Shown: positions 1 to 64,000 of the stretch, in pieces
Layout of the letters: every line of letters starts with the position of its first letter
Numbering within the stretch: the first letter of the stretch is position 1
From: an uncultured Spirochaetota bacterium
GTDB taxonomy: Bacteria; Spirochaetota; UBA4802; UBA5550
Direction: 5' to 3'
Assembly: GCA_963827275.1 (NCBI GenBank)
Contig: CAWHAA010000005.1
Location: 617,924-681,923 of the forward strand
Length of the DNA stretch: 64,000 nucleotides
Notes under the pieces: model-generated
What the model saw: the letters and a program-made list of their open reading frames with translations, nothing else
Told to the model about the DNA's origin: nothing
The model's database searches: none
Position numbers and translations under genes: made by a program

Positions 1-381
1 TGCTCGTACTCGAAGCGGGTGAAGGCCGTTTCAATCGCCACGAGGAGGTCTTTTTCGCGGTACGGCTTGATGACAAAGCCAAAGGGGAAGGACTTCTGCA
101 CCTCCTCGACGATGTCACGGTCTGAATAAGCGGTCGTGTAAATCACCGGGACATTCAATTTTTTTCGTATTTCCTTCGACGCCTCGATCCCGTTCATATC
201 TCCGGGCAGCTTGACGTCCATCAGGATAAGCTCCGGGGCCGCCGCAACGCACATATTGATCGCTTCCTCTCCGGTCCCCGCGATTCCCACCACGGCATAC
301 CCCATGTTCTGCAGGATATTCTTGAGGTCAAGCGCCACGATCTGGGCGTCCTCTACGATGAAAATTCTTTTTTGTTTCATA
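1..381 (-). CDS. Response regulator receiver (REC) domain protein; 3' end lies beyond the window start
   Basis: Reverse-strand translation from the ATG at 379-381 gives MKQKRIFIVEDAQIVALDLKNILQNMGYAVVGIAGTGEEAINMCVAAAPELILMDVKLPGDMNGIEASKEIRKK..., a typical CheY-like receiver with the phospho-acceptor Asp in LILMDVKLP. The frame is open to position 1. Confidence 0.8.
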
Positions 382-689
382 CTTTCTGATACTGACTGAT
401 ACTGACATGCATTATCGGCAACAGGCCGTTAGAGGCGGGACAAGCCGCCCTGTTGCCGGAACAGATTGTTTTACATACTATATACATAAATATCTTTCTG
501 TCAATGTTTTAATGTTTATTTTTCATGACCCGGCCGCCGCTTTTCCTGTAACAGATCCAGCGCGCACCATGTCTTATGCCGGAGATCATGACACAACATC
601 GGCAACTGCCCGGCGCTTATACAAAACTATCCGGGGCCGGATACAGGCCCGGAGCGGCACAGCAGCGCAAACCAGGCAATTTCTGAAAA

Positions 690-1259
690 ATGGCTTGTGT
701 TAAAACAGTTTTGGTTATATTGAGTGCACCGAGGAGATCATTTTTGCGGATCCGGAAAAAAACAACCACCCGCCCCGTCACCGCAGCGATTGCATGCGCC
801 GCGGCACTTTTCGTTTTCGCGGCCTTCCTGGGGGCCGATGACACGACGGACCTGAGGGCCCGCATCATCGATACGGCGAAAAAATATCTCGGGGCGCGCT
901 ATAATTACGGTGGCATGGGCGCCAACGGGTTCGATTGCTCGGGGTTCGTCCAGCACGTATTCCGCGAAAACGGCATCACGCTCCCCCGTTCAACGCCGGA
1001 CCAGTTCGAGGGCGGGAAAAAAATAGACCTGGAGGAAGCCAGGCCGGGCGATCTCCTGTTCTTCAGGATCTATAACGGCCGCATCTCACATGTGGGCATC
1101 TTTATGGAAAAATCGGTCTTCATCCACGCCCCCTCCTACGGCAAGCGCGTCTCGTTTGCGGACATGAACCTCGGATACTGGAAAAATAAATTTGCCGGTG
1201 CGGTTACCTATATCGGCGTGAAAGGCGATGTGCCGAAAGACCGGACATCGGGTCGTTGA
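690..1259 (+). CDS. NlpC/P60 family (C40) cell-wall peptidase with signal peptide
   Basis: 189-aa ORF. It has the N-terminal basic + hydrophobic segment of a signal peptide. The conserved NlpC/P60 core is present: YNYGGMGANGFDCSGFVQHVF...GDLLFF...HVGIF (catalytic Cys in DCSG, His in HVGIF). Confidence 0.8.
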   Translation: MACVKTVLVILSAPRRSFLRIRKKTTTRPVTAAIACAAALFVFAAFLGADDTTDLRARIIDTAKKYLGARYNYGGMGANGFDCSGFVQHVFRENGITLPRSTPDQFEGGKKIDLEEARPGDLLFFRIYNGRISHVGIFMEKSVFIHAPSYGKRVSFADMNLGYWKNKFAGAVTYIGVKGDVPKDRTSGR

Positions 1260-1877
1260 TCACCCCATCTCGAGGGTGTTGGACACGAGCCTGAACAGCT
1301 CCTCCTGCAACGCGCCCCGTTCCATCTCTTTCAGCTTCTTCTTATGTAACACAAAAAAATAATAACTCAATCGAAGCACGGCGCCAAGCACGGCATTGCC
1401 CGCGACTTCCAGGTTGAAATCTTTCGGAATGTGCCCCCACCGCTGGCCCAGCTCGATATCGTTCAGTATGACCTTCAGCACCTTGTCCTCGAAGATCCGT
1501 ACCGCGGTTTCAAAATTTTTATTCACCCCCACCGCGATCCTGAGTATGATGTTCGTCCGGTCCTGGTTATCCCTGAAAAAATCCGATGTTTTTTTCAGCC
1601 GGTGCCGCAGATATTCCTGCGCGTAATAGATCCCCGGCCTGTCACCGCCGAAGTCTTGCAGGCTCAACGATATGGCCTCTTCCCAGTCGCGAACATAATG
1701 CGAAAGGAGCAGCTTGAATATGGCCTCTTTGTTCCTGAAATACTGATAGATGGTCCCTTTCGCCACTCCCGCCATCTCGACAATATCGGATACCTGCGTC
1801 TCATAGTAGCCCTTTCTTGAAAATGCCTTTTCGGCGCAATCAAGGAGATGTTCTTTTGTTTTATCGCTTTTTTTCAT
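1260..1877 (-). CDS. TetR/AcrR family transcriptional regulator
   Basis: 205 aa. The N-terminal HTH, LLDCAEKAFSRKGYYETQVSDIVEMAGVAKGTIYQYFRNKEAIF, matches the TetR_N signature. The gene is divergent from the outer-membrane protein gene at 2546. Confidence 0.8.
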   Translation of the reverse strand: MKKSDKTKEHLLDCAEKAFSRKGYYETQVSDIVEMAGVAKGTIYQYFRNKEAIFKLLLSHYVRDWEEAISLSLQDFGGDRPGIYYAQEYLRHRLKKTSDFFRDNQDRTNIILRIAVGVNKNFETAVRIFEDKVLKVILNDIELGQRWGHIPKDFNLEVAGNAVLGAVLRLSYYFFVLHKKKLKEMERGALQEELFRLVSNTLEMG

Positions 1878-1933
1878 GGTTGTATCCTCCCGCCGATATT
1901 CTGTCGTCTTGCGAGCCCCATCTGTTGATGAGC

Positions 1934-1968
1934 ACCTGTTATACAGGTATCGAACTGAAGTGTCAGTT
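1934..1968. promoter_or_regulatory. Two adjacent perfect palindromes upstream of the TetR gene; candidate TetR operators
   Basis: ACCTGTtatACAGGT (1934-1948) and AACTGAagtgTCAGTT (1953-1968) are each perfect 6-bp inverted repeats. They lie 57-90 bp upstream of the TetR start codon (1877, minus strand). Confidence 0.35.
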
Positions 1969-2493
1969 TTTAATAATTGACAAAATTTTATATGATACTA
2001 AATTGTTGCTATATGAGTTTTTAATTATGGTGCAATAGTATTATAATTCTTTAGAATTTAATTATCAACAATTATTCTGATTTACTCATATACTTACATC
2101 TTTTACTGGAATAAATATTTTTATAAATATATATTGAAAAAAAATACGTTTACGGGTAGATTGTTATTTAATAATAAAATATCTTCTTGCCATATATTAA
2201 AAACATGCAAGAGTATTTTTTTTCCATTATTCACAAAATTTTATCATTAATAGTTTGAGGTTTAAAAGATCATCTGGTCGATTTTTGCAAATTACATGAT
2301 AAAGACCGTCTGGACGGTTATATATTTTTTAAGTCAACATAAGTTATATTTTTATATATTTTAATATTTCTATTTTATTTTAAATTATTAAAAGGTTTAA
2401 TTCCAAACCATTACATATGCGACCCAGGGATAGTTAATGAATCATGCACTGACTATCCTGAACAGCTATAGCAGTACGGTGAGGGTATAATAC

Positions 2494-2523
2494 TTGACAG
2501 TTGTTAAAAAAGTATTATATGAT
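2494..2523 (+). promoter_or_regulatory. Sigma70-like promoter for the outer-membrane protein gene
   Basis: A perfect TTGACA at 2494-2499, an 18-nt spacer and TATGAT at 2518-2523. An AAGGAG ribosome-binding site follows at 2537-2542. A separate perfect TATAAT sits at 2486-2491. Confidence 0.35.
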
Positions 2524-2545
2524 CACACAATTTTATAAGGAGATA

Positions 2546-4090
2546 ATGGGTGCGGCAATGAAATTAAAAAATTTATCAATCCTGCTTACGATTTTCGTTT
2601 TCATCGGAGTATCATCGAACCTGTTCGCGAACCACTTTGGTGAAACTTTCGGGTTCTCCGCCGAAGGTATGGCGCGCGGAAACGCAATGACGGCCGTTGT
2701 TAATGACTGGTCTTCTGTTTTCTATAACGTGGGGGGCCTGGGAAAATCCCTCAACATAAAGGGAGCGGGTGCCGGCAGCCAGGGCGGGGAAATGACCCTG
2801 AAACTCAGGAAGAACGATGCCGGAGGAGATTCGGGAGAGAAAGAATTCTACCCGAACCAATTCGCATTGGGAGTAATGTATGTATTCCCGCAGCTCAAGC
2901 TGAACATCCAGCGCTTCGGGACAACCAGCACCGGTTCATTCATCCCTGTTACCACCGAAGCTTCCAACAAGCAGGACCCGTACGGTTTTATCACGGTCGG
3001 CGGCGTCCTCGACCTCAATAACGTCGTGAAGCTGCCTGACCTTATCTCGACGGCCCGCCTGGGCGTCGGCCTGGGGCTGAACGCAGACCTGACCGTTGCG
3101 AAGGTCAACGACATCGACCCGCGGACCCACAACTTCCTCCGCTACGGCAAGGAAATCTCCCGCCTGGCCCTCATGGTGGGCGCGGGCATGGGGTTCCTGA
3201 ATGACGCCTTCGGCGGCGGCATCGGATTTCACGGCAACTTTAACGGGAAAGGAAAGATGTTCATGGAAGCCCAGCTTACCGCGAACCCGCAGATCCCCAT
3301 CGCGCAGACAAACATGGACCTCGGCCTTGCACCCGGCGCCATCGCCGGCGTATACATCAGCCCGGGCAGAATCTTCAGCGCAATTGAAGGCCTCGAGCTC
3401 GGCGCGTCGTACCGGATGGAAAACAAGATGAAGGTCGAGCCCTTTGACGCGGCGGCCTCAATACTGGGCGGCGTCATCAACATGAACCTGATGCTCGAGA
3501 TCTTTGACTACTATTCACCCCACATCATTACGGGCGGCATCGCGTACAGCCGCTGGGGACTCACGTTGTCGGCTGACCTCAACTACGAGATGTGGTCGCG
3601 CATGATGGTGGGCAAATCGACGAAATACCATTACTATTCACTGCCGAAGTTTAACGACACGCTTTCATACAAGGTCGGTCTCAAGTACAACACCCCGGTC
3701 TCCTGGCTGGCGGTCATGGTCGGCTATTCATACGTGCCCAGCATCCTGGACAAAAAGACCGGCACCATGTACGCCTTCCGGCTGGGAACGGTGCAAAACC
3801 TGCTGCAGACCGGCATGTATAACATGATGGACAACAACAAGCACCTCGCATCGCTGGGATTCACCTTCACAATCCCGAAGATGTGGAAGCTCGGCGGCAT
3901 GGTCGTCATCACCGCATCCTACCAGTTCCAGTACCTGGAAACGGTAAGTGTTTCGAGAAACGGCCTGAGCATCGATCTTGCGACCGGGGCCCAGGACCCC
4001 GCGATGATCAACGCATACCTGCTGAACCCGAGCTATTCATACGGCGGGATGAACCACAGCATATTCTTCGAAGTCGGCATGAAGATATAA
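2546..4090 (+). CDS. Outer-membrane beta-barrel protein, FadL/TodX-like, with signal peptide
   Basis: The signal peptide is MKLKNLSILLTIFVFIGVSSNLFA. The protein is rich in alternating Gly/aromatic beta-strand segments. The N-terminal FYNVGGLG segment resembles the FadL hatch region. The start could be the ATG at 2546 or at 2558; the ORF track starts at a TTG at 2501. A rho-independent terminator follows. Confidence 0.55.
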   Translation: MGAAMKLKNLSILLTIFVFIGVSSNLFANHFGETFGFSAEGMARGNAMTAVVNDWSSVFYNVGGLGKSLNIKGAGAGSQGGEMTLKLRKNDAGGDSGEKEFYPNQFALGVMYVFPQLKLNIQRFGTTSTGSFIPVTTEASNKQDPYGFITVGGVLDLNNVVKLPDLISTARLGVGLGLNADLTVAKVNDIDPRTHNFLRYGKEISRLALMVGAGMGFLNDAFGGGIGFHGNFNGKGKMFMEAQLTANPQIPIAQTNMDLGLAPGAIAGVYISPGRIFSAIEGLELGASYRMENKMKVEPFDAAASILGGVINMNLMLEIFDYYSPHIITGGIAYSRWGLTLSADLNYEMWSRMMVGKSTKYHYYSLPKFNDTLSYKVGLKYNTPVSWLAVMVGYSYVPSILDKKTGTMYAFRLGTVQNLLQTGMYNMMDNNKHLASLGFTFTIPKMWKLGGMVVITASYQFQYLETVSVSRNGLSIDLATGAQDPAMINAYLLNPSYSYGGMNHSIFFEVGMKI

Positions 4091-4115
4091 CGCGCCATCT
4101 GCATGACAACCCGAA

Positions 4116-4142
4116 GCCGGGCCCTCGGGCCCGGCTTTTTTA
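4116..4142 (+). terminator. Rho-independent terminator
   Basis: Stem GCCGGGCCC / GGGCCCGGC followed by a run of seven T, 25 bp after the outer-membrane protein stop codon. Confidence 0.7.
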
Positions 4143-4157
4143 TCGGCGGAGCAAACA

Positions 4158-5321
4158 ATGCCCGATCACCCGGCAACCATCCTGCAGCCGGCCCGCTATT
4201 TCAATGGACGCGGGCCCGTACGCTCTTTCTTCGCACCGGGGAGGATCAATATCATCGGCGAACACCTCGACTATAACGGCGGATACGTGTTCCCGGCCGC
4301 GATATCCCTGGGCATAACGGGATGGGTCCAGGACAGGGAGGACCGCCTCATCAGGATCGCCTCTGAACAGGCGCCCGGCGAGGTCATTGCCGACCTCGAC
4401 CGTCTCCCCGGCGATACTGCCACGGGGACGTGGGGCGATTATCCGCTGGGAGCGGTCCGCTACCTGTTGAAAAGCGGCCATGCGATCGAACGGGGGAAAA
4501 ACCTCCTCTACGCAAGCACCCTCCCCCAGGGGGCCGGGCTTTCTTCCTCGGCTGCGCTGGAGGTCCTGACCGCGTTCATGCTCACCGCGGACTCATGCAA
4601 AACACCGGAGGACCGTGTCCGCATGGCGCGTCTCATGAGCGCCATGGAAAATGAATGGATCGGCGTCCGCTGCGGCATCATGGACCAGTTTGCCGTGGCG
4701 CTCGGCAGGAAGGGGCACGCGATCCTGCTCGATTCGGGGAGCCTTGAATATGACTATGTGCCCCTGCCCGCCGGCGGCCCCGCCCTTGTCATCATGAACA
4801 GCAACCGCCCCAGGGAGCTTGCGGACTCGAAATACAATGAGCGGCGCGCCCAGTGCGAGGAGGCCCTCTCCCGTATCAGGGAAAAGAGGGGCGGCACCGG
4901 CGCCCTCGCCCGCGCCGACGCCGCGGACCTCGAGCTCATCAGTGACGACACCCTCCGCAGGCGCGCCCGTCATGTCATATCAGAACAGCGCCGGGTGATC
5001 GAGTCAACCGCGGCCCTCAACCGGGGCGACCATGAACTGTTCGGCAGGCTCCTCTCCGGGTCCCACCGGTCTTTGAGGGACGACTACGAGGTCACCGGTC
5101 AGGAGCTTGACGCGCTGGTTGCGGCGGCGGAACGCTCGCCCGGGTGCATGGGCGCGCGCATGACCGGCGCCGGCTTCGGCGGCTGTGCCATCGCCCTGGT
5201 CAGCGGGCCTGAAATCAGCCGGTTCCGGAAACGCGCAGGAGATGAATATCATGCGGCAACCGGGCTGTCCGCGGATTTTTACGAGTTTACTCCGGAAAAC
5301 GGCGTCCACGAGATAAAATAA
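4158..5321 (+). CDS. galK: Galactokinase
   Basis: 387 aa. Galactokinase signature GRINIIGEHLDYNGGYVFPAAI, GHMP-kinase ATP motif PQGAGLSSSAALEV and a C-terminal GHMP domain (GAGFGGCAIALV). Ribosome-binding site GGCGGAG. Confidence 0.9.
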   Translation: MPDHPATILQPARYFNGRGPVRSFFAPGRINIIGEHLDYNGGYVFPAAISLGITGWVQDREDRLIRIASEQAPGEVIADLDRLPGDTATGTWGDYPLGAVRYLLKSGHAIERGKNLLYASTLPQGAGLSSSAALEVLTAFMLTADSCKTPEDRVRMARLMSAMENEWIGVRCGIMDQFAVALGRKGHAILLDSGSLEYDYVPLPAGGPALVIMNSNRPRELADSKYNERRAQCEEALSRIREKRGGTGALARADAADLELISDDTLRRRARHVISEQRRVIESTAALNRGDHELFGRLLSGSHRSLRDDYEVTGQELDALVAAAERSPGCMGARMTGAGFGGCAIALVSGPEISRFRKRAGDEYHAATGLSADFYEFTPENGVHEIK

Positions 5322-5582
5322 CAGCCGCCGATCATTTCCGGACCATGGTCAGGCCGACTGGACGGGTCCGTAGCTCACGATGGATTTTTATAACCGGTAA
5401 AAAAAATTATTATACAATAAACGCTCCATAGGTCATTATGGCATTGTAGTCCATGCTGCTCCGCCCTGTCATGAAAGCGGGCAGGCAGCATGAAGCATTG
5501 CAATCGCATAGAGAACGAGGGGAATGAATAAAAAAAATCCCGCCTCAAAAGTGACGATACATATTACCGTTGAGGTCATATC

Positions 5583-7592
5583 ATGAACTTGAAACGGGGA
5601 ACAATACGATACCAGTTCGGCAAGCGTGAATACACGCTTTCATTCACTCCCGGAATTCCCGCCTCGTCCCGGGGAATGGAAGTTCTCTCGGAAATGATAC
5701 ACCTCGACCAGGGCTGGCGGGTGAAGATCGCACTTGTGCCTGAAGCCCCTGTCACGATCAAAGAAGCGTTTCTGGAAATCAACTACCGCTTTACCGGCGA
5801 TGACCGGATCTACTGCAACGGGTTCCAGTCGTGGACCGAAAGCCGCGAATATTATCCGAATGAAAAAATGAAAAAACTCTCCCTTTCGTCGCGGAAGTTC
5901 AAGATACACCGCATCGGGGACTACCACTTCTATCCCTACTCCGGCGGCACGGGACAGCTTCACAGCCACATGTACTGCTATATCAAGCAAAAGACCGGCG
6001 ACCTGAGCTTTCTCGGGTCGCTCGGCGAAGATACCGGCTATACCATTTTCGCCTGCGATACCAAAAAAAACTTCATTAAAATAATCAAGGACGTCGAAGG
6101 CCTGGAAATAGCGGTACGCCACGACCTCATGGACATCATGCTCACGCAGGGGCCCGAACGGGACATTCTGCCGGCCTATTTCGACGGGCTCTGCCCCGGG
6201 CTCGAAACGCGGTGGCCGGCCACCGGATGGACAAGCTGGTACAAGCACTACACGAACATATCCGAGGATATCATCCTCGACAACCTGTCGTCCTTCACGA
6301 AGAACAACATCCCCATCGATATTTTCCAGGTCGATGACGGCTACCAGGCCGCCGTGGGCGACTGGCTCGACGTAAAGCCTTCCTTCCCGAACGGGATGAA
6401 GCATATCGCCGATACGATCAGGGCTGCGGGCCGGGTGCCCGGCATATGGCTCGCCCCGTTCATCTGCGAGGAAGGATCGAAGATAATGAAGGACCATCCC
6501 GACTGGCTCCTCATGTCCGGCGGCAAGCCGGTGACGGCCGGATGGAACCCGAACTGGAGCGGGACCTTTTACGCCCTCGACGCGAATAACGACGAGTTTC
6601 TCTACCATGTCCGCGAGGTATTCGATACCGTGCTCAACCAGTGGGGGTTCGACCTGGTGAAGCTCGATTTTCTCTACGCGGCGGCGATGGTCCCGCGCGC
6701 GGGCAAGACGCGCGGCACCATCATGGCCGAAGCCATGAAATTCCTGCGCCGGTGCGCGGGCGACAGGCTGGTCCTGGCCTGCGGGGTGCCGCTGGGCGCG
6801 GCGTTCGGCATGACGGACTTCTGCCGCGTGGGGAGCGATGTGGCCCCGAAATGGGAAGACCACCTCCTCTCGGCGCTACATTACCGCGAGCGCGTCTCGA
6901 CCGCGAACTCCCTGGCCAGCACGGTCGGGAGGGCGCACCTGAACGGCCGCGTCTTTGTAAACGACCCGGACGCCGTCATCCTCCGGAATGAAAACAATTC
7001 AATGAGCCGCGAAGAACGCTTCACGCTGTTCCTGCTGAACAATATCCTGGGCGGCCTTCTCTTCACGTCCGACGACATCGCCGCGTACCCTCCGGACATC
7101 ATGCGCACGTACCTGTCGCTCTTCCCCTTCAAAAAAAAGGAAGGTGTCCAGATTACAATCACCGACCTCGTCCGGATATCCTTCCGGATCGGGGCCAACC
7201 AATACGTGGCCTACGCCAACCTCTCATCCCGCCGCGCGAAAGCGGTGCTTGGAGAGGGCGTCTTTTTCTGCGCCGGCCTGGACGAAGAAGACCGGTTTAC
7301 TCCCGGCGGCACCGAGATAACACTCAGGCCGCATGAGTCGCGATGCTACCTCGCGCTCAGGGAAGAATTTTTCAGCGTTGCCGGCACAACGGCGCACCTT
7401 TTTCCCGGCAGCGAAATAGTCTCGTGCGAGCAGAAGGGAGAAGCGATCACCATCACCCAGCACAAGCAGGTGAGAAACGGCAACACGGTATACCTGAGGG
7501 CCCCCAATATCGGGCAGTATATCATCAACGGAACACCGGTCACCGCCCGGAAGATATGGGAAAAGCTGTTCATTCTGCAAATCGATATATAA
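5583..7592 (+). CDS. Alpha-galactosidase-like glycoside hydrolase (clan GH-D, GH36-like)
   Basis: 669 aa. The segment IPIDIFQVDDGYQAAVGDWLDVKPSFPNGMKHIADTIRAAGRVPGIWLAPF matches the DDGW...KFPNG...GIW catalytic-region pattern of GH27/GH36 alpha-galactosidases. It lies immediately downstream of galK. Confidence 0.65.
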   Translation: MNLKRGTIRYQFGKREYTLSFTPGIPASSRGMEVLSEMIHLDQGWRVKIALVPEAPVTIKEAFLEINYRFTGDDRIYCNGFQSWTESREYYPNEKMKKLSLSSRKFKIHRIGDYHFYPYSGGTGQLHSHMYCYIKQKTGDLSFLGSLGEDTGYTIFACDTKKNFIKIIKDVEGLEIAVRHDLMDIMLTQGPERDILPAYFDGLCPGLETRWPATGWTSWYKHYTNISEDIILDNLSSFTKNNIPIDIFQVDDGYQAAVGDWLDVKPSFPNGMKHIADTIRAAGRVPGIWLAPFICEEGSKIMKDHPDWLLMSGGKPVTAGWNPNWSGTFYALDANNDEFLYHVREVFDTVLNQWGFDLVKLDFLYAAAMVPRAGKTRGTIMAEAMKFLRRCAGDRLVLACGVPLGAAFGMTDFCRVGSDVAPKWEDHLLSALHYRERVSTANSLASTVGRAHLNGRVFVNDPDAVILRNENNSMSREERFTLFLLNNILGGLLFTSDDIAAYPPDIMRTYLSLFPFKKKEGVQITITDLVRISFRIGANQYVAYANLSSRRAKAVLGEGVFFCAGLDEEDRFTPGGTEITLRPHESRCYLALREEFFSVAGTTAHLFPGSEIVSCEQKGEAITITQHKQVRNGNTVYLRAPNIGQYIINGTPVTARKIWEKLFILQIDI

Positions 7593-7647
7593 CCGGGGCC
7601 AGGAAATCCGTCTGTTCCGGTTCCGCACCCCACACAAGGAGGACGAC

Positions 7648-8955
7648 ATGGTACCGTACCTCTTGCCTGAAAATTTTTACCTCGGAACTGCGACCGCGGC
7701 CCTGCAGATAGAGGGGGGTGATATCAACAACACGTGGCTCCGCTGGTGCCGGCAGGCTGGCCGGATCAAGGACGGGAGCGACTGCCGCGTGGCCGATGAC
7801 CACTGGAACAGGGTCAGGGAGGACATCGGCATCATGAAGAAGCTGAACGTGACGGCCTACCGCATGGGCCTGGAGTGGAGCCGCATCCAGCCTGACGAAG
7901 ACAGCTTCGACCGCGACGCGCTCGAGCATTACCGCGACGAGATCAGCCAGCTGAAAAAAGCGGGCATTCAACCGCTGATTACCCTGCACCATTTTTCGAA
8001 CCCCATCTGGATGGAGGACTCGGGCGGGTGGACAGACGAATCATCGGTCCACCGCTTCGAGCGTTACGCCGAGGTCGCCGCCCGCTATTTCGGCGACATT
8101 GCAAGCGACTGGGTAACCATCAACGAGCCGAACGTCTATCTCCTTTTCGGCTATGTCGCCGGCACATGGCCGCCGGGCGGGCACAGCATCATCAAATACA
8201 TGCAGGGCGCGCGGAACATGATCCGGGCGCACATCGCCGCGTACCGGAAAATCCACGAGGTGCGGAAGGCCATGGGGCACGGCGACACGAAGGTCGGCGT
8301 GGCGCACCATCTCCGCGTATTCGAGCCGAAGCGGGGTACCGCGGGAGAGCGCCTCGCGGCCTTTCTGCAAAACCGGCTCTTTCACGAGATATTCATCACC
8401 GGCATGTCCGAGGGGCGATACATCCTGCCGATCGGCGCCGGGTACCCCATGGGCAGGGGAAACTACCAGGACTTCCTCGGCATCAACTACTACACACGGG
8501 AGATGGTCTCGTTCGACATTACGAAGCCGGGGCAGATGTTCGGCGACATCAGCACCCGGGAGGGCGCCCCGGTGAACGACCTGGGGTGGGAGCTCTACCC
8601 CGAAGGCCTGTACCGGTTCTGCGAAAAATATTACCGCCGCTTCAGGGTCCCCATCTATATCACTGAAAACGGCACCGCCGACGCCGCAGACCGCTTCAGG
8701 ACAAAATACATCTACGACCACCTCTTGCAGGTGTCACGCCTGATAGCGGCGGGCGTCGATGTGCAGCGCTACTATCACTGGAGCTTCATGGACAACTTCG
8801 AATGGGCCGAGGGGCTGGAGCCGCGGTTCGGCCTGGTGGCCGTGGACTATACAACGCAGAAGCGGACGATACGGGAAAGCGGGAAATTCTACGCCGAGCT
8901 GTGCAAACACCGTGGCGTCACGGAAGGGATGATACGAAAGTATCTCAAGAGCTGA
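7648..8955 (+). CDS. GH1 family beta-glucosidase/beta-galactosidase
   Basis: 435 aa. N-terminal GH1 signature FYLGTATAALQIEGG, acid/base motif TINEPN and nucleophile motif YITENG. Strong ribosome-binding site AAGGAGG. Confidence 0.9.
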   Translation: MVPYLLPENFYLGTATAALQIEGGDINNTWLRWCRQAGRIKDGSDCRVADDHWNRVREDIGIMKKLNVTAYRMGLEWSRIQPDEDSFDRDALEHYRDEISQLKKAGIQPLITLHHFSNPIWMEDSGGWTDESSVHRFERYAEVAARYFGDIASDWVTINEPNVYLLFGYVAGTWPPGGHSIIKYMQGARNMIRAHIAAYRKIHEVRKAMGHGDTKVGVAHHLRVFEPKRGTAGERLAAFLQNRLFHEIFITGMSEGRYILPIGAGYPMGRGNYQDFLGINYYTREMVSFDITKPGQMFGDISTREGAPVNDLGWELYPEGLYRFCEKYYRRFRVPIYITENGTADAADRFRTKYIYDHLLQVSRLIAAGVDVQRYYHWSFMDNFEWAEGLEPRFGLVAVDYTTQKRTIRESGKFYAELCKHRGVTEGMIRKYLKS

Positions 8956-8956
8956 T

Positions 8957-8983
8957 CCGGGGCCGCTGACGGCGCGGCCCCGG
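8957..8983. terminator. GC-rich hairpin between convergent genes (bidirectional terminator candidate)
   Basis: CCGGGGCCGC tgacgg GCGGCCCCGG is a 10-bp perfect stem with no T-tract. It lies between the GH1 stop codon and the stop codon of the minus-strand lipoprotein gene. Confidence 0.4.
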
Positions 8984-8993
8984 CCGGCAGCCG

Positions 8994-9507
8994 CTATTTC
9001 TGTAAATTTACCAGCACTTCACCCGCAAGGGCATTCATGCTGTTGTACACCCTCGCACCGAAGCCCCACCAGGGGCTGTACGAGAATTCGTGGGTCACGA
9101 CGGTGGCGCGCTTGACCACTTTACCGCTTGCCGCGTCAACATACTCGATGCCGCACTTGACCGTGTAGTTCGACTCGCTCAGCGAGGCATTGCTGAACTT
9201 TACCAGCAACTGTTTCCGCGTCGCGCGGAGCGGCCGCTCCCTTCGTGGCGACGCCGGTCACCGTCCAGCCCTTGAAATAGCCCTTTACAAACTTCTGAAG
9301 ATTTTCATTCTGCGCCTTTATCTCCTGCGCCCATTCGGCCTGTTTCGGATAGCCGTACTTTTTCCAGTTCTGCTCTCCAAGGTCGAGCCATCCCACATGG
9401 ACCTTTTTGTATTTCTGGAATTCCGCTTTTACCTGGGCACTGCCGCAGCCTGACGCAAGAATGGCGGCGCACGCAACGAGACAGGCCAGCATTGTTAATT
9501 TTTTCAT
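8994..9507 (-). CDS. Small lipoprotein; the frame is interrupted between about 9210 and 9290
   Basis: The N-terminal ORF (9507..9136) starts MKKLTMLACLVACAAILASGCGS, a lipobox. The protein-like C-terminal part continues in another frame as ORF 9209..8994 (KFSNASLSESNYTVKCGIEYVDAASGKVVKRATVVTHEFSYSPWWGFGARVYN...). The two ORFs overlap. Confidence 0.5.
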
Positions 9508-9668
9508 GTAATCCTCCTAAAATTTGTATTTGTATGTTATATAAAAAAGCAATTCTGCTTTTTTCCGGGGAATAAGACGGCTTTTAAAACTCCACGGGAA
9601 GCCGGTAGATAAACAGTGTCTGCATGAAGGCGCCCGTCAAGCAAATATTTGATGCGGGTGATGTGAGG

Positions 9669-10577
9669 CTACCGCCGCTCCAGCGCCCTGAAGACGCAAG
9701 CATATTCGCCCTTCGCGTTCCAGGCGACCCACCCGCGCGCGCCGGTCGATTCCGCCCCGTCGATCTGGAGCGCAACGTAGCGCTCGAGGCCCACGCGGGC
9801 CCACCCTATGTTGTAGCCGAAGGCCTGGATGAAGGGCTGGACCGTGGCGCGGGTCCCTTTCACCCTCTCGAGCCCTCTGGCCGTCCCGTCCCGAACGGTC
9901 TCGCCGGGATTGGCCAGCCGGTCCCTGTCTCCGGTGAAATGGCTCGGGTAGAGCATGGGATAGATGACATCGGCATGTTTCGCGAAGTTTTCTATCTTCT
10001 GGCCGATGATGTCGTCGCGGTTGTACACGACCCTGCCGAAAAGGTCCGCGGAGAGCACGACCCCGCGCGCGTCTGCGATCCCGCGCGCGCGTTTCAGGAG
10101 CCGGTCCACGAAATCGTACTTCGCTGAAAGGGCATAGAACGGGGCGCCGTCGGGGAAGCGGATATAATCGAGCTGGACCTCGTCGAACCCGGCGGCCGCG
10201 GCCTCCTCGATCGTCGCGAAGAGGCGGTCCATCTGCTCCTCCGGCACCGGTAGCGATTTCAGCCCGTCCTGGAAGCAGACGACCCGCGCGGCGAGGTAGA
10301 TCCCCTCGCGTTTCAGGTACCCGATCACGTCGCGGTTCATCCTCGTGCGGGCTGACATGAAGGGCTGGACGTCCATGACAAGCATGTTGATGCCAAGGGG
10401 CTTCCCATCTTTCACCACCGCCCTGGCATAGTCCGGGCTGCAGGCCTGGCGGTTCGGCACGTACAGGCCGCGGAGCAGTCCCCGTCCCCCGCGCGGCGAC
10501 ATCCCCGCGGTCGAGCACGAGAGGCAGCCCATGGCGGCCGGGACAAGCAGGAGTATGATGACGCGCAGCCGGAGCAT
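9669..10577 (-). CDS. Putative glycoside-hydrolase-like TIM-barrel lipoprotein (GHL/DUF4015-type)
   Basis: Signal/lipobox MLRLRVIILLLVPAAMGCLSCS. It carries a motif I associate with uncharacterised GHL-family hydrolases: FDEVQLDYIRFPDG. The ATG at 10575-10577 lies 1 nt from the MFS transporter stop codon, indicating translational coupling. Confidence 0.5.
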   Translation of the reverse strand: MLRLRVIILLLVPAAMGCLSCSTAGMSPRGGRGLLRGLYVPNRQACSPDYARAVVKDGKPLGINMLVMDVQPFMSARTRMNRDVIGYLKREGIYLAARVVCFQDGLKSLPVPEEQMDRLFATIEEAAAAGFDEVQLDYIRFPDGAPFYALSAKYDFVDRLLKRARGIADARGVVLSADLFGRVVYNRDDIIGQKIENFAKHADVIYPMLYPSHFTGDRDRLANPGETVRDGTARGLERVKGTRATVQPFIQAFGYNIGWARVGLERYVALQIDGAESTGARGWVAWNAKGEYACVFRALERR

Positions 10578-10578
10578 A

Positions 10579-11910
10579 TCAGGACATCGACTTCGCCCGC
10601 GCCGCGAGCTTTTCACGGAGCGCTGCCTCGTCTTTCGGAAAAGACCAGAGCATGACAAGAAGGAATATGCCGCATACCACCCAGAAGAGGTTCGCTATAT
10701 TAAAGGCGGTGAGCCTTCCGAACCTGACGATAAAAAAGCTGATGATGACCGGGCCGAAGCCCTTGCCCAGGTTGTCCGTAAGGTTAAAAAGGGCGAAGAT
10801 GGAGCCGCGCGTCTCCGGCGTGTTCACGTTCAGGAGCATGGCTTTGACGTTCGGCCCGGTGATGGATATCAGGAAGCCGGTCACGAATCCGAGGGCCAGC
10901 GGTACCGCGACGTTCTGGTCGGCCGCGCCCGCGCTGCCCGGGTAATTGAGGAGGAGCGCCATGGGAATGATCCCTGCAAGGGTCGAGGCGCCGCACAGGA
11001 GCGGCAGGTATTTCGCCCCGATGTTGTACACCTTGTTCCCGAGCAGGCCGCCGATGAAGGCCCCCAGGATCGCGGCTCCGCCGATCACCATCACGATCAG
11101 GGTCGCCGCCTCCACCGAGAAGCCCTTGTCCTGGGAATAAAAATCATTCAGGTAGATAAAGAAGACGCCCCAGGGCACGGTGCCCGGGATGCCCTGGAGA
11201 AAGGCGAGGATATTGCTTTTGACCCTGAAAAGCTCCCGGTACTGTTTCCAGTTGATCCTGCCCGTATATGCCATCCCCTTCTCGATAAGGTCCCGGAGGC
11301 TCTCTTCCGTGATCCCGCGCGGCGGCTCCTTCACGCTGAACAGCATGAGGGCGCAGAGGAAAAAATTCGGTATGGCGACGATGATGAACGGGAGGCGCCA
11401 TCCCATTGCAGGCCCGATGAAGCCGGCCAGGAGCTGTCCCCCGGCGATGCCGAGTCCCTCGGCAAGGGCGATCCAGGCCGTCGCCGTGGCGCGGTTGCCG
11501 TGGGAAAAATAATCCCCGATCATCGAGTAGGTAAGCGGGATGGCGCCGCCGATGCCGATGCCCGTCAGCGCGCGGAGCCAGAAGAGCTGTTCGTAATTCT
11601 GCGCGAAGCCGGTCAGAAGGCAGGGGATCTCCCCGATGATAATGACTGCGATAAAGAGTTTTTTTCTCGGAACGAGGTCGGTCAGGTAACCGATGCCCAG
11701 CGTTATCAGGCTGCCGAGCACCCAGAACACCGCCGATATGTTTCCCCCGAGCATGACGTCACGCTGAACGTCATCGAGCCCCAGGTCGCGCGCGATCTGG
11801 GTCAGGTTGGGCGCCATGAGGTTCTGGTCGGCAAACAGGAACAGGTTCATGAGGGCCAGCAACATCACGGCATAGAGCTCTCTGCCGACAAACCGGGCCT
11901 TCTTGTCCAT
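10579..11910 (-). CDS. MFS transporter
   Basis: 443 aa, about 12 predicted transmembrane helices, typical MFS loop motifs (GYLTDLVPRKK). It sits in an operon between the GH13 and GHL genes. Confidence 0.8.
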   Translation of the reverse strand: MDKKARFVGRELYAVMLLALMNLFLFADQNLMAPNLTQIARDLGLDDVQRDVMLGGNISAVFWVLGSLITLGIGYLTDLVPRKKLFIAVIIIGEIPCLLTGFAQNYEQLFWLRALTGIGIGGAIPLTYSMIGDYFSHGNRATATAWIALAEGLGIAGGQLLAGFIGPAMGWRLPFIIVAIPNFFLCALMLFSVKEPPRGITEESLRDLIEKGMAYTGRINWKQYRELFRVKSNILAFLQGIPGTVPWGVFFIYLNDFYSQDKGFSVEAATLIVMVIGGAAILGAFIGGLLGNKVYNIGAKYLPLLCGASTLAGIIPMALLLNYPGSAGAADQNVAVPLALGFVTGFLISITGPNVKAMLLNVNTPETRGSIFALFNLTDNLGKGFGPVIISFFIVRFGRLTAFNIANLFWVVCGIFLLVMLWSFPKDEAALREKLAARAKSMS

Positions 11911-11998
11911 CGGAACACCTCCGCGTGCGTTTTCCGGATCATGGCACGGCGTCGGCCCTCTGTCAATTCTTTAACCGGGCCTCCTGCCCTGCGCGACG

Positions 11999-13666
11999 TT
12001 ATTCTTCCAGTATCAGCGCTTCATACGGTTCGATTTCAATCACGCTGCCCGGGTCCCCGCTCCTCCCGGCGGCGCTTGAGAGCACCACGCCCCCCGGCCG
12101 GAACCCATCAATGCGGAGCACCCTCTTTCTGCAGGAAAAATTCAGCGCCACGAGCAGGCACTCTCCGTCCCCTTCCCTGAAGAATGTCAGCACCTCCGGG
12201 TCCCCGCCGACAAACCGGAGGGAGCCGCGCTGGAGCGCCGGCCGCTTCTTTCGAAGCGCGATCAGCTCACGGTAGAAGCAGAGGAGGGAGCCCGGTTCGC
12301 CCATCTGCGCCGCGACATTCGCTTCCCGATAGTTATCGGTGACCGGGAGCCATGGATCAGAAAGGGAAAAGCCGGCATTGGGCCCCGCCGACCACTGCAT
12401 CGGCGTGCGCTCCGGGTCGCGCCCTCTATAGAAAGGCCAGTACTTCTTCCCGACCGGGTCCTGTATCCTGCGGCGTGGCACGCGCCCGTTCTTCATGCCG
12501 ATCTCCTCGCCGTAGTAGAGAAATGGCGTGCCGCGCGCCGTGAAGAGCAGGGCCGCAAGCACCTTCGCTTTTTTCACCCCGTACCTGTCGCGGCACCACC
12601 GGGTCATGCTGCGCGGCTGGTCGTGGTTATTGAGCACAAGGCTCGGCCATCCCCCGGCCGGGATCGCGGCGTACCAGCGCAGGAGACACTCGCGGAAGCG
12701 GGCCGCGCCGTACTTCGAAAAGAGGAGTGAAAAGTCAAACGCGAGGTGCAGCTCATCCGTGCCGCTGCCAAGGTACGACGCGGCTGTCTTCACGCCGCCC
12801 GGCGACGCTTCGTAGGTCTCTCCAACCATCATGCGATTATCATACTCGTCCAGAACCTTCCGCAGCTCCCGCAGCACGCCGTGGGTCTCCGGCCTGTTCT
12901 GGTCATACACGTGCTTCTGTAAATCGTAGGGCCGGGGTGCGTTGGGGCCCCAGCCGAACGGGTTGCTGCGGAACCGGTCGTCCTTGACGAGCCAGACGAC
13001 CGCGTCGAGGCGGAAGCCGTCAACGCCCCGGTCGAGCCAGTAGCGTATCTCGCCGAACACCGCGTCGCGGAGCGCCGGGGTGCGCCAGTTCAGGTCAGGC
13101 TGCTCCTTCAAGAATGAATGAAGATAATACTGCCGGGTCGTATCGTCCCATTCCCACGCCCTGCCGCCGAAGGCCGCCATCCAGTTGTTGGGCGGCCTCC
13201 CCCTTTTCCCGTCATGCCAGATGTACCAGTCCCGCCTGGGATTGTCCCGCGAAGCACGGGACTCGACAAACCAGGGGTGCAGGTGCGACGTGTGGTTGAT
13301 CACCAGGTCCATGACGATCTTTATCCCGCGCCGGTGCCCTTCGCGTATCAGGCGGTCAAAATCCTCATCGGTCCCGAACACCGGGTCGATGCCGCGGTAA
13401 TCGGAGATGTCGTATCCGAAGTCGAACATGGGAGAGGTGTTGATCGGCGAAAGCCAGATCGCGTCGATCCCGAGCCATGACAGGTAATCGAGCTTTTCAA
13501 TAATACCGGGGAGATCGCCCACACCGTCGCCGCTGGCGTCATAAAAGCTCCTCGGATAGATCTGGTAGATGGTGCCGTGCTTCCACCAGGTGAATTCGCC
13601 TGAATGCCGCATACTCTGACCCCCGGACATGTTTGGTGTACCATACGTTGAATCTCTTCCCTTCAT
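11999..13666 (-). CDS. GH13 alpha-glucosidase / oligo-1,6-glucosidase family enzyme
   Basis: 555 aa. N-terminal WWKHGTIYQIYPRSFYDASGDGVGDLPGIIEKLDYLSWLGIDAIWLSPI is the canonical GH13 oligo-1,6-glucosidase / trehalose-6-P hydrolase start. Catalytic regions GFRLDAV, EL..VGE and NHD are present. Confidence 0.85.
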   Translation of the reverse strand: MKGRDSTYGTPNMSGGQSMRHSGEFTWWKHGTIYQIYPRSFYDASGDGVGDLPGIIEKLDYLSWLGIDAIWLSPINTSPMFDFGYDISDYRGIDPVFGTDEDFDRLIREGHRRGIKIVMDLVINHTSHLHPWFVESRASRDNPRRDWYIWHDGKRGRPPNNWMAAFGGRAWEWDDTTRQYYLHSFLKEQPDLNWRTPALRDAVFGEIRYWLDRGVDGFRLDAVVWLVKDDRFRSNPFGWGPNAPRPYDLQKHVYDQNRPETHGVLRELRKVLDEYDNRMMVGETYEASPGGVKTAASYLGSGTDELHLAFDFSLLFSKYGAARFRECLLRWYAAIPAGGWPSLVLNNHDQPRSMTRWCRDRYGVKKAKVLAALLFTARGTPFLYYGEEIGMKNGRVPRRRIQDPVGKKYWPFYRGRDPERTPMQWSAGPNAGFSLSDPWLPVTDNYREANVAAQMGEPGSLLCFYRELIALRKKRPALQRGSLRFVGGDPEVLTFFREGDGECLLVALNFSCRKRVLRIDGFRPGGVVLSSAAGRSGDPGSVIEIEPYEALILEE

Positions 13667-13869
13667 CTATAACCATGCATCACATCGGCTCACCGGGTAT
13701 ATATTTCATGTGTGATAGCATGGAAAACGGGCAAATGCAATACTAATTTGCCTGAAAAATCATCAAAATCTCTTAAAAAAACCCTGTATATCCCGTGTAA
13801 AAAAATTATCACCCGCACGGAAAAGATTTACCAGAATTATACCCTAACCCTAAGGGGGTCAGAGTAACC

Positions 13870-14016
13870 ATGCCACCGATAACTATCGCCCCAACAGGGA
13901 TCAGAGCAGCCATTCCACCGATAACTATCGCCCCAACAGGGATCAGCGCAACCATGCCACCGATAACTATCGGCCCAACAGAGGCCAGAGCAGCCATGCC
14001 ACCGATAACTATCGGG
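13870..14016. repeat. 3.5 tandem copies of a 42-bp unit, each carrying the inverted repeat CCGATAACTATCG(G)
   Basis: Units at 13870-13911, 13912-13953 and 13954-13995, plus a partial unit 13996-14016: ATGCCACCGATAACTATCGCCCCAACAGGGATCAGAGCAGCC and its variants. Both strands keep open frames (+: MPPITIAPTGIRAA x3; -: GAIVIGGMAALIPV x3), which is typical of non-coding low-complexity repeats. GGGGGTCAGAGTAA sits immediately upstream at 13855-13867. Confidence 0.8.
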
Positions 14017-14118
14017 CTGAAGCATGATCACTGCCAGCAATGTCAGAAAATTTTTTATCATCCGCCTCCCCTGTTCGTATACACAATAGCACCAAACCAG
14101 AAGCCAGAGGCTATTCCA

Positions 14119-14673
14119 ATGAATGAAATTATACCGGCCGAGACGATTATGCAAAAAATTTATATTATCAGGGGCAAGAAGGTGATGATAGACAGGGACC
14201 TTGCCGGGTTGTATGATATTGAGACAAAGCGGCTCAAAGAGCAGGTTAAACGAAACATCAACAGGTTCCCGGAAGACTTCATGTTTGAACTGAGTTATAA
14301 TGAGTTTGAGCACTTGAGGTCGCATATTGCGACCTCAAGATGGGGCGGCACGCGATATGCTCCCATGGCCTTTACTGAACAGGGGGTCGCCATGCTTTCG
14401 AGCGTTTTGAATAGTCCGCGCGCCATTCAGGTTAACATTCAGATTATCAGGGCTTTCGTGCATCTCCGCCGGATGATCTCCTCCAGCGACGATCTACGAA
14501 AGAAAATCGAAGAAATGGAAAAGAGATACGACAAACAGTTCAAGATTGTTTTTGATGCGCTGCGGGAATTGCTCAGGGATGAACCAAATCCAAAAAAAGA
14601 AGATCGGGTTTTAGCGAGCGGCTACAGCGCATGCTTGCGTGCGAAGGCGATCCTCTTTTTTATCGAGGGGTGA
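14119..14673 (+). CDS. ORF6N-domain protein (KilA-N-related, phage antirepressor-like DNA-binding domain)
   Basis: IYIIRGKKVMIDRDLAGLYDIETKRLKEQVKRNINRFPEDFMFELSYNEFEHLRSHIATSRWGGTRYAPMAFTEQGVAMLSSVLNSPRAIQVNIQIIRAFVHLRRM matches the ORF6N-domain consensus. The ORF track extends the frame back to 13870 through the tandem repeat. An internal ATG at 14119 (MNEIIP...) or 14149 is the more plausible start. Confidence 0.75.
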   Translation: MNEIIPAETIMQKIYIIRGKKVMIDRDLAGLYDIETKRLKEQVKRNINRFPEDFMFELSYNEFEHLRSHIATSRWGGTRYAPMAFTEQGVAMLSSVLNSPRAIQVNIQIIRAFVHLRRMISSSDDLRKKIEEMEKRYDKQFKIVFDALRELLRDEPNPKKEDRVLASGYSACLRAKAILFFIEG

Positions 14674-15767
14674 CTGTAGAACATGAACTCGGTCACCGGG
14701 TTCGGGTCACGGTCCGCGAGGTTCATCTCGGCCAGCTTTTCCATGGTCGAGATAAAGGCGTCCCGGTCGCGCGTGGCATCGAGCGCGTAGCGGTCCGCTT
14801 CCCGCTCGTACCTGCGCGACAGGGCGTTCGAGAGGGGCATGGTGACCAGGCTGAAAAGGGTCAGGTAGAAAAGCAGCACGGGGATGGCGGCGACATCATA
14901 CACGTGCGTGTAGCCGAGGTACCCGAGGGTGTAGCGGTAGAGCTCGCCGCACAGGAAAAAAGAGAGGAAGATGCTGGCGCTCCCCAGCACGATAGACTTC
15001 ACGATGTGCCGCTTCCGGTAGTGCCCCATCTCGTGGGCAAAGACCACGGCGATCTCATCCGGCGTGAAGCGCTCGATCAGGGTGTCGCTCAGTATGATCC
15101 GCTTGCTCCTGCCGATGCCCGTGAATCCCGCGTTGGCCTTTTTCGTGTCCTTGCTCAGGTTGAACGAGTAGATCCCGCTGATGCTGATGCCCTGGCCCTC
15201 GAGCAGGCGCTCGATCCGGTCCCGTATCCCGTCCGATTCGAGGGGGCGGAACTTGTAGAAGATGGGGAATATGACCACCGGGGCGATCCGGGCCATGAAC
15301 ACGGAGATGAAGAAAATGAACACGCTGAACCAGAGCCACCAGAGCCAGCCGGTCATCTTTAAGAATACATAAAATACCACCGCGACCGGCAGACCAATGA
15401 CTACGCTTATCGCCGCCCCCTTGATCTTCTCGATGAGCCAGGCGGCCACGGTCTGGTTCGAGAGTCCGAACCGGTGCTCCACGATGTAACCGCCGTAAAA
15501 ATCGAAAGGGAAATCGATGAGTGAATAGAGGGCGCCGGTAACCGCGACGAAGCCGAGGAAGACCAGGTAATCATTGGCGACAACCCCGGACACGGCCCCG
15601 GCGATCAGGGGGGAGATCCCGCTGAAGGCCAGGAGCGCTATGATGACGATATTGAGCAGTATCCCGGCTATGGAAAGGCGCAGCTTGATTGTATTATACG
15701 CTTTTTCGCGGGGATGTTTTATTGTTTCTTCGGAGGGTTCAACCATTAAAGGGCTCCAGATATTCAT
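14622..15767 (-). CDS. M48 family (Ste24/HtpX-like) integral-membrane zinc metalloprotease
   Basis: 381 aa. Multiple N-terminal transmembrane helices followed by the HEXXH motif VVFAHEMGHYRKRHIV and a downstream Glu (NALSRRYEREADRYAL), which is the M48 architecture. Its 3' end overlaps the ORF6N gene by 52 bp. Confidence 0.75.
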   Translation of the reverse strand: MNIWSPLMVEPSEETIKHPREKAYNTIKLRLSIAGILLNIVIIALLAFSGISPLIAGAVSGVVANDYLVFLGFVAVTGALYSLIDFPFDFYGGYIVEHRFGLSNQTVAAWLIEKIKGAAISVVIGLPVAVVFYVFLKMTGWLWWLWFSVFIFFISVFMARIAPVVIFPIFYKFRPLESDGIRDRIERLLEGQGISISGIYSFNLSKDTKKANAGFTGIGRSKRIILSDTLIERFTPDEIAVVFAHEMGHYRKRHIVKSIVLGSASIFLSFFLCGELYRYTLGYLGYTHVYDVAAIPVLLFYLTLFSLVTMPLSNALSRRYEREADRYALDATRDRDAFISTMEKLAEMNLADRDPNPVTEFMFYSHPSIKKRIAFARKHAL

Positions 15768-15798
15768 AAAGGCGGGGTCACGTGACCCCGCCTTTATA

Positions 15799-16378
15799 TT
15801 ACGCCGTTGCCTTATACTCCCTGCCCATGCTGAAGGCCTTGAGGTTCATGTCGAGGAACTTCTCCTTGACCAGGGACCTGATGGCCGCCTCCCACTGCTC
15901 CTCGGTAAACTCGAGGTCTTTCGAAAGGATGCCGAGCATGACGATGTTCAGCGCCTTTTTGGTGCCGATCTCTTTCAAAATCGGCCCGGTGTCGACAAAG
16001 ACGGCCTTCTTCACGTTCTTCCCGACCCACTCCTCAATGTCGGACGGATATTTCATCGTCCCGGTCTCGCACCGGCGCCGGATTGACCTGCTCGCGGTTG
16101 ACGATCAGCTTTCCGTCGGGGGCGAGGTAGTCGAGCTTCCTCAGCACTTCCAGGGTCTCCAGGCTCACGATGAAATCGGCCTCCTCCCTCGGGATGAGCG
16201 GGGAATAGACCTTCTCCCCGTACCGGACGTTGCAGTCAACGCTGCCGCCCCGCTGCGCCATGCCGTGCACCTCTGATTCCTTCACGTCGTACCCGGCGTT
16301 CATGGCCACTTCCATCAGTATCTTGCTGGCCAGGATGACGCCCTGGCCGCCGACCCCGGCGAATATCACGTTCTTCAT
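15799..16378 (-). CDS. iorB: Indolepyruvate ferredoxin oxidoreductase beta subunit; apparent single-base frame shift near 16056-16075
   Basis: N-terminal ORF (16378..16034): MKNVIFAGVGGQGVILASKILMEVAMNAGYDVKESEVHGMAQRGGSV...LIVNREQVNPAPV. The C-terminal part continues in another frame (16056..15799): KYPSDIEEW...KALNIVMLGILS...AFSMGREY. The two pieces match IorB N- and C-terminal halves. Confidence 0.8.
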
Positions 16379-16388
16379 GCCCTGCTCC

Positions 16389-17951
16389 TTACTTCATCAG
16401 AATGCATTTTCTCTTCGATATGATGACCGACGGCTCGGGCGCGGCCACCTCTTCGCGTACGATGCGCTCGAACTCGTCCATGTCCTTCGGGTCGGTCACC
16501 ACGACCCGCTTCACGCCGCAGGCCCTGACCAGCATTTCGAGGTCGAGCGCGTGGGTCTCTTCTCCCATCAGGGTCTTTCCCGTGGCAGGGTGGTCCTGGT
16601 GGCCGGTCATCGCCGTCCCCCGGTTGTCCAGGATGATGACCGTGCCGGTCCCCCGGTTATAGACCAGGTCGATGAGGGGGGTGATGCCGGAATGGACGAA
16701 GGTTGAATCGCCGATGACGGCCACGCTTCTGCGCGCCATTTCCGGGCCGTGCGCCTTCTCCATGCCGAGGTGCATGCCGATGCCGGCGCCCATGCACCCC
16801 TGGGTGTGCATCGCCGAATAGGGCGGGAGGGCCGCCAGGGTATAACAGCCGATGTCGCCGTTCACGTGCAGGTCGAGCTTCCCGAGCACCGTGAACACGA
16901 AGCCGTGCGGGCACCCCTTGCAGAGCGCCGGCGGCCGCGGCGGGATCGGCTCGGACTCGTATTTCGCGTATTTACCCGGGTGCGCCCTGCCGTTCAGCGC
17001 CTGGTCAACGATCTCCGGCGAGAGCTCGAAGCATATCGGGATGATCTCCTTGCCGGTGCAGGGGATACCGAGGGCCTTGACATAGTCCTCGATGAACGGG
17101 TCAAGCTCCTCCACCACGTACAGCTCCTTGACGCCTGCCGCGAACTCGCGGATCAGCTCGTCGGGCATCGGCCACACCATGCCGATCTTGAGCACGGAGT
17201 CGTCCGGGCAGGTCTCCTTCACGTACTGGTAGGCCACGCCGTCGGTGATGATGCCCCGCTTCCTGCTCTTGCCCCACTCGATGCGGTTGAGCCCGCTCGT
17301 GTTGGAATACTCCTTCAGCTTCTTCTGCTGTTCCTCGATGAACACGTGGCGCGGCCGCGCATGCACCGGCAGCATTACGTATTTCTTGAAATTGCGTTCA
17401 AAGGGCTTCACCGGCACGTTTTGTTTCGGTTCGATCTCCACGATTCCCTGCGAGTGGGCGATCCGCGTGGTGATCCGGACGATCACCGGCCTGTCGAATT
17501 TCTCCGAAATATCGAACGCGAGCTTCGTGAAGTCCTTGCACTCCTGGGGGCTCGACGGCTCGACCATGGGCACTTTCGCGGCGCGCGCAATGTGCCGGTT
17601 GTCCTGTTCGTTCTGCGAGCTCCACGCGCTCGGGTCGTCGGCGTTGATGATGACGAAGCCGCCGTTCACGCCGGTGTAGGAAAAGGTAAAGAGCGGGTCC
17701 GCCGCAACGTTCAGTCCGACGTGCTTCATGGCCGCCAGCGCCCTCGCCCCGGCGACCGAGGCGCCCGCCGCCACCTCGAGGGCCACCTTCTCGTTGGGCG
17801 ACCACTGCGACTTGATGTCGCGGTACTCCCGCGCGATGGTTTCCAGGATCTCGGTGCTCGGCGTTCCGGGATACGCGGTGGCAACATGGCACCCGGCCTC
17901 GTACGCTCCCCGCGCGATGGCCTCGTTGCCCAGCAGAACCTTCTTTTCCAT
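16389..17951 (-). CDS. iorA: Indolepyruvate ferredoxin oxidoreductase alpha subunit (TPP-dependent)
   Basis: 520 aa. MEKKVLLGNEAIARGAYEAGCHVATAYPGTPSTEILETI is the IorA N-terminus. A TPP-binding region (GDIGCYTL...GDSTF) and a Cys cluster (CKGCPHG) are present. Confidence 0.85.
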   Translation of the reverse strand: MEKKVLLGNEAIARGAYEAGCHVATAYPGTPSTEILETIAREYRDIKSQWSPNEKVALEVAAGASVAGARALAAMKHVGLNVAADPLFTFSYTGVNGGFVIINADDPSAWSSQNEQDNRHIARAAKVPMVEPSSPQECKDFTKLAFDISEKFDRPVIVRITTRIAHSQGIVEIEPKQNVPVKPFERNFKKYVMLPVHARPRHVFIEEQQKKLKEYSNTSGLNRIEWGKSRKRGIITDGVAYQYVKETCPDDSVLKIGMVWPMPDELIREFAAGVKELYVVEELDPFIEDYVKALGIPCTGKEIIPICFELSPEIVDQALNGRAHPGKYAKYESEPIPPRPPALCKGCPHGFVFTVLGKLDLHVNGDIGCYTLAALPPYSAMHTQGCMGAGIGMHLGMEKAHGPEMARRSVAVIGDSTFVHSGITPLIDLVYNRGTGTVIILDNRGTAMTGHQDHPATGKTLMGEETHALDLEMLVRACGVKRVVVTDPKDMDEFERIVREEVAAPEPSVIISKRKCILMK

Positions 17952-17952
17952 G

Positions 17953-18384
17953 TTATTCCCCTATAATATCTATCTTCTTAACGATCTGGTACCCTTCCTG
18001 CATCAGGGCCTTTTTTGCCGCCTCGATGTCATCGAAGCGGAAAATCATGACCGCCCTGTCGCCGCGCTTCTCCGTGAAGGCATACATGTACTCTATGTTG
18101 AGCCCCTTCTTGGAGAAGGCCTCGATGGCGCGGAGGAGCGAGCCCGGGGTATCGTCGATCTCTACGGCGAGGACCTCCGTGGTGGAGCAGGTGAAGTGCG
18201 ATTCGTTCAGCGCCTTTTTCGCCTTGTCCGCGTCGTTCACGATCATCCGGAGTATGCCGAAATCAGAGGTCTCGGCAATGGTCAGGGTAATGATATTGAT
18301 ATTCGCATCGGCAAGTTTTTTCAATACGCCCTGCAGATGCCCCGGTTTGTTTTCCATGAATACTGAGAGTTGTGTTACGTTCAT
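17953..18384 (-). CDS. ACT domain protein (partner of phenylacetate-CoA ligase/Ior clusters)
   Basis: 143 aa with two ACT-like halves (QLSVFMENKPGHLQGVLKKLADANINIITL ... MYAFTEKRGDRAVMIFRFDDIE). Gene order paaK-ACT-iorA-iorB is conserved. Confidence 0.75.
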   Translation of the reverse strand: MNVTQLSVFMENKPGHLQGVLKKLADANINIITLTIAETSDFGILRMIVNDADKAKKALNESHFTCSTTEVLAVEIDDTPGSLLRAIEAFSKKGLNIEYMYAFTEKRGDRAVMIFRFDDIEAAKKALMQEGYQIVKKIDIIGE

Positions 18385-18396
18385 TGTATGCCTCCG

Positions 18397-19701
18397 TTAT
18401 ATCTTTCTTCTATCGACAACCCGCACCGCTTTCCCCTCGCTCCGTGCGATGGTCATGGGCTCCACCAGCGTGATCTTCGCCGAAATGCCCAGGACGCTCC
18501 GGAAGCGGTCGCTGATCTTCTTCCTCAGATTATCGAGCACCTTCACCTCGTCGGAGAAGAGCTTTTCGCTGACTTCGACCATGACCTCGACGTCGTCCAT
18601 GGCCGCCTTGCGGTCCAGGATGATCTGGTAGTGCGGCTCGGTCCCCTCGACCTCCATGAGCACGTTCTCGATCTGGGACGGGAACACGTTGACGCCGCGG
18701 ATGATGAGCATGTCGTCGGACCTGCCGGTGACCTTCTCCATCTTGACCAGCGTCCTTCCGCACTTGCAGCTGTCGCGGTAGAGGCGGGTGATGTCGCGCG
18801 ACCGGTACCGGATGCCGGGAAAGGCCTCCTTGGTAATCGTCGTGTAAACGATCTCGCCCTTCTCTCCCTCGGGGAGGATGTCGCCGGTCTCGGGGTCGAT
18901 GACCTCCACGTAGAAGTGGTCCTCATGCACGTGGAGGCCCGACTTCTCCTGGCACTCGCCCGATACGCCCGGGCCCATGACTTCGGAAAGTCCGTAGATG
19001 TCGTAGGCCTGGATGCCGAGACGCGTCTCGATCTCCTTCCGCATCGCTTCCGACCATGGCTCGGCGCCGAGTATGCCGGCCCTGAGTTTTGTCTTGCGCA
19101 TGTCGTAATCGGGCCGTTTCTTTTCGATGTAATCGGCTATGTTAAGCAGGTACGAGGGCGTGCACGCGATCATGGTCGTACCGAAGTCCTTGATCAGCAT
19201 GAGCTGGCGCTCGGTGTTGCCGCCGGAGATCGGCACGGTCAGCGCGCCGAGCTTCTCAGATCCGTAGTGGAGCCCGAGGCCCCCGGTGAAGAGCCCGTAC
19301 CCGTACGCGACCTGGATCACGTCCTTCTCCGTGGCGCCGTAGCCGACCAGGCACCGCGCCACGACCTCGGCAAACACCTCCACGTCATTTTTGGTCAACC
19401 CCACTACCGTGGCGTTGCCGGTGGTGCCGGAGGACGAATGGACGCGGACGACCTTGTCCATCGGCACCGCGAACAGCCCGAAGGGGTAGTTGTTCCGCAT
19501 GTCCTGCTTCGTGAGGAAGGGGACGCGCTTCATGTCGTCAAGCGATTTGAACTGGTCCGGGTGGAAGCCGGCATCGTCGAATTTCTTATGGTAGAACGCG
19601 TTGTTCTTGTACGCGTGGCCGATAGACCACTTGAGCCGCTCGAGCTGGAGCTCGCGCATCTTCTTTAATGGCATTGTTTCAATTTCTTTGTTAAAATACA
19701 T
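18397..19701 (-). CDS. paaK: Phenylacetate-CoA ligase family (PaaK / coenzyme F390 synthetase-like)
   Basis: 434 aa. LKKMRELQLERLKWSIGHAYKNNAFYHKKFDDAGFHPDQFKSLDDMKRVPFLTKQDMRNNYPFGLFAVP, plus AMP-binding motifs SSGTTGNATVV and YGLSE. Ribosome-binding site GAGGGG. Confidence 0.85.
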   Translation of the reverse strand: MYFNKEIETMPLKKMRELQLERLKWSIGHAYKNNAFYHKKFDDAGFHPDQFKSLDDMKRVPFLTKQDMRNNYPFGLFAVPMDKVVRVHSSSGTTGNATVVGLTKNDVEVFAEVVARCLVGYGATEKDVIQVAYGYGLFTGGLGLHYGSEKLGALTVPISGGNTERQLMLIKDFGTTMIACTPSYLLNIADYIEKKRPDYDMRKTKLRAGILGAEPWSEAMRKEIETRLGIQAYDIYGLSEVMGPGVSGECQEKSGLHVHEDHFYVEVIDPETGDILPEGEKGEIVYTTITKEAFPGIRYRSRDITRLYRDSCKCGRTLVKMEKVTGRSDDMLIIRGVNVFPSQIENVLMEVEGTEPHYQIILDRKAAMDDVEVMVEVSEKLFSDEVKVLDNLRKKISDRFRSVLGISAKITLVEPMTIARSEGKAVRVVDRRKI

Positions 19702-19995
19702 CGATACCCCCTCGAAGTTCTGCGTTATGTCTCACTGCCGCTATTTTTTATGACTTTTGGGCACCATTCCCTGCCCGCGGCACAGATCAACCTTATGGAG
19801 GGGCATGCTTTTTTCAAGGAAAAAATTTGTATATATGCGACCGCACGGCATAATACGGAAAAATCAGCTTGCTATTTTTTCTGACGCTGGCACGATACAA
19901 ACTCGTACCCTTCCACTTCCATCTGTCATATTGAACTCTCAAGGCCCGGAACCTGTTTGTATCCGGAGCCACCTATGTATTGAAGGAGGCATTCC

Positions 19996-21195
19996 ATGAG
20001 CCAGGTATTTGAGAATTCTTCAATCGGGCCAATCAAGATGAAAAACAGGATCCTCAGGTCCGCCACGCATGAAGGCCTATCCGATGAAATGGGGGGCCCC
20101 CTTCCCGATCTTGCCGCGATGTATGAAGGCCTTGCCCGCGGCGGGGCCGGTGCGATAATTACCGGCTATTTCGGGGTGCAGGCAAACGGAAGAACAATGA
20201 AGAACATGAAGATGATCGACCGCGACGATTTCAACGAATCGTACAAGAACATCAATGCCATGGCCGGAAAGCACGGGGTCCCCATCATAGCCCAGATCGC
20301 CCATGGCGGCGGGCAGGTAAGCAAAGACGTCAACCGCAAAGAAGCCGTTGCACCCTCCGCGATCAAGTATCCGCTTTTCGGCAGGACCGCCCGTGAATTG
20401 ACCGAGCCGGAGATTGATGAAATTATCCAGAGCTTCGTGGCTGCCACGGTGCGCGCCCAAAAGGCCGGCTTTGCTGGCGTCCAGATCCATGCCGCAAGCG
20501 GATGGCTTCTATCATCGTTCCTGTCACCGGCAATGAACCGGCGTACGGACCGATGGGGCGGCACCACTGAAAACAGGTTCAGGATCATGGCGGAAATTAT
20601 CGACCGCGCCAGGGACAGCGTCGGGAGCTATCCTATTCTCGTGAAATTCAGCGCCTATGACTTCGACAAGGGCGGCATACGGATTGAGGAAGGCATACGA
20701 ATCGCTGAACTTCTTCAAAAATCGGGATATGATGCCATAGAAACGACCTGCGGGGGAAGTGCTGACGGCATGACCGGCGTGAGGGCCGCACATTTGCCGA
20801 TAGAGGCATACCTCAACCTTATCCCCTGGTTTAAAGCCATGCCGCCGGTAAAAAAAATCATGTTCCGCCTGATGGCCCCCTTCGTCATAAAACAGCATGC
20901 GCCCCTTTTCAATTACAACGTGGACGCCGCTGCCGAAATAAGGAAGCGTGTCGATGTGCCGGTGATTGCCGTGGGAGGAATACACAGGTTGAAGGATATC
21001 GAGTCGATCATCAGTGAAAAAAAGGCTGACTATGTTGCCCTGAGCCGCCCTTTCATCATTGAACCCGATATCGTGAATAAATTCAGAAGCGGCGCGCAGG
21101 CGGAATCACGGTGCATCAACTGCGGGTTCTGCCTTATCGGTTCGGTTTCCAAACCGGTCCGCTGTTACCACGGCACAATTCCGAAACAATCATGA
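19996..21195 (+). CDS. Old Yellow Enzyme family NADH:flavin oxidoreductase
   Basis: 399 aa. IGPIKMKNRILRSATHEG...GGAGAIITGYFGV and HAASGWLLSSFLSPAMNRRTDRWGG are OYE/TIM-barrel FMN-binding motifs. There is a Cys-rich C-terminus (CINCGFC...C). Confidence 0.8.
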   Translation: MSQVFENSSIGPIKMKNRILRSATHEGLSDEMGGPLPDLAAMYEGLARGGAGAIITGYFGVQANGRTMKNMKMIDRDDFNESYKNINAMAGKHGVPIIAQIAHGGGQVSKDVNRKEAVAPSAIKYPLFGRTARELTEPEIDEIIQSFVAATVRAQKAGFAGVQIHAASGWLLSSFLSPAMNRRTDRWGGTTENRFRIMAEIIDRARDSVGSYPILVKFSAYDFDKGGIRIEEGIRIAELLQKSGYDAIETTCGGSADGMTGVRAAHLPIEAYLNLIPWFKAMPPVKKIMFRLMAPFVIKQHAPLFNYNVDAAAEIRKRVDVPVIAVGGIHRLKDIESIISEKKADYVALSRPFIIEPDIVNKFRSGAQAESRCINCGFCLIGSVSKPVRCYHGTIPKQS

Positions 21196-21243
21196 GCGGA
21201 ACGGCCGGAGACGGACACTACCGCCTCCGGGTTACCCGAGGGC

Positions 21244-22299
21244 CTAATAGTAGAAGACCAGCGCGGCCGCCTGTACCCCGGCCGCCGGGCAGGTATATAC
21301 CGACAGGTTGCCGCGCGTGAGGCGCCCGTCTTTCCGTGCCCGGTCCATGCCCAGGGGCAGGCTGGCGGACGCGACATTGCCGATCTCGGAGTAGAAGGAC
21401 TTATATGAGTCGGGTATGCAGACATTGGACTTGCGAAGCATGGGCAGCACCATTTCATCGATCATGTTCCCGATATCATGGATGAAGAGGCAATCATACC
21501 GGATATCTTTCCATTCATCGCCCTTCAGGACCCCGGTCACCAGGTCCATCATCTGCTTCAGGCCGCTGCGTATCAGCCGCGATGAATGCGAATGGAGGCG
21601 GTAGCGCTCGCCGATGCGGTAGTTCAGCCCGATATGGCAGGTGGCAAATTCACCGTCCGCCAGGCTGTAGAACGCGCGCATGTGCCGCGGGTCGGTCGCA
21701 TACGGGGCCTCTCCGGTCCCCTGGAGGATCATGGCCCCGGCGCCGTCACCGATGGTGAGCGAGCCGAATTTCCAGGCAAGCTCTTCCACCGTCTTGCACG
21801 TATAATCGGCCCAGTCGAAGGTGCGCTCCCCCGCGACGACCATGACGGTGCGGTACTTGTCGGTCTTTATCAGCGCATCGGCGATCTCCATGGACTTGAC
21901 AAAGCTCGTGCACGCGTCCTGCGTATCGATCACATTGGCGCGCGTCGCACCGATCTCGAACTTCAGAACATGGCCGGTGGCCGGCTCGATGAAGGCCTTG
22001 GACATGCCGGTATAGATGATCAGGTCGATATCGGTCGCCGGTATACCCGCATCGTCCAGCGCGCGTTGTGCGGCGACCCGGGCCATATCAGGTCCGTATT
22101 CATCGGGGCGGCACCAGCGGCGGGTGACGTTTCCGGCCTTCACCAGCTTGGCGCGGGCCTTGTCGAGCAGTGTTTTAAGCTCTTCGGGAGAGAGGTAGCC
22201 GGCGCTTTTCACGCGCAATAATTCCAGCACGTCATCGTTCGTGATTACACGCTCGGGGAGATAGGTCCCCAGGCCTATTATTTTCGTAGCCGGTGTCAT
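21244..22299 (-). CDS. 3-oxoacyl-ACP synthase III (FabH)-like condensing enzyme, divergent
   Basis: 351 aa. The KAS III fold shows in IGLGTYLPERVITNDD, the active-site Cys in DTQDACTSF and the C-terminal GNVASASLPLGMD. The His region is non-canonical (FIHDIGN instead of HQAN). Confidence 0.7.
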   Translation of the reverse strand: MTPATKIIGLGTYLPERVITNDDVLELLRVKSAGYLSPEELKTLLDKARAKLVKAGNVTRRWCRPDEYGPDMARVAAQRALDDAGIPATDIDLIIYTGMSKAFIEPATGHVLKFEIGATRANVIDTQDACTSFVKSMEIADALIKTDKYRTVMVVAGERTFDWADYTCKTVEELAWKFGSLTIGDGAGAMILQGTGEAPYATDPRHMRAFYSLADGEFATCHIGLNYRIGERYRLHSHSSRLIRSGLKQMMDLVTGVLKGDEWKDIRYDCLFIHDIGNMIDEMVLPMLRKSNVCIPDSYKSFYSEIGNVASASLPLGMDRARKDGRLTRGNLSVYTCPAAGVQAAALVFYY

Positions 22300-22463
22300 T
22301 GTCGCTCAAGCTCCATGGACGGCATGGCGGGAATAACGGCGAATGAGGGCATTCACCCGGGCGCGACCGCGCCGATAACCGCAGGCCTGTCAAACGTTGT
22401 GAATTTCCGGATATTGAAAAATCAGGGTGAAAAATGTCAATAAAAATTACCGCACAACCGGGT

Positions 22464-24698
22464 TTATTTTCCTCCCGGGGTGATATACATAGTGTATATG
22501 CCGCGTAGATTGTGAAAGCCGAAGGTGCCGGCGCGGTCCCTGTCGCCATAATAAAATTCCGAGTTTGGGTCCGTCGAATAGGCATAGTTCATGAAAACGA
22601 GGGATTCCTCTATGCCGAAAAGCCCCGCAAGCGACGTGGCCTCCACCGGCTTCAGGGCCGCCCCCAGCGATCCGCGAAAGAGGGTGTCCGAGCCCCCGTC
22701 GAGCGGGAGGTCGTCGAGAACCGCGTCGGCGCCCGGGACGGTAAAGCGGCCGCGATGCAGGTTGCCCCACGTCCAGTCGTTAATGTCCGGGCCCAGGCTC
22801 CGGTTGAAAAAACGCATGGTGTTGAGGAAGGCGCGGTCAAAAATGGCGTCCCGGTGCTCGACCTTGTAGGTGGAACTGTCGTCAAAGGCGGACGATTTAT
22901 TCTCCTTGATGAGCGTGAAAAACCCCGGCGCCAGCAGGTCCCAGTGCGCCAGGACGCCGTCGGTCCGGTCCCGCAGCTCGTCGGCGAAGGTCTCGTACAT
23001 GAACCGCTGCAGCAGGATGTGGAAAATCGACGGGCCGTTGAAATCAGACTTCAGCTGGTATTTCCAGTTCTGGAAATAGACGCGCGTCAGCCGCGTCGAC
23101 GCCATCGGGTTGTCACCCAGGGTCACGAGGAACTCGGGGAGGAACATGCGGGCGATGGTAGAGCTCCTGTCCATCAGCACGTTCATGACATCCTCGTTGG
23201 TGAAGCGCTTTTTTTTGTCCAGCATCTTCGCAAGGCGCAGGTGGCGCAATTCATTGGGCAGCGCCCTTTCCCGCGCCGGGAGAGGCGCGTCTGAAACGAA
23301 CGAGCTGCCTGCTGTCCGCGCCCCCCCGCCGCCGGCCGCGTCAGGCAGAAGGGAGAGGTCCATCAGTACCGCCCGGGCCGGGTCATGGCCGCTCAGCAGC
23401 ATGGCGTCGGTCTTCTTCCCAACCGGCACCATGCCGGACCACGCTCTGCGCGCCTCCATGTCCGAGGAGAAGAGGTACACCCGGGGGAGCGACACCACCC
23501 CCCTGACGCGGGCCCCCGCCTCCGCGATCGTCCGTGAAAGGGGCACCTCGAACAGGGACGCGACATACTCGGGACCGAAAAAAACCGAGCGCACCGTGAC
23601 CACCGACGAGCCGTACTCGGGCGCGTCGAAGATGTCGTTGAGCACCGGCCCGTTCTCGGTGGCGTGGACCGGCGCCCCGCCGTCCCCGCCGGGCACAATT
23701 TCAAAATCGCGCCAGCCCGCCGCGCCGAGGTACTGGTATGTCGCGCCGGTCCTGATGATCGTCTCCGCGACAAGGTCCTGCGCGTCGATGTTCGCCGAAA
23801 ATCCGTAGAAGGAGAGGTCAAGGTTGTTTCCCGCGAAGATGAAGGGGAGCCCCGCGTGAGTGATCCCCTTGATGATGCGGCCGCCGCAGTGAACATGCAC
23901 CGGGTACCAGCCCGGATATACCGAGAGCATGTCCTCGAAGCTGTAGGCGGTCACCGGGTAGTTGTCCCTGATCTTCTGCGCCGGCAGGTAGAAGGCGTAG
24001 CCGCGGTCAAAGATCCCCGCGTGGTTCCGGACGAGCTCCTGCGCCTTCCTGACCGCCTCGACGCTGTCCGACTCGCTTTCGTCGTAGTAGTGGATGAGGC
24101 CTTCCGGGATGATGTCTCTGATGCCGCCGACGGCGGACCCGCGCTCGAACGCGAAGAGCGCCTCCCTGTTGTTGAGGAAGGCGTTGCACCATTCCCGAAG
24201 CGCCAGCACGGCAAGTATGTCCGCGGCATCCCAGTCGCGCGGCACCGCATCGGAAAGCTTCAGGCGCCGGCGCGCCTCGTTCACGCCGCGCGCGTACTCC
24301 CCGAGGTAGCCGGCATAGGGCTCTCTGACCCGTCCCGCGAGGTCGCGCGCCCTGCGCGCGAAGCCGACAGCCCGCGACAGGCGGTCAAGCGCCCGCCCCT
24401 CCTTCCCGAGGATGCCGGCCGAAGACCCTGCCGCCATCGCCCTGAAATATTCCATCATGGCATAGCGGTCCTGGGCATGCAAAAAGCCGAGGCCGAAATA
24501 CGCGTCTTCGAAGCCCTTCGCAGTGATGACGGGGGTCCCGCTGCTGTCGCGCTCGAGCATGACCCTGTCCCTGACGCCCGCGGCAAAGGAGCCGCTATAG
24601 GAGATCCTGCCGGAATAATGGATGAATGAAAGCACGCCGGCAACGCAGGCCGCCGCCGCTGCGAGGGATATTCCGGCGATGACGATTTTTTTCTTCAT
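22464..24698 (-). CDS. Penicillin amidase (S45, Ntn-hydrolase) family acylase with signal peptide
   Basis: About 744 aa from the ATG at 24698 (MKKKIVIAGISLAAAAACVAG...). Family motifs DSSGTPVITAKGFEDAYFGLGFLHAQDRYAMMEYFR and the downstream autoprocessing region are present. The ORF track's longer start at 24746 would overlap the upstream lipoprotein gene. Confidence 0.8.
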   Translation of the reverse strand: MKKKIVIAGISLAAAAACVAGVLSFIHYSGRISYSGSFAAGVRDRVMLERDSSGTPVITAKGFEDAYFGLGFLHAQDRYAMMEYFRAMAAGSSAGILGKEGRALDRLSRAVGFARRARDLAGRVREPYAGYLGEYARGVNEARRRLKLSDAVPRDWDAADILAVLALREWCNAFLNNREALFAFERGSAVGGIRDIIPEGLIHYYDESESDSVEAVRKAQELVRNHAGIFDRGYAFYLPAQKIRDNYPVTAYSFEDMLSVYPGWYPVHVHCGGRIIKGITHAGLPFIFAGNNLDLSFYGFSANIDAQDLVAETIIRTGATYQYLGAAGWRDFEIVPGGDGGAPVHATENGPVLNDIFDAPEYGSSVVTVRSVFFGPEYVASLFEVPLSRTIAEAGARVRGVVSLPRVYLFSSDMEARRAWSGMVPVGKKTDAMLLSGHDPARAVLMDLSLLPDAAGGGGARTAGSSFVSDAPLPARERALPNELRHLRLAKMLDKKKRFTNEDVMNVLMDRSSTIARMFLPEFLVTLGDNPMASTRLTRVYFQNWKYQLKSDFNGPSIFHILLQRFMYETFADELRDRTDGVLAHWDLLAPGFFTLIKENKSSAFDDSSTYKVEHRDAIFDRAFLNTMRFFNRSLGPDINDWTWGNLHRGRFTVPGADAVLDDLPLDGGSDTLFRGSLGAALKPVEATSLAGLFGIEESLVFMNYAYSTDPNSEFYYGDRDRAGTFGFHNLRGIYTMYITPGGK

Positions 24699-24742
24699 GG
24701 TGTAACGCTGCGGCCCGTGCCGGGGGGCCATCACGCCGGCGG

Positions 24743-25168
24743 TCACCGGGGCGTAATGGTCGCCTTGACGACCTCAAGCCTGGTATAGTAGTCATCGATG
24801 AGAGAGAAGAACCTGCCGAAATCGCCGACCGCGTTGATCCTGGATTTCGCCTTGACCAGCCCGGCAACGGTCTTCACGTCCTTCGAGTATATATGGCATT
24901 CCACGAGGCCCTTCTTCGTCAGCACGTCCGCGATCACGCAGAAATCATAGTCGATATTGGTTGAAACAACCACGTCCTTCACGGTCAGGCCGTAGAGGTG
25001 CACCTCGCGCTTCCCGAGCTCCTCGTTGATCAGGAACTTCATGGCCGGGTTGTCGGCCAGCTCCATCCTCGCCTTCTCCTCGACCACGCTTTCGATCAAA
25101 ATAGGCTCCTTGACACACGAGGTAAGGGCGATAACGCCGATCAGCAGTGATAACAGCCACTTCTTCAT
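24743..25168 (-). CDS. Small lipoprotein, unknown function
   Basis: 141 aa. MKKWLLSLLIGVIALTSCVKE has a lipobox (LTSC). It lies directly upstream of the acylase gene on the same strand. Confidence 0.5.
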   Translation of the reverse strand: MKKWLLSLLIGVIALTSCVKEPILIESVVEEKARMELADNPAMKFLINEELGKREVHLYGLTVKDVVVSTNIDYDFCVIADVLTKKGLVECHIYSKDVKTVAGLVKAKSRINAVGDFGRFFSLIDDYYTRLEVVKATITPR

Positions 25169-25304
25169 CTTGGAACTCCTGCAGTGGGATTGGCCGGCGC
25201 GCGCTGCTCCCCGGCGCCGGAAGGGCGCCGGACGGTCTGCCGGCCACGATCGATATTCGTATTAATTCGGGTTTTTTGTCAAATACATATTTCCCCCCCG
25301 CGGG

Positions 25305-27413
25305 TCACGCGGGGCCGAACCGCTTGACCATCACGATAATGTTGCCGCTATCGTTGAAGGTGACTTCGTCAAACGCGTGCCTGATCATGAGCAGGCCCCG
25401 GCCGTGCATGAGCAGGCTGTTGTCGGGGCCCGCCGGGTCCCCGGAGAGCATGGCCCGGTGGTCAAAGCCGTTCCCCTCGTCGGCCACCAGGTAGGTCACG
25501 TGGTCCGCGTCGAGCGAGCATTCAACGTGCACCTTCCTCCCGCTGAAGGCCGGGTCCTTCTGGCGTTTTTTCACGAGATCAAAATACCCGCCGGAGAGCT
25601 GCGACGCCGTCTTCTCCTCGAAGCTGAGGCCGAGGTTGCCGTGCTCGATGGCGTTGATGATCGCCTCGCGGAGCGCGATCCTGATGTCGGATATCGGCCC
25701 CGGGTCCATGTAGCGTCCCAGGTTCCGCACCATGCGCTGGCTCATGAGCTCGGCGTTGCCGATATAGTTGTTGATGTCATACTCGTACCGTTCGGTCGCC
25801 AGGAAGGGCGTGAGCGCGTCATCGATAACCGGGGAGGCCTTCCCGAGGATGACGTACCCGGGGTTCCCCTCCTTCTTGTATTCCAGGGTCACCAGCATCT
25901 CCTTCGGCTCATGGCTGTATTTATCGTTCAGGGTCGAGAGGAACTGGACGCTCCCCTTCTTTTTTTTCTTGAGCGCCGTTATGTATTCCAGCACGATCTG
26001 CTGGTTGATGTTGAAGCGGTTTTCCTCGATATTGCTGAAAAGGTCGGGAAAGTTCGCGTCCAGGACCTCGTCCGGCTTGTACCCGAGATGGTACCGCACC
26101 GACCTGTTCATGCTGTGGATATTGTTTTTATCATCGAGCGTGAAGATAATATCGTCGGTGCTTTCCACGAGGTGCCGGTACCTGACCTCACCGCGGAGGA
26201 TCATGCTCTTCATGCTGTTGATCTTGTCCGCCATGGCAAACGAGAGCATGACGATCGCCGTTGACGAAGCGATCGGCAGCGCCCAGCGGGCGACAAAGCC
26301 GGAATGGATGACCCCCAGTATGCTGAGAATCACGACCGGGACAGAGAGCGCGAAGAGCGAAAAGGCCAGCAGCGCGAACCTGGCCTGGCGCGCTACCGGC
26401 GCCGGCCGGTCAATGAAACCGAGGTATATCCCGAACAGCACAAACCCGAGCGTCGCGACAACGGCGTCGAAATACATGAGGAGCAGGCTTGTCCTGGCAT
26501 CGATAACGACCGAAAGCGCCATGACCAGCAGTGACGATGCCACTATGAAGAGCAGGAACAGCAGGAACCTCCTGTAATAGCGATGGTCTTTTTCAAACTG
26601 CGCGAAATCGAACATGAAGAGGCTGAGGCTTATGATCGTCATGCCGCCGACCATCGGGTTCACGAGCCGCTGCAGCCATATCGAGCCGGGCCAGAGGTAC
26701 TGGAACGCGAAGCCCTTGAAGGCGAACTCCAGCAGTCCGTACGTCATGATAAAGCAGGCGAGATAGAAATGCCCGATCATACGGGAGGAGATGAAAAACA
26801 TGAAATTATAGAGCGCCATGGCCAGGAGAAGGCCGAAAAACAGCCAGTATGCGGGGAGTTCCCCCCTCATGCGGTCCACGTAGGCGTCCCGGGTAAGCAT
26901 GTTGAGATGAAATCCCATGGAGCTGAGCGACGTGACCCGGAGGTAGCAGGTCATGGGGCCCGGCTTCTGGGTCACCGGGAAGAGGAAGGTCGTGTCCTTG
27001 ATCTCCCGGTGATGAAACGGCAGGGTATCGCCGCCCCTCTTCACGGTATAGCCGCCCGACGCGCCCGGCACATACAGCTCCATCATGTCAATGGTCGGGG
27101 AATCGACCTCGCAGAGCCAGGGGAACGTTCTTCCCGTCCTGTTGTCCACGGTGAACCGGAACCAGATCCGGGCGGTGGTGTGGCCGAAGTTCACATAGCC
27201 CGACCGGTGCCTGGTCCATGCATGCGGTCCGCCGCCCATGACATCGGCCGGCGCAAGGCTGTTGCGGACGTCCCTGAGATACTCGATATCGCCGCTGATA
27301 TTCCTGATGGTCAGGGCATCGTCGAGGATTATCGCCGGGGCCGCCGACGAGGCCATGGCCCGGCCCGCGGGCAGGAGCAGCATAGCTGTCAATATCAACG
27401 CGCGCGTTTTCAT
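25305..27413 (-). CDS. 7TMR-DISM sensor protein with PAS domain and a serine-kinase-type HATPase (anti-sigma-factor-like) domain
   Basis: Signal peptide MKTRALILTAMLLLPAGRAMA. A periplasmic 7TMR-DISM_7TM-type domain and 7 transmembrane helices. PAS region EVRYRHLVESTDDIIFTLDD. The C-terminal segment ALREAIINAIEHGN...HGRGLLMIRHAFDEV resembles RsbW/SpoIIAB-type HATPase_c_2 and has no obvious His-kinase H-box. Confidence 0.7.
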   Translation of the reverse strand: MKTRALILTAMLLLPAGRAMASSAAPAIILDDALTIRNISGDIEYLRDVRNSLAPADVMGGGPHAWTRHRSGYVNFGHTTARIWFRFTVDNRTGRTFPWLCEVDSPTIDMMELYVPGASGGYTVKRGGDTLPFHHREIKDTTFLFPVTQKPGPMTCYLRVTSLSSMGFHLNMLTRDAYVDRMRGELPAYWLFFGLLLAMALYNFMFFISSRMIGHFYLACFIMTYGLLEFAFKGFAFQYLWPGSIWLQRLVNPMVGGMTIISLSLFMFDFAQFEKDHRYYRRFLLFLLFIVASSLLVMALSVVIDARTSLLLMYFDAVVATLGFVLFGIYLGFIDRPAPVARQARFALLAFSLFALSVPVVILSILGVIHSGFVARWALPIASSTAIVMLSFAMADKINSMKSMILRGEVRYRHLVESTDDIIFTLDDKNNIHSMNRSVRYHLGYKPDEVLDANFPDLFSNIEENRFNINQQIVLEYITALKKKKKGSVQFLSTLNDKYSHEPKEMLVTLEYKKEGNPGYVILGKASPVIDDALTPFLATERYEYDINNYIGNAELMSQRMVRNLGRYMDPGPISDIRIALREAIINAIEHGNLGLSFEEKTASQLSGGYFDLVKKRQKDPAFSGRKVHVECSLDADHVTYLVADEGNGFDHRAMLSGDPAGPDNSLLMHGRGLLMIRHAFDEVTFNDSGNIIVMVKRFGPA

Positions 27414-27483
27414 GTATGGCGGAAATACTAGCATATCAGCCGGAGTTTGTCAATACAAAGAGGATTGCGGGACGGGGTACGCG

Positions 27484-27678
27484 TTATTTCGAACAGCGCA
27501 CAAACCGCGCGACCGACCGGTCATAGGTCCGCTCGACCTCGTCGGGGAAAAAGCAGGCGGGGAGCTCGTTGGCCCTTCTGTGGTACTGGACGCACTCGCA
27601 GCACCGCCCCTTCCTGCTGCACGGCTCGTAGGTGCAGTTGCAGAAGGAGCTGTTTTTTTGCAGATTGTCACACGCCAT
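27484..27678 (-). CDS. Small cysteine-rich protein (zf-like Cys-rich small domain)
   Basis: 64 aa with 9 Cys in the pattern [21 protein letters not shown]...C...C. Codon usage is consistent with the genome. It sits between the EIIA-Zn-ribbon gene and the 7TMR sensor gene on the same strand. Confidence 0.5.
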
Positions 27679-27714
27679 ATGGCGCCTCCTGTGGGTACGG
27701 TGCCGCGGAACGGC

Positions 27715-28533
27715 CTATATCACGATGAGGAACCTGCCGCAGTGGTTGCACACGGCGATCTCCTTCGATTCCTTGATCTGCGCCATGTAGTAGGGCGCCA
27801 GGTCCATGTGGCAGCCCGAGCAGCTGTTCTTCTCGAGTATGGCGAAGGGGCTGAGGTTCCTCTTCCTCATCTTTTCGTAGTAGGCCAGGGACTTGCGGTC
27901 CACTATTTTTCTCAGCTCCTCGATCTTGTTTTTAATCTTGTCCGACGCCTCACCCTCGTCGATGAGCTGGTTCAGCCGGTCAAGGCGGACCAGAAGGTCG
28001 AGGTTGTACGACGGGATACCGCCAAGCCCGTCGGTGTGCGCCTTCTTGGGGCTGCTCTTGTCCGAGAGGCTTGCGAAGTAGAGATCGGCGTTTTTTTTGA
28101 GCGCGCTGTACGCCTGGACCCTGGTCTTCGCGCCGTCCAGCGACTTTTTCCTCTCCTCGTCCGCAAAAATCCACGACACCATCCCCACCAGGTAGAGGTA
28201 CTTGGTGCCCATCTCCGTGGGGACGATGTTCAGCAGCAGGTAGCGGACCGGGAGGTTGTCGTACGAATGGTACTCGATGTCCTCCTTCGAGATGGCGAAG
28301 ATGGAGACCAGTTCCTTCACCGAGTCGGTCCGGATGTGGGGTATGGCGAGTCCCCGCCCGATGCCGGTGTTCTCCAGGGATTCACGGTGCATTATCTGCG
28401 CGTAATACCTGCCGGCATCGTCGATCTTTTTCAATTCCTCGAGCTTGGTCAGCAATTCCTTTATCACGAGCTGTTTTTCAGCGGTTTTGGTGTACACCAG
28501 TTGATCTTTGGGGATAAAGCTTTCTATATTCAT
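27715..28533 (-). CDS. PTS EIIA(Ntr)-like domain fused to a C4 zinc-ribbon (COG1579 / zf-RING_7-type) domain
   Basis: The N-terminus (about 150 aa) carries the EIIA type-2 signature GIGRGLAIPHIRTD. The C-terminus has a coiled-coil followed by CSGCHMDLAPYYMAQIKESKEIAVCNHCGRFL, matching the COG1579 zinc-ribbon C-terminus. Confidence 0.65.
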   Translation of the reverse strand: MNIESFIPKDQLVYTKTAEKQLVIKELLTKLEELKKIDDAGRYYAQIMHRESLENTGIGRGLAIPHIRTDSVKELVSIFAISKEDIEYHSYDNLPVRYLLLNIVPTEMGTKYLYLVGMVSWIFADEERKKSLDGAKTRVQAYSALKKNADLYFASLSDKSSPKKAHTDGLGGIPSYNLDLLVRLDRLNQLIDEGEASDKIKNKIEELRKIVDRKSLAYYEKMRKRNLSPFAILEKNSCSGCHMDLAPYYMAQIKESKEIAVCNHCGRFLIVI

Positions 28534-28705
28534 CGTGGCCCTCTGTTAATCATGCAAGAATCAGCATAAATCATGTATCACATCTACCCCGCGGGCAAAT
28601 CTGTCAATAAAACATAATAATACGGCAAAAAAAATTTACTTGAAAAACTCTACAATCTTTGAATAATGACTTGCCATATACCACCCGGAACAGAAATTAT
28701 ACGGC

Positions 28706-29071
28706 ATGGCACGAAACGTAAAATCAGCGGAAGACAACATCGTCAACAGCATCATCGGCGAGGGCTCCAATTTCAAGGGAGAATTCAACATCAACGGCCT
28801 GTTGCGGATCGACGGGCACTTCCAGGGCACCATTGAAACCGAGGGCAAGGTCCTCATCGGCCAGACGGGCGAGGCGATCACCGACATCAAGGCGCGCATG
28901 GTGGTGGTGGGCGGCATGGTGCGCGGCAACATCTTCGCCACCGAGAAGGTCATTTTTCTTTCCACGGGGGTCATCAACGGCAACATCATCACGCCGAGCC
29001 TCTTCATGGAAGAGGGCGTGAAGTTCGAGGGCAGCTGCACCATCAATAAACGACCGGACGAACTGCAATGA
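28706..29071 (+). CDS. Bactofilin (polymer-forming cytoskeletal protein)
   Basis: 121 aa of beta-helical repeat sequence: FKGEFNINGLLRIDGHFQGTIETEGKVLIGQTGEAITDIKARMVVVGGMVRGNIFATEKVIFLSTGVINGNI, typical of the bactofilin/DUF583 family. Confidence 0.8.
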   Translation: MARNVKSAEDNIVNSIIGEGSNFKGEFNINGLLRIDGHFQGTIETEGKVLIGQTGEAITDIKARMVVVGGMVRGNIFATEKVIFLSTGVINGNIITPSLFMEEGVKFEGSCTINKRPDELQ

Positions 29072-29514
29072 TAGAAATAACCGGCGCGCGGACACGAAAG
29101 GACGAGAAGGAAAAGATCACGAAGAAATCCAGGCTCTCCTCTGTCAAGCACGGCGGCAAGACCTTCTCCGCAGAGCTCCACAAGACCATGGCCATGGAGT
29201 TCGAGGGCACCATCGACGAGCTCCTGGAGAGCCTCAGGGACCAGGAGAAGCAGTTCCTGGACAAGCAGACCGAATACGAGATGAACCGCTACAAGGCGAT
29301 CGTCCAGAAGATCCTCAAGTCGATACTCGCCGAGGCCCTCAAGGAAAAGACGATGAAGCCCAAGAAAAAGAACTGGGGCGACTACGTCATCATCGAAAAG
29401 ATCAACGAGAAGCTGCTTGACATCACCGGCGCGATCACCCGCGGCAACAAGGCCTTCGACCTGCTGAAGACCGTCGAGGAGATACGCGGCCTGGTACTTG
29501 ACCTGCTGTACTGA
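29068..29514 (+). CDS. Hypothetical protein, possibly YaaR/DUF327-like (call by position upstream of holB)
   Basis: 148 aa, charged and helical. Its start (ATGA) overlaps the bactofilin stop. Assignment rests on size and the conserved neighbourhood (YaaR-holB-PSP1 in Firmicutes-type order), not on a recognised motif. Confidence 0.35.
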   Translation: MIEITGARTRKDEKEKITKKSRLSSVKHGGKTFSAELHKTMAMEFEGTIDELLESLRDQEKQFLDKQTEYEMNRYKAIVQKILKSILAEALKEKTMKPKKKNWGDYVIIEKINEKLLDITGAITRGNKAFDLLKTVEEIRGLVLDLLY

Positions 29515-29526
29515 GCACGCCGCCCG

Positions 29527-30522
29527 ATGAACACCGCCGGCATTATCGGTCATTCCCATCAGCTGAAGATACTGGAGGTCCTCCGGCGGAACGGCGACGT
29601 CCCGCAGACGATGCTCTTCTCGGGCCGGCAGGGGATCGGGAAGAAGCTCATCGCGCGGCGGCTGCTCGCCTCCCTCTTCTGCGAGGACGGCAACCCGCCC
29701 TGCATGACCTGCCCCTCCTGCGTCCAGGCGGCGGGCGGCACCTTTCCCGACATCATCGAGATCGGCCCCAACGAGAAGGGGACCATCCCGATCGGCGACG
29801 CGGGCGAACCGGGGAGCGTGCGCTGGCTCATCGACCGGCTCTCGAAAAAATCGATCTGGGGGACCTACGGCGTGCTGATCGACGGGGCGGAGGCGATACG
29901 GGCCGAGGGGCAGAACGCCCTGCTCAAGACGATCGAGGAGCCGCAGGCGGGGGCGCACATCATCATCATCACCGCGAACCGCTCGCTCATCCTGCCGACC
30001 ATCCTCTCGCGCTGCATGAACCTCCCCTTCGCGCCCCTGGCGCCGCCGGAGGTGAAGGAGGCGCTCGCCGCCGCGGGGGCCGGCGCCGCGGACCCCGACC
30101 TCATCGCGGAGCTTGCCGGCGGCTCGCTGGAGACCGCGCTGCTCCTGTCGGACGGGAGCGTCCTCGAGGGGATCGCCGGCATCTGCGGGGAGATCTCGGC
30201 GTATCTCGCCCGCGGGGAGAGCCTGCGGCTCGACCTGGCCCCCCTCCAGAAGAAAATCGGCATGGACCAGCTCCTTTCGGTCCTGCTCACGATATACCGC
30301 GCCATCCTGGGAACCGCCATAGCCGGCGGCACGCCGCGGCCGTTCCTGGCCGGTTTCAGCGTGGAGGAGCGGGAAAAGTTGACCAAATTAATAAAAATTC
30401 TGCTTGCCCTCAGAAAAGGGCTCGCGAATAATTTAAATATCCGTAACGCGCTGAAGGGAATGCTCTATTCAATTGACAGCATGGGCAGCATCGGCCTGCC
30501 GGAGCTTGACGGTACGGAGTAA
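29527..30522 (+). CDS. holB: DNA polymerase III delta-prime subunit
   Basis: 331 aa. HQLKILEVLRRNGDVPQTMLFSGRQGIGKKLIARRLLASLFC (AAA+ Walker A-like), zinc module CMTCPSCV and the SRC motif (ILSRC). Confidence 0.85.
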   Translation: MNTAGIIGHSHQLKILEVLRRNGDVPQTMLFSGRQGIGKKLIARRLLASLFCEDGNPPCMTCPSCVQAAGGTFPDIIEIGPNEKGTIPIGDAGEPGSVRWLIDRLSKKSIWGTYGVLIDGAEAIRAEGQNALLKTIEEPQAGAHIIIITANRSLILPTILSRCMNLPFAPLAPPEVKEALAAAGAGAADPDLIAELAGGSLETALLLSDGSVLEGIAGICGEISAYLARGESLRLDLAPLQKKIGMDQLLSVLLTIYRAILGTAIAGGTPRPFLAGFSVEEREKLTKLIKILLALRKGLANNLNIRNALKGMLYSIDSMGSIGLPELDGTE

Positions 30523-30532
30523 GGGAGCCTGA

Positions 30533-31401
30533 ATGGAAATATCAGCGGTAAAATTGCGCAACAGCTACCAGATAAATTACGTCAACACCAACAACCTGTT
30601 CGTGAACCAGAACGCCCTGTGCGTGGTGGAGACCGAGCATGGCGTCGATATCGGCAACGTGTACAAGTGCCACAAGCACCGCGAACGCGGAGGTCAAGGG
30701 CAAACTCCTGCGCCTGACCACCCCGGACGACCTGAAGCAGGTACCGGAGATCGAGGCGATCGAGAAGAGCGCGTTCGAGAAATGCCGGGAAAAGTCGAAG
30801 GCGAAGAACCTCGACATGAAGCTCATCTCGGTGAAGTGCCTGTTCGACCGCACGAAGATCATCTTCTACTTCGTGGCGGAGAACCGCATCGACTTCCGCG
30901 AGCTGGTGCGCGAGCTCGCCTCGATTTTCAGGACACGGATCGAGATGCGGCAGATCGGCGTGCAGGGACGAGGCGCGCCTCGTCGGCGGGTACGGGCCCT
31001 GCGGCAAGCAGCTCTGCTGCGTGCACCAGAGCGAGGAGTTCGAGCCCGTGTCGATCAAGATGGCGAAGGAGCAGAACCTGAACCTGAACTCGCTCAAGAT
31101 ATCGGGGATGTGCGGCAGGCTCCTCTGCTGCCTGGGATACGAATACAAGCTCTACAAGGAGATAAACAAGGACATGCCCGATCCGGGAGCGCACATCCAG
31201 GCGGGCGAGAACACCTACGTCGTCACCGGCGTCGACACCCTCAAGGAATCGATCCGCATGAGGCACAAGGACCGCAATGTCGAGATATTCAAATGCGACC
31301 TCGTGATCGAAGGCAACAAGTACTCACTGAAGCCCGAGGTCGTCACCAGGATCGAGACCGTCGAGGAAGATGTCCCGGAAGAGGATACGTATACTTTGTA
31401 A
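30533..31401 (+). CDS. PSP1 domain protein (YaaT-like); two apparent single-base frame shifts
   Basis: Three ORF pieces in three frames: 30533-~30680 (MEISAVKLRNSYQINYVNTN...GNVYKCHKH), ~30680-~30965 (ANAEVKGKLLRLTTPDDLK...RIEMRQIGVQ) and ~30968-31401 (DEARLVGGYGPCGKQLCCVHQSEEF...ISGMCGRLLCCLGYEY...). Joined, they form a complete PSP1 protein. The second shift is an extra G in CAGGGACGAG (30963-30972). Confidence 0.8.
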
Positions 31402-31548
31402 ACGCCTCACCCGCGCCGCCGCGCACGCTCTCCCGTTACGCCAGACCCGGATAAGGAGAGGGTTTCCGCGATAGCGCGCTTGAAACACGCCCCCTCGCCT
31501 TTTTTCAACCCTTGACGGGAGAGGGGGCCGGGGGGTGAGGGCAAATAA

Positions 31549-33500
<1,952 letters not shown>

Positions 33501-33503
33501 CGC

Positions 33504-33995
33504 ATGAAGATCGGCATCCTCTCCGACACGCATAACAACATCGAGCTGACGCAGAAGGCCGTCGATATATTCAGGGAGGCGAAGGCGGAGCTGGTCCTCC
33601 ACGCGGGCGACATCACCTCGCCGAAGATGCTGGGGCTCTTCGCGGGGCTGAACGTCAGGTTCGCGCAGGGGAACGGCGACATCGACAGCGAGGCGCTGAA
33701 CGCCGAGTCCGCCAGGCTCGGGTTCGGCCCGATCGAGGAGTGCACCGTCCTCACGGCCGACGGGAAAACAATCGTCCTCTTCCACGGCAACAATATCCCG
33801 CTCTTCCGCCAGTCGGTGGCCTCGGGCGAGTACGATTACGTCGTCAAGGGGCACACCCACATCTTCGAGAACTACCTGTCCGGGAACACCCGCGTCATCA
33901 ACCCCGGCGCCCTCTACGGCGCGGAGGAGTTTTCCGTCGCCGTCCTCGACACCGCCACGGGAAAGGTCGAGCGGATACGCGTGGAAGCGGACTGA
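33504..33995 (+). CDS. YfcE/MJ0936-type metallophosphoesterase
   Basis: 163 aa. MKIGILSDTHNN...LVLHAGDITSP...LFHGN...GHTH are the calcineurin-like phosphoesterase motifs. Confidence 0.8.
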   Translation: MKIGILSDTHNNIELTQKAVDIFREAKAELVLHAGDITSPKMLGLFAGLNVRFAQGNGDIDSEALNAESARLGFGPIEECTVLTADGKTIVLFHGNNIPLFRQSVASGEYDYVVKGHTHIFENYLSGNTRVINPGALYGAEEFSVAVLDTATGKVERIRVEAD

Positions 33996-34025
33996 GACCG
34001 CAGCTACTACGAGAGGTACCAGGCA

Positions 34026-34613
34026 ATGAAACCGAGGAAGTCCGACACCGGCGCCGTCATGCGGAAAAAAAGCGGGGTCGTGATATACATCGACACCATC
34101 GACGACATCTTTTCCGATTTCGATCCCCGCACGATCGACGCGAGGATCCTCTCCATGGACTTCCTCAACGAGGTGCGCCTCCAGGCGCAGCAGTCAACCG
34201 ACGAATCCCGGATCGACATCCACATACTCGCGCCGTCGTTCATCCGGAAGCAGGAAATATCCCGGAAGGTGGAACAGATCACCCGGAGGCGGATACTGAC
34301 GCATTTCCAGGACGAGTACCGGCGGATCAGGTCGGACCGGATGAAAACAGTGGCGCGCGCCCTGTTTTTCCTTGTCTCCGGCGTGACCTGCTTTTTCGTC
34401 ATCAAGCTCGTCGGCGACGTGGGGGACCGGCACTTCTTCCTCAAGATGCTCCTGGAGCTGCTCACCTTTTTCAGCTGGTTCGCCACCTGGAGCGGCATTG
34501 ACCTGTTCAGCGACCTGCCGAAGAAGCGGGACGTGCGGCTCCGCGGCAGGCTCGCCGGCGCGCAGGTGCAGTTCAGGTCCGTGAGGGACATCTCCGCGAT
34601 CAGCCCGGTGTGA
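34026..34613 (+). CDS. Hypothetical membrane protein (2 predicted transmembrane helices)
   Basis: 195 aa. Genome-typical GC3-rich codon usage. Hydrophobic segments ALFFLVSGVTCFFVIKLV and LLELLTFFSWFATWSGIDLF. No recognisable domain. Confidence 0.4.
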   Translation: MKPRKSDTGAVMRKKSGVVIYIDTIDDIFSDFDPRTIDARILSMDFLNEVRLQAQQSTDESRIDIHILAPSFIRKQEISRKVEQITRRRILTHFQDEYRRIRSDRMKTVARALFFLVSGVTCFFVIKLVGDVGDRHFFLKMLLELLTFFSWFATWSGIDLFSDLPKKRDVRLRGRLAGAQVQFRSVRDISAISPV

Positions 34614-34748
34614 CGGACGCGGCGCGCATATAGTCATTGACAAAAATCCCCATGCACCCAGTATGTCCGGGTATTCGATTTATCGTTACCCCGCTGTTTC
34701 AACTCCCACACTGTTTCAGCCGGCTTATCTACAAGGAGAACATAGTAC

Positions 34749-36011
34749 ATGTCATTCGAAAAACTGCATCTCATTGCGCCCATTATGAAGGCGCTGAAAA
34801 CCGAAGGCTATTCGCACCCGACGCCGATACAGGAGCGCGCCATACCGATCATACTTGAGAAAAAAGACCTGCTCGGCTGCGCCCAGACCGGGACCGGGAA
34901 AACGGCCGCCTTCGCCATCCCCCTGCTGCAGCTGCTCTACCACGAAGAGCGCGTCAGCGGCACGCCGCGCAGCATACAGGCGCTGATACTGACCCCCACC
35001 AGGGAGCTGGCCATACAGATAGGAGAAAGCTTCACCGCCTACGGAAGGCACACGGGCATCAAGCATACCGTCATCTTCGGCGGGGTGTCGCAGAAGGCGC
35101 AGACCGACGCGCTGCGCGCGGGCGTCCACATCCTGATCGCGACCCCGGGGCGGCTGCTCGACCTCATGAACCAGGGGCACGTTGACCTCCGCCACCTCAG
35201 GCAGTTCGTGCTCGACGAGGCGGACCGGATGCTGGACATGGGCTTCATCCATGACGTAAAGAAGATCATCACGAAAATACCGCCCAAGCGGCAGTCGCTG
35301 TTCTTCTCGGCGACGATGCCGCCCGAGATCTCGAAGCTGGCCGACACCATCCTGGTGAGGCCGGAGAAGGTCGCGGTCACCCCGGTCTCATCCACGGTGG
35401 ATATCATAGACCAGTCGCTCTATTTTGTCGGCAAGAAAGACAAGAAGCAGCTCCTGGTCCACCTCCTGAAAGACCGGTCGGTCGTGTCAGCGCTGGTGTT
35501 CACGCGCACGAAGCACGGGGCCAACAAGGTGGCGGAGGACCTGCTCAAGGCCGGGATACAGGCCGAGGCGATCCACGGCAACAAGTCGCAGGGCGCGCGG
35601 CAGCGGGCGCTGGGCAACTTCAAGGCGCGGCGCACCAGGGTGCTGGTCGCGACCGACATCGCGGCGCGGGGCATCGACATCGACGAGCTCTCGCATGTCA
35701 TCAACTTCGAGATCCCCAACATACCGGAGACCTACATCCACCGCATAGGCCGCACCGGCAGGGCCGGGCTCTCCGGCACGGCGATATCGTTCTGCGACAG
35801 CGAGGAGAAAGAATTCCTCAAGGACATAGAGAAGCTGCTCAAAAAGAACATCCCGGTGGTGGAAGACCACCCCTACCCGCTCCGCGAGACCGCGCCCGCC
35901 GCGCACCAGGCAGCGCCACAGCAGAACCGCCCGCGCGTACAGCAGGGACCATCGGCACGGAACAGCGCCGGCGGGAGCAGGCACTACGGAAGGCAGCGGT
36001 ACGGCAGGTAG
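34749..36011 (+). CDS. DEAD-box ATP-dependent RNA helicase (RhlE-like)
   Basis: 420 aa. Q-motif/motif I region PTPIQERAIP...AQTGTGKTAAF, motif II VLDEADRM, motif III SAT and motif VI HRIGRTGRAG. Confidence 0.9.
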   Translation: MSFEKLHLIAPIMKALKTEGYSHPTPIQERAIPIILEKKDLLGCAQTGTGKTAAFAIPLLQLLYHEERVSGTPRSIQALILTPTRELAIQIGESFTAYGRHTGIKHTVIFGGVSQKAQTDALRAGVHILIATPGRLLDLMNQGHVDLRHLRQFVLDEADRMLDMGFIHDVKKIITKIPPKRQSLFFSATMPPEISKLADTILVRPEKVAVTPVSSTVDIIDQSLYFVGKKDKKQLLVHLLKDRSVVSALVFTRTKHGANKVAEDLLKAGIQAEAIHGNKSQGARQRALGNFKARRTRVLVATDIAARGIDIDELSHVINFEIPNIPETYIHRIGRTGRAGLSGTAISFCDSEEKEFLKDIEKLLKKNIPVVEDHPYPLRETAPAAHQAAPQQNRPRVQQGPSARNSAGGSRHYGRQRYGR

Positions 36012-36028
36012 AATTTAAAAATGGTCAG

Positions 36029-36083
36029 CGCCGTCCCCGGAGGACGGCAGACAAAAAACGGCGCGGTGTTCCCGCGCCGTTTT
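36029..36083. terminator. Bidirectional terminator region (two hairpins) between convergent genes
   Basis: GCCGTCC-ccgga-GGACGGC (36030-36047) and ACGGCGCGG-tgttc-CCGCGCCGT (36058-36080). The second is flanked by AAAAAA upstream and TTTT downstream, so it is usable on both strands. Confidence 0.6.
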
Positions 36084-36106
36084 GCATTTGCATAAAGCGA
36101 TAACCA

Positions 36107-36755
36107 TTAGTCGCGTTTTCTTATGCGACGGCGGACCGCAACGGTGCCCAGCACAAGGCCCATGACGGCGATAAGGCCAAGGGCGGCGGGGCCGAACGAT
36201 TTTTTGCCTGCGGCGCCGGTGGCGGCGTTCGCGCCGCACCCGGAATCATCATCATTGTCCAGCAGGGCAAGAAGGGCGACAGGACTATCAGTCGTTGTTC
36301 CCGCGCCGATAAGGCCCGTGCCGGTGAGTGTAGCAGAGTCAGGATAGTTCCCCGGTATCGACGAAGATACGGTGAAGGTAGCCGTGCTGGTAACTTCTGC
36401 GCTGGGAGTAAATACTACCTGAGCGGTACAGGTTGCCAACCTTGCGAGAGAAGTGCAATTATTCGAAATAATACTAAAAACGTTGTCGGCGTCACCGGAT
36501 TCCCCCGACAGACACACCCTGAATGGTCGAACAAGGAGAAACAGCTCCTTGTGTACTGTTATTTGTTATTGTAACAGTTTGCGGGGCTGAGGGCGTTGTT
36601 GGATTCTGGTTTCCAAAATCGATGGGATCGGGAGAAATACTTAAAGAATAAATACAATCAGACGGGGCCGCATAAACAGAAATCGGCACCAGCGCAACGA
36701 CCGCGCACAGGGCCATCAGAGCTATTAGAAAGTACTTTTTCATAAAAAAACACAC
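36107..36755 (-). CDS. Secreted beta-sandwich (choice-of-anchor/DUF1573-like) protein with Cys-containing C-terminal sorting-like tail; frame shift at a G5 run (about 36501-36506)
   Basis: N-terminal ORF (36755..36492): signal peptide MKKYFLIALMALCAVVALVPISVYA then DFGNQNPTTPSAPQTVTITNNSTQGAVSPCSTIQG. It continues after the shift (36517..36107): NNCTSLARLATCTAQVVFTPSAEVTSTATFTV...DNDDDSGCGANAATGAAGKKSFGPAALGLIAVMGLVLGTVAVRRRIRKRD. That is a GCG motif, a hydrophobic helix and an Arg-rich tail. Confidence 0.5.
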
Positions 36756-36800
36756 TCCTTAATTTTTTTATATACACTGCTTAATATTTAACTGCAACAG

Positions 36801-37043
36801 GAAGAGCCCTTTCATTCCAATGCGTTACTTGAATAAATATTAAACAAGTGTTTAACGACATAATATAAAATGTCAATTTTTTTATGCCCCCTATATGCCG
36901 CGCGGAATCTTTTGTTTTATACAAAAATACATGACCAAATTATAGATTTGTCATGTATGATAAAAATATAGATGCCCAGGATAATTTTAAAATAGAAAAA
37001 TCCGGTGACGATATAAAAAACCGCCGGCTGGGGGCCGGCGGCG
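36801..37043. repeat. Conserved non-coding cassette R1 (about 243 bp), about 95% identical to 38831-39073
   Basis: It begins GAAGAGCC...GATGCGTTACTTGAATAAA...ATGTCAATTTTTTTATGCCCCCTATATGCCGCGCGGAATC. It contains the palindrome ACATGACCAAATTATAGATTTGTCATGT (36928-36955). It ends with the hairpin CCGCCGGCtgggGGCCGGCGG preceded by AAAAAA. On the minus strand that hairpin is a terminator with a T6 tail, for the gene at 37069-38802. Confidence 0.8.
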
Positions 37044-37068
37044 TTATGTTTACAGCATGAGATCCGGA

Positions 37069-38802
37069 TTACTCCAATCCCAATCGTATTGAAGGCAATA
37101 TATCCACGACCCAGCCCGGATTATTCAAAGACTGGTTTTCAGTGCCCAGCAAACGCCCCGGATAGCGGGTCGTGTTGCTCTCACCCTGCACGAAATTCTC
37201 TATCGCGGACGCGCCCGCGTCATGGCGAACATAGATCGCGAGGTTCTTCCCCGATGTATACCTGAACTCGGTATCAAGCGGTATGTTGACCCAATCCCCG
37301 GCCTTGAGTCCCGCAGGCACGGACACCGTGCCGGTAAAGACGGTTTTTTCATCATTCATGTTGTCCAGATATGAAGGACCGAGCGCAAGAGTATCGAGGT
37401 CGGAATGCCCGATGACAATGCTGATGTTTCCATAAGTCTCGGCAACCGAGTCGTTTTGGAGTCGGAACCCGATGCTGTTGATGCTGCCGTAAAGCCCAAG
37501 CTCAACTGCGCGGTACAGAGGCTGGAACTGACCGGTCACGGTCCCATGGAAGGGCGGATAGAGGTTGTGGTTCCCCGACCCTATCACGTCCGCCGTGCCA
37601 CCCTTGAAGCGGAACGTGATATTATTGAGGGCACTACTCAGATCACTTGGTGTATTGACCGAGCCCACAAGCCATGAATTCGCTCCTGCGGAACCATTCT
37701 TTACAAAAATATTTCCGTTTGGTGAAGTCACATATATTTCCACAACCAGGTTGTCAATTCCATTGTAATTAAATGCCCCGTCAAGCGGAAGCCACATATA
37801 TGCCCCATCCGGAATGCCTGCCGGCACCCTGAACTTCCTGTTTGTGGCCACGGTTACCGGTGAACCTGAATTGAAATTAGCATTCCATGACTCGGTCACC
37901 AGTTCAGTACGTGTGGTATGGCCGAGGCGTATCGTTACCGTGCATTCCCGTTCCACCGAATCAGTATGCGTGGCGAAACCGATGCCAATGATACCGCCCG
38001 AGCCATTGATCGTGCCCGCCGGATACAAAAGTTGCAATTTTTGGTAGGCAGCATCATTGATGAACGGAGGATTATTCCCGGTTGTTCCATAGTGCAGTCT
38101 GTTGTCCCCGCCGGCGAAGTTGAATTTTACATCAGGATAGGTATACGCTGTAATACCTGTCGTCGCAGTGCTTGCGCCTGATCCGGTACCATATACCGTG
38201 AAATAATTTACTCCATCTTCTGTATGTGTCGTTAGTACTACGCCGCCTGCTGTAGGTAATACCGGATTGCGGGAAACTTCAACGACCAGATTATCCACTC
38301 CGTTGTAATAGAACGGCTGGGTCAATTGAATAGTAAAATAATCGCACACTGTGCAATTCGGGATGGTTACGCTCTGGTTATCGAGCACTGTCGTGTAGGT
38401 TCCCTTGCCCTGTTGAACATTGCTGGCATAGGTACTGCTGAGCGTGGTCACACTCGTATGCCCCATTTTTATAGTCACCCCGTTGAAGGTCCTATCAGCT
38501 CCAGGAGAAGCATTGTATTTAAAGGAAATTGAAGTTATCATGCCGGCCCCCTTGATGTCGCCAGCCGGAAACATCATCATATACCGGCTTTCATCATGAG
38601 TGCCCCACATGCTTGATGCCGAGGATGCTCCCCCACCACCGATGACTTCTTTAACAAATACCCCCTGCACGGCAGGCGCACTGCCTCCGCCAAGCCCCAG
38701 GAGGGCCATAATGCCGCTATTGTCGCTCTTCACCTTGCTGCAGCCGGCCAGCATACATACCGAAAGAATTCCGATGAACATTACGCCGAGAAACTTTTTC
38801 AT
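37069..38802 (-). CDS. Large surface lipoprotein with three internal about 150-aa repeat domains (paralog A)
   Basis: 577 aa. Lipobox MKKFLGVMFIGILSVCMLAGCSK. Three internal repeats share the ...FxYNGxDNLVVE... pattern. Ribosome-binding site AAGGAGAG. No recognised domain. Confidence 0.6.
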   Translation of the reverse strand: MKKFLGVMFIGILSVCMLAGCSKVKSDNSGIMALLGLGGGSAPAVQGVFVKEVIGGGGASSASSMWGTHDESRYMMMFPAGDIKGAGMITSISFKYNASPGADRTFNGVTIKMGHTSVTTLSSTYASNVQQGKGTYTTVLDNQSVTIPNCTVCDYFTIQLTQPFYYNGVDNLVVEVSRNPVLPTAGGVVLTTHTEDGVNYFTVYGTGSGASTATTGITAYTYPDVKFNFAGGDNRLHYGTTGNNPPFINDAAYQKLQLLYPAGTINGSGGIIGIGFATHTDSVERECTVTIRLGHTTRTELVTESWNANFNSGSPVTVATNRKFRVPAGIPDGAYMWLPLDGAFNYNGIDNLVVEIYVTSPNGNIFVKNGSAGANSWLVGSVNTPSDLSSALNNITFRFKGGTADVIGSGNHNLYPPFHGTVTGQFQPLYRAVELGLYGSINSIGFRLQNDSVAETYGNISIVIGHSDLDTLALGPSYLDNMNDEKTVFTGTVSVPAGLKAGDWVNIPLDTEFRYTSGKNLAIYVRHDAGASAIENFVQGESNTTRYPGRLLGTENQSLNNPGWVVDILPSIRLGLE

Positions 38803-38830
38803 ATACTCTCCTTTATATTAACTGTTATGG

Positions 38831-39073
38831 GAAGAGCCTCAAAATTTTGATGCGTTACTTGAATAAAATCTTAAACAAGTGTTTAACGACATAATATAAA
38901 ATGTCAATTTTTTTATGCCCCCTATATGCCGCGCGGAATCTTTTGTTTTATACAAAAATACATGACCAAATTATAGATTTGTCATGTATGATAAAAACAT
39001 AGATGCCCAGGATAATTTTAAAATAGAAAAATCCTGTGACAAAATAAAAAACCACCGGCGGGGGGCCGGCGGC
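38831..39073. repeat. Conserved non-coding cassette R2, near-identical copy of R1
   Basis: Same sequence as R1 with about 10 substitutions. Its terminator hairpin CCACCGGCgggggGCCGGCGG lies 26 bp after the stop of the gene at 39101-40849. The same palindrome is at about 38948-38975. Confidence 0.8.
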
Positions 39074-39100
39074 TGTTAACGAAACAATAAACAAGATGGG

Positions 39101-40849
39101 TTATCTTGAAATTTTAAACTTCATATTAAACTTATAATCCTGCGGTGTTCCCACGGTAGCATTCCCCGGAACGCCAGCCGCCATTTGACCCGGATATCTC
39201 GTTGCATTCGATGATGATACTATGCAACTATGGCTTGGGATAGCCGGAAATGTGGTCGCCGTGGTACCCAGCCAGACAGCAAGATTACTAGTACCATTAT
39301 AGATAAACGGTTGTGTCAGCGGGATTTCGATCCAGTCACCCTGTACAAGACCGGCAGGCATTGAAAAGAAACCGTTAAGCGCAATCAACTGGTCATTAAA
39401 GTTACCAGCAGCAGGGTCCGCCACCAGAGGATCCGCGCTGCTGTGTCCAATAATAACCCGATAATTGTTATAGGTTGTCGCAGTTGATGATGGACTGTTC
39501 AAGCGGCAGGCAATAGAAGTAATGGTGCCGGCCGAGCCCAGCTCCGTGGCACGGTACAGGGTTAACCTGCCTTCTGCATTTGTGGAAAATGGCATGCTGG
39601 TTGACGAACCACTGGCAGTTATAACGTCCATGGTGCCGCCGGCGAAGCGGAGTACCGGTTCAAATGCGCGCTGTCGAATGGTACCGGTAGGACTTAATGG
39701 ATTTGTTGAAGATACAACACGATATGGTATAATATTATTGTATTGAAGCAAGTAACTACCCGAATCGACAATACATGTTATATCTATCAACAGATTACTT
39801 GTTCCGTCATAAAAAAAACGACTTTTATTAAAAGGTATCCAGACAGTTGACGGTTGTTCAGCAGGCACAGTGTATGCGATATCCTGTGCTACGATAACCG
39901 GGGCATTATCGCCATAATTATCAGTAAATGTGGTAACAAGACCCGTTGTGGAAACAGGAACATGAGCAACACTTACAGTCATATTTGAAACAACAGTTAA
40001 AGCAGTAACACTGTACGGATGCAAAGCCAAGCCCGTAATCAATCCGCTGCCATTAATATCAGATGCCAAGATAAGCATCTGAGTACGTCCAGTTGTACCA
40101 GGTGCCAATGTAAGGCCATTTGGTCCAGTTTTATCAGAACAAATCACATTATTTGTCCCGCCCGCGAACTTGAACTTCACATGATGCGGGCTCTGGCTGG
40201 TTTGTGTCGCCGTATCAGGCGTGGCGCTGCTTGTGCTGTACACCCTGCCGGTATACGGGACCGCCCCGGCGCCGGTTGTGAGCCGGACCCCGCCGGTGCA
40301 GGCCGACGTCCGGGTGATATCGACCACGAGATTGTCCACCCCGTTGTAATTGAACCGGGTATCGAGCGGTATTTCAAAATATTCCCCCGCGGCGCCCGCG
40401 GGGATGCTCACCGCCCTGTCCAGGACCGTCACGGCAGAGCCCTTGCCCTGGTTGACGTTCGAGGTCATATCCGTATTGAGCGCGGGAACAGAAGAATGCC
40501 CGAGCCTGATGGTGACGCGCGGACAGGAGAGCGCCTGGCTGTTTTCATAGTACCGGAAGTAGATGGACGCGATATTGCCGGACCCGGCGATGTCCGCAGG
40601 CAGGTACAGGAACTGGTAGTGGCGGAACTCCTCCCCGTTGAACGGGCCCAGGATGGAGCTGGTCGGGTTGCTCAGCGCGACCGTCTTGATAAAATTCGGC
40701 CCGCCGGAGAGGCCGAGCAGGGCCAGCATGGAATTGTCTTCTTTTTCCCTGTTGCAGACGGTCAGTGCGAGCAACGAAACAATCAATGTGAATAATGCCA
40801 TATATAGCTTTTTCATGACCTTCCCCCATGTTGATGCGCATATGCCCAC
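39101..40849 (-). CDS. Large surface lipoprotein (paralog B of 37069-38802)
   Basis: 582 aa. Lipobox MKKLYMALFTLIVSLLALTVCNR. Shares the MLALLGLSGG, NVNQGKG..TVLD and FNYNGVDNLVVD repeat-domain blocks with paralog A at roughly 35-40% identity. Ribosome-binding site GGGGGAAGG. Confidence 0.6.
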   Translation of the reverse strand: MGICASTWGKVMKKLYMALFTLIVSLLALTVCNREKEDNSMLALLGLSGGPNFIKTVALSNPTSSILGPFNGEEFRHYQFLYLPADIAGSGNIASIYFRYYENSQALSCPRVTIRLGHSSVPALNTDMTSNVNQGKGSAVTVLDRAVSIPAGAAGEYFEIPLDTRFNYNGVDNLVVDITRTSACTGGVRLTTGAGAVPYTGRVYSTSSATPDTATQTSQSPHHVKFKFAGGTNNVICSDKTGPNGLTLAPGTTGRTQMLILASDINGSGLITGLALHPYSVTALTVVSNMTVSVAHVPVSTTGLVTTFTDNYGDNAPVIVAQDIAYTVPAEQPSTVWIPFNKSRFFYDGTSNLLIDITCIVDSGSYLLQYNNIIPYRVVSSTNPLSPTGTIRQRAFEPVLRFAGGTMDVITASGSSTSMPFSTNAEGRLTLYRATELGSAGTITSIACRLNSPSSTATTYNNYRVIIGHSSADPLVADPAAGNFNDQLIALNGFFSMPAGLVQGDWIEIPLTQPFIYNGTSNLAVWLGTTATTFPAIPSHSCIVSSSNATRYPGQMAAGVPGNATVGTPQDYKFNMKFKISR

Positions 40850-40952
40850 CGCGGGTCAGCGACCGCGGCTGTTATGTAGCCGGTTTGGATTTTTGTAATC
40901 TTGACATGATATTCATTTTCGTCAACACTTTACTGGCGGGGCAGTGGGTTTG

Positions 40953-41075
40953 TTTACTCTGACCCCCCGGTTTCCTGCGTTGCTTACTCTGACCCCAGTG
41001 CTTTTCCTGCGAGCCGGCGATAGTTATCGGTAGATTCCGAACTCTGACACCGTATTATTGTTTACTCTGACCCCC
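40953..41075. repeat. Cluster of short dispersed repeats: 3-4 copies of TTACTCTGACCCC plus one CGATAGTTATCGG
   Basis: TTTACTCTGACCCCCC 40953-40968; TTACTCTGACCCC 40984-40996; CGATAGTTATCGG 41018-41030; degenerate AACTCTGACACC 41039-41050; TTTACTCTGACCCCC 41061-41075. Two copies are followed by TTT(T)CCTGCG. The cluster is in the divergent intergenic region between lipoprotein B and the FadL-like outer-membrane protein gene. Confidence 0.6.
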
Positions 41076-41300
41076 TTGTTTTCATAATAATTTATTTTTT
41101 ATATACATAAAATGATAAAAAATAATATTTTACTGGACTCTTCCATAGAAAATCGCTATTATTAGTGGTTTGGGTAGAATGGGTTGCATTATTAGAAGGT
41201 AACAATATAAAAGAACAAACGCTCTAATGATGCGAGCTATGTTCCTGTGCAATCGGGCCCTTATTGTGCGGTACAAGTCGCATCATAGCAATGTGTTGTA

Positions 41301-43091
41301 ATGAAAAAAATTATAAAGCCACTATCGAAGACCTTCGTGATCTGCCTGGCAGCGATAACTATCCATGCTGCGGCAGCTTCCGCTTCTCCCCTGCATGATG
41401 AGAGTGGCATCATGCCCGAGCACAGCGCGGAATATGTACGCACGCAAAGCAGGAACGCCAGCACTGATGCTGACGCGGTTTTTTACAACCCGGCCGGTTT
41501 GGCTTTCCTGCTCAATGGCGGGATATACCTCATGCTCAACGTCATGAATGAATACCGCCAGCACGATACGTCCGCCACCCTGTGGGGCCTGCAGGGCGTT
41601 GACGCGTATACTCCGGCAACCGCGCCAGGCCGCTACCTTGACAGGGGAACGTATTCCACCCGGTCCATGACGACCATGCCCTCCGACATGGCATTCATTT
41701 ACAAAAGGACCAACTGGGCCGTCTTCTCTTATTTCTCGCTCCTGAACCACATCCCCGGCCAGAACAGCTCACGGGGCCTGTCCTCGCTGGACCGTTCTAC
41801 CGTCGCCTTCAACGCGGTCATGGCCTCGCGGCTGTCGCAGCAGCTGGGCCACATCGCCAGCAGCAGCTACCTGAGCAGGAGCCAGACGGACCTGGGCGTT
41901 ACGGTCGGCGGGACGTTCGCGCCCCTCGACTGGTTCTCGCTGTCGCTGGCCGCCAGGTACCTCTACATGAGCTCAAGCACCGTGCTCGCACACGCGCCAC
42001 TCGACGTCGGCTACTCGGGCGGGATATCGGGAAACGCCTACCAGGTGCCGACCTACATCGATACGGACCTCTCGGGCCACGGGGCCGGCATCATCGCGGG
42101 GCTCGACGTCAGGCCCCGTGAAGAAATCAACATCGGCCTGCGGCTCGAATACTATCCGCCGATGGCGGCGAAAAAGACGACCGAACGCTTCATCGCCAAC
42201 CCGGTCGTGGCGCAAACGGGGGAGCTGAACATATTCTGCGACAGCGTCTGGCCGCTGCTGCTCAATGACCGCGCCGGCAGCATGGGGCAGGTGCTTAACT
42301 TCCTGCTGATGGACCAACGGGCGCTCAAGAACATCGGCAACAGGGTCGCGGTGACCTATCCCGCATCTTTATCGCTCGGATTCTCCTACCTGGCCGCGGG
42401 CGCCGTGAAGCTGTCCACGTCCGTCGATATCACCTTTCCCCGCGCCCGGGACCTTGACGGCCGGGAGCGCGACTGGAACATCGCCGGGTACCGACTGGGC
42501 CAGAGCGTTGAATGGATCATCAACAAGTGGGTCGACGTCAGCGCCGGCTATTCATACCACGATTACGGGATAAAAGCTGCCAGGAGAACGGAGTACAACA
42601 CCCTCCTGCCGAGCCATACCGTGGGCGGCGGCTTCACCATGAAGGTGCTTGACTTCATGAACCTGACTGCGGGCGGCTCATACAGCTTTGAAACTCCCTC
42701 TCGCACCGGCAGCCTGGAGCTGATACGCTCGACCCTCATGGGCGACCAGTTCGCCTACGGCATGGCGCAATCAGGGCGGCACACGGGCAGCTCGTGGCGC
42801 ATCTCGCTGGGCGTTTCCTTCTCGATCTTCCCGGTATCGGCGGAACACATACGGAGGGCGGAGGAGCATTACTGGAAAGGAATGTCTAATTATCTGTCCG
42901 ATGACATCGATTCCGCCATCGACGAGTTCAAGGCGGCAAAGTTCAACAACCTGTACTACCGGGACGTTGACAGGAAGATCCGGGACCTCACGGAATTAAA
43001 ACAACTGATTGGCAGGAACAAACAGCAACAGGAAGAAGACAAGAATGATGCCGAGAGAAAAAACAGCAAAAGGAACAGGGGCACCGAATAG
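41301..43091 (+). CDS. Outer-membrane beta-barrel protein (FadL/TodX-like hatch motif) with about 100-aa charged C-terminal extension
   Basis: Signal peptide MKKIIKPLSKTFVICLAAITIHAAAASA. AVFYNPAGLAFL resembles the FadL N-terminal NPA hatch motif. The last strand is ...WRISLGVSFSIF, followed by a helical, Lys/Glu-rich tail (EHIRRAEEHYWKGMSNYLSDDIDSAIDEFKAAKF...). Confidence 0.5.
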   Translation: MKKIIKPLSKTFVICLAAITIHAAAASASPLHDESGIMPEHSAEYVRTQSRNASTDADAVFYNPAGLAFLLNGGIYLMLNVMNEYRQHDTSATLWGLQGVDAYTPATAPGRYLDRGTYSTRSMTTMPSDMAFIYKRTNWAVFSYFSLLNHIPGQNSSRGLSSLDRSTVAFNAVMASRLSQQLGHIASSSYLSRSQTDLGVTVGGTFAPLDWFSLSLAARYLYMSSSTVLAHAPLDVGYSGGISGNAYQVPTYIDTDLSGHGAGIIAGLDVRPREEINIGLRLEYYPPMAAKKTTERFIANPVVAQTGELNIFCDSVWPLLLNDRAGSMGQVLNFLLMDQRALKNIGNRVAVTYPASLSLGFSYLAAGAVKLSTSVDITFPRARDLDGRERDWNIAGYRLGQSVEWIINKWVDVSAGYSYHDYGIKAARRTEYNTLLPSHTVGGGFTMKVLDFMNLTAGGSYSFETPSRTGSLELIRSTLMGDQFAYGMAQSGRHTGSSWRISLGVSFSIFPVSAEHIRRAEEHYWKGMSNYLSDDIDSAIDEFKAAKFNNLYYRDVDRKIRDLTELKQLIGRNKQQQEEDKNDAERKNSKRNRGTE

Positions 43092-43110
43092 CATACCGGG
43101 AGGTCTGGTT

Positions 43111-45114
43111 ATGAAGCAAAGGATATTTTACATGATCATGATAAGCCTGCTCGGCCTGAACGGGTGCACAAACTATCTCGAGGGCAACCGGGATACCCAG
43201 CTGCTCTACGCGGCCTTTTTCAGCACGGCGCCGGTGCTGAACCCGCTTGTGATCGCCGGCACATCGAACAATTTCATTACCCTGGCCCGGCCGACATTTG
43301 TCGTTGCCGGAAGTCCCGCGCCGTCGGTCGAAGCGTACATCGGGCTGGACGACGGGAGCATGACTATTTCGGGAACGACGGTGACCGGCGCCATAGAGGG
43401 CCCGGTCGACGTTTCAGCCGCTCCGTACCAGTTTAACACCGGCCTGTCGCCAGACACCATTTATCGCATCTATGTCGTGGCGATAAACCCCAATGGCTAT
43501 TCCGTCAGGACCATCACACAGAGTACTTCGCATATCGTGCCGGTGCTGGATCCCCTGGTGATGAGCATTCCGCCAACATCCGATACAATAACCCTGGACC
43601 AGCCGACTTTCTCGACTGCGGGCAACCCCCTGCCCACGGTTGAGGCGTATATCGGCTATGCCGGGGGAGCAACGCCCATATCCATAACACCGGCGGCCAC
43701 CGGCTATACCGTTGCCAACGATCTCCAGGGCCCGGTGGACGTTTCCGCCGGCGGATGTCAGTTCACCGGCCTCGCGAACAATACCCTCTACCGGGTTTAC
43801 GTGGTGGCGCAGAACATGGATGTGAGCGGTACATACCACCAGTCGATCGAGTTTATCGACGAGAGCACTTATGGGATAGCGCCGGTCATGGACGCGCTGG
43901 TGACAACGACGATTCCGCCGACAACAGACACGATAACACTGGACCAGCCGACGTTCTCGACTGCGGGGAACCCCCTGCCAGCGGTGAGCGCGTATATCGG
44001 CGTGGACGGCTTCATTTCAGTCGCGGGAACCGCGGTAAGCGGCGCCACCCAGGGACCGATCGACGTGTCATCAGCTGACTACACCTTCACCGGCCTTGCA
44101 AATGACACGACCTACCGGATCATCGTGGTGGCGCAGAACGTTATCGGTTCCTCGGTACAGCAGGCGACGCAGAGCACGACGGGCATCGCGCCGGCGATGA
44201 ACGCGCTGGTCACGACCACCATCCCGCCCACAACAGACACGATAACACTGGACCAGCCGACATTTGCCACTGGGGGCAACCCGGTCCCGACGGTGCGGGC
44301 CTATATCGGCATTGATGGATTCATAACGGTCGCAGGGACCACGGTAAGCGGCGCAGACCAGGGGCCTGTCAATGTGGCAGCGGCAGGCTGTACCTTCACC
44401 GGCCTGGCCAACGACACGACCTACCGGATCATCGTGGTGGCTGAAAACAGCGTCGGCTCATCGGTGCAGCAGGCGACGCAGAGCACCGGGGGCATAGCGC
44501 CGGTAATGGAAGCACTGGTCATAACAACGGTTTCACCCACGATTGACACAATTACCCTGGACCAGCCGACGTTTACCACCGGAGGAAACCCGGCGCCTAC
44601 TGTCAAAGCCTACATCGGTATTGATGGCTTTATTTCAGTCGCGGGGACCGTGGTGACCGGCGCAGACCAGGGACCGATCAACGCGGCATCTGGAGGTTAC
44701 ACCTTTACCGGCCTGGACAATGACACGACCTACCGGATCATTGTGGTGGCCGAAAATACCTTCGGCTCTTCGGTACAGCAGACGACGCAGAGCACGGTGG
44801 GTATCGCTCCGGTGATGGACACGCTGGTCACGACCACTATCCCACCGACCACAGACACGATCACACTGGACCTGCCGACGTTTACCACCGGGGGCAACCC
44901 GGCGCCGACGGTCAAAGCATACATCGGTATTGACGGCTTTATTTCAGTCGTGGGGACAGTGGTGACCGGCGCAGACGAGGGGCCGATCAATGTAGCGTCA
45001 GCCGGATACGCGTTCACGGGACTGACAAACGGCACCACCTACCGGATCATCGTGGTGGCCGAGAACAGCGCGGGTTCTTCAGTACAGCAGGCAACAGAGA
45101 CCACGCTGCCGTGA
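43111..45114 (+). CDS. Repetitive surface lipoprotein with about six tandem FN3-like repeats
   Basis: Start at ATG 43111 (ribosome-binding site GGGAGGT; lipobox MKQRIFYMIMISLLGLNGCTN). The ORF track's start at 43009 overlaps the upstream gene. About 100-aa units (IAPVMDALVTTTIPPTTDTITLDQPTFSTAGNPLPAVSAYIGVDGFISVAGTAVSGATQGPIDVSSADYTFTGLANDTTYRIIVVAQNVIGSSVQQATQST) repeat about 6 times at high DNA identity. Confidence 0.65.
   Translation: MKQRIFYMIMISLLGLNGCTNYLEGNRDTQLLYAAFFSTAPVLNPLVIAGTSNNFITLARPTFVVAGSPAPSVEAYIGLDDGSMTISGTTVTGAIEGPVDVSAAPYQFNTGLSPDTIYRIYVVAINPNGYSVRTITQSTSHIVPVLDPLVMSIPPTSDTITLDQPTFSTAGNPLPTVEAYIGYAGGATPISITPAATGYTVANDLQGPVDVSAGGCQFTGLANNTLYRVYVVAQNMDVSGTYHQSIEFIDESTYGIAPVMDALVTTTIPPTTDTITLDQPTFSTAGNPLPAVSAYIGVDGFISVAGTAVSGATQGPIDVSSADYTFTGLANDTTYRIIVVAQNVIGSSVQQATQSTTGIAPAMNALVTTTIPPTTDTITLDQPTFATGGNPVPTVRAYIGIDGFITVAGTTVSGADQGPVNVAAAGCTFTGLANDTTYRIIVVAENSVGSSVQQATQSTGGIAPVMEALVITTVSPTIDTITLDQPTFTTGGNPAPTVKAYIGIDGFISVAGTVVTGADQGPINAASGGYTFTGLDNDTTYRIIVVAENTFGSSVQQTTQSTVGIAPVMDTLVTTTIPPTTDTITLDLPTFTTGGNPAPTVKAYIGIDGFISVVGTVVTGADEGPINVASAGYAFTGLTNGTTYRIIVVAENSAGSSVQQATETTLP
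43250..45110 (+). repeat. Intragenic tandem repeat (about 300-bp unit x about 6) encoding the FN3-like modules
   Basis: Near-identical DNA blocks are visible. For example GACACGATAACACTGGACCAGCCGAC recurs at about 43926, 44236, 44536 and 44850. Confidence 0.7.
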
Positions 45115-45247
45115 CGCGGCGGGGCCGCAGGCAAATTTACCTGCGCCGAAAATTAATTTCTTGCCATAATCCCGCCCGGTGGCGTATTCTTTAATCCGCC
45201 TGCGGCCCCGCGGCCGCAGGAACATCTATCCATACCAGGAAGCTGCC

Positions 45248-46003
45248 ATGCCGAAAATCAAGGCCATCACCTTCGACCTGTGGGACACCGTCATCCGCGA
45301 CGATTCGGACGAGCCGAAGCGGAAGGCGGCGGGGCGGCCATCGAAAAAAGAGGAGCGCAGGGAGCTGGTGCACCGCTTCTGCTCCGCGCACGGGCACCTG
45401 TCCCGCGAGCTGGTCAACGGCGTGTACGACGCAGCGGACGCAGCCTTCAACAAGGCGTGGAAGGACCAGCATGTCACCTGGACCGTGAAGGAGCGGCTGG
45501 AGATCGTGCTGAAGGGCCTGGGCCGCACCCTCCCCGACATCGAGCTCGCGGAGCTGGTGCGCCTCCACGAGGAGATGGAGCTCGAGTTCCGGCCGGACAT
45601 CGTCCCCGGCGTCGGGGAGGCGCTGAAGCAGCTCCATGAAAAATACCGGCTGGGCGTGATCTCGGACGCGATCTTCACGCCGGGAAGGGCGCTGCGCATG
45701 ATCCTTTCCGACGCGGGGCTCTTCGGCTATTTCGAGCAGTTCATCTTCTCCGACGAGACGGGCAGGTCAAAGCCCGACCCGATGGCCTTCCAGGACGCCA
45801 TCGACGCTTTCGGCATCAAGCCCGGGGAGCTGGCGCACATCGGCGACCGCGAGCACAATGATATCGACGGCCCGCACCGGGCCGGGGCGCGGGCGGTCCT
45901 CTGCACCGCCGCCATCGACCGGGGAAGCGCCGGCACGAAGGCGGAGGCCGTGTTCGGTGATTACCGGGAGCTCCCGGACATCATAGAAAAAATCAGCCGG
46001 TAA
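45248..46003 (+). CDS. HAD-superfamily hydrolase (subfamily IA)
   Basis: MPKIKAITFDLWDTVI (motif I DxD/DxWD), GVISDA (motif II region), K...GDREHNDIDG (motifs III/IV). Ribosome-binding site AGGAAG. Confidence 0.8.
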   Translation: MPKIKAITFDLWDTVIRDDSDEPKRKAAGRPSKKEERRELVHRFCSAHGHLSRELVNGVYDAADAAFNKAWKDQHVTWTVKERLEIVLKGLGRTLPDIELAELVRLHEEMELEFRPDIVPGVGEALKQLHEKYRLGVISDAIFTPGRALRMILSDAGLFGYFEQFIFSDETGRSKPDPMAFQDAIDAFGIKPGELAHIGDREHNDIDGPHRAGARAVLCTAAIDRGSAGTKAEAVFGDYRELPDIIEKISR

Positions 46004-46012
46004 GGAGGCACC

Positions 46013-46915
46013 ATGGCGGGAACACACCGAATCCTCATCATAGACGGGTACCCCAAGCCGAGCAGGGACGACTTTGACACGGCGGGCATGAAGTACGCCG
46101 GCGAGCTCTACGCCGACATGCTCCTCACCTACCTGCCCGGCGCACACTATGACATCCTGTACACGAGCGACCCGGGCGTGACGATCCCCGATGTAAAAGC
46201 GCTCTCCGCGTATGAAGGCGTGCTCTGGCCCGGATGCAACCTCACGGTGTACCATACCGACGACGCGCGGGTGAAGACCATGATCGAACTGTGCGACCGC
46301 GCGTTCGAGGCGGGGCTCCCGCAGTTCGGCACCTGCTGGGGGATACAGCTCCCGGTGTTCGTCGCCGGCGGCGAGGTGAAGGCCAACCCCAAGGGCAGGG
46401 AGATGGGGATCGGCAGGAAGATCAGGCTCACCGACGAGGGGAAAGACCACCCCATGATGGAGGGCAAGCCGGAAGTGTACAGCCATTTCGTGAGCCACGA
46501 CGACGAGGTGACGCGGCTTCCCCGCGGCTCGGTGCTCCTTTCGGGGAACGATTTCTCCGCGGTGCAGGCGGCCGAGATACGCTACAAGAAGGGCGTGTTC
46601 TGGGGGCTCCAGTACCACCCCGAGTACGACCTGCTCCAGATGGCGCGACTGATGGTGGCGCGCGAGAAGAAGCTCACCGAGCTCGGCTTCTTCAGGGGCC
46701 ATGACGACTTCGCGGAGTACGTCGGCAGGCTGGAGGCGCTCAGCGCCGAACCGGGCCGCAAGGACCTGCGCTGGCAGCTCGGGATCGACGACGACATCCT
46801 CTCCGCCGACATCCGGCAGTGCGAATTCAGGAACTGGATAAACAATTTCATACTTGGAAAATCAACGGAACGGAGGCGACATGTCCGTACATCATTACAG
46901 CAAAGAGGCAACTGA
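46013..46915 (+). CDS. Class I glutamine amidotransferase-like domain protein
   Basis: 300 aa. ILIIDGYPK...GVLWPGC...FGTCWGIQ has the catalytic Cys in GTCWG...HPEYD, typical of GATase1-like folds. Confidence 0.65.
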   Translation: MAGTHRILIIDGYPKPSRDDFDTAGMKYAGELYADMLLTYLPGAHYDILYTSDPGVTIPDVKALSAYEGVLWPGCNLTVYHTDDARVKTMIELCDRAFEAGLPQFGTCWGIQLPVFVAGGEVKANPKGREMGIGRKIRLTDEGKDHPMMEGKPEVYSHFVSHDDEVTRLPRGSVLLSGNDFSAVQAAEIRYKKGVFWGLQYHPEYDLLQMARLMVAREKKLTELGFFRGHDDFAEYVGRLEALSAEPGRKDLRWQLGIDDDILSADIRQCEFRNWINNFILGKSTERRRHVRTSLQQRGN

Positions 46916-47276
46916 AGCCCTGAAAGCGGCTTCGACTGACGGGGAACTGGCGTGCGCGCTGGCATTCAAGATCGGGGCGGAGCACAACACCTCTCCCGAA
47001 GATATCGGGAAAATCCTTGATCTCGAGGAAATTGATATCGCCAAGTGCCAGCTGGGTCTCTTCGGGTACAAGCCGGATAAAAAGATCGTCCAGCCGGCGA
47101 TATCCGTTCCCGATGGATTAAAGAAGGAGATCACCGCCGCGCTTGCGGACGGCAGGCTGTCCTGCGAAAAGGCGTGGGCAATTGCCGGCAGGCTGCGCAT
47201 ATCGAAGATGGATGTTGCCGCTGCGTGCGAAAACATGGGTATCAAGATCAAGCCGTGCCAGTTAGGCGCGTTTTAA
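46881..47276 (+). CDS. Hypothetical protein with two internal repeats ending in CQLG(L/A)F
   Basis: About 131 aa from MSVHHYSK. Repeat 1: ACALAFKIGAEHNTSPEDIGKILDLEEIDIAKCQLGLFG. Repeat 2: SCEKAWAIAGRLRISKMDVAAACENMGIKIKPCQLGAF. It overlaps the 3' end of the GATase gene. Confidence 0.4.
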   Translation: MSVHHYSKEATEALKAASTDGELACALAFKIGAEHNTSPEDIGKILDLEEIDIAKCQLGLFGYKPDKKIVQPAISVPDGLKKEITAALADGRLSCEKAWAIAGRLRISKMDVAAACENMGIKIKPCQLGAF

Positions 47277-47286
47277 CGCCTCTATC

Positions 47287-47300
47287 CCGATAGTTATCGG
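47287..47300. repeat. Perfect copy of the inverted-repeat motif CCGATAGTTATCGG between convergent genes
   Basis: CCGATA gt TATCGG lies 11 bp after the stop at 47276 and 12 bp before the dapL stop (47312). Just upstream there is also a GGCGCGTTTTAACGCC palindrome. Confidence 0.7.
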
Positions 47301-47311
47301 CGCAACCCGCA

Positions 47312-48535
47312 CTACCCGAGCGCCTTGCCGATACGATCGAGCGCGCGGTCCACGTTTTCATGGGAATTGAAGGCGCTGATGCGCACATATCCTTCTCCGC
47401 ATTTTCCGAACCCGGCGCCGGGCGTGCACACGACGCAGGCTTTTTCAAGCATCATGTCAAAGAAGGCCCAGGAATCGCGCCCTCCCTTGATCCAGATATA
47501 GGGCGCATTCACGCCGCCGGTGCAGGAGAACCCGAGCGCGCCCATTCCTTTCCTGATGCGTGCCGCGTTTTCCAGGTAGTAATCGCCGAGCTCTTTTACC
47601 TGCCTTCGCCCTTCGTCAGAATAGACCGCTTCCGCCGCGCGCTGCACCGGGTAAGAGACCCCGTTGAACTTGGTCGTCTGACGCCTCAGCCAGAGCTGGT
47701 GGAGAAAAATCGGCTCGTCCTTTTTGGTAAAGGCGCGGCATTTCTTCGGAATCACGGTGAAAGCGCAGCGGGTACCTGTGAAGCCGGCGGTCTTGGAAAA
47801 ACTCCGGAACTCCACCGCGACCTCATCGGCGCCATCAATTTCGTATATGCTGCGGGGAATGCTGTCATCACGAATAAAGCTTTCATAGGCCGCGTCATAC
47901 AGGATGAGTGCCCTGTTCTCGCGCGCGTAGTGCACCCACTTTGCGAGATCCTCTTTTGTCGCGGTCGCGCCCGTCGGATTATTTGGAAAGCAGAGATATA
48001 TGAGATCTACTTTCTCGGCGGGTAGATCGGGCACAAACCCGTTCGCCTCGTTTGAATCGAGGTACACGAGCCCCCGATAGCGTCCGTCACTGTTTTCGCC
48101 GGCTCGGCCCGCCATAACGTTTGTGTCCACATACACGGGATAGACCGGGTCGGGTACGGCAATGACGATGTCGTTGGCGAAAAGCTCCTGGATATTGCCG
48201 GTATCGCACTTGGCCCCGTCGCTCACGAAGATCTCGTCCGCGGCAATGGCAGCTCCGCGCGACCGGTAGTCGTATTCCGCAATTTTTTCACGGAGAAAGT
48301 CGTAGCCCTGCTCGGGACCGTATCCCCGGAATGTCTTTCCTGATGCCATGTCATCGACGGCCTTATGAAAGGCTGCAATGCAAGCGGACGGAAGGGGGAG
48401 AGTGACGTCGCCGATACCGAGCCGGATAATATCTTTTCCCGGATTTTTTTTCTCGAATTCAGAAACCCGTTTCGCTATGTCCGAAAAAAGATATGACGCC
48501 TTGAGCTTCAGGTAATTTTCATTGATACGTATCAT
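47312..48535 (-). CDS. dapL: LL-diaminopimelate aminotransferase
   Basis: 407 aa. [49 protein letters not shown] is the DapL N-terminus. PLP Lys region [15 protein letters not shown] is present. Confidence 0.85.
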
Positions 48536-48616
48536 ATAACCTCATAACCGGCAATTCCCGGTGCATATGTATCTGGAGATACCGGGCATCAGCACACACT
48601 AATTGTCCGTTTTTTA

Positions 48617-49087
48617 TCAAGCAATTTTTTCAATTACAAGGTCAGCCGGGATTCGGGAATAGTTTCTCCGGGTGGGGGGGAGGCCCCAGTGGAGTTTCCA
48701 GCAGATTATTCCATCAACAATCTCCCTGACAACAAGATAATTTCTGTATGTATAGTTATCGGTATTATTTTTCTTATTCATATACTTTAAGAATTTTTTT
48801 AATGCATATGCAAGGATCAACGAAACAGACATCTTGAACAACTTCCTTAAATCCAAAAAATACTCGTAATCATCTTCCCTTAAACTTAAATGAAATGCAT
48901 GCCACTCCCCCGGGGGCATCCTCTTTTGATATTGCACCATCTTCCCAAGCCGTGCAGGATCAGGAATATCATCCATAACTTTTTTTATCAGGTGAGTTAT
49001 CAATTCCGATCTTGTGATTCCATGTGCATGCGCAACTGAGGTTATCTGCTCCAGCGCCGTAATACTGATATTAAGGGTTGTATCCAT
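48617..49087 (-). CDS. Hypothetical protein in a low-GC (about 40%) segment
   Basis: 156-aa ORF with base composition atypical for the genome and no recognisable domain. It contains a variant of the inverted-repeat motif (TATAGTTATCGG, 48751-48762) inside the ORF. Its status as a coding gene is uncertain. Confidence 0.4.
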   Translation of the reverse strand: MDTTLNISITALEQITSVAHAHGITRSELITHLIKKVMDDIPDPARLGKMVQYQKRMPPGEWHAFHLSLREDDYEYFLDLRKLFKMSVSLILAYALKKFLKYMNKKNNTDNYTYRNYLVVREIVDGIICWKLHWGLPPTRRNYSRIPADLVIEKIA

Positions 49088-49187
49088 TATTGTATCCCTG
49101 AGTTTATTTATAAGGGATACGAAAAATATAATTGTATTGTTAAAATTTTTTTATGGACTATATATTTTTTTGCAATAAATTATATAG

Positions 49188-49200
49188 CGATAGTTATCGG
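49188..49200. repeat. Copy of the inverted-repeat motif CGATAGTTATCGG in the divergent promoter region
   Basis: AGCGATAGTTATCGGTG lies between the low-GC hypothetical gene (start 49087, minus) and the radical-SAM gene (start 49249, plus). Confidence 0.7.
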
Positions 49201-49248
49201 TGAAATGCACACTCTTTTCCCCTTGACGTATCCCGCCACCTGGTTAAC

Positions 49249-50151
49249 ATGAACGCAATGACGCCCCCAACCGACACACTCATGGCGCACTGCACCCTCT
49301 GCCCGCGGGAATGCGGAGCGGACAGGAGCATTACATCGGGCTACTGCAGCGGTACGGACCGGGTCATCGTGAATACCCACCAGCTCCACCACTGGGAAGA
49401 ACCGGTGCTCTCCGGGTCGCAAGGGAGCGGTACTATCTTCTTTTCGAACTGCACCATGCGCTGCGTCTACTGCCAGAACTTCGAGATAAGCTGGCTTGGC
49501 TGCGGCAGGCCCCGCACGACCGAAGAGCTCTGCGCCATGATGATAGAACTGCAGCAGCGCGGCGCGCACAATATAAACCTGGTGACCCCGAGCCACTACA
49601 CGCCGCAGATACGGGATGCCCTGCGCATCGCGCTTGATCGGGGCCTTACCGTCCCGGTGGTGTGGAACAGCAACGCATACGAAAAACCGGAAACCCTGCG
49701 GCTCGTGGAGGGACTGGTTGATATTTATCTCCCGGATTTCCGTTACTTTAACCCCGCGACCGCCGTACGTTATTCCGGCGCGCCCGACTATCCGGAATGG
49801 GCAAAGAAGGCGATAGCCGAGATGCACCGCCAGGTCGGCACTCTCACCCTGGACGGAGACATCGCCAAACGGGGCGTGCTCATCCGTCTCCTGGTCCTGC
49901 CGGGGCTCACCGCGGAGATCAAAAACATGCTTGAATGGATCGCGGCCTCGATCGGCCCTGACACATGGATCAGCCTGATGGGACAGTATTACCCCACCTG
50001 CCGCTCGCATGAATTCCCGGAGATCAACCGGGGAATCACCGCGGAAGAATACGAGGAATGCCGCGCCCGCATGGAAGAGCTCGGTTTTGAGAACGGGTTC
50101 GTGCAGGGAGTGGGATCATCACGGGACTACACGCCGGACTTCAGGGAATAG
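49249..50151 (+). CDS. Radical SAM protein, PflX-like (COG1313; pyruvate-formate-lyase-activating-enzyme-like)
   Basis: 300 aa. CTLCPRECGADR...GYCS...HHWEEPVLSGSQGSGTIFFSNCTMRCVYCQNFEIS is the CxxxCxxC radical-SAM cluster in its PflX-family context. Confidence 0.75.
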   Translation: MNAMTPPTDTLMAHCTLCPRECGADRSITSGYCSGTDRVIVNTHQLHHWEEPVLSGSQGSGTIFFSNCTMRCVYCQNFEISWLGCGRPRTTEELCAMMIELQQRGAHNINLVTPSHYTPQIRDALRIALDRGLTVPVVWNSNAYEKPETLRLVEGLVDIYLPDFRYFNPATAVRYSGAPDYPEWAKKAIAEMHRQVGTLTLDGDIAKRGVLIRLLVLPGLTAEIKNMLEWIAASIGPDTWISLMGQYYPTCRSHEFPEINRGITAEEYEECRARMEELGFENGFVQGVGSSRDYTPDFRE

Positions 50152-50152
50152 G

Positions 50153-51451
50153 TCACTCGAAGCGCACGTTCACAGAGCCGCCGTGCTTGTCGTCAAAGCC
50201 CTCAATGCGCGACATCTCGTTCACCGGCCCGCGGGCCTTCGCAAGCGCATCGCGCGACAGGAGCTGGTAGGTGGTCCTGCGCATGAAGGTCTCGACCGAG
50301 GTGCCCGATGAGAAACGCGCGGCGCCGCCCGTCGGAAGGATATGGTTCGTGCCGGAAAAGTAGTCGCCGACGGCGACCGGCGCGTAATCGCCCAGGAAAA
50401 GCGATCCCACGTTCCGGATCTTCCCGAGGTATTCCATCGGGTTTTCCACCATGAGCTCCATGTGCTCCGGGCCGAAGTTGTTCGAAAAATCGATCGCTTC
50501 GCCGATATCCTCCACCAGGAGAATGAGCCCGTTTTTTTCGATGGACGCCTTCTTGATCTCATGCCGTCCGCCGCCGGCATTCAGGTCCATGTCGATCTCT
50601 CCCCGTACGCTCTCGGCAAGGTCGCGCGACGTCGTGACGAGGATCGCCATGGCCCGCTCTTCATGCTCGGCCTGGGAAAGGAGGTCCCAGGCCACCCATT
50701 TCGGGTTGGCCCTGCCGTCGGCGATGATGAGGACCTCGCTCGGCCCGGCAAGCGAGTCTATCTGCACCGCGCCCATGCTGAAGAGGTAGGTCTTGGCCGC
50801 GGTCACGTAGATATTGCCCGGGCCCACGATGATCTCCGACTTCCGCACGCTCTCTGTCCCGAACCCGGCGGCGGCGATCCCCTGGGCGCCGCCCGCTTTG
50901 ATCACGGTGTCCACCCCGGTCATGGCGCACACCGCGCCGATGACGTCGGGGAGCCTGCCGTTCTTATCGGGCGGGGTGATAAGGGTGATCTTCTCCACGC
51001 CGGCAAGCTTTGCCGGGATCACGCCCATGAGCACCGACGACGGGTAGGACGCTTTTCCTCCCGGAACGTATACCGCGGCGCTCTCTATCGGCCGGTATTG
51101 CATCCCCAGCACGGCGCCGTCGCCCCGCTCGAGGCGGATGTCCTCCCGCGACTGGAGGCGGTGGAATTCCTCTATATTGTGCTTCGCTTCCAGGAATGCA
51201 TTGGTAAGGCCGGATCCCGTGTTCCGCCGACCCGCCTCGATCTCATCCGGCGTGGCAATGACGGAGTCAAGAATGACGCCGTCGAATCTTTTCGTATATT
51301 CTTTCACGGCCCGGTCACCGTTCTTTCTCACATCGTTGACGATCGGGACCACCGTATCGATCATGATGGCGGTGAAGTCCTCGCCGAAACGGCTGAAGAG
51401 CCGTCCAAGCTCGGCCGAGGTGAGATCGTTTAACTTCCTGATGGGGACCAT
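50153..51451 (-). CDS. hisD: Histidinol dehydrogenase
   Basis: 432 aa. MVPIRKLNDL..., the metal/NAD motifs (...GPGNIYVTAAK..., ...SQAEHEE..., ...HLEL...) and the C-terminal ...GGSVNVRFE. Ribosome-binding site GAAGGAG. Confidence 0.9.
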   Translation of the reverse strand: MVPIRKLNDLTSAELGRLFSRFGEDFTAIMIDTVVPIVNDVRKNGDRAVKEYTKRFDGVILDSVIATPDEIEAGRRNTGSGLTNAFLEAKHNIEEFHRLQSREDIRLERGDGAVLGMQYRPIESAAVYVPGGKASYPSSVLMGVIPAKLAGVEKITLITPPDKNGRLPDVIGAVCAMTGVDTVIKAGGAQGIAAAGFGTESVRKSEIIVGPGNIYVTAAKTYLFSMGAVQIDSLAGPSEVLIIADGRANPKWVAWDLLSQAEHEERAMAILVTTSRDLAESVRGEIDMDLNAGGGRHEIKKASIEKNGLILLVEDIGEAIDFSNNFGPEHMELMVENPMEYLGKIRNVGSLFLGDYAPVAVGDYFSGTNHILPTGGAARFSSGTSVETFMRRTTYQLLSRDALAKARGPVNEMSRIEGFDDKHGGSVNVRFE

Positions 51452-51517
51452 CTGGCGCTCCTTCGTTATTTCATTGCCCGGGGGCCCGCGCGCGTCATGC
51501 GGGCGTGACCTGTTTGT

Positions 51518-51547
51518 ATTCTGTAATTGTCCTGTCAGCCTGTCAAT
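51518..51547 (-). promoter_or_regulatory. Candidate hisD promoter
   Basis: On the minus strand: TTGACA (51547-51542), an 18-nt spacer, CAGAAT (51523-51518). It lies about 70 bp upstream of the hisD ATG. Confidence 0.3.
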
Positions 51548-51582
51548 GATTTAACGTACGGCTGCCGGGCATCTTGCGGTCA

Positions 51583-51633
51583 AAAAAAAGGTGTCGCAAC
51601 GGGAGGAGGTTTTGATTCCTCTCCTCCCGTTGA
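51583..51633 (-). terminator. Rho-independent terminator (minus strand) upstream of the hisD promoter
   Basis: On the minus strand: CAACGGGAGGAGAGG aatcaaaa CCTCCTCCCGTTG followed by TTTTTTTT. It insulates hisD from transcription coming from the luxR-type regulator gene. Confidence 0.6.
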
Positions 51634-51853
51634 ACACCGGGGGGGGGTGGTTGCGGTTAATTCAGAGGATTTTCTGTTGTCACTATGAACGTACTGAATC
51701 CACCTTTGTATGACAATAACCGGGTCTGGTAATTATTCCGTCTGGTTTCCGTGGTCTGTGATAACGGATTCCGCTATCATGGTTGAAGGTATGTTGTTCC
51801 GGGAAATCGGAGAGTGCAGGAAAACGCGACATCACCCGGGGCGGACGCTGGCA

Positions 51854-52516
51854 TTATTTACTCTGTGACACGACCCACTGGACAGCGGCTTTCACAAGCT
51901 CCGGCCCCTTCTGGATGCCCAGCTTGTCCTTGATCTTTTTGCGGTGGCTCTCGATGGTATTCACGCTGATATTCAGCTTCTTTGCTATGTCGCCGGTGCT
52001 CATACCGCCGCCGATCATGCGGAATATCTCAAGTTCGCGGTCAGACAGAATCTCAGGCATGGACTCCCCGCCGGTCTCCTTTCCCTGGAAGAGGCGGTCA
52101 ATGATCTTCATGGAGATCCTTCCGCTCAGGTAGAGCTCCCCGCTCATGACGGTCCGTATTGCCTGGATGATGACCGCCGGGGCCTCTTTTTTCGCCACGT
52201 AGCCGCGCGCGCCTGCGCGCAGGGCCCGCTCCGCGTAGATGTTCTCGTCGTGCATCGAAAGCACCAGGACCTTGACCGCGGGGAAGCGGTCCTTCATGGC
52301 CTTGATAAGGTCGATGCCGCTTGTTTCGCTCTCCATCGAAATATCGACGATGGCGAGGTCCGGCTCTTCCTGGCTGATGCAGCGGATCGCCTCTTCCGCG
52401 CTGCCCGCTTCGTTGATGACCGAAAGCCCCTGCTCTTTTTCAATGACCTTCTTCATTCCCTGGCGCACCAGTGGATGGTCGTCGACGATAATGATCCTTG
52501 TGTTCTGTTCCGCCAT
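51854..52516 (-). CDS. NarL/FixJ-type response regulator (REC + LuxR-type HTH)
   Basis: 220 aa. IIIVDDHPLVRQG...LAIVDISM (REC) and a C-terminal LSDRELEIFRMIGGGMSTGDIAKKLNISVNTIESHRKKI (LuxR/GerE HTH). Confidence 0.85.
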   Translation of the reverse strand: MAEQNTRIIIVDDHPLVRQGMKKVIEKEQGLSVINEAGSAEEAIRCISQEEPDLAIVDISMESETSGIDLIKAMKDRFPAVKVLVLSMHDENIYAERALRAGARGYVAKKEAPAVIIQAIRTVMSGELYLSGRISMKIIDRLFQGKETGGESMPEILSDRELEIFRMIGGGMSTGDIAKKLNISVNTIESHRKKIKDKLGIQKGPELVKAAVQWVVSQSK

Positions 52517-52674
52517 GGTCCGGCCTTTTATCCCGGGGCCCCGCAGCGAAGGCGCCGCCGGGCCCGGTGAGATTCTCTTCTATAAATAAATATCCTAAAT
52601 AAAAACGACCTTGTCAATAGTAAATTATCGTATTCCGCGCATAACAGAATCCATTACTGGGCCGCCAGGCGACG

Positions 52675-55084
52675 TCAGGCATTGCCGTCGATAAATTCCT
52701 TCCTGATCATGACGCGGACGGTAAATCCCCGGCCGCCGGTATGAAACGAGCAGGAACCGCCGATGATCCCCGCCCGGTACCGCATGATCCGCAGCCCGAT
52801 CCCCTTGCTCTCATCGAACGTATCCGCCGCTCCCGAGCCGTTATCGTGGACCTCGAGATAGAGATGGTCCGTATCATCGGCAAGGCGGATCTCTATCCGG
52901 TCCGCCTTACCGTGCTTGATGGCGTTATTGATCGACTCCCGCGCGATGAAGTAGAGGTTGGTCACCACCGCGCCGTTGGTCACCGGCCCGGAGATGCCGC
53001 TGTCAAGCGTGCAGGTTATGCCGAAGAGGTCCTCGGTGTCCTCGGCCAGCTCGCGCAGCGCGCGCCGGACGTCATGCGACTCAAGACGCGTCGTCCAGAG
53101 TCCCCGCGATATCTTACGCGCATCGTCGATGGATTCCGCGATATTGGCGCTGATCTCCTCGACATCCGCCAGCTCCGGGTAATTCTTTTCCCGCATGGAG
53201 CGCTTCAGCGCCTCTGCCAGGAACCCGATGCCGGTCAGCTTCTGGCCCAGGCCGTCGTGCAGGTCCTGTCCGATCCGCTTCCGCTCGAGCTCGCTGATCT
53301 CCATGATCTCTTTCTGGAGGCGCCTCGTCTCCGTGATGTCGTGCGAGAAAACGGCCAGCTTGGTGACGACCCCCCGGGAATCGGTAACGGGGTACATGAT
53401 CGTGTCATACCAGCTCCTGCCGATCCGGTGCTCGAAGCGGACCGCCTTGCCCGAACGCTCCACCGCGTCCATCTTTTCCCTGTAGCGGCCGGCATCGGCC
53501 TCCCTGATATAATCGAACATCGACCGGCCGATGACCTCCGACCTTCGGCCTGGCAAGCCTCTTTTCCAGCTCGGCATTCAGGTCGATGACGGTGCCGTCG
53601 GCGGACACCAGGAACACCGGCTCGCTCGGCGAATTGATGAGGGCGCGCGCGACCTCCTCGCCCTCCCGGAGCAGGAGCTCCGCCTTCTTCCTCTCCTCGA
53701 TTTCGCTCCGAAGCTTCGCGGTCCGCTCCCGGACGCGCTGCTCGAGCAGCTCGTTCGCTTCCGTGAGCGCACGCTCGTAATTCTGCCGCTGCAGGGTCAG
53801 GGCGTAGAGGTCGGCGATTCGGCGCGCCGTTTCAAGGTCACGCTCCGTGTAGTCATGGGGCGCGTTCGCCAGCGCGATCTGGCCGAGGAGCGTATCACCG
53901 ACCACGGCCGGGACCGACAGGAAATTTTTAAGATGGACATGGCCGGCGGGAACACCGCTGGACGCCGTGTGCCCGCCGGGAGAATTCGTGTAAAACGGCC
54001 TCAGCGTGTTGAGCGAATGTCCCCAGAGCCCGCCGTAGGCGCCGTCGGCCCCGGCGGGAAACCTGACCAGGTCGTGGCCGTTCTTGATATTGCATTCTTC
54101 ATCCATCATCTGCGAAAGGGTGTGGCAGAGGAGGTCCCGGGTCCGGGAATCAATGATCCCGGCGTACCCGTGCTCGCTGCCGGTGAGGGCCCGTGCGTGG
54201 CGGAGCACCATCGCCGACATCTCCTCGATCGCGATTCCCGGCCTGATCATGAACTCCGAAAGGTCCGCGAGCGCGGCGTTCACGGACAGCTCCCACTGTA
54301 GATTTTCCTCCAGCATTTTACGCCGGGATATGTCCCGCACGATTCCCAGGAGGTGCTTCGGCTGGCCCGCCTCGTCGCGGATGACCGTAAGGGTAAGGTC
54401 GATCGGGAAGACCGTGCCGTCCCTCCGCATTGACTTGTATTCGGTGGTCTGCTGGGCGTCGGCCTTGATGTTTTTCCTCAGGTTGCGCTTCGCGCGTTCC
54501 CGCTCCTCCTCCGAAAAAAGCGAGAACACCGTGACCCCCGACGATTTCATCTCCTCGAAGCTTTCAAAGCCGTACATGGCGAGGAACTTCCTGTTCGCCA
54601 TCAGGAAATTCATGTCAAGGTCGGTGAGCGCGATGCCGTCCGGTGAAATCTCGACGAGGGTGCGGTAGCGCACCTCGCTGTCGCGCAGTTTTTTCTCCAG
54701 TCCGCTCCTCTGCAGGGCGGTCTCGATGGTCGTGTACAGGTCGTCGGTGCCCACCGGCTTGACCAGGTACCCGTGCGGGTGGGTCTCGAGGGCCCTCCGG
54801 AACATGTCCGGCGAGCTGTAGGCGGTGAAATAGATCACCGGTATGTCCATCGTTTTCTTGATCTGCCTGACCGCTTCTATCCCGTTCATTTCTCCTTCGA
54901 GGGTGATGTCCGCGATGATCAGGTCCGGTTCAAGCTCCACCGCCTTTTCCACCGCCTCGGCGCCCGAGGAGAGCGGGTCATACACCTCGTAGCCGATCCG
55001 GCGCAGGGTGTTGCGGATATCGAGCGCGGTAAGGCGGTCGTCTTCGACGATCATGATGCGGGCGTTGGTCAGGCGTTCTTTCAT
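52675..55084 (-). CDS. Hybrid sensor histidine kinase (REC-PAS-GAF-PAS-HisKA_3-HATPase); apparent frame shift near 53540-53560
   Basis: Upstream ORF (55084..53405): REC (IMIVEDDRLTALDI...LIIADITLEG), PAS, GAF-like, coiled-coil, then the start of a second PAS (ALINSPSEPVFLVSADGTVIDLNAELEKRL). The second PAS continues in another frame (ORF 53577..52675: RRSEVIGRSMFDYIREADAGRYREKMDAVERSGKAVRFEHRIGRSWYDTIMYPV...). That second ORF then carries the NarX-type H-box ERKRIGQDLHDGLGQ and the HATPase N/G-boxes. Confidence 0.8.
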
Positions 55085-55100
55085 GATGATCTCCTCCCGG

Positions 55101-56771
55101 TCAGGGACGGAACCGCTGGGCGATGGGGATCCTGCGCCCCACGCCGAAAGCCTTCGCGGTCACCTTTATCCCGGGGGCGGCCTGGCGCCGCTTGTACTCG
55201 TTGATGTTCACGGTGTGAAGCACCTTTCGCACCAGCTCCTCCGGGAAACCGTGGGCCACGATCTCGCCGACCGAATGGCGGTCCTCGATGTAGAGCTCGA
55301 GGATCCGGTCGAGGACCTCGTACGGCGGGAGGGTGTCCTGGTCCTTCTGGTTGGGCCGCAGCTCGGCCGAAGGCGGCTTGGTGATGGAGTCGGCGGGAAT
55401 GATCTCGCGGTCGGCATTGATGTGCCGCGACAGCTCGTAGACCAGCGTCTTCGGCAGGTCCGATATGACGGCAAGCCCGCCCGACATGTCGCCGTAGAGG
55501 GTGCAGTATCCCATCGCCAGCTCCGACTTGTTCCCTGTCGAGAGGACCAGGCTCCGTTCCTTGTTGCTCACCGCCATGAGGATGTTGCCCCGGATGCGGG
55601 CCTGGATATTCTCCTCGGTCACGTCCTCCGGCCGGTCGCCGAAGAGCGCCTTCAGGTCCTGGCGGTACCGGTCATGGAGCGCCCCGATGGGCACGGTCTC
55701 GAAGCGGATCCCGAGGTTCTCCGCGAGTATCCGCGAGTCATCCACGCTGCCGGTCGATGAATACACCGAGGGCATGGTGATGCCGGTGACGTTCTCCGGC
55801 CCCAGGGCCTGGGCCGCCAGCGCCGCGGTGAGGGCGGAATCGATACCGCCGGAGAGGCCGATCACCACGCTTGTAAACCCGCACTTGCGCACGTAGTCGC
55901 GGATACCCAGGACGAGGGCCCGGCGTATGTCCTCGATTTCATTGTCCGTTATGATGACCTCGCTCCCGGAGGAGAGGTCGACGACGGCAAGGTCCTCATC
56001 AAAGGGCCGGGCGCGGCCGATCACCCTCCCGGCGGCGTTGACCGCGATGCTGTTGCCGTCAAAGACGAGGCTGTCGTTGCCGCCCACCTGGTTCACGTAC
56101 ACCACGGGGAGGGCGTGCTTCCTCGCCACTGCCGAGAGCATCGCGCGCTTGTACCGGTTTTTGCCCCGGGTGAAGGGGGACGCGGAGATGTTCACGATGA
56201 GGTCCGCCCCGCGCTCAACGATGTCCCTGACCGGGTTGACGTCGTAGCTCCTGGTGTAATCGAACCGCTCGCCGCCGTCAGCCCCCGCGGCCTTCTCTTC
56301 GTCAAGGCTCAGGTCGTTCCATATGTCCTCGCAGATGGTGATGCCGATCCTGCGGCCGCGAAACTCGACGACCGTGTGCTCCCGCCCGGGCGAAAAGTAC
56401 CGGCGCTCGTCGAAAACGTCGTAGGTCGGGAGCAGGGACTTGTAATTGCGCGCCGTGATCTTCCCGTCTGTCATGAACGCGGCGGCGTTATAGAGCAGCG
56501 GATAATTGTGAGGGTCGATGTCCACGAAGCCGCAGAGCACCGCCATCCCCCGGCTGTGGCCGGCGATCTCTTCAATCAATGCGAGGTTGTCGTCTATGAG
56601 CTTCCTGCTCTCAAGGAGGTCCATCGGCGGATACCCGATGGTGGCCATTTCAGGAAAGATGACCATATCAGCCCCCCCGGCCCTGGCGGTTTTTATTGAA
56701 GAGATAATCTTGTCCCTGTTGCCCGCAATATCAGCTATGGTCGGGTTAATCTGGGCCATGGCAATTTTCAT
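55101..56771 (-). CDS. nadE: Glutamine-dependent NAD+ synthetase
   Basis: 556 aa. N-terminal CN-hydrolase domain (MKIAMAQINPTIADIAGN...VIFPEMATIGYPP) and C-terminal NAD-synthase PP-loop (VVIGLSGGIDSALTAALA). Confidence 0.9.
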   Translation of the reverse strand: MKIAMAQINPTIADIAGNRDKIISSIKTARAGGADMVIFPEMATIGYPPMDLLESRKLIDDNLALIEEIAGHSRGMAVLCGFVDIDPHNYPLLYNAAAFMTDGKITARNYKSLLPTYDVFDERRYFSPGREHTVVEFRGRRIGITICEDIWNDLSLDEEKAAGADGGERFDYTRSYDVNPVRDIVERGADLIVNISASPFTRGKNRYKRAMLSAVARKHALPVVYVNQVGGNDSLVFDGNSIAVNAAGRVIGRARPFDEDLAVVDLSSGSEVIITDNEIEDIRRALVLGIRDYVRKCGFTSVVIGLSGGIDSALTAALAAQALGPENVTGITMPSVYSSTGSVDDSRILAENLGIRFETVPIGALHDRYRQDLKALFGDRPEDVTEENIQARIRGNILMAVSNKERSLVLSTGNKSELAMGYCTLYGDMSGGLAVISDLPKTLVYELSRHINADREIIPADSITKPPSAELRPNQKDQDTLPPYEVLDRILELYIEDRHSVGEIVAHGFPEELVRKVLHTVNINEYKRRQAAPGIKVTAKAFGVGRRIPIAQRFRP

Positions 56772-57056
56772 AGTTGGATCCCTCGATGAAATTCCTTTTC
56801 GATGATAAATTTTATCCTTTTTTAATCAATTATTATTTTACCGTATCTGGACTTTTTGATTTTTATGTTCAGATTTTTTTTAGTGCTCCAATACGGCCTG
56901 AAATTCAATGGATACCCCGATTTTTTAAAGCACTATATAATGTCCGGAAAAAAAATAAGGGTGTCAGAGTAAATTATTGCTGTTAATCATTGACATTTTT
57001 CCATGCCGCCGTACCTTGATTTTGTAACCCGTACAACGTTCCAGGGTCTTTAGTTA

Positions 57057-57689
57057 ATGGATGCTTATTATATCCCCACGGTTTTTTTTACTCTTTTTTT
57101 TGTGGTAGATCCCCTGGGACTCATCCCGGTGTTTCTTCTCTATCTGGGAGGGTTTCAGGACCGCAAAAGAAGAGTGATGATAATACGGTCAATTTTGATT
57201 TCAATAGCGGTGTCCGTATTTTTCATCATCCTGGGCAGATACCTGCTCAGGTTTCTGGGGATTTCAACAGGATCCTTCCTGGTTGCAGGAGGGATCCTGC
57301 TTTTTATTATCGCCATGGAGATGCTCCTCGGCCAGGTCTCGCGGGTCAAGATGAGAAACATCGGCGACCGCGACCAGCCGGACGAGGAACGGGACGTGTC
57401 CGTGTTCCCCCTGGCGATCCCGATGCTCTGCGGCCCGGGGAACATCGCCGCGCTGGTCATGTTCAGCACGCAGGCGGAAGGCGATCTCCTGAAGCTCGGC
57501 CTGATCGTCCTCATCTCAACGGCGGTGTTCCTGATCGCCATGGCCGTGATGTTCTTCTCGCATCGCATCGGCGCCGTCCTGGGAAGCACCGGCATCTCCA
57601 TCATCCAGAAATTGATGGGCCTGATCCTGTCGGCCATGTCGGTGCAGTTCATCAGGAACGGGTTATACGAGCTCGGAATTTTTAAATGA
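57057..57689 (+). CDS. MarC family (UPF0056) membrane protein
   Basis: 210 aa, 6 predicted transmembrane helices, conserved MarC segments (PLAIPMLCGPGNIAALVMFS). Confidence 0.8.
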   Translation: MDAYYIPTVFFTLFFVVDPLGLIPVFLLYLGGFQDRKRRVMIIRSILISIAVSVFFIILGRYLLRFLGISTGSFLVAGGILLFIIAMEMLLGQVSRVKMRNIGDRDQPDEERDVSVFPLAIPMLCGPGNIAALVMFSTQAEGDLLKLGLIVLISTAVFLIAMAVMFFSHRIGAVLGSTGISIIQKLMGLILSAMSVQFIRNGLYELGIFK

Positions 57690-59350
57690 CACAGGGAACG
57701 ACGCGTTTAACATATACATTGTTTCTCTATCTAGCCTTCACGCTCATCATCCTCGTGTATGCCGCTGCCAGGGCCGTTGACGATTTCAACTATCTTTCCA
57801 ATTTCGGCCCCCTGAAATCGCGGCTGACCGGGTACCTGTCCGGGCGCATCGGGACGGATGTCACGGTAGAAAAGGTCCATGCAACAATCCTGCCCCGGCC
57901 CGGCATCGCCTTCACGGACGTGAAGATCGGCCGTCCGGAAGGGTTCCATGCTTCGGCAGAGGGGATACTGCTGGTCTTTTCCCCCCGTCAAAAATTATCA
58001 GGCGGGGACTGGCTTGCCCGCATCAGCCTGCGCCGTCTCCGGTTCGCCGTCCGGATCGACGACGCGACGGGCGCCGCTCCCCTCCCCCGTTTTTCCCTTC
58101 CGGAGATTGAACTGGAAGACCCGTCTGTAACCATACAGACCAGGGAGAACACCATTGCGCTGGAAGGTCCGCTGACCGGGCATGTCCGGGTCGTGTCCGG
58201 CAACACCCTCTCCCTTGTCGGGAGCCTTGATTTCAACAGGACCGGCATCAGGTACAACGACACTGCTGTGGAACTGGATGGCCCCGTCATGATGAACGGC
58301 AACAGCCTGTCATCGCCCGGTCTTGACATTATATCAGGAGGCCTCTGGGTATCCGCGCAGGGGAACTATTCATGGAAGGAAGGCAGGTCGTTCGCCGGCA
58401 GTGTCCGCATCAAGGGGCTGACGGTTGAAACAAAAAGCGGCGGGAACCCCGTCCTCGACGCCATCCTGGACAAACTCAACGGCAGCGCGGACCTCACCCT
58501 TGCCGGCATGACGCTCTTCGGCATACCGCTGGACACGGTCACCGCCAGGGCGGTCGCGACTAACGGCACCGTGGTCCTTAACGATCTGCGGACCGATGGC
58601 GGCGTTCTCTCCGGCAGCGGGACCGTGACCCTTGCCCCGAAGCGGCCCGCGCTCTTTGACGTCACATTCACGCTCCGCAATTATGACATCATGAAGCTCC
58701 TGGGGCCGGTCTCCTCGGGCAGCACACTGATTCGCGGCACGATGGACCTCGGCGGCAGGGTGTGGGGCACCGGCGGATCAATCAACGGCGATGTTCATTT
58801 CTCTTCATTCAACGGACGGCTCATGAAGTTCGGGCCCCTGTTCAAGATCTTCACCACAGTCAATTTTCACAGGATGATTCTGAAAAAGCACCCTGACTAC
58901 AGGAGCCGGGGGTTCCCGTACAATTCGATCATTTCACAGTTCACCATCAGGGACAACACCGTTTCTTTTGACCGTTTCTATCTTGACAGCGATTCTCTCC
59001 AGGTTTCCGCGTCCGGCACCTATTCGATGCAATCACACGCCGTTAATGCGCTCCTGGGGGTCCGGCCCCTGGACCTGATAGACCGGACAGTGGGCATGAT
59101 CCCCGTCCTGGGATGGATCGTGGAAGGCAAGGAGAACGCGGCCGTCATCATGTATTTCCGCATGTCCGGGGACATCAAGGACCCGGGCGTCCTGCCGGCC
59201 CCGATGCAGAATATTACCAGGGGCATCGGCGGCGTTATATTGCGCACGCTCATGCTGCCGTATACGATCTTTACGAAACCGTGGAACCTGATCCCCGCAT
59301 TGCAGTACAACCGGCAGACAGGGGCCAAGACCCCTGAAAAAATGCGATAA
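57686..59350 (+). CDS. AsmA-family-like outer-membrane assembly protein
   Basis: 554 aa. N-terminal transmembrane anchor then long beta-rich periplasmic sequence with repeated ...G.L..SG.V.L... segments typical of AsmA/TamB-like proteins. Its start (ATGA) overlaps the marC stop. Confidence 0.55.
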   Translation: MTQGTTRLTYTLFLYLAFTLIILVYAAARAVDDFNYLSNFGPLKSRLTGYLSGRIGTDVTVEKVHATILPRPGIAFTDVKIGRPEGFHASAEGILLVFSPRQKLSGGDWLARISLRRLRFAVRIDDATGAAPLPRFSLPEIELEDPSVTIQTRENTIALEGPLTGHVRVVSGNTLSLVGSLDFNRTGIRYNDTAVELDGPVMMNGNSLSSPGLDIISGGLWVSAQGNYSWKEGRSFAGSVRIKGLTVETKSGGNPVLDAILDKLNGSADLTLAGMTLFGIPLDTVTARAVATNGTVVLNDLRTDGGVLSGSGTVTLAPKRPALFDVTFTLRNYDIMKLLGPVSSGSTLIRGTMDLGGRVWGTGGSINGDVHFSSFNGRLMKFGPLFKIFTTVNFHRMILKKHPDYRSRGFPYNSIISQFTIRDNTVSFDRFYLDSDSLQVSASGTYSMQSHAVNALLGVRPLDLIDRTVGMIPVLGWIVEGKENAAVIMYFRMSGDIKDPGVLPAPMQNITRGIGGVILRTLMLPYTIFTKPWNLIPALQYNRQTGAKTPEKMR

Positions 59351-59513
59351 TTTCGTCCTCCCGTGCCGAAATCACACATATATTTTCTTCTCATTTAAGA
59401 ATTTTTGTTGAAATAAATATACCCCCTGTGACTATTGGTTCACCTTTCTGCTGAAAGCGGGCGCTCTCAACGCCGGACATTTCAGCACTATACCAGAGGG
59501 AGGAGCATATCAT

Positions 59514-59801
59514 ATGGTTACGTATGAGCTTACGGTCATTCTCAGAAACAAGGAAATCGAGTCCCTTCTCGAAAAGACGAAGGAGATTCTCGCGAAACAC
59601 GGCACAACGATCCTGAGCGATAATTCGCTGGGCGTAAAACGGCTGGCATACCAGATCGACGGCGAGAGCGAGGGCTATTACCTCTTCATGAACGTTGATA
59701 TCCCGGGCGAATCAGTCAAAAAGATCATCAGCGAATTCAGGCTGAACAGCGACATTCTCAGGTACATGTTCATTAAATCCAAAAAAGCGGCTTCCGCTTA
59801 A
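59514..59801 (+). CDS. rpsF: 30S ribosomal protein S6
   Basis: MVTYELTVILRNKEIESLLEKTKEILAKHGTTILSDNSLGVKRLAYQIDGESEGYYLFMNVD... Ribosome-binding site GAGGGAGGAG. Confidence 0.9.
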   Translation: MVTYELTVILRNKEIESLLEKTKEILAKHGTTILSDNSLGVKRLAYQIDGESEGYYLFMNVDIPGESVKKIISEFRLNSDILRYMFIKSKKAASA

Positions 59802-59815
59802 ACAAGGAGGCACGT

Positions 59816-60247
59816 ATGGCCAGTGACCTGAACAAGGCGATAATCATCGGGCGCCTCACCAAGGACCCCGACCTTCGCTACACCCAGAGCGGTACGCCGG
59901 TGTGCAGCTTTTCCGTTGCGAACAACAGGACCTACGTTGCGGCAGGGGAGAAAAAGGAGACGGTTTCCTACTTTAACTGCGTCGCATGGGCAAAGACCGG
60001 CGAGGTCATTGCGGAATACTGCAAGAAGGGACAGCGGATCGGCATCGAGGGGCGCCTGCAGCAGCGTTCGTGGGACGACCAGGAGGGAAAGAAGCGCCAG
60101 ACGGTGGAGATCGTCGTCGACAACTTCCAGTTCCTGTCGCCCCCGCGGGAGAGCAGCGCGGAACCCGCCGCAGACGCGCCCTCCTCGTCGCACGAGCCGT
60201 CTCCGGGAACGGACAACCCGTTCTCAGATGACGATATTCCGTTTTAA
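59816..60247 (+). CDS. ssb: Single-stranded DNA-binding protein
   Basis: OB-fold NKAIIIGRLTKDPDLRYTQSGTPVCSFSVANNR...FNCVAWAKTGEVIAEYCKKGQRIGIEGRLQQRSW, a Gly/Pro-rich tail and the acidic C-terminus DDDIPF. Confidence 0.9.
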   Translation: MASDLNKAIIIGRLTKDPDLRYTQSGTPVCSFSVANNRTYVAAGEKKETVSYFNCVAWAKTGEVIAEYCKKGQRIGIEGRLQQRSWDDQEGKKRQTVEIVVDNFQFLSPPRESSAEPAADAPSSSHEPSPGTDNPFSDDDIPF

Positions 60248-60293
60248 GGCGTTTGAAACAATCAACCATATTCATAGCTGAGAGGAGAACATC

Positions 60294-60713
60294 ATGTCTG
60301 ATCCAATAAATAACGAAACACCAGAAGCGAAAGCCCCGGAAGTCGCCGCTGAGCCGGCGCCGCAGCAGGCGGCCGAGCGTCCGGCCGAGCGCCCGGCCGC
60401 ACCGTCCGAACGCCCCGCGCGTCCCGACAGGCCGCGCGGCAGGGGCCGCTTCGGCGATTCCGACCGGGAATCCGGCCCGTCCGAGGGCGGGATGCGGGTC
60501 CCCCGTTTCAAGAGAAAGGTATGCATATTCTGCCAGGACAAGAACGCCGGCGCCGACTACAAGCGGGCGGACGTCCTTGAGCGGTTTATCACCGACCGGG
60601 GCAAGATTCTGCCACGGCGCGTTACCGGCACCTGTTCCAAGCACCAGCGCCTCGTCGCCAGGGAAATCAAGCGGGCGCGGGCGATTGCCCTGCTGCCGTT
60701 TGTCGAGCAATAA
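60294..60713 (+). CDS. rpsR: 30S ribosomal protein S18 with about 66-aa Pro/Ala/Glu/Arg-rich N-terminal extension
   Basis: The core [67 protein letters not shown] is canonical S18. The strong ribosome-binding site GAGAGGAG precedes the upstream ATG (60294). The alternative internal ATG at 60492 has a weaker site. Confidence 0.85.
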
Positions 60714-60718
60714 GCTCC

Positions 60719-61594
60719 GTGATCGCGGTTCTCGCGGCGGTTGCAGGCGGGCTGATGCTGACGGTCGGCTCGGCGTTCATGTACTACCGGCTGGAGTGGA
60801 AGGCCATCGTTATATGCGCGGTGCTGGTCCTGGTCTCCCTGGCGGTTTCCGGGAGGGCACTGGACGCACCCCTGCTGGCCATGCCGTTCCTGATAGGATG
60901 CACCGCCGGGTATGCATTAAAAAGGGGAAAGACTTTCGGGTTTTACCTTGTAATAGTATCCTGTTCCCTCACGGTGATCTTCACCGGCTTCTTTTATTAC
61001 ATGATGGTCTACCAGAACGTGGATTTCATCGGGATGCTGAGGGAAGAGATGGTTAAATTCCTGACCACGGCCGGGGCGCCGGACGACATCAGGAACCAGA
61101 TGCTGTCAGAGTTCGACGGCTCACGGGACGACATAGTGGCGCGGGTGCCCTTTTCGGCCTTTTTAAATTCGATGCTTCTGGCTTCGGTCGGCTACCACCT
61201 GATACGGTGGGCCCTGTCCCGGGCGGGCCTGGAGGTCCGGGGCCCGGGACTCGAATCGTTCCGTCTGAACGATTATTTTATTTTCGCGCTGATAGCCGGA
61301 CTGGCGGTCTTTTTACTGATTGACAAAACCGATTATCCGGTACTTCATAGCGGCGGTTCAAACGCCGTGTTCATGGCGGCGCTCCTCTACTTCGTGCAGG
61401 GGCTCGGCGTGATCAAGTTCATCTTGATGAAGCGGGGCATCCCCGGGTATGTGCTGCCCCTGGCGGTATCGGCCATCCTGATCGCGGGGATATGGATTGC
61501 GCTCTTCCTGTTTATCCTCCTCGCGGGATTCGGGGCGCTTGATGTGTGGGCGGACTTCAGGAAGCTTTTAAGCAGGAACGAGCCTGAAAGCTGA
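60719..61594 (+). CDS. Multi-pass membrane protein, DUF2232/YybS-like (conserved position between rpsR and rplI)
   Basis: 291 aa, GTG start adjacent to the rpsR stop, at least 6 predicted transmembrane helices. Same position as yybS in the Firmicutes rpsF-ssb-rpsR-yybS-(gdpP)-rplI-dnaB cluster. gdpP is absent here. Confidence 0.5.
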   Translation: MIAVLAAVAGGLMLTVGSAFMYYRLEWKAIVICAVLVLVSLAVSGRALDAPLLAMPFLIGCTAGYALKRGKTFGFYLVIVSCSLTVIFTGFFYYMMVYQNVDFIGMLREEMVKFLTTAGAPDDIRNQMLSEFDGSRDDIVARVPFSAFLNSMLLASVGYHLIRWALSRAGLEVRGPGLESFRLNDYFIFALIAGLAVFLLIDKTDYPVLHSGGSNAVFMAALLYFVQGLGVIKFILMKRGIPGYVLPLAVSAILIAGIWIALFLFILLAGFGALDVWADFRKLLSRNEPES

Positions 61595-61627
61595 AATCAA
61601 TAATTTTCAATATACAAGGAGCTGGCG

Positions 61628-62071
61628 ATGAAAGTCATATTACAGAAAGACGTGCCGAATCTCGGCGATGCCGGTGATATAAAGGAAGTCTCGGACGGGT
61701 ACGCGAGGAACTACCTCCTCCCCAGGAAGCTGGTAATCGTTTCCAACGAGTCCAGCAAGCGGGCGACCGAGCACCAGATGAAGCTCGTCAAGATCAAGAA
61801 AGAAAAACGGAAAAAGCAGAGCGAAAAAGTCGCCGAGGGCATGGCCGGTCTCGAGCTTACGATCGGGGTCCAGGTGGGCGAAGAGGGGAAGCTCTTCGGC
61901 TCTGTCACCGCGATGGACATTTCAAAGAAGCTGAAGGAAAAGGGCTTCGAGATCGACAAGCGCAAAATCATCATCGAGACCCCCATCAAGCAGGAAGGGG
62001 AATACACCGTCAAGATAAAGCTGGATGAGGGGCAGACCCCGTCGATAAAGGTCATCGTCGGAAAGGAGTAA
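61628..62071 (+). CDS. rplI: 50S ribosomal protein L9
   Basis: MKVILQKDVPNLGDAGDIKEVSDGYARNYLLPRKLV... canonical L9 N-domain. 147 aa. Confidence 0.9.
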   Translation: MKVILQKDVPNLGDAGDIKEVSDGYARNYLLPRKLVIVSNESSKRATEHQMKLVKIKKEKRKKQSEKVAEGMAGLELTIGVQVGEEGKLFGSVTAMDISKKLKEKGFEIDKRKIIIETPIKQEGEYTVKIKLDEGQTPSIKVIVGKE

Positions 62072-62074
62072 TTC

Positions 62075-63439
62075 ATGCTCTCCGATAAGCTTCCCCCCCA
62101 GGACGTCGAGACCGAAGTCGCATGCCTCGCGTCGGTGCTCCTGAGCAGGGAAGCGCTTTACAAGGTGATAGAAATCCTCCAGCCGGAGGATTTCTATCTG
62201 GACAAGCACCGCATCATCTTCGGCGCGGTGACGGAACTCCTCCAGAAGGACCTCCCCGTAGACCTTACCACAATGAAACAGCGCCTGGTCGACCACGGCC
62301 AGTTCGACAGGATCGGCGGCGATACCGCCCTCGTCGAGCTGTACCGGGCCGTCTCCACCTCCGCCAATGCTGAATTCTATGCGCGGCGGATCAAGGAGCT
62401 CTCGCTCCGGCGGCGCCTCATCGAGGTCTGCACCGAGTCGGTTGAAAAATGCTACGAAATGTCGCTCGAGACCGAAGAGCTGGTAGACCAGATAGAAAAG
62501 GACATCTTCAACATCACCGAGAAGCGCATCACCGCCGACTTCAAACCGATCGACGAGGTGATGCAGGAGACCATGAACAACATCGGGAAATGGTACGACA
62601 CCAAGCGTATCGTTACCGGCGTCGGCTCCGGGTTCCGCAAGCTCGACGAGATGCTCACCGGGTTCCACGCGGCCGAGCTCATCATCATCGCGGCCCGCCC
62701 CGGCATGGGCAAGACGGCCCTGGCGCTGAACATCGTCAACCACGTCGCGCTGAAGGAAAAGAAGCCGGTCCTCTTCTTCTCGCTCGAGATGCCCGCCACA
62801 CAGCTGGGCATGCGGATGCTCTGCATCGATTCCATGATAGACTCGCAGCTGGTCAGGACCGGCTACATCAAGTCAGAGGACATGCACCGGCTCATCGAGA
62901 CATCGAGCAAGCTCTCGAAGGTGTCCGTGTTCATTGATGATTCCCCCTCGTCCACCGTGTTGCAGATGCGGGCCAAGGCCCGGCGCCTCGCGCAGAAGAA
63001 CAAGGACCTCGGCATCATCGTGGTGGACTACCTCCAGCTCATCACCGGCACCAACCCGAGGGTTGACCGCCACCTGCAGATCGCCGAGATATCGCGCTTT
63101 CTGAAACAGCTGGCGCGCGACCTCGAGGTGCCGGTCATCGCCCTCTCCCAGCTTTCGCGGCAGGTGGAGCACCGGACCGACCAGCGCCCCACCCTCGCGG
63201 ACCTGCGCGAATCGGGCGCCATCGAGCAGGACGCCGACGTCGTCATGTTCATATACCGCGAGGACAAGGTGAAGAAGGATAGCGAGCGGCGGGGGGTCGC
63301 CGACATCATCGTCGCCAAGCAGCGCAACGGCCCTGTCGGCGAGGTACCCCTCAGGTTCTGGGAAAAGCACACCCGCTTCGGCGATCTCGAAGAGATCCAC
63401 GATTACGAGCCAACGGGCCCCGACTATGACGTACAATAG
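62075..63439 (+). CDS. dnaB: Replicative DNA helicase
   Basis: 454 aa. N-terminal PPQDVETEVACLASVLL, Walker A ARPGMGKTALALN, Walker B IIVVDYLQL and an arginine-finger region. The ORF is intact. Confidence 0.95.
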   Translation: MLSDKLPPQDVETEVACLASVLLSREALYKVIEILQPEDFYLDKHRIIFGAVTELLQKDLPVDLTTMKQRLVDHGQFDRIGGDTALVELYRAVSTSANAEFYARRIKELSLRRRLIEVCTESVEKCYEMSLETEELVDQIEKDIFNITEKRITADFKPIDEVMQETMNNIGKWYDTKRIVTGVGSGFRKLDEMLTGFHAAELIIIAARPGMGKTALALNIVNHVALKEKKPVLFFSLEMPATQLGMRMLCIDSMIDSQLVRTGYIKSEDMHRLIETSSKLSKVSVFIDDSPSSTVLQMRAKARRLAQKNKDLGIIVVDYLQLITGTNPRVDRHLQIAEISRFLKQLARDLEVPVIALSQLSRQVEHRTDQRPTLADLRESGAIEQDADVVMFIYREDKVKKDSERRGVADIIVAKQRNGPVGEVPLRFWEKHTRFGDLEEIHDYEPTGPDYDVQ

Positions 63440-63443
63440 GTTC

Positions 63444-64000
63444 ATGGCCACAACGCTTGCCGCCTTCGAGGGCATCGGGGGCTATGGCGTGTTTTTCCGC
63501 GAGACCGTCCGCTGGATGTTCCGCCCGCCCTTCGACGGGAAGAACGTCCTCCTCCAGATGCTCGAGATCGGCTACAAGTCGATCCCGGTAACGACCATCA
63601 CCCTCTTCTTCACCGGCATGGTCATGGCGCTCCAGCTCGGCCGCGTCATGGACTCCATCATCTCCGGCTCGTCGATATTCATCGGCAGCGGCGTCACCAT
63701 CTCGATGTTCCGCGAGCTCTGCCCCGTGCTCACCGCCCTCCTGCTCGCCGGCAGGGTGGGCTCCTCCATCGCCGCCGAGATCGGGACCATGAAGGTGACC
63801 GAGCAGATCGACGCGCTCAGGACGCTCTCGGCGGAGCCGGTGCAGTACCTCTCGGTGCCGCGCTTCATCGCCTGCATGGTGATGACACCGGCGCTCACCA
63901 TCATCACCGACATCGTCGGCGTGCTGGGCGGCGCCTTCATCGCGTTCTTCTCCCTCGGCATCACCGTCGACAAGTACGTGGACAACATCCTCCAGTATAC
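63444..64000 (+). CDS. mlaE: MlaE/YrbE-type ABC transporter permease (3' end beyond window)
   Basis: My own translation from the ATG at 63444 gives MATTLAAFEGIGGYGVFFRETVRWMFRPPFDGKNVLLQMLEIGYKSIPVTTITLFFTGMVMALQ...EQIDALRTLSAEPVQYLSVPRF. That is the conserved MlaE permease core. There is no stop within the window. Confidence 0.8.
   Translation, partial: MATTLAAFEGIGGYGVFFRETVRWMFRPPFDGKNVLLQMLEIGYKSIPVTTITLFFTGMVMALQLGRVMDSIISGSSIFIGSGVTISMFRELCPVLTALLLAGRVGSSIAAEIGTMKVTEQIDALRTLSAEPVQYLSVPRFIACMVMTPALTIITDIVGVLGGAFIAFFSLGITVDKYVDNILQY

Follow-up and report, generated by a model that had tools for sequence, protein, structure and literature searches.

Two short boxes best read as a lineage-restricted mosaic repeat in the intergenic DNA of uncultured Spirochaetota

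The pneumococcal BOX and neisserial NIME elements are intergenic and modular: a short module is repeated in tandem, in numbers that vary, and it is conserved as a whole. Regular repetition of short sites is also found on plasmids. The sopC region of the F plasmid is made of direct tandem repeats of about 43 bp, each with one 16-bp palindrome, and sites of the ParB/KorB/Noc type are present as tens of identical 13-16-bp palindromes over a replicon, some of the KorB sites of RK2 being paired with KorA sites at a fixed distance. Interspersed intergenic repeats have so far been described mainly in Proteobacteria. One survey defines REPs as extragenic, short and highly similar sequences with more than 100 copies per genome, and published REP information was lacking for the spirochaete strains that it examined (PMC12306157). 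According to one account, REP super-families have an unpaired GTAG or CGTC end tag (PMC3733652), and in another, BIMEs are regularly spaced REPs in alternating orientation (PMC2817692). The two accounts name REPs and BIMEs as known protein-binding sites and mention proposed roles in chromosome organisation and in termination (PMC2817692; PMC3733652).

Here we describe two short boxes in the DNA of an uncultured Spirochaetota bacterium. By the window we mean the whole stretch of 64,000 nucleotides that was analysed. The B box is TTACTCTGACCCC, with the general form TTRCTCTGAC[C/A]CC, and is asymmetric. The A box, (A)CCGATAGTTATCGG(T), is a near-palindrome of 14-16 bp with a fixed asymmetric centre (GT). 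Exact copies of TTACTCTGACCCC are present at 40954, 40984 and 41062 on the plus strand and at 13855-13867 on the minus strand, and copies with one mismatch at 13611 (+) and 56960 (-). When up to two mismatches are allowed, the window has seven matches to the B box against 0.94 expected, a number reached in none of 100 shuffles, and 12 matches to the A box CCGATAGTTATCGG against 0.46 expected, which bears out the claim of the preliminary description that the similarity is not random. Of its 13 exact boxes only one or two are not intergenic, although by a crude ORF map about 13% of the window is non-ORF.

The copies around 41 kb occupy the 485-bp spacer between two divergent genes, one for a surface lipoprotein and one for a FadL-like outer-membrane protein. 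The orthologous spacer of genome JAFGJX01 (locus L085) serves as the reference for alignment. The features of the region are as follows.

39101-40816, minus strand: lipoprotein gene flanking the cluster; signal peptide with lipobox, no Pfam match
40954-40966, plus strand: B box 1, TTACTCTGACCCC; exact match, aligned column for column with a B box of L085
40984-40996, plus strand: B box 2, TTACTCTGACCCC; exact match, repeat family D20
41017-41030, plus strand: A box, GCGATAGTTATCGG, the near-palindromic partner within the B cluster; aligned with an A box of L085
41039-41051, plus strand: B box 3, a degenerate CACC variant, GAACTCTGACACC (AACTCTGACACC at 41040-41051); at the canonical spacing from the A box
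41062-41074, plus strand: B box 4, TTACTCTGACCCC; exact match, aligned with the last B box of L085
41134-41162, plus strand: putative promoter-like site TGGACT-17-TATTAT of the FadL-like gene; conserved in L085
41301-43091, plus strand: gene for the FadL-like outer-membrane protein; homologues annotated as long-chain fatty acid transport protein or with PF03349

The spacer had been credited with three or four copies of TTACTCTGACCCC, and it has three exact copies and one degenerate one. Two of them were said to be followed by TTT(T)CCTGCG; these are copies 1 and 2, which precede TTTCCTGCG and TTTTCCTGCG, and the two boxes together form a tandem duplication of about 30 bp (…TTT(T)CCTGCG). B box 1 is 28 nt upstream of the putative -35 element of the lipoprotein gene, which is on the opposite strand. 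The 10-nt core of B box 3 begins 24 nt past the start of the 13-nt A core (41018), the canonical A-to-B spacing, and the CTCTGACACC variant of this box is also found in L085, L033, L043 and L089. The promoter-like site of the FadL-like gene is outside the box cluster. The locus is a partly decayed array of five boxes, B-B-A-B*-B, between divergent promoters.

Boxes are also present at other places in the window.

12326-12339, plus strand: A-box sequence within the alpha-glucosidase coding region, encoding TDNYR on the minus strand
13611-13623, plus strand: solo B box, ATACTCTGACCCC, one mismatch; found by pattern match
13852-14015, minus strand: array of four 42-bp A-B units, head-to-tail; repeat family D5
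47287-47300, plus strand: solo A box that fills a convergent spacer of 35 bp, with 12 nt to the stop codon on either side
49187-49224, plus strand: A box, then a decayed B, ACACTCTTTTCCCC, at the canonical distance; repeat family D14
56960-56972, minus strand: solo B box, CACC variant (plus-strand sequence GGTGTCAGAGTAA), in the nadE/marC divergent spacer

In the array near 13.9 kb each unit has one palindromic A box and one B-like box. The A boxes are at 13876, 13918, 13960 and 14002, giving a unit period of 42, 42 and 42; the B boxes are at 13855 (exact), 13897 (one mismatch), and about 13939 and 13981 (both degenerate), so that the copy at 13855, in the last unit, is the best preserved. An inverted copy at 13855-13867 had been reported next to an array of 42-bp inverted repeats. 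The copy is indeed exact and on the minus strand, but the array is made of direct, head-to-tail repeats. The 13.9-kb cluster is inverted relative to the one at 41 kb. Of two further copies that had been proposed, the one near 56966 is genuine (12 of 13 positions, at 56960-56972), whereas the one near 51849 has only TTTACTCTG (nine bases) in common with the B box, abuts the end of an ORF and has no match with up to two mismatches; we treat this similarity as chance. The unit at 49187-49224 is in the divergent spacer between the genes for a 156-aa protein and a radical-SAM protein. The B box at 13611 overlaps the stretch where the alpha-glucosidase gene (minus strand) has its ribosome-binding site and start codon, and the A-box sequence at 12326 may be coincidental.

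The A and B boxes are joined by a simple grammar. When all loci judged to be true members were pooled and every B box within 45 nt of an A box was counted, B had the same orientation as the asymmetric A centre in 51 of 61 cases and the opposite one in 10. The distances between A and B cluster in two groups, 27 pairs at +20 to +24 and 18 pairs at -18 to -22. From centre to centre, A to B is 22 bp and B to A about 20 bp, which makes a period of about 42 bp. The boxes are found alone, as single A-B units, or in head-to-tail arrays with this period. The boxes at 41017-41051 have the A-N11-B layout, and those at 49187-49224 a decayed form of it. From 15 non-redundant units an information profile yields the consensus CGATAGTTATCGGTAg..t..tTgCTCTGACCCC; the spacers have almost no information, and hence it is their length and not their sequence that is conserved. 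Inverted pairs of B boxes exist in both polarities. That the two motifs travel together, as first suggested, has held up: their spacing and orientation are fixed in the window and at more than 20 loci of other genomes and metagenomes, and the distribution of distance and orientation that was proposed as a check is peaked at +22 and -20.

The family has a narrow distribution. A strict composite pattern was scanned over 185,579 species-representative genomes, a set in which the source genome is not included. Among the 25 matches seven were judged from their flanks to be true clusters, and all are in three Spirochaetota MAGs: JAFGJX01 (L024, L035, L036), CAVSFD01 (L030, L034, L043) and JAKQPV01 (L033). 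The remaining matches are mostly chance-looking, in coding sequence or in unrelated phyla. Boxes are also present in the Spirochaetota MAG JBGSUQ01, and the Leptospirales MAG L045 has two intergenic A boxes without B. In metagenomes a looser composite pattern gave 39 matches. About 15 of these are separate true clusters that follow this grammar, and several are on contigs whose assemblies are labelled activated-sludge or similar. Composite A-B units were absent from the viral collection, and a viral scan with B alone gave single matches only, which we take as chance. In two relatives (L087, L088), where the FadL-like protein is 50-51% identical, 22 kb of each have no boxes, which indicates that the repeat family is lineage-restricted. 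Within that lineage the density is high. The 64-kb window has five separate A-bearing loci, and 118 kb of unselected flanks of other loci have three exact A boxes, against a chance expectation of 0.0003 per 10 kb. Extrapolated from these 64 + 118 kb, the copy number would be about 100-350 A-bearing loci per 4.5 Mb, an estimate and not a count. In Rfam the whole window had no match that reached the gathering threshold, and neither cluster region had one with E <= 1. A literature search with the box strings returned only unrelated primer matches and no description of the family.

The boxes have stayed in place between species. In L085 the FadL-like protein is 71% identical and the upstream genes are syntenic; a 572-aa gene (3806-5524, minus strand) is the counterpart of the lipoprotein gene by position alone. 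The box order is B-A-B-A-B*-B in L085 vs. B-B-A-B*-B in the window. The first B, the last B and one A box align exactly, and in each of the two species a distance of 27-28 nt separates the first B box from a conserved TTGACG, the putative -35 element of the lipoprotein gene. Either the window would have lost one A box or L085 would have gained one. Four more orthologous pairs agree with this; they are found 3' of the ankyrin gene, in the hydrolase/lipase spacer, 3' of the NIL-ferredoxin gene, and upstream of a 157-aa gene whose product has an RHH-like N-terminus. With five orthologous pairs pooled, identity is 73% within the boxes and 49% in the rest of the intergenic DNA (Fisher p ~5e-25), a comparison in which the boxes may themselves help to anchor the alignments. 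The spacer between a 688-aa gene and the gene for a thiamine-binding protein has one, three and six boxes in three genomes, which shows that arrays expand and decay while individual boxes persist.

These observations bear on mobility. The preliminary description had considered a MITE-like element; more broadly, the boxes could belong to some other non-autonomous transposon, or mark transposon ends with multiple transposase-binding sites. Indeed, they are repeated, intergenic and variable in copy number, and the 13.9-kb and 41-kb clusters are in inverted orientation. The complementary strand of B starts with GGGGTC, a start reminiscent of the inverted repeats of the Tn3 family. However, the copies lack a conserved body, terminal inverted repeats of fixed polarity and evident target duplications; the spacers of every copy differ, and boxes of 13-16 nt exist solo. 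The genes upstream of the lipoprotein gene, within the 27 kb between the two clusters, are syntenic in L085, where a cluster is present at the orthologous spot, and viral contigs have no composite units. The MITE reading is largely refuted, and we consider any transposon of this kind very unlikely. Two concrete versions, Tn3-like 38-bp inverted repeats and a 27-kb transposon spanning 13.9-41 kb, are contradicted by the synteny with L085.

A further check that had been proposed was whether copies concentrate in intergenic DNA beside surface or envelope genes. The first half of this is borne out: all clusters are intergenic, the window exceptions being the A sequence at 12326 (coding) and the B box at 13611 (overlapping a start region). 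The second half is not, as the functions of the adjoining genes are unrelated. They include alpha-glucosidase, ORF6N, aminotransferase, radical SAM, NAD synthase, MarC, peroxiredoxin, thiamine-binding protein, ankyrin, lipase, hydrolase, NIL-ferredoxin, TetR, adenylate cyclase, SpoIIE phosphatase, acyl-CoA synthetase and a metallo-beta-lactamase fold. Divergent, tandem and convergent spacers are all occupied. In the window most clusters, those near 13.9, 41, 49.2 and 57 kb, are in divergent spacers, and true convergent spacers with boxes are those of L054, L061, L063, L080 and 47288 of the window. Many clusters begin 12-40 nt (often 12-17 nt) past a stop codon in convergent or tandem spacers, and in tandem spacers a cluster sometimes occupies the entire spacer.

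Such placement matters for the possibility that the boxes are operator sites, where a transcription factor with its cofactor activates or represses specific genes, such as the lipoprotein and FadL-like genes, from upstream. Four of five window clusters are in divergent promoter spacers, the distance from B box 1 to the TTGACG of the lipoprotein gene is constant at 27-28 nt in two species, solo B boxes are 17 nt (marC; the box at 56960) and 47 nt (mraZ, L086) upstream of a TTGACA, and a palindromic A box suits a dimeric factor. But at least five clusters are in convergent spacers without promoters. Orientation is no guide to a target gene either, with about 11 units toward a co-directional gene against 11 toward a 3' end; the orthologous loci L043 and L055 even differ in unit orientation. 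The neighbours are heterogeneous (peroxiredoxin, ankyrin, lipase, adenylate cyclase, TetR, aminotransferase), and the boxes are far less degenerate than the usual operator sets. We therefore regard gene-specific operators as unlikely: the occupation of all spacer types, the inconsistent orientation and the unrelated neighbours argue against a regulon of envelope genes. Of the earlier suggestion of paired sites for a regulator and a cofactor, it is the envelope-gene regulation that falls, and a generic pair of DNA-binding proteins would be compatible with the data and is the mechanism that we prefer.

A role in RNA or single-stranded DNA is the second possibility of similar, low probability. 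Here the boxes would be REP-type elements whose hairpins stabilise the upstream mRNA or terminate transcription, spread by a Y1 transposase (RAYT or IS200-like). The A box alone can form a weak hairpin (6-bp stem, 4-nt loop, -5.6 kcal/mol), B not being palindromic, and clusters with an inverted B or at least two A boxes form strong long hairpins (z = -4 to -6). In such strongly folding clusters an RNA or single-stranded-DNA role is possible. That many clusters begin 12-40 nt past stop codons also resembles REPs (PMC3733652). Folding is nevertheless not general. The preliminary description had proposed a fold as a check for a REP-like, transcript-stabilising hairpin, and the region 40945-41085 folds no better than shuffles on both strands (z = +0.44, -0.48); its orthologue in L085 has no excess fold on either strand (z = -0.60, -0.19). 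Since the window cluster and its orthologue do not fold and Rfam has no match, the family is not characterised by a common RNA structure. Spacers that flank A in B-A-B' arrangements lack complementarity. Relative to the upstream gene, 12 units are sense and six antisense, which is not significant. In the aligned copies no GTAG or CGTC tag is seen beside A or B, and the units are head-to-tail, not alternating as in BIMEs (PMC2817692).

The search for a Y1 transposase was made by tblastn, with IS200 and RAYT queries, over all 760 kb of collected loci, and it found one Y1_Tnp gene; with these queries the window itself has none. The gene is on the A/B-bearing contig L048, 4.7 kb from the A/B cluster and between two 40-nt palindromes, which speaks for the REP-type reading. 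However, the palindromes (CCTCTGATAG…CTATCAGAGG) are not A/B boxes and are found in no other locus examined. They have CTCTGA in common with B and GATAG in common with A, which is a lead only. An IS200/IS605-style mini-element of 42 nt, with a cleavage site (TTRC), a spacer and a hairpin, would suit the head-to-tail arrays, whereas solo A and B boxes contradict an obligate unit; we keep it as a minor variant of the REP-type reading. Of the REP/BIME-like composite first proposed, the intergenic, modular and arrayed organisation stands and the REP hairpin, given the region 40945-41085, does not.

Could the boxes be coding repeats of small membrane or secreted peptides, scattered as pseudogene fragments? 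The array at 13.9 kb reads PIVIGGMAAL… or DSYRWHGC…; an ATG after GGGGAGG, a good Shine-Dalgarno sequence, opens a frame of 73 codons through it (13837-14060, minus strand), and another frame gives a glycine-zipper-like peptide. In other genomes, however, successive boxes are out of frame or meet stops. Their periods are 40-48 nt, and in L034 and L036 the frame that runs through A has CGG TAA or CGG TAG. The orthologous ORF6N-upstream region of L046 is a single unit without such an ORF, and the copies at 41017 and 49187 have no ORF. For the family the coding reading is refuted and scarcely credible, although the array ORF could be translated by accident.

Several other readings were considered and rejected. 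If the A box (CCGATAA) is read as a sigma-28 element, the candidate -35 is only about 8 nt upstream, which is too close; the spacing of sigma-28 promoters is far longer. At the A-B junction GG-N10-GC fits sigma-54, but most window copies have TTAC rather than TTGC, the remainder of both boxes is unexplained, and arrays and convergent sites contradict this reading. The TCTGA of B, read as an ECF (sigma-E-like) element, lacks a -35 element of the GGAAC type. A tRNA origin of B was suggested by GGTCAGAGCA, which is D-arm-like, but the spacers have no tRNA features. Separately, L074 has a tRNA-like fragment between two A boxes.

We prefer the view that the boxes are sequence-specific dsDNA recognition sites with a generic role, organised as a mosaic of the BIME type; on the sequence evidence we would give it an even chance. 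The copies of TTACTCTGACCCC would then most likely be docking sites for a DNA-binding protein rather than a switch for particular genes. Near-invariant boxes, spacers of fixed length and free sequence, constant orientation and persistence across species are what is expected of dsDNA recognition sites, and the existence of solo A and solo B boxes suggests that each box is recognised on its own. The pattern of conserved boxes points to a putative sequence-specific protein partner. The A box would be bound by a dimer and the B box by an asymmetric partner or a second domain. Judging from the 20-22-bp spacings alone, a separation of two turns (about 21 bp) would line up all the boxes in an array along one helical face. 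The role may lie in the organisation of the nucleoid or of supercoils, or at the boundaries of transcription units, and not in one regulon; occupation of all spacer types, random orientation and unrelated neighbours favour such a generic, BIME-type role over gene-specific regulation. Arrays may grow and decay through local duplication, and purifying selection, or continual correction of each copy by the others, may maintain the boxes. As a counter-point, so little variation in boxes of 13-16 nt is typically seen in copied repeats, or in recombinase or transposase sites, more than in ordinary operators.

A more specific proposal follows the same lines. In this uncultured Spirochaetota lineage the A and B boxes together could be the paired sites on the chromosome at which an undescribed system of two components, with a role in organising DNA, is loaded or docks. 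The dimer bound to the 16-bp dyad would act together with a partner bound to the asymmetric B box two turns away, and the two would form nucleoprotein arrays with a single face at some hundred or more intergenic boundaries. The sites would be maintained by host-level selection and not by transposition. We offer it tentatively, as rather improbable.

What is unusual about the family is that only two short boxes are conserved, that the spacing of the linkers is kept and their sequence is not, and that the units are directional. It is also unusual that the boxes stay at orthologous positions despite the strong divergence of neutral intergenic DNA. Two exact probes, and sets of genomes with boxes (the source genome, JAFGJX01, CAVSFD01, JAKQPV01 and JBGSUQ01) and of related ones without them (JAXGNG01 and the ERZ25039527 bin), offer a handle on the partner. 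For annotation, the family accounts for several spurious small ORFs and "tandem repeat" calls in box-bearing MAGs.

In closing, we return to the known systems. The architecture recalls the sopC repeats and the dispersed, paired KorB/KorA sites. No ParB-like gene was linked to the A/B sites. In contrast to sopC and the KorB sites, the A/B sites are chromosomal, are extrapolated to occupy a hundred or more spacers, and include a second, asymmetric box. In contrast to BOX and NIME, where whole modules are conserved, the A/B family conserves two boxes of 13-16 nt only. The likeness is greater to the REPs and BIMEs of Enterobacteria, Pseudomonas and Stenotrophomonas: the boxes are short, highly similar, extragenic and far denser than chance would allow, and they form regularly spaced modules, in arrays of variable length, in all types of spacer, that are common to related species. 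The family differs from REPs in that A alone is palindromic and its hairpin weak, a GTAG or CGTC tag is missing, and no RAYT was found by A/B boxes in the 760 kb searched. It differs from BIMEs in that its units, although regular (42 bp), are head-to-tail (51 pairs in the same orientation vs. 10 in the opposite one). From both it differs in having linkers conserved in length and not in sequence and, at 40954-41074, a cluster without a fold. The A/B family is not a REP or a BIME as defined, and its best reading is a lineage-restricted, interspersed mosaic repeat whose organisation is BIME-like.

The sequence of the A box, the near-palindromic 14-16-bp box of the two-box intergenic repeat, is also found inside a gene. 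In three genomes an orthologous 688-aa gene conserves it exactly, some 290-300 nt before the gene's 3' end:

L063, 1748: exact A-box sequence in the 688-aa gene
L086, 8743: the same, exact
L089, 8673: the same, exact

In L063 this stretch reads P-I-T-I-V. Either the gene tolerates a box here, or the match is a coincidence that conservation of the protein has fixed.

A second setting is tRNA-like. L074, a metagenome contig of 34% GC, has a tRNA-Met at 981-1055, and upstream of it (about 900-960) lies a degenerate copy of the D-arm and anticodon stem of that tRNA, GGTCAGAGCACCTGA, which is similar to the complement of the asymmetric B box. Two inverted A boxes flank the degenerate copy, and A-type boxes are therefore present in a low-GC organism as well.

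The 42-bp array of head-to-tail A-B units is itself traversed by an open reading frame (window 13837-14060, minus strand), which starts at an ATG behind a strong Shine-Dalgarno sequence. Its translation reads MIKNFLTLLAVIMLQP followed by four Cys/Trp-rich repeats of the DSYRWHGC… type, and the +1 frame gives a glycine-zipper-like PIVIGGM… repeat. The frame was judged to be non-coding because it is not conserved; accidental translation is possible.

Repetition is also seen around the FadL-like gene. Behind two tandem lipoprotein paralogues, which share only 36% protein identity, a 208-nt segment occurs in two copies that are 97% identical, one immediately 3' of each gene. The segment contains a terminator-like hairpin with a T-run and then a TTGACA promoter-like stretch, which suggests a terminator-plus-promoter cassette that was duplicated or gene-converted. 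Downstream of the FadL-like gene is a fibronectin type III repeat gene with four to five tandem 309-bp coding repeats (75-78% identical). In L085-L088, the FadL-like orthologues are followed by genes with faint Fn3 matches.

Window 36835-37042 and 38866-39073: the 208-nt copies
Window 43009-45114: fibronectin type III repeat protein gene

Several genes, a coiled-coil gene among them, carry a third conserved motif, CCNGTTCGTATA(C/T), ahead of their start codons. This motif, possibly a promoter or leader element for accessory genes, was seen at these sites:

Window 14070-14081: about 30 nt before the start codon of the ORF6N gene
L046, 9436-9447 and 10079-10090: at two tandem ORF6N paralogues
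L036, 724-735: about 80 nt before the start codon of a gene
L048, about 4873: as CCCGTTCGTACCC, upstream of a Y1 transposase gene

The transposase gene in L048 stands between two perfect palindromes:

L048, 4912-5253: Y1_Tnp (IS200-like) gene
L048, 4786-4827 and 5259-5299: perfect 40-nt palindromes, CCTCTGATAG…CTATCAGAGG

Compared with the boxes, the palindromes have CTCTGA in common with B and GATAG in common with A; the remainder differs. This layout, a Y1_Tnp gene between palindromes on a contig that also bears A and B boxes, is RAYT-like.
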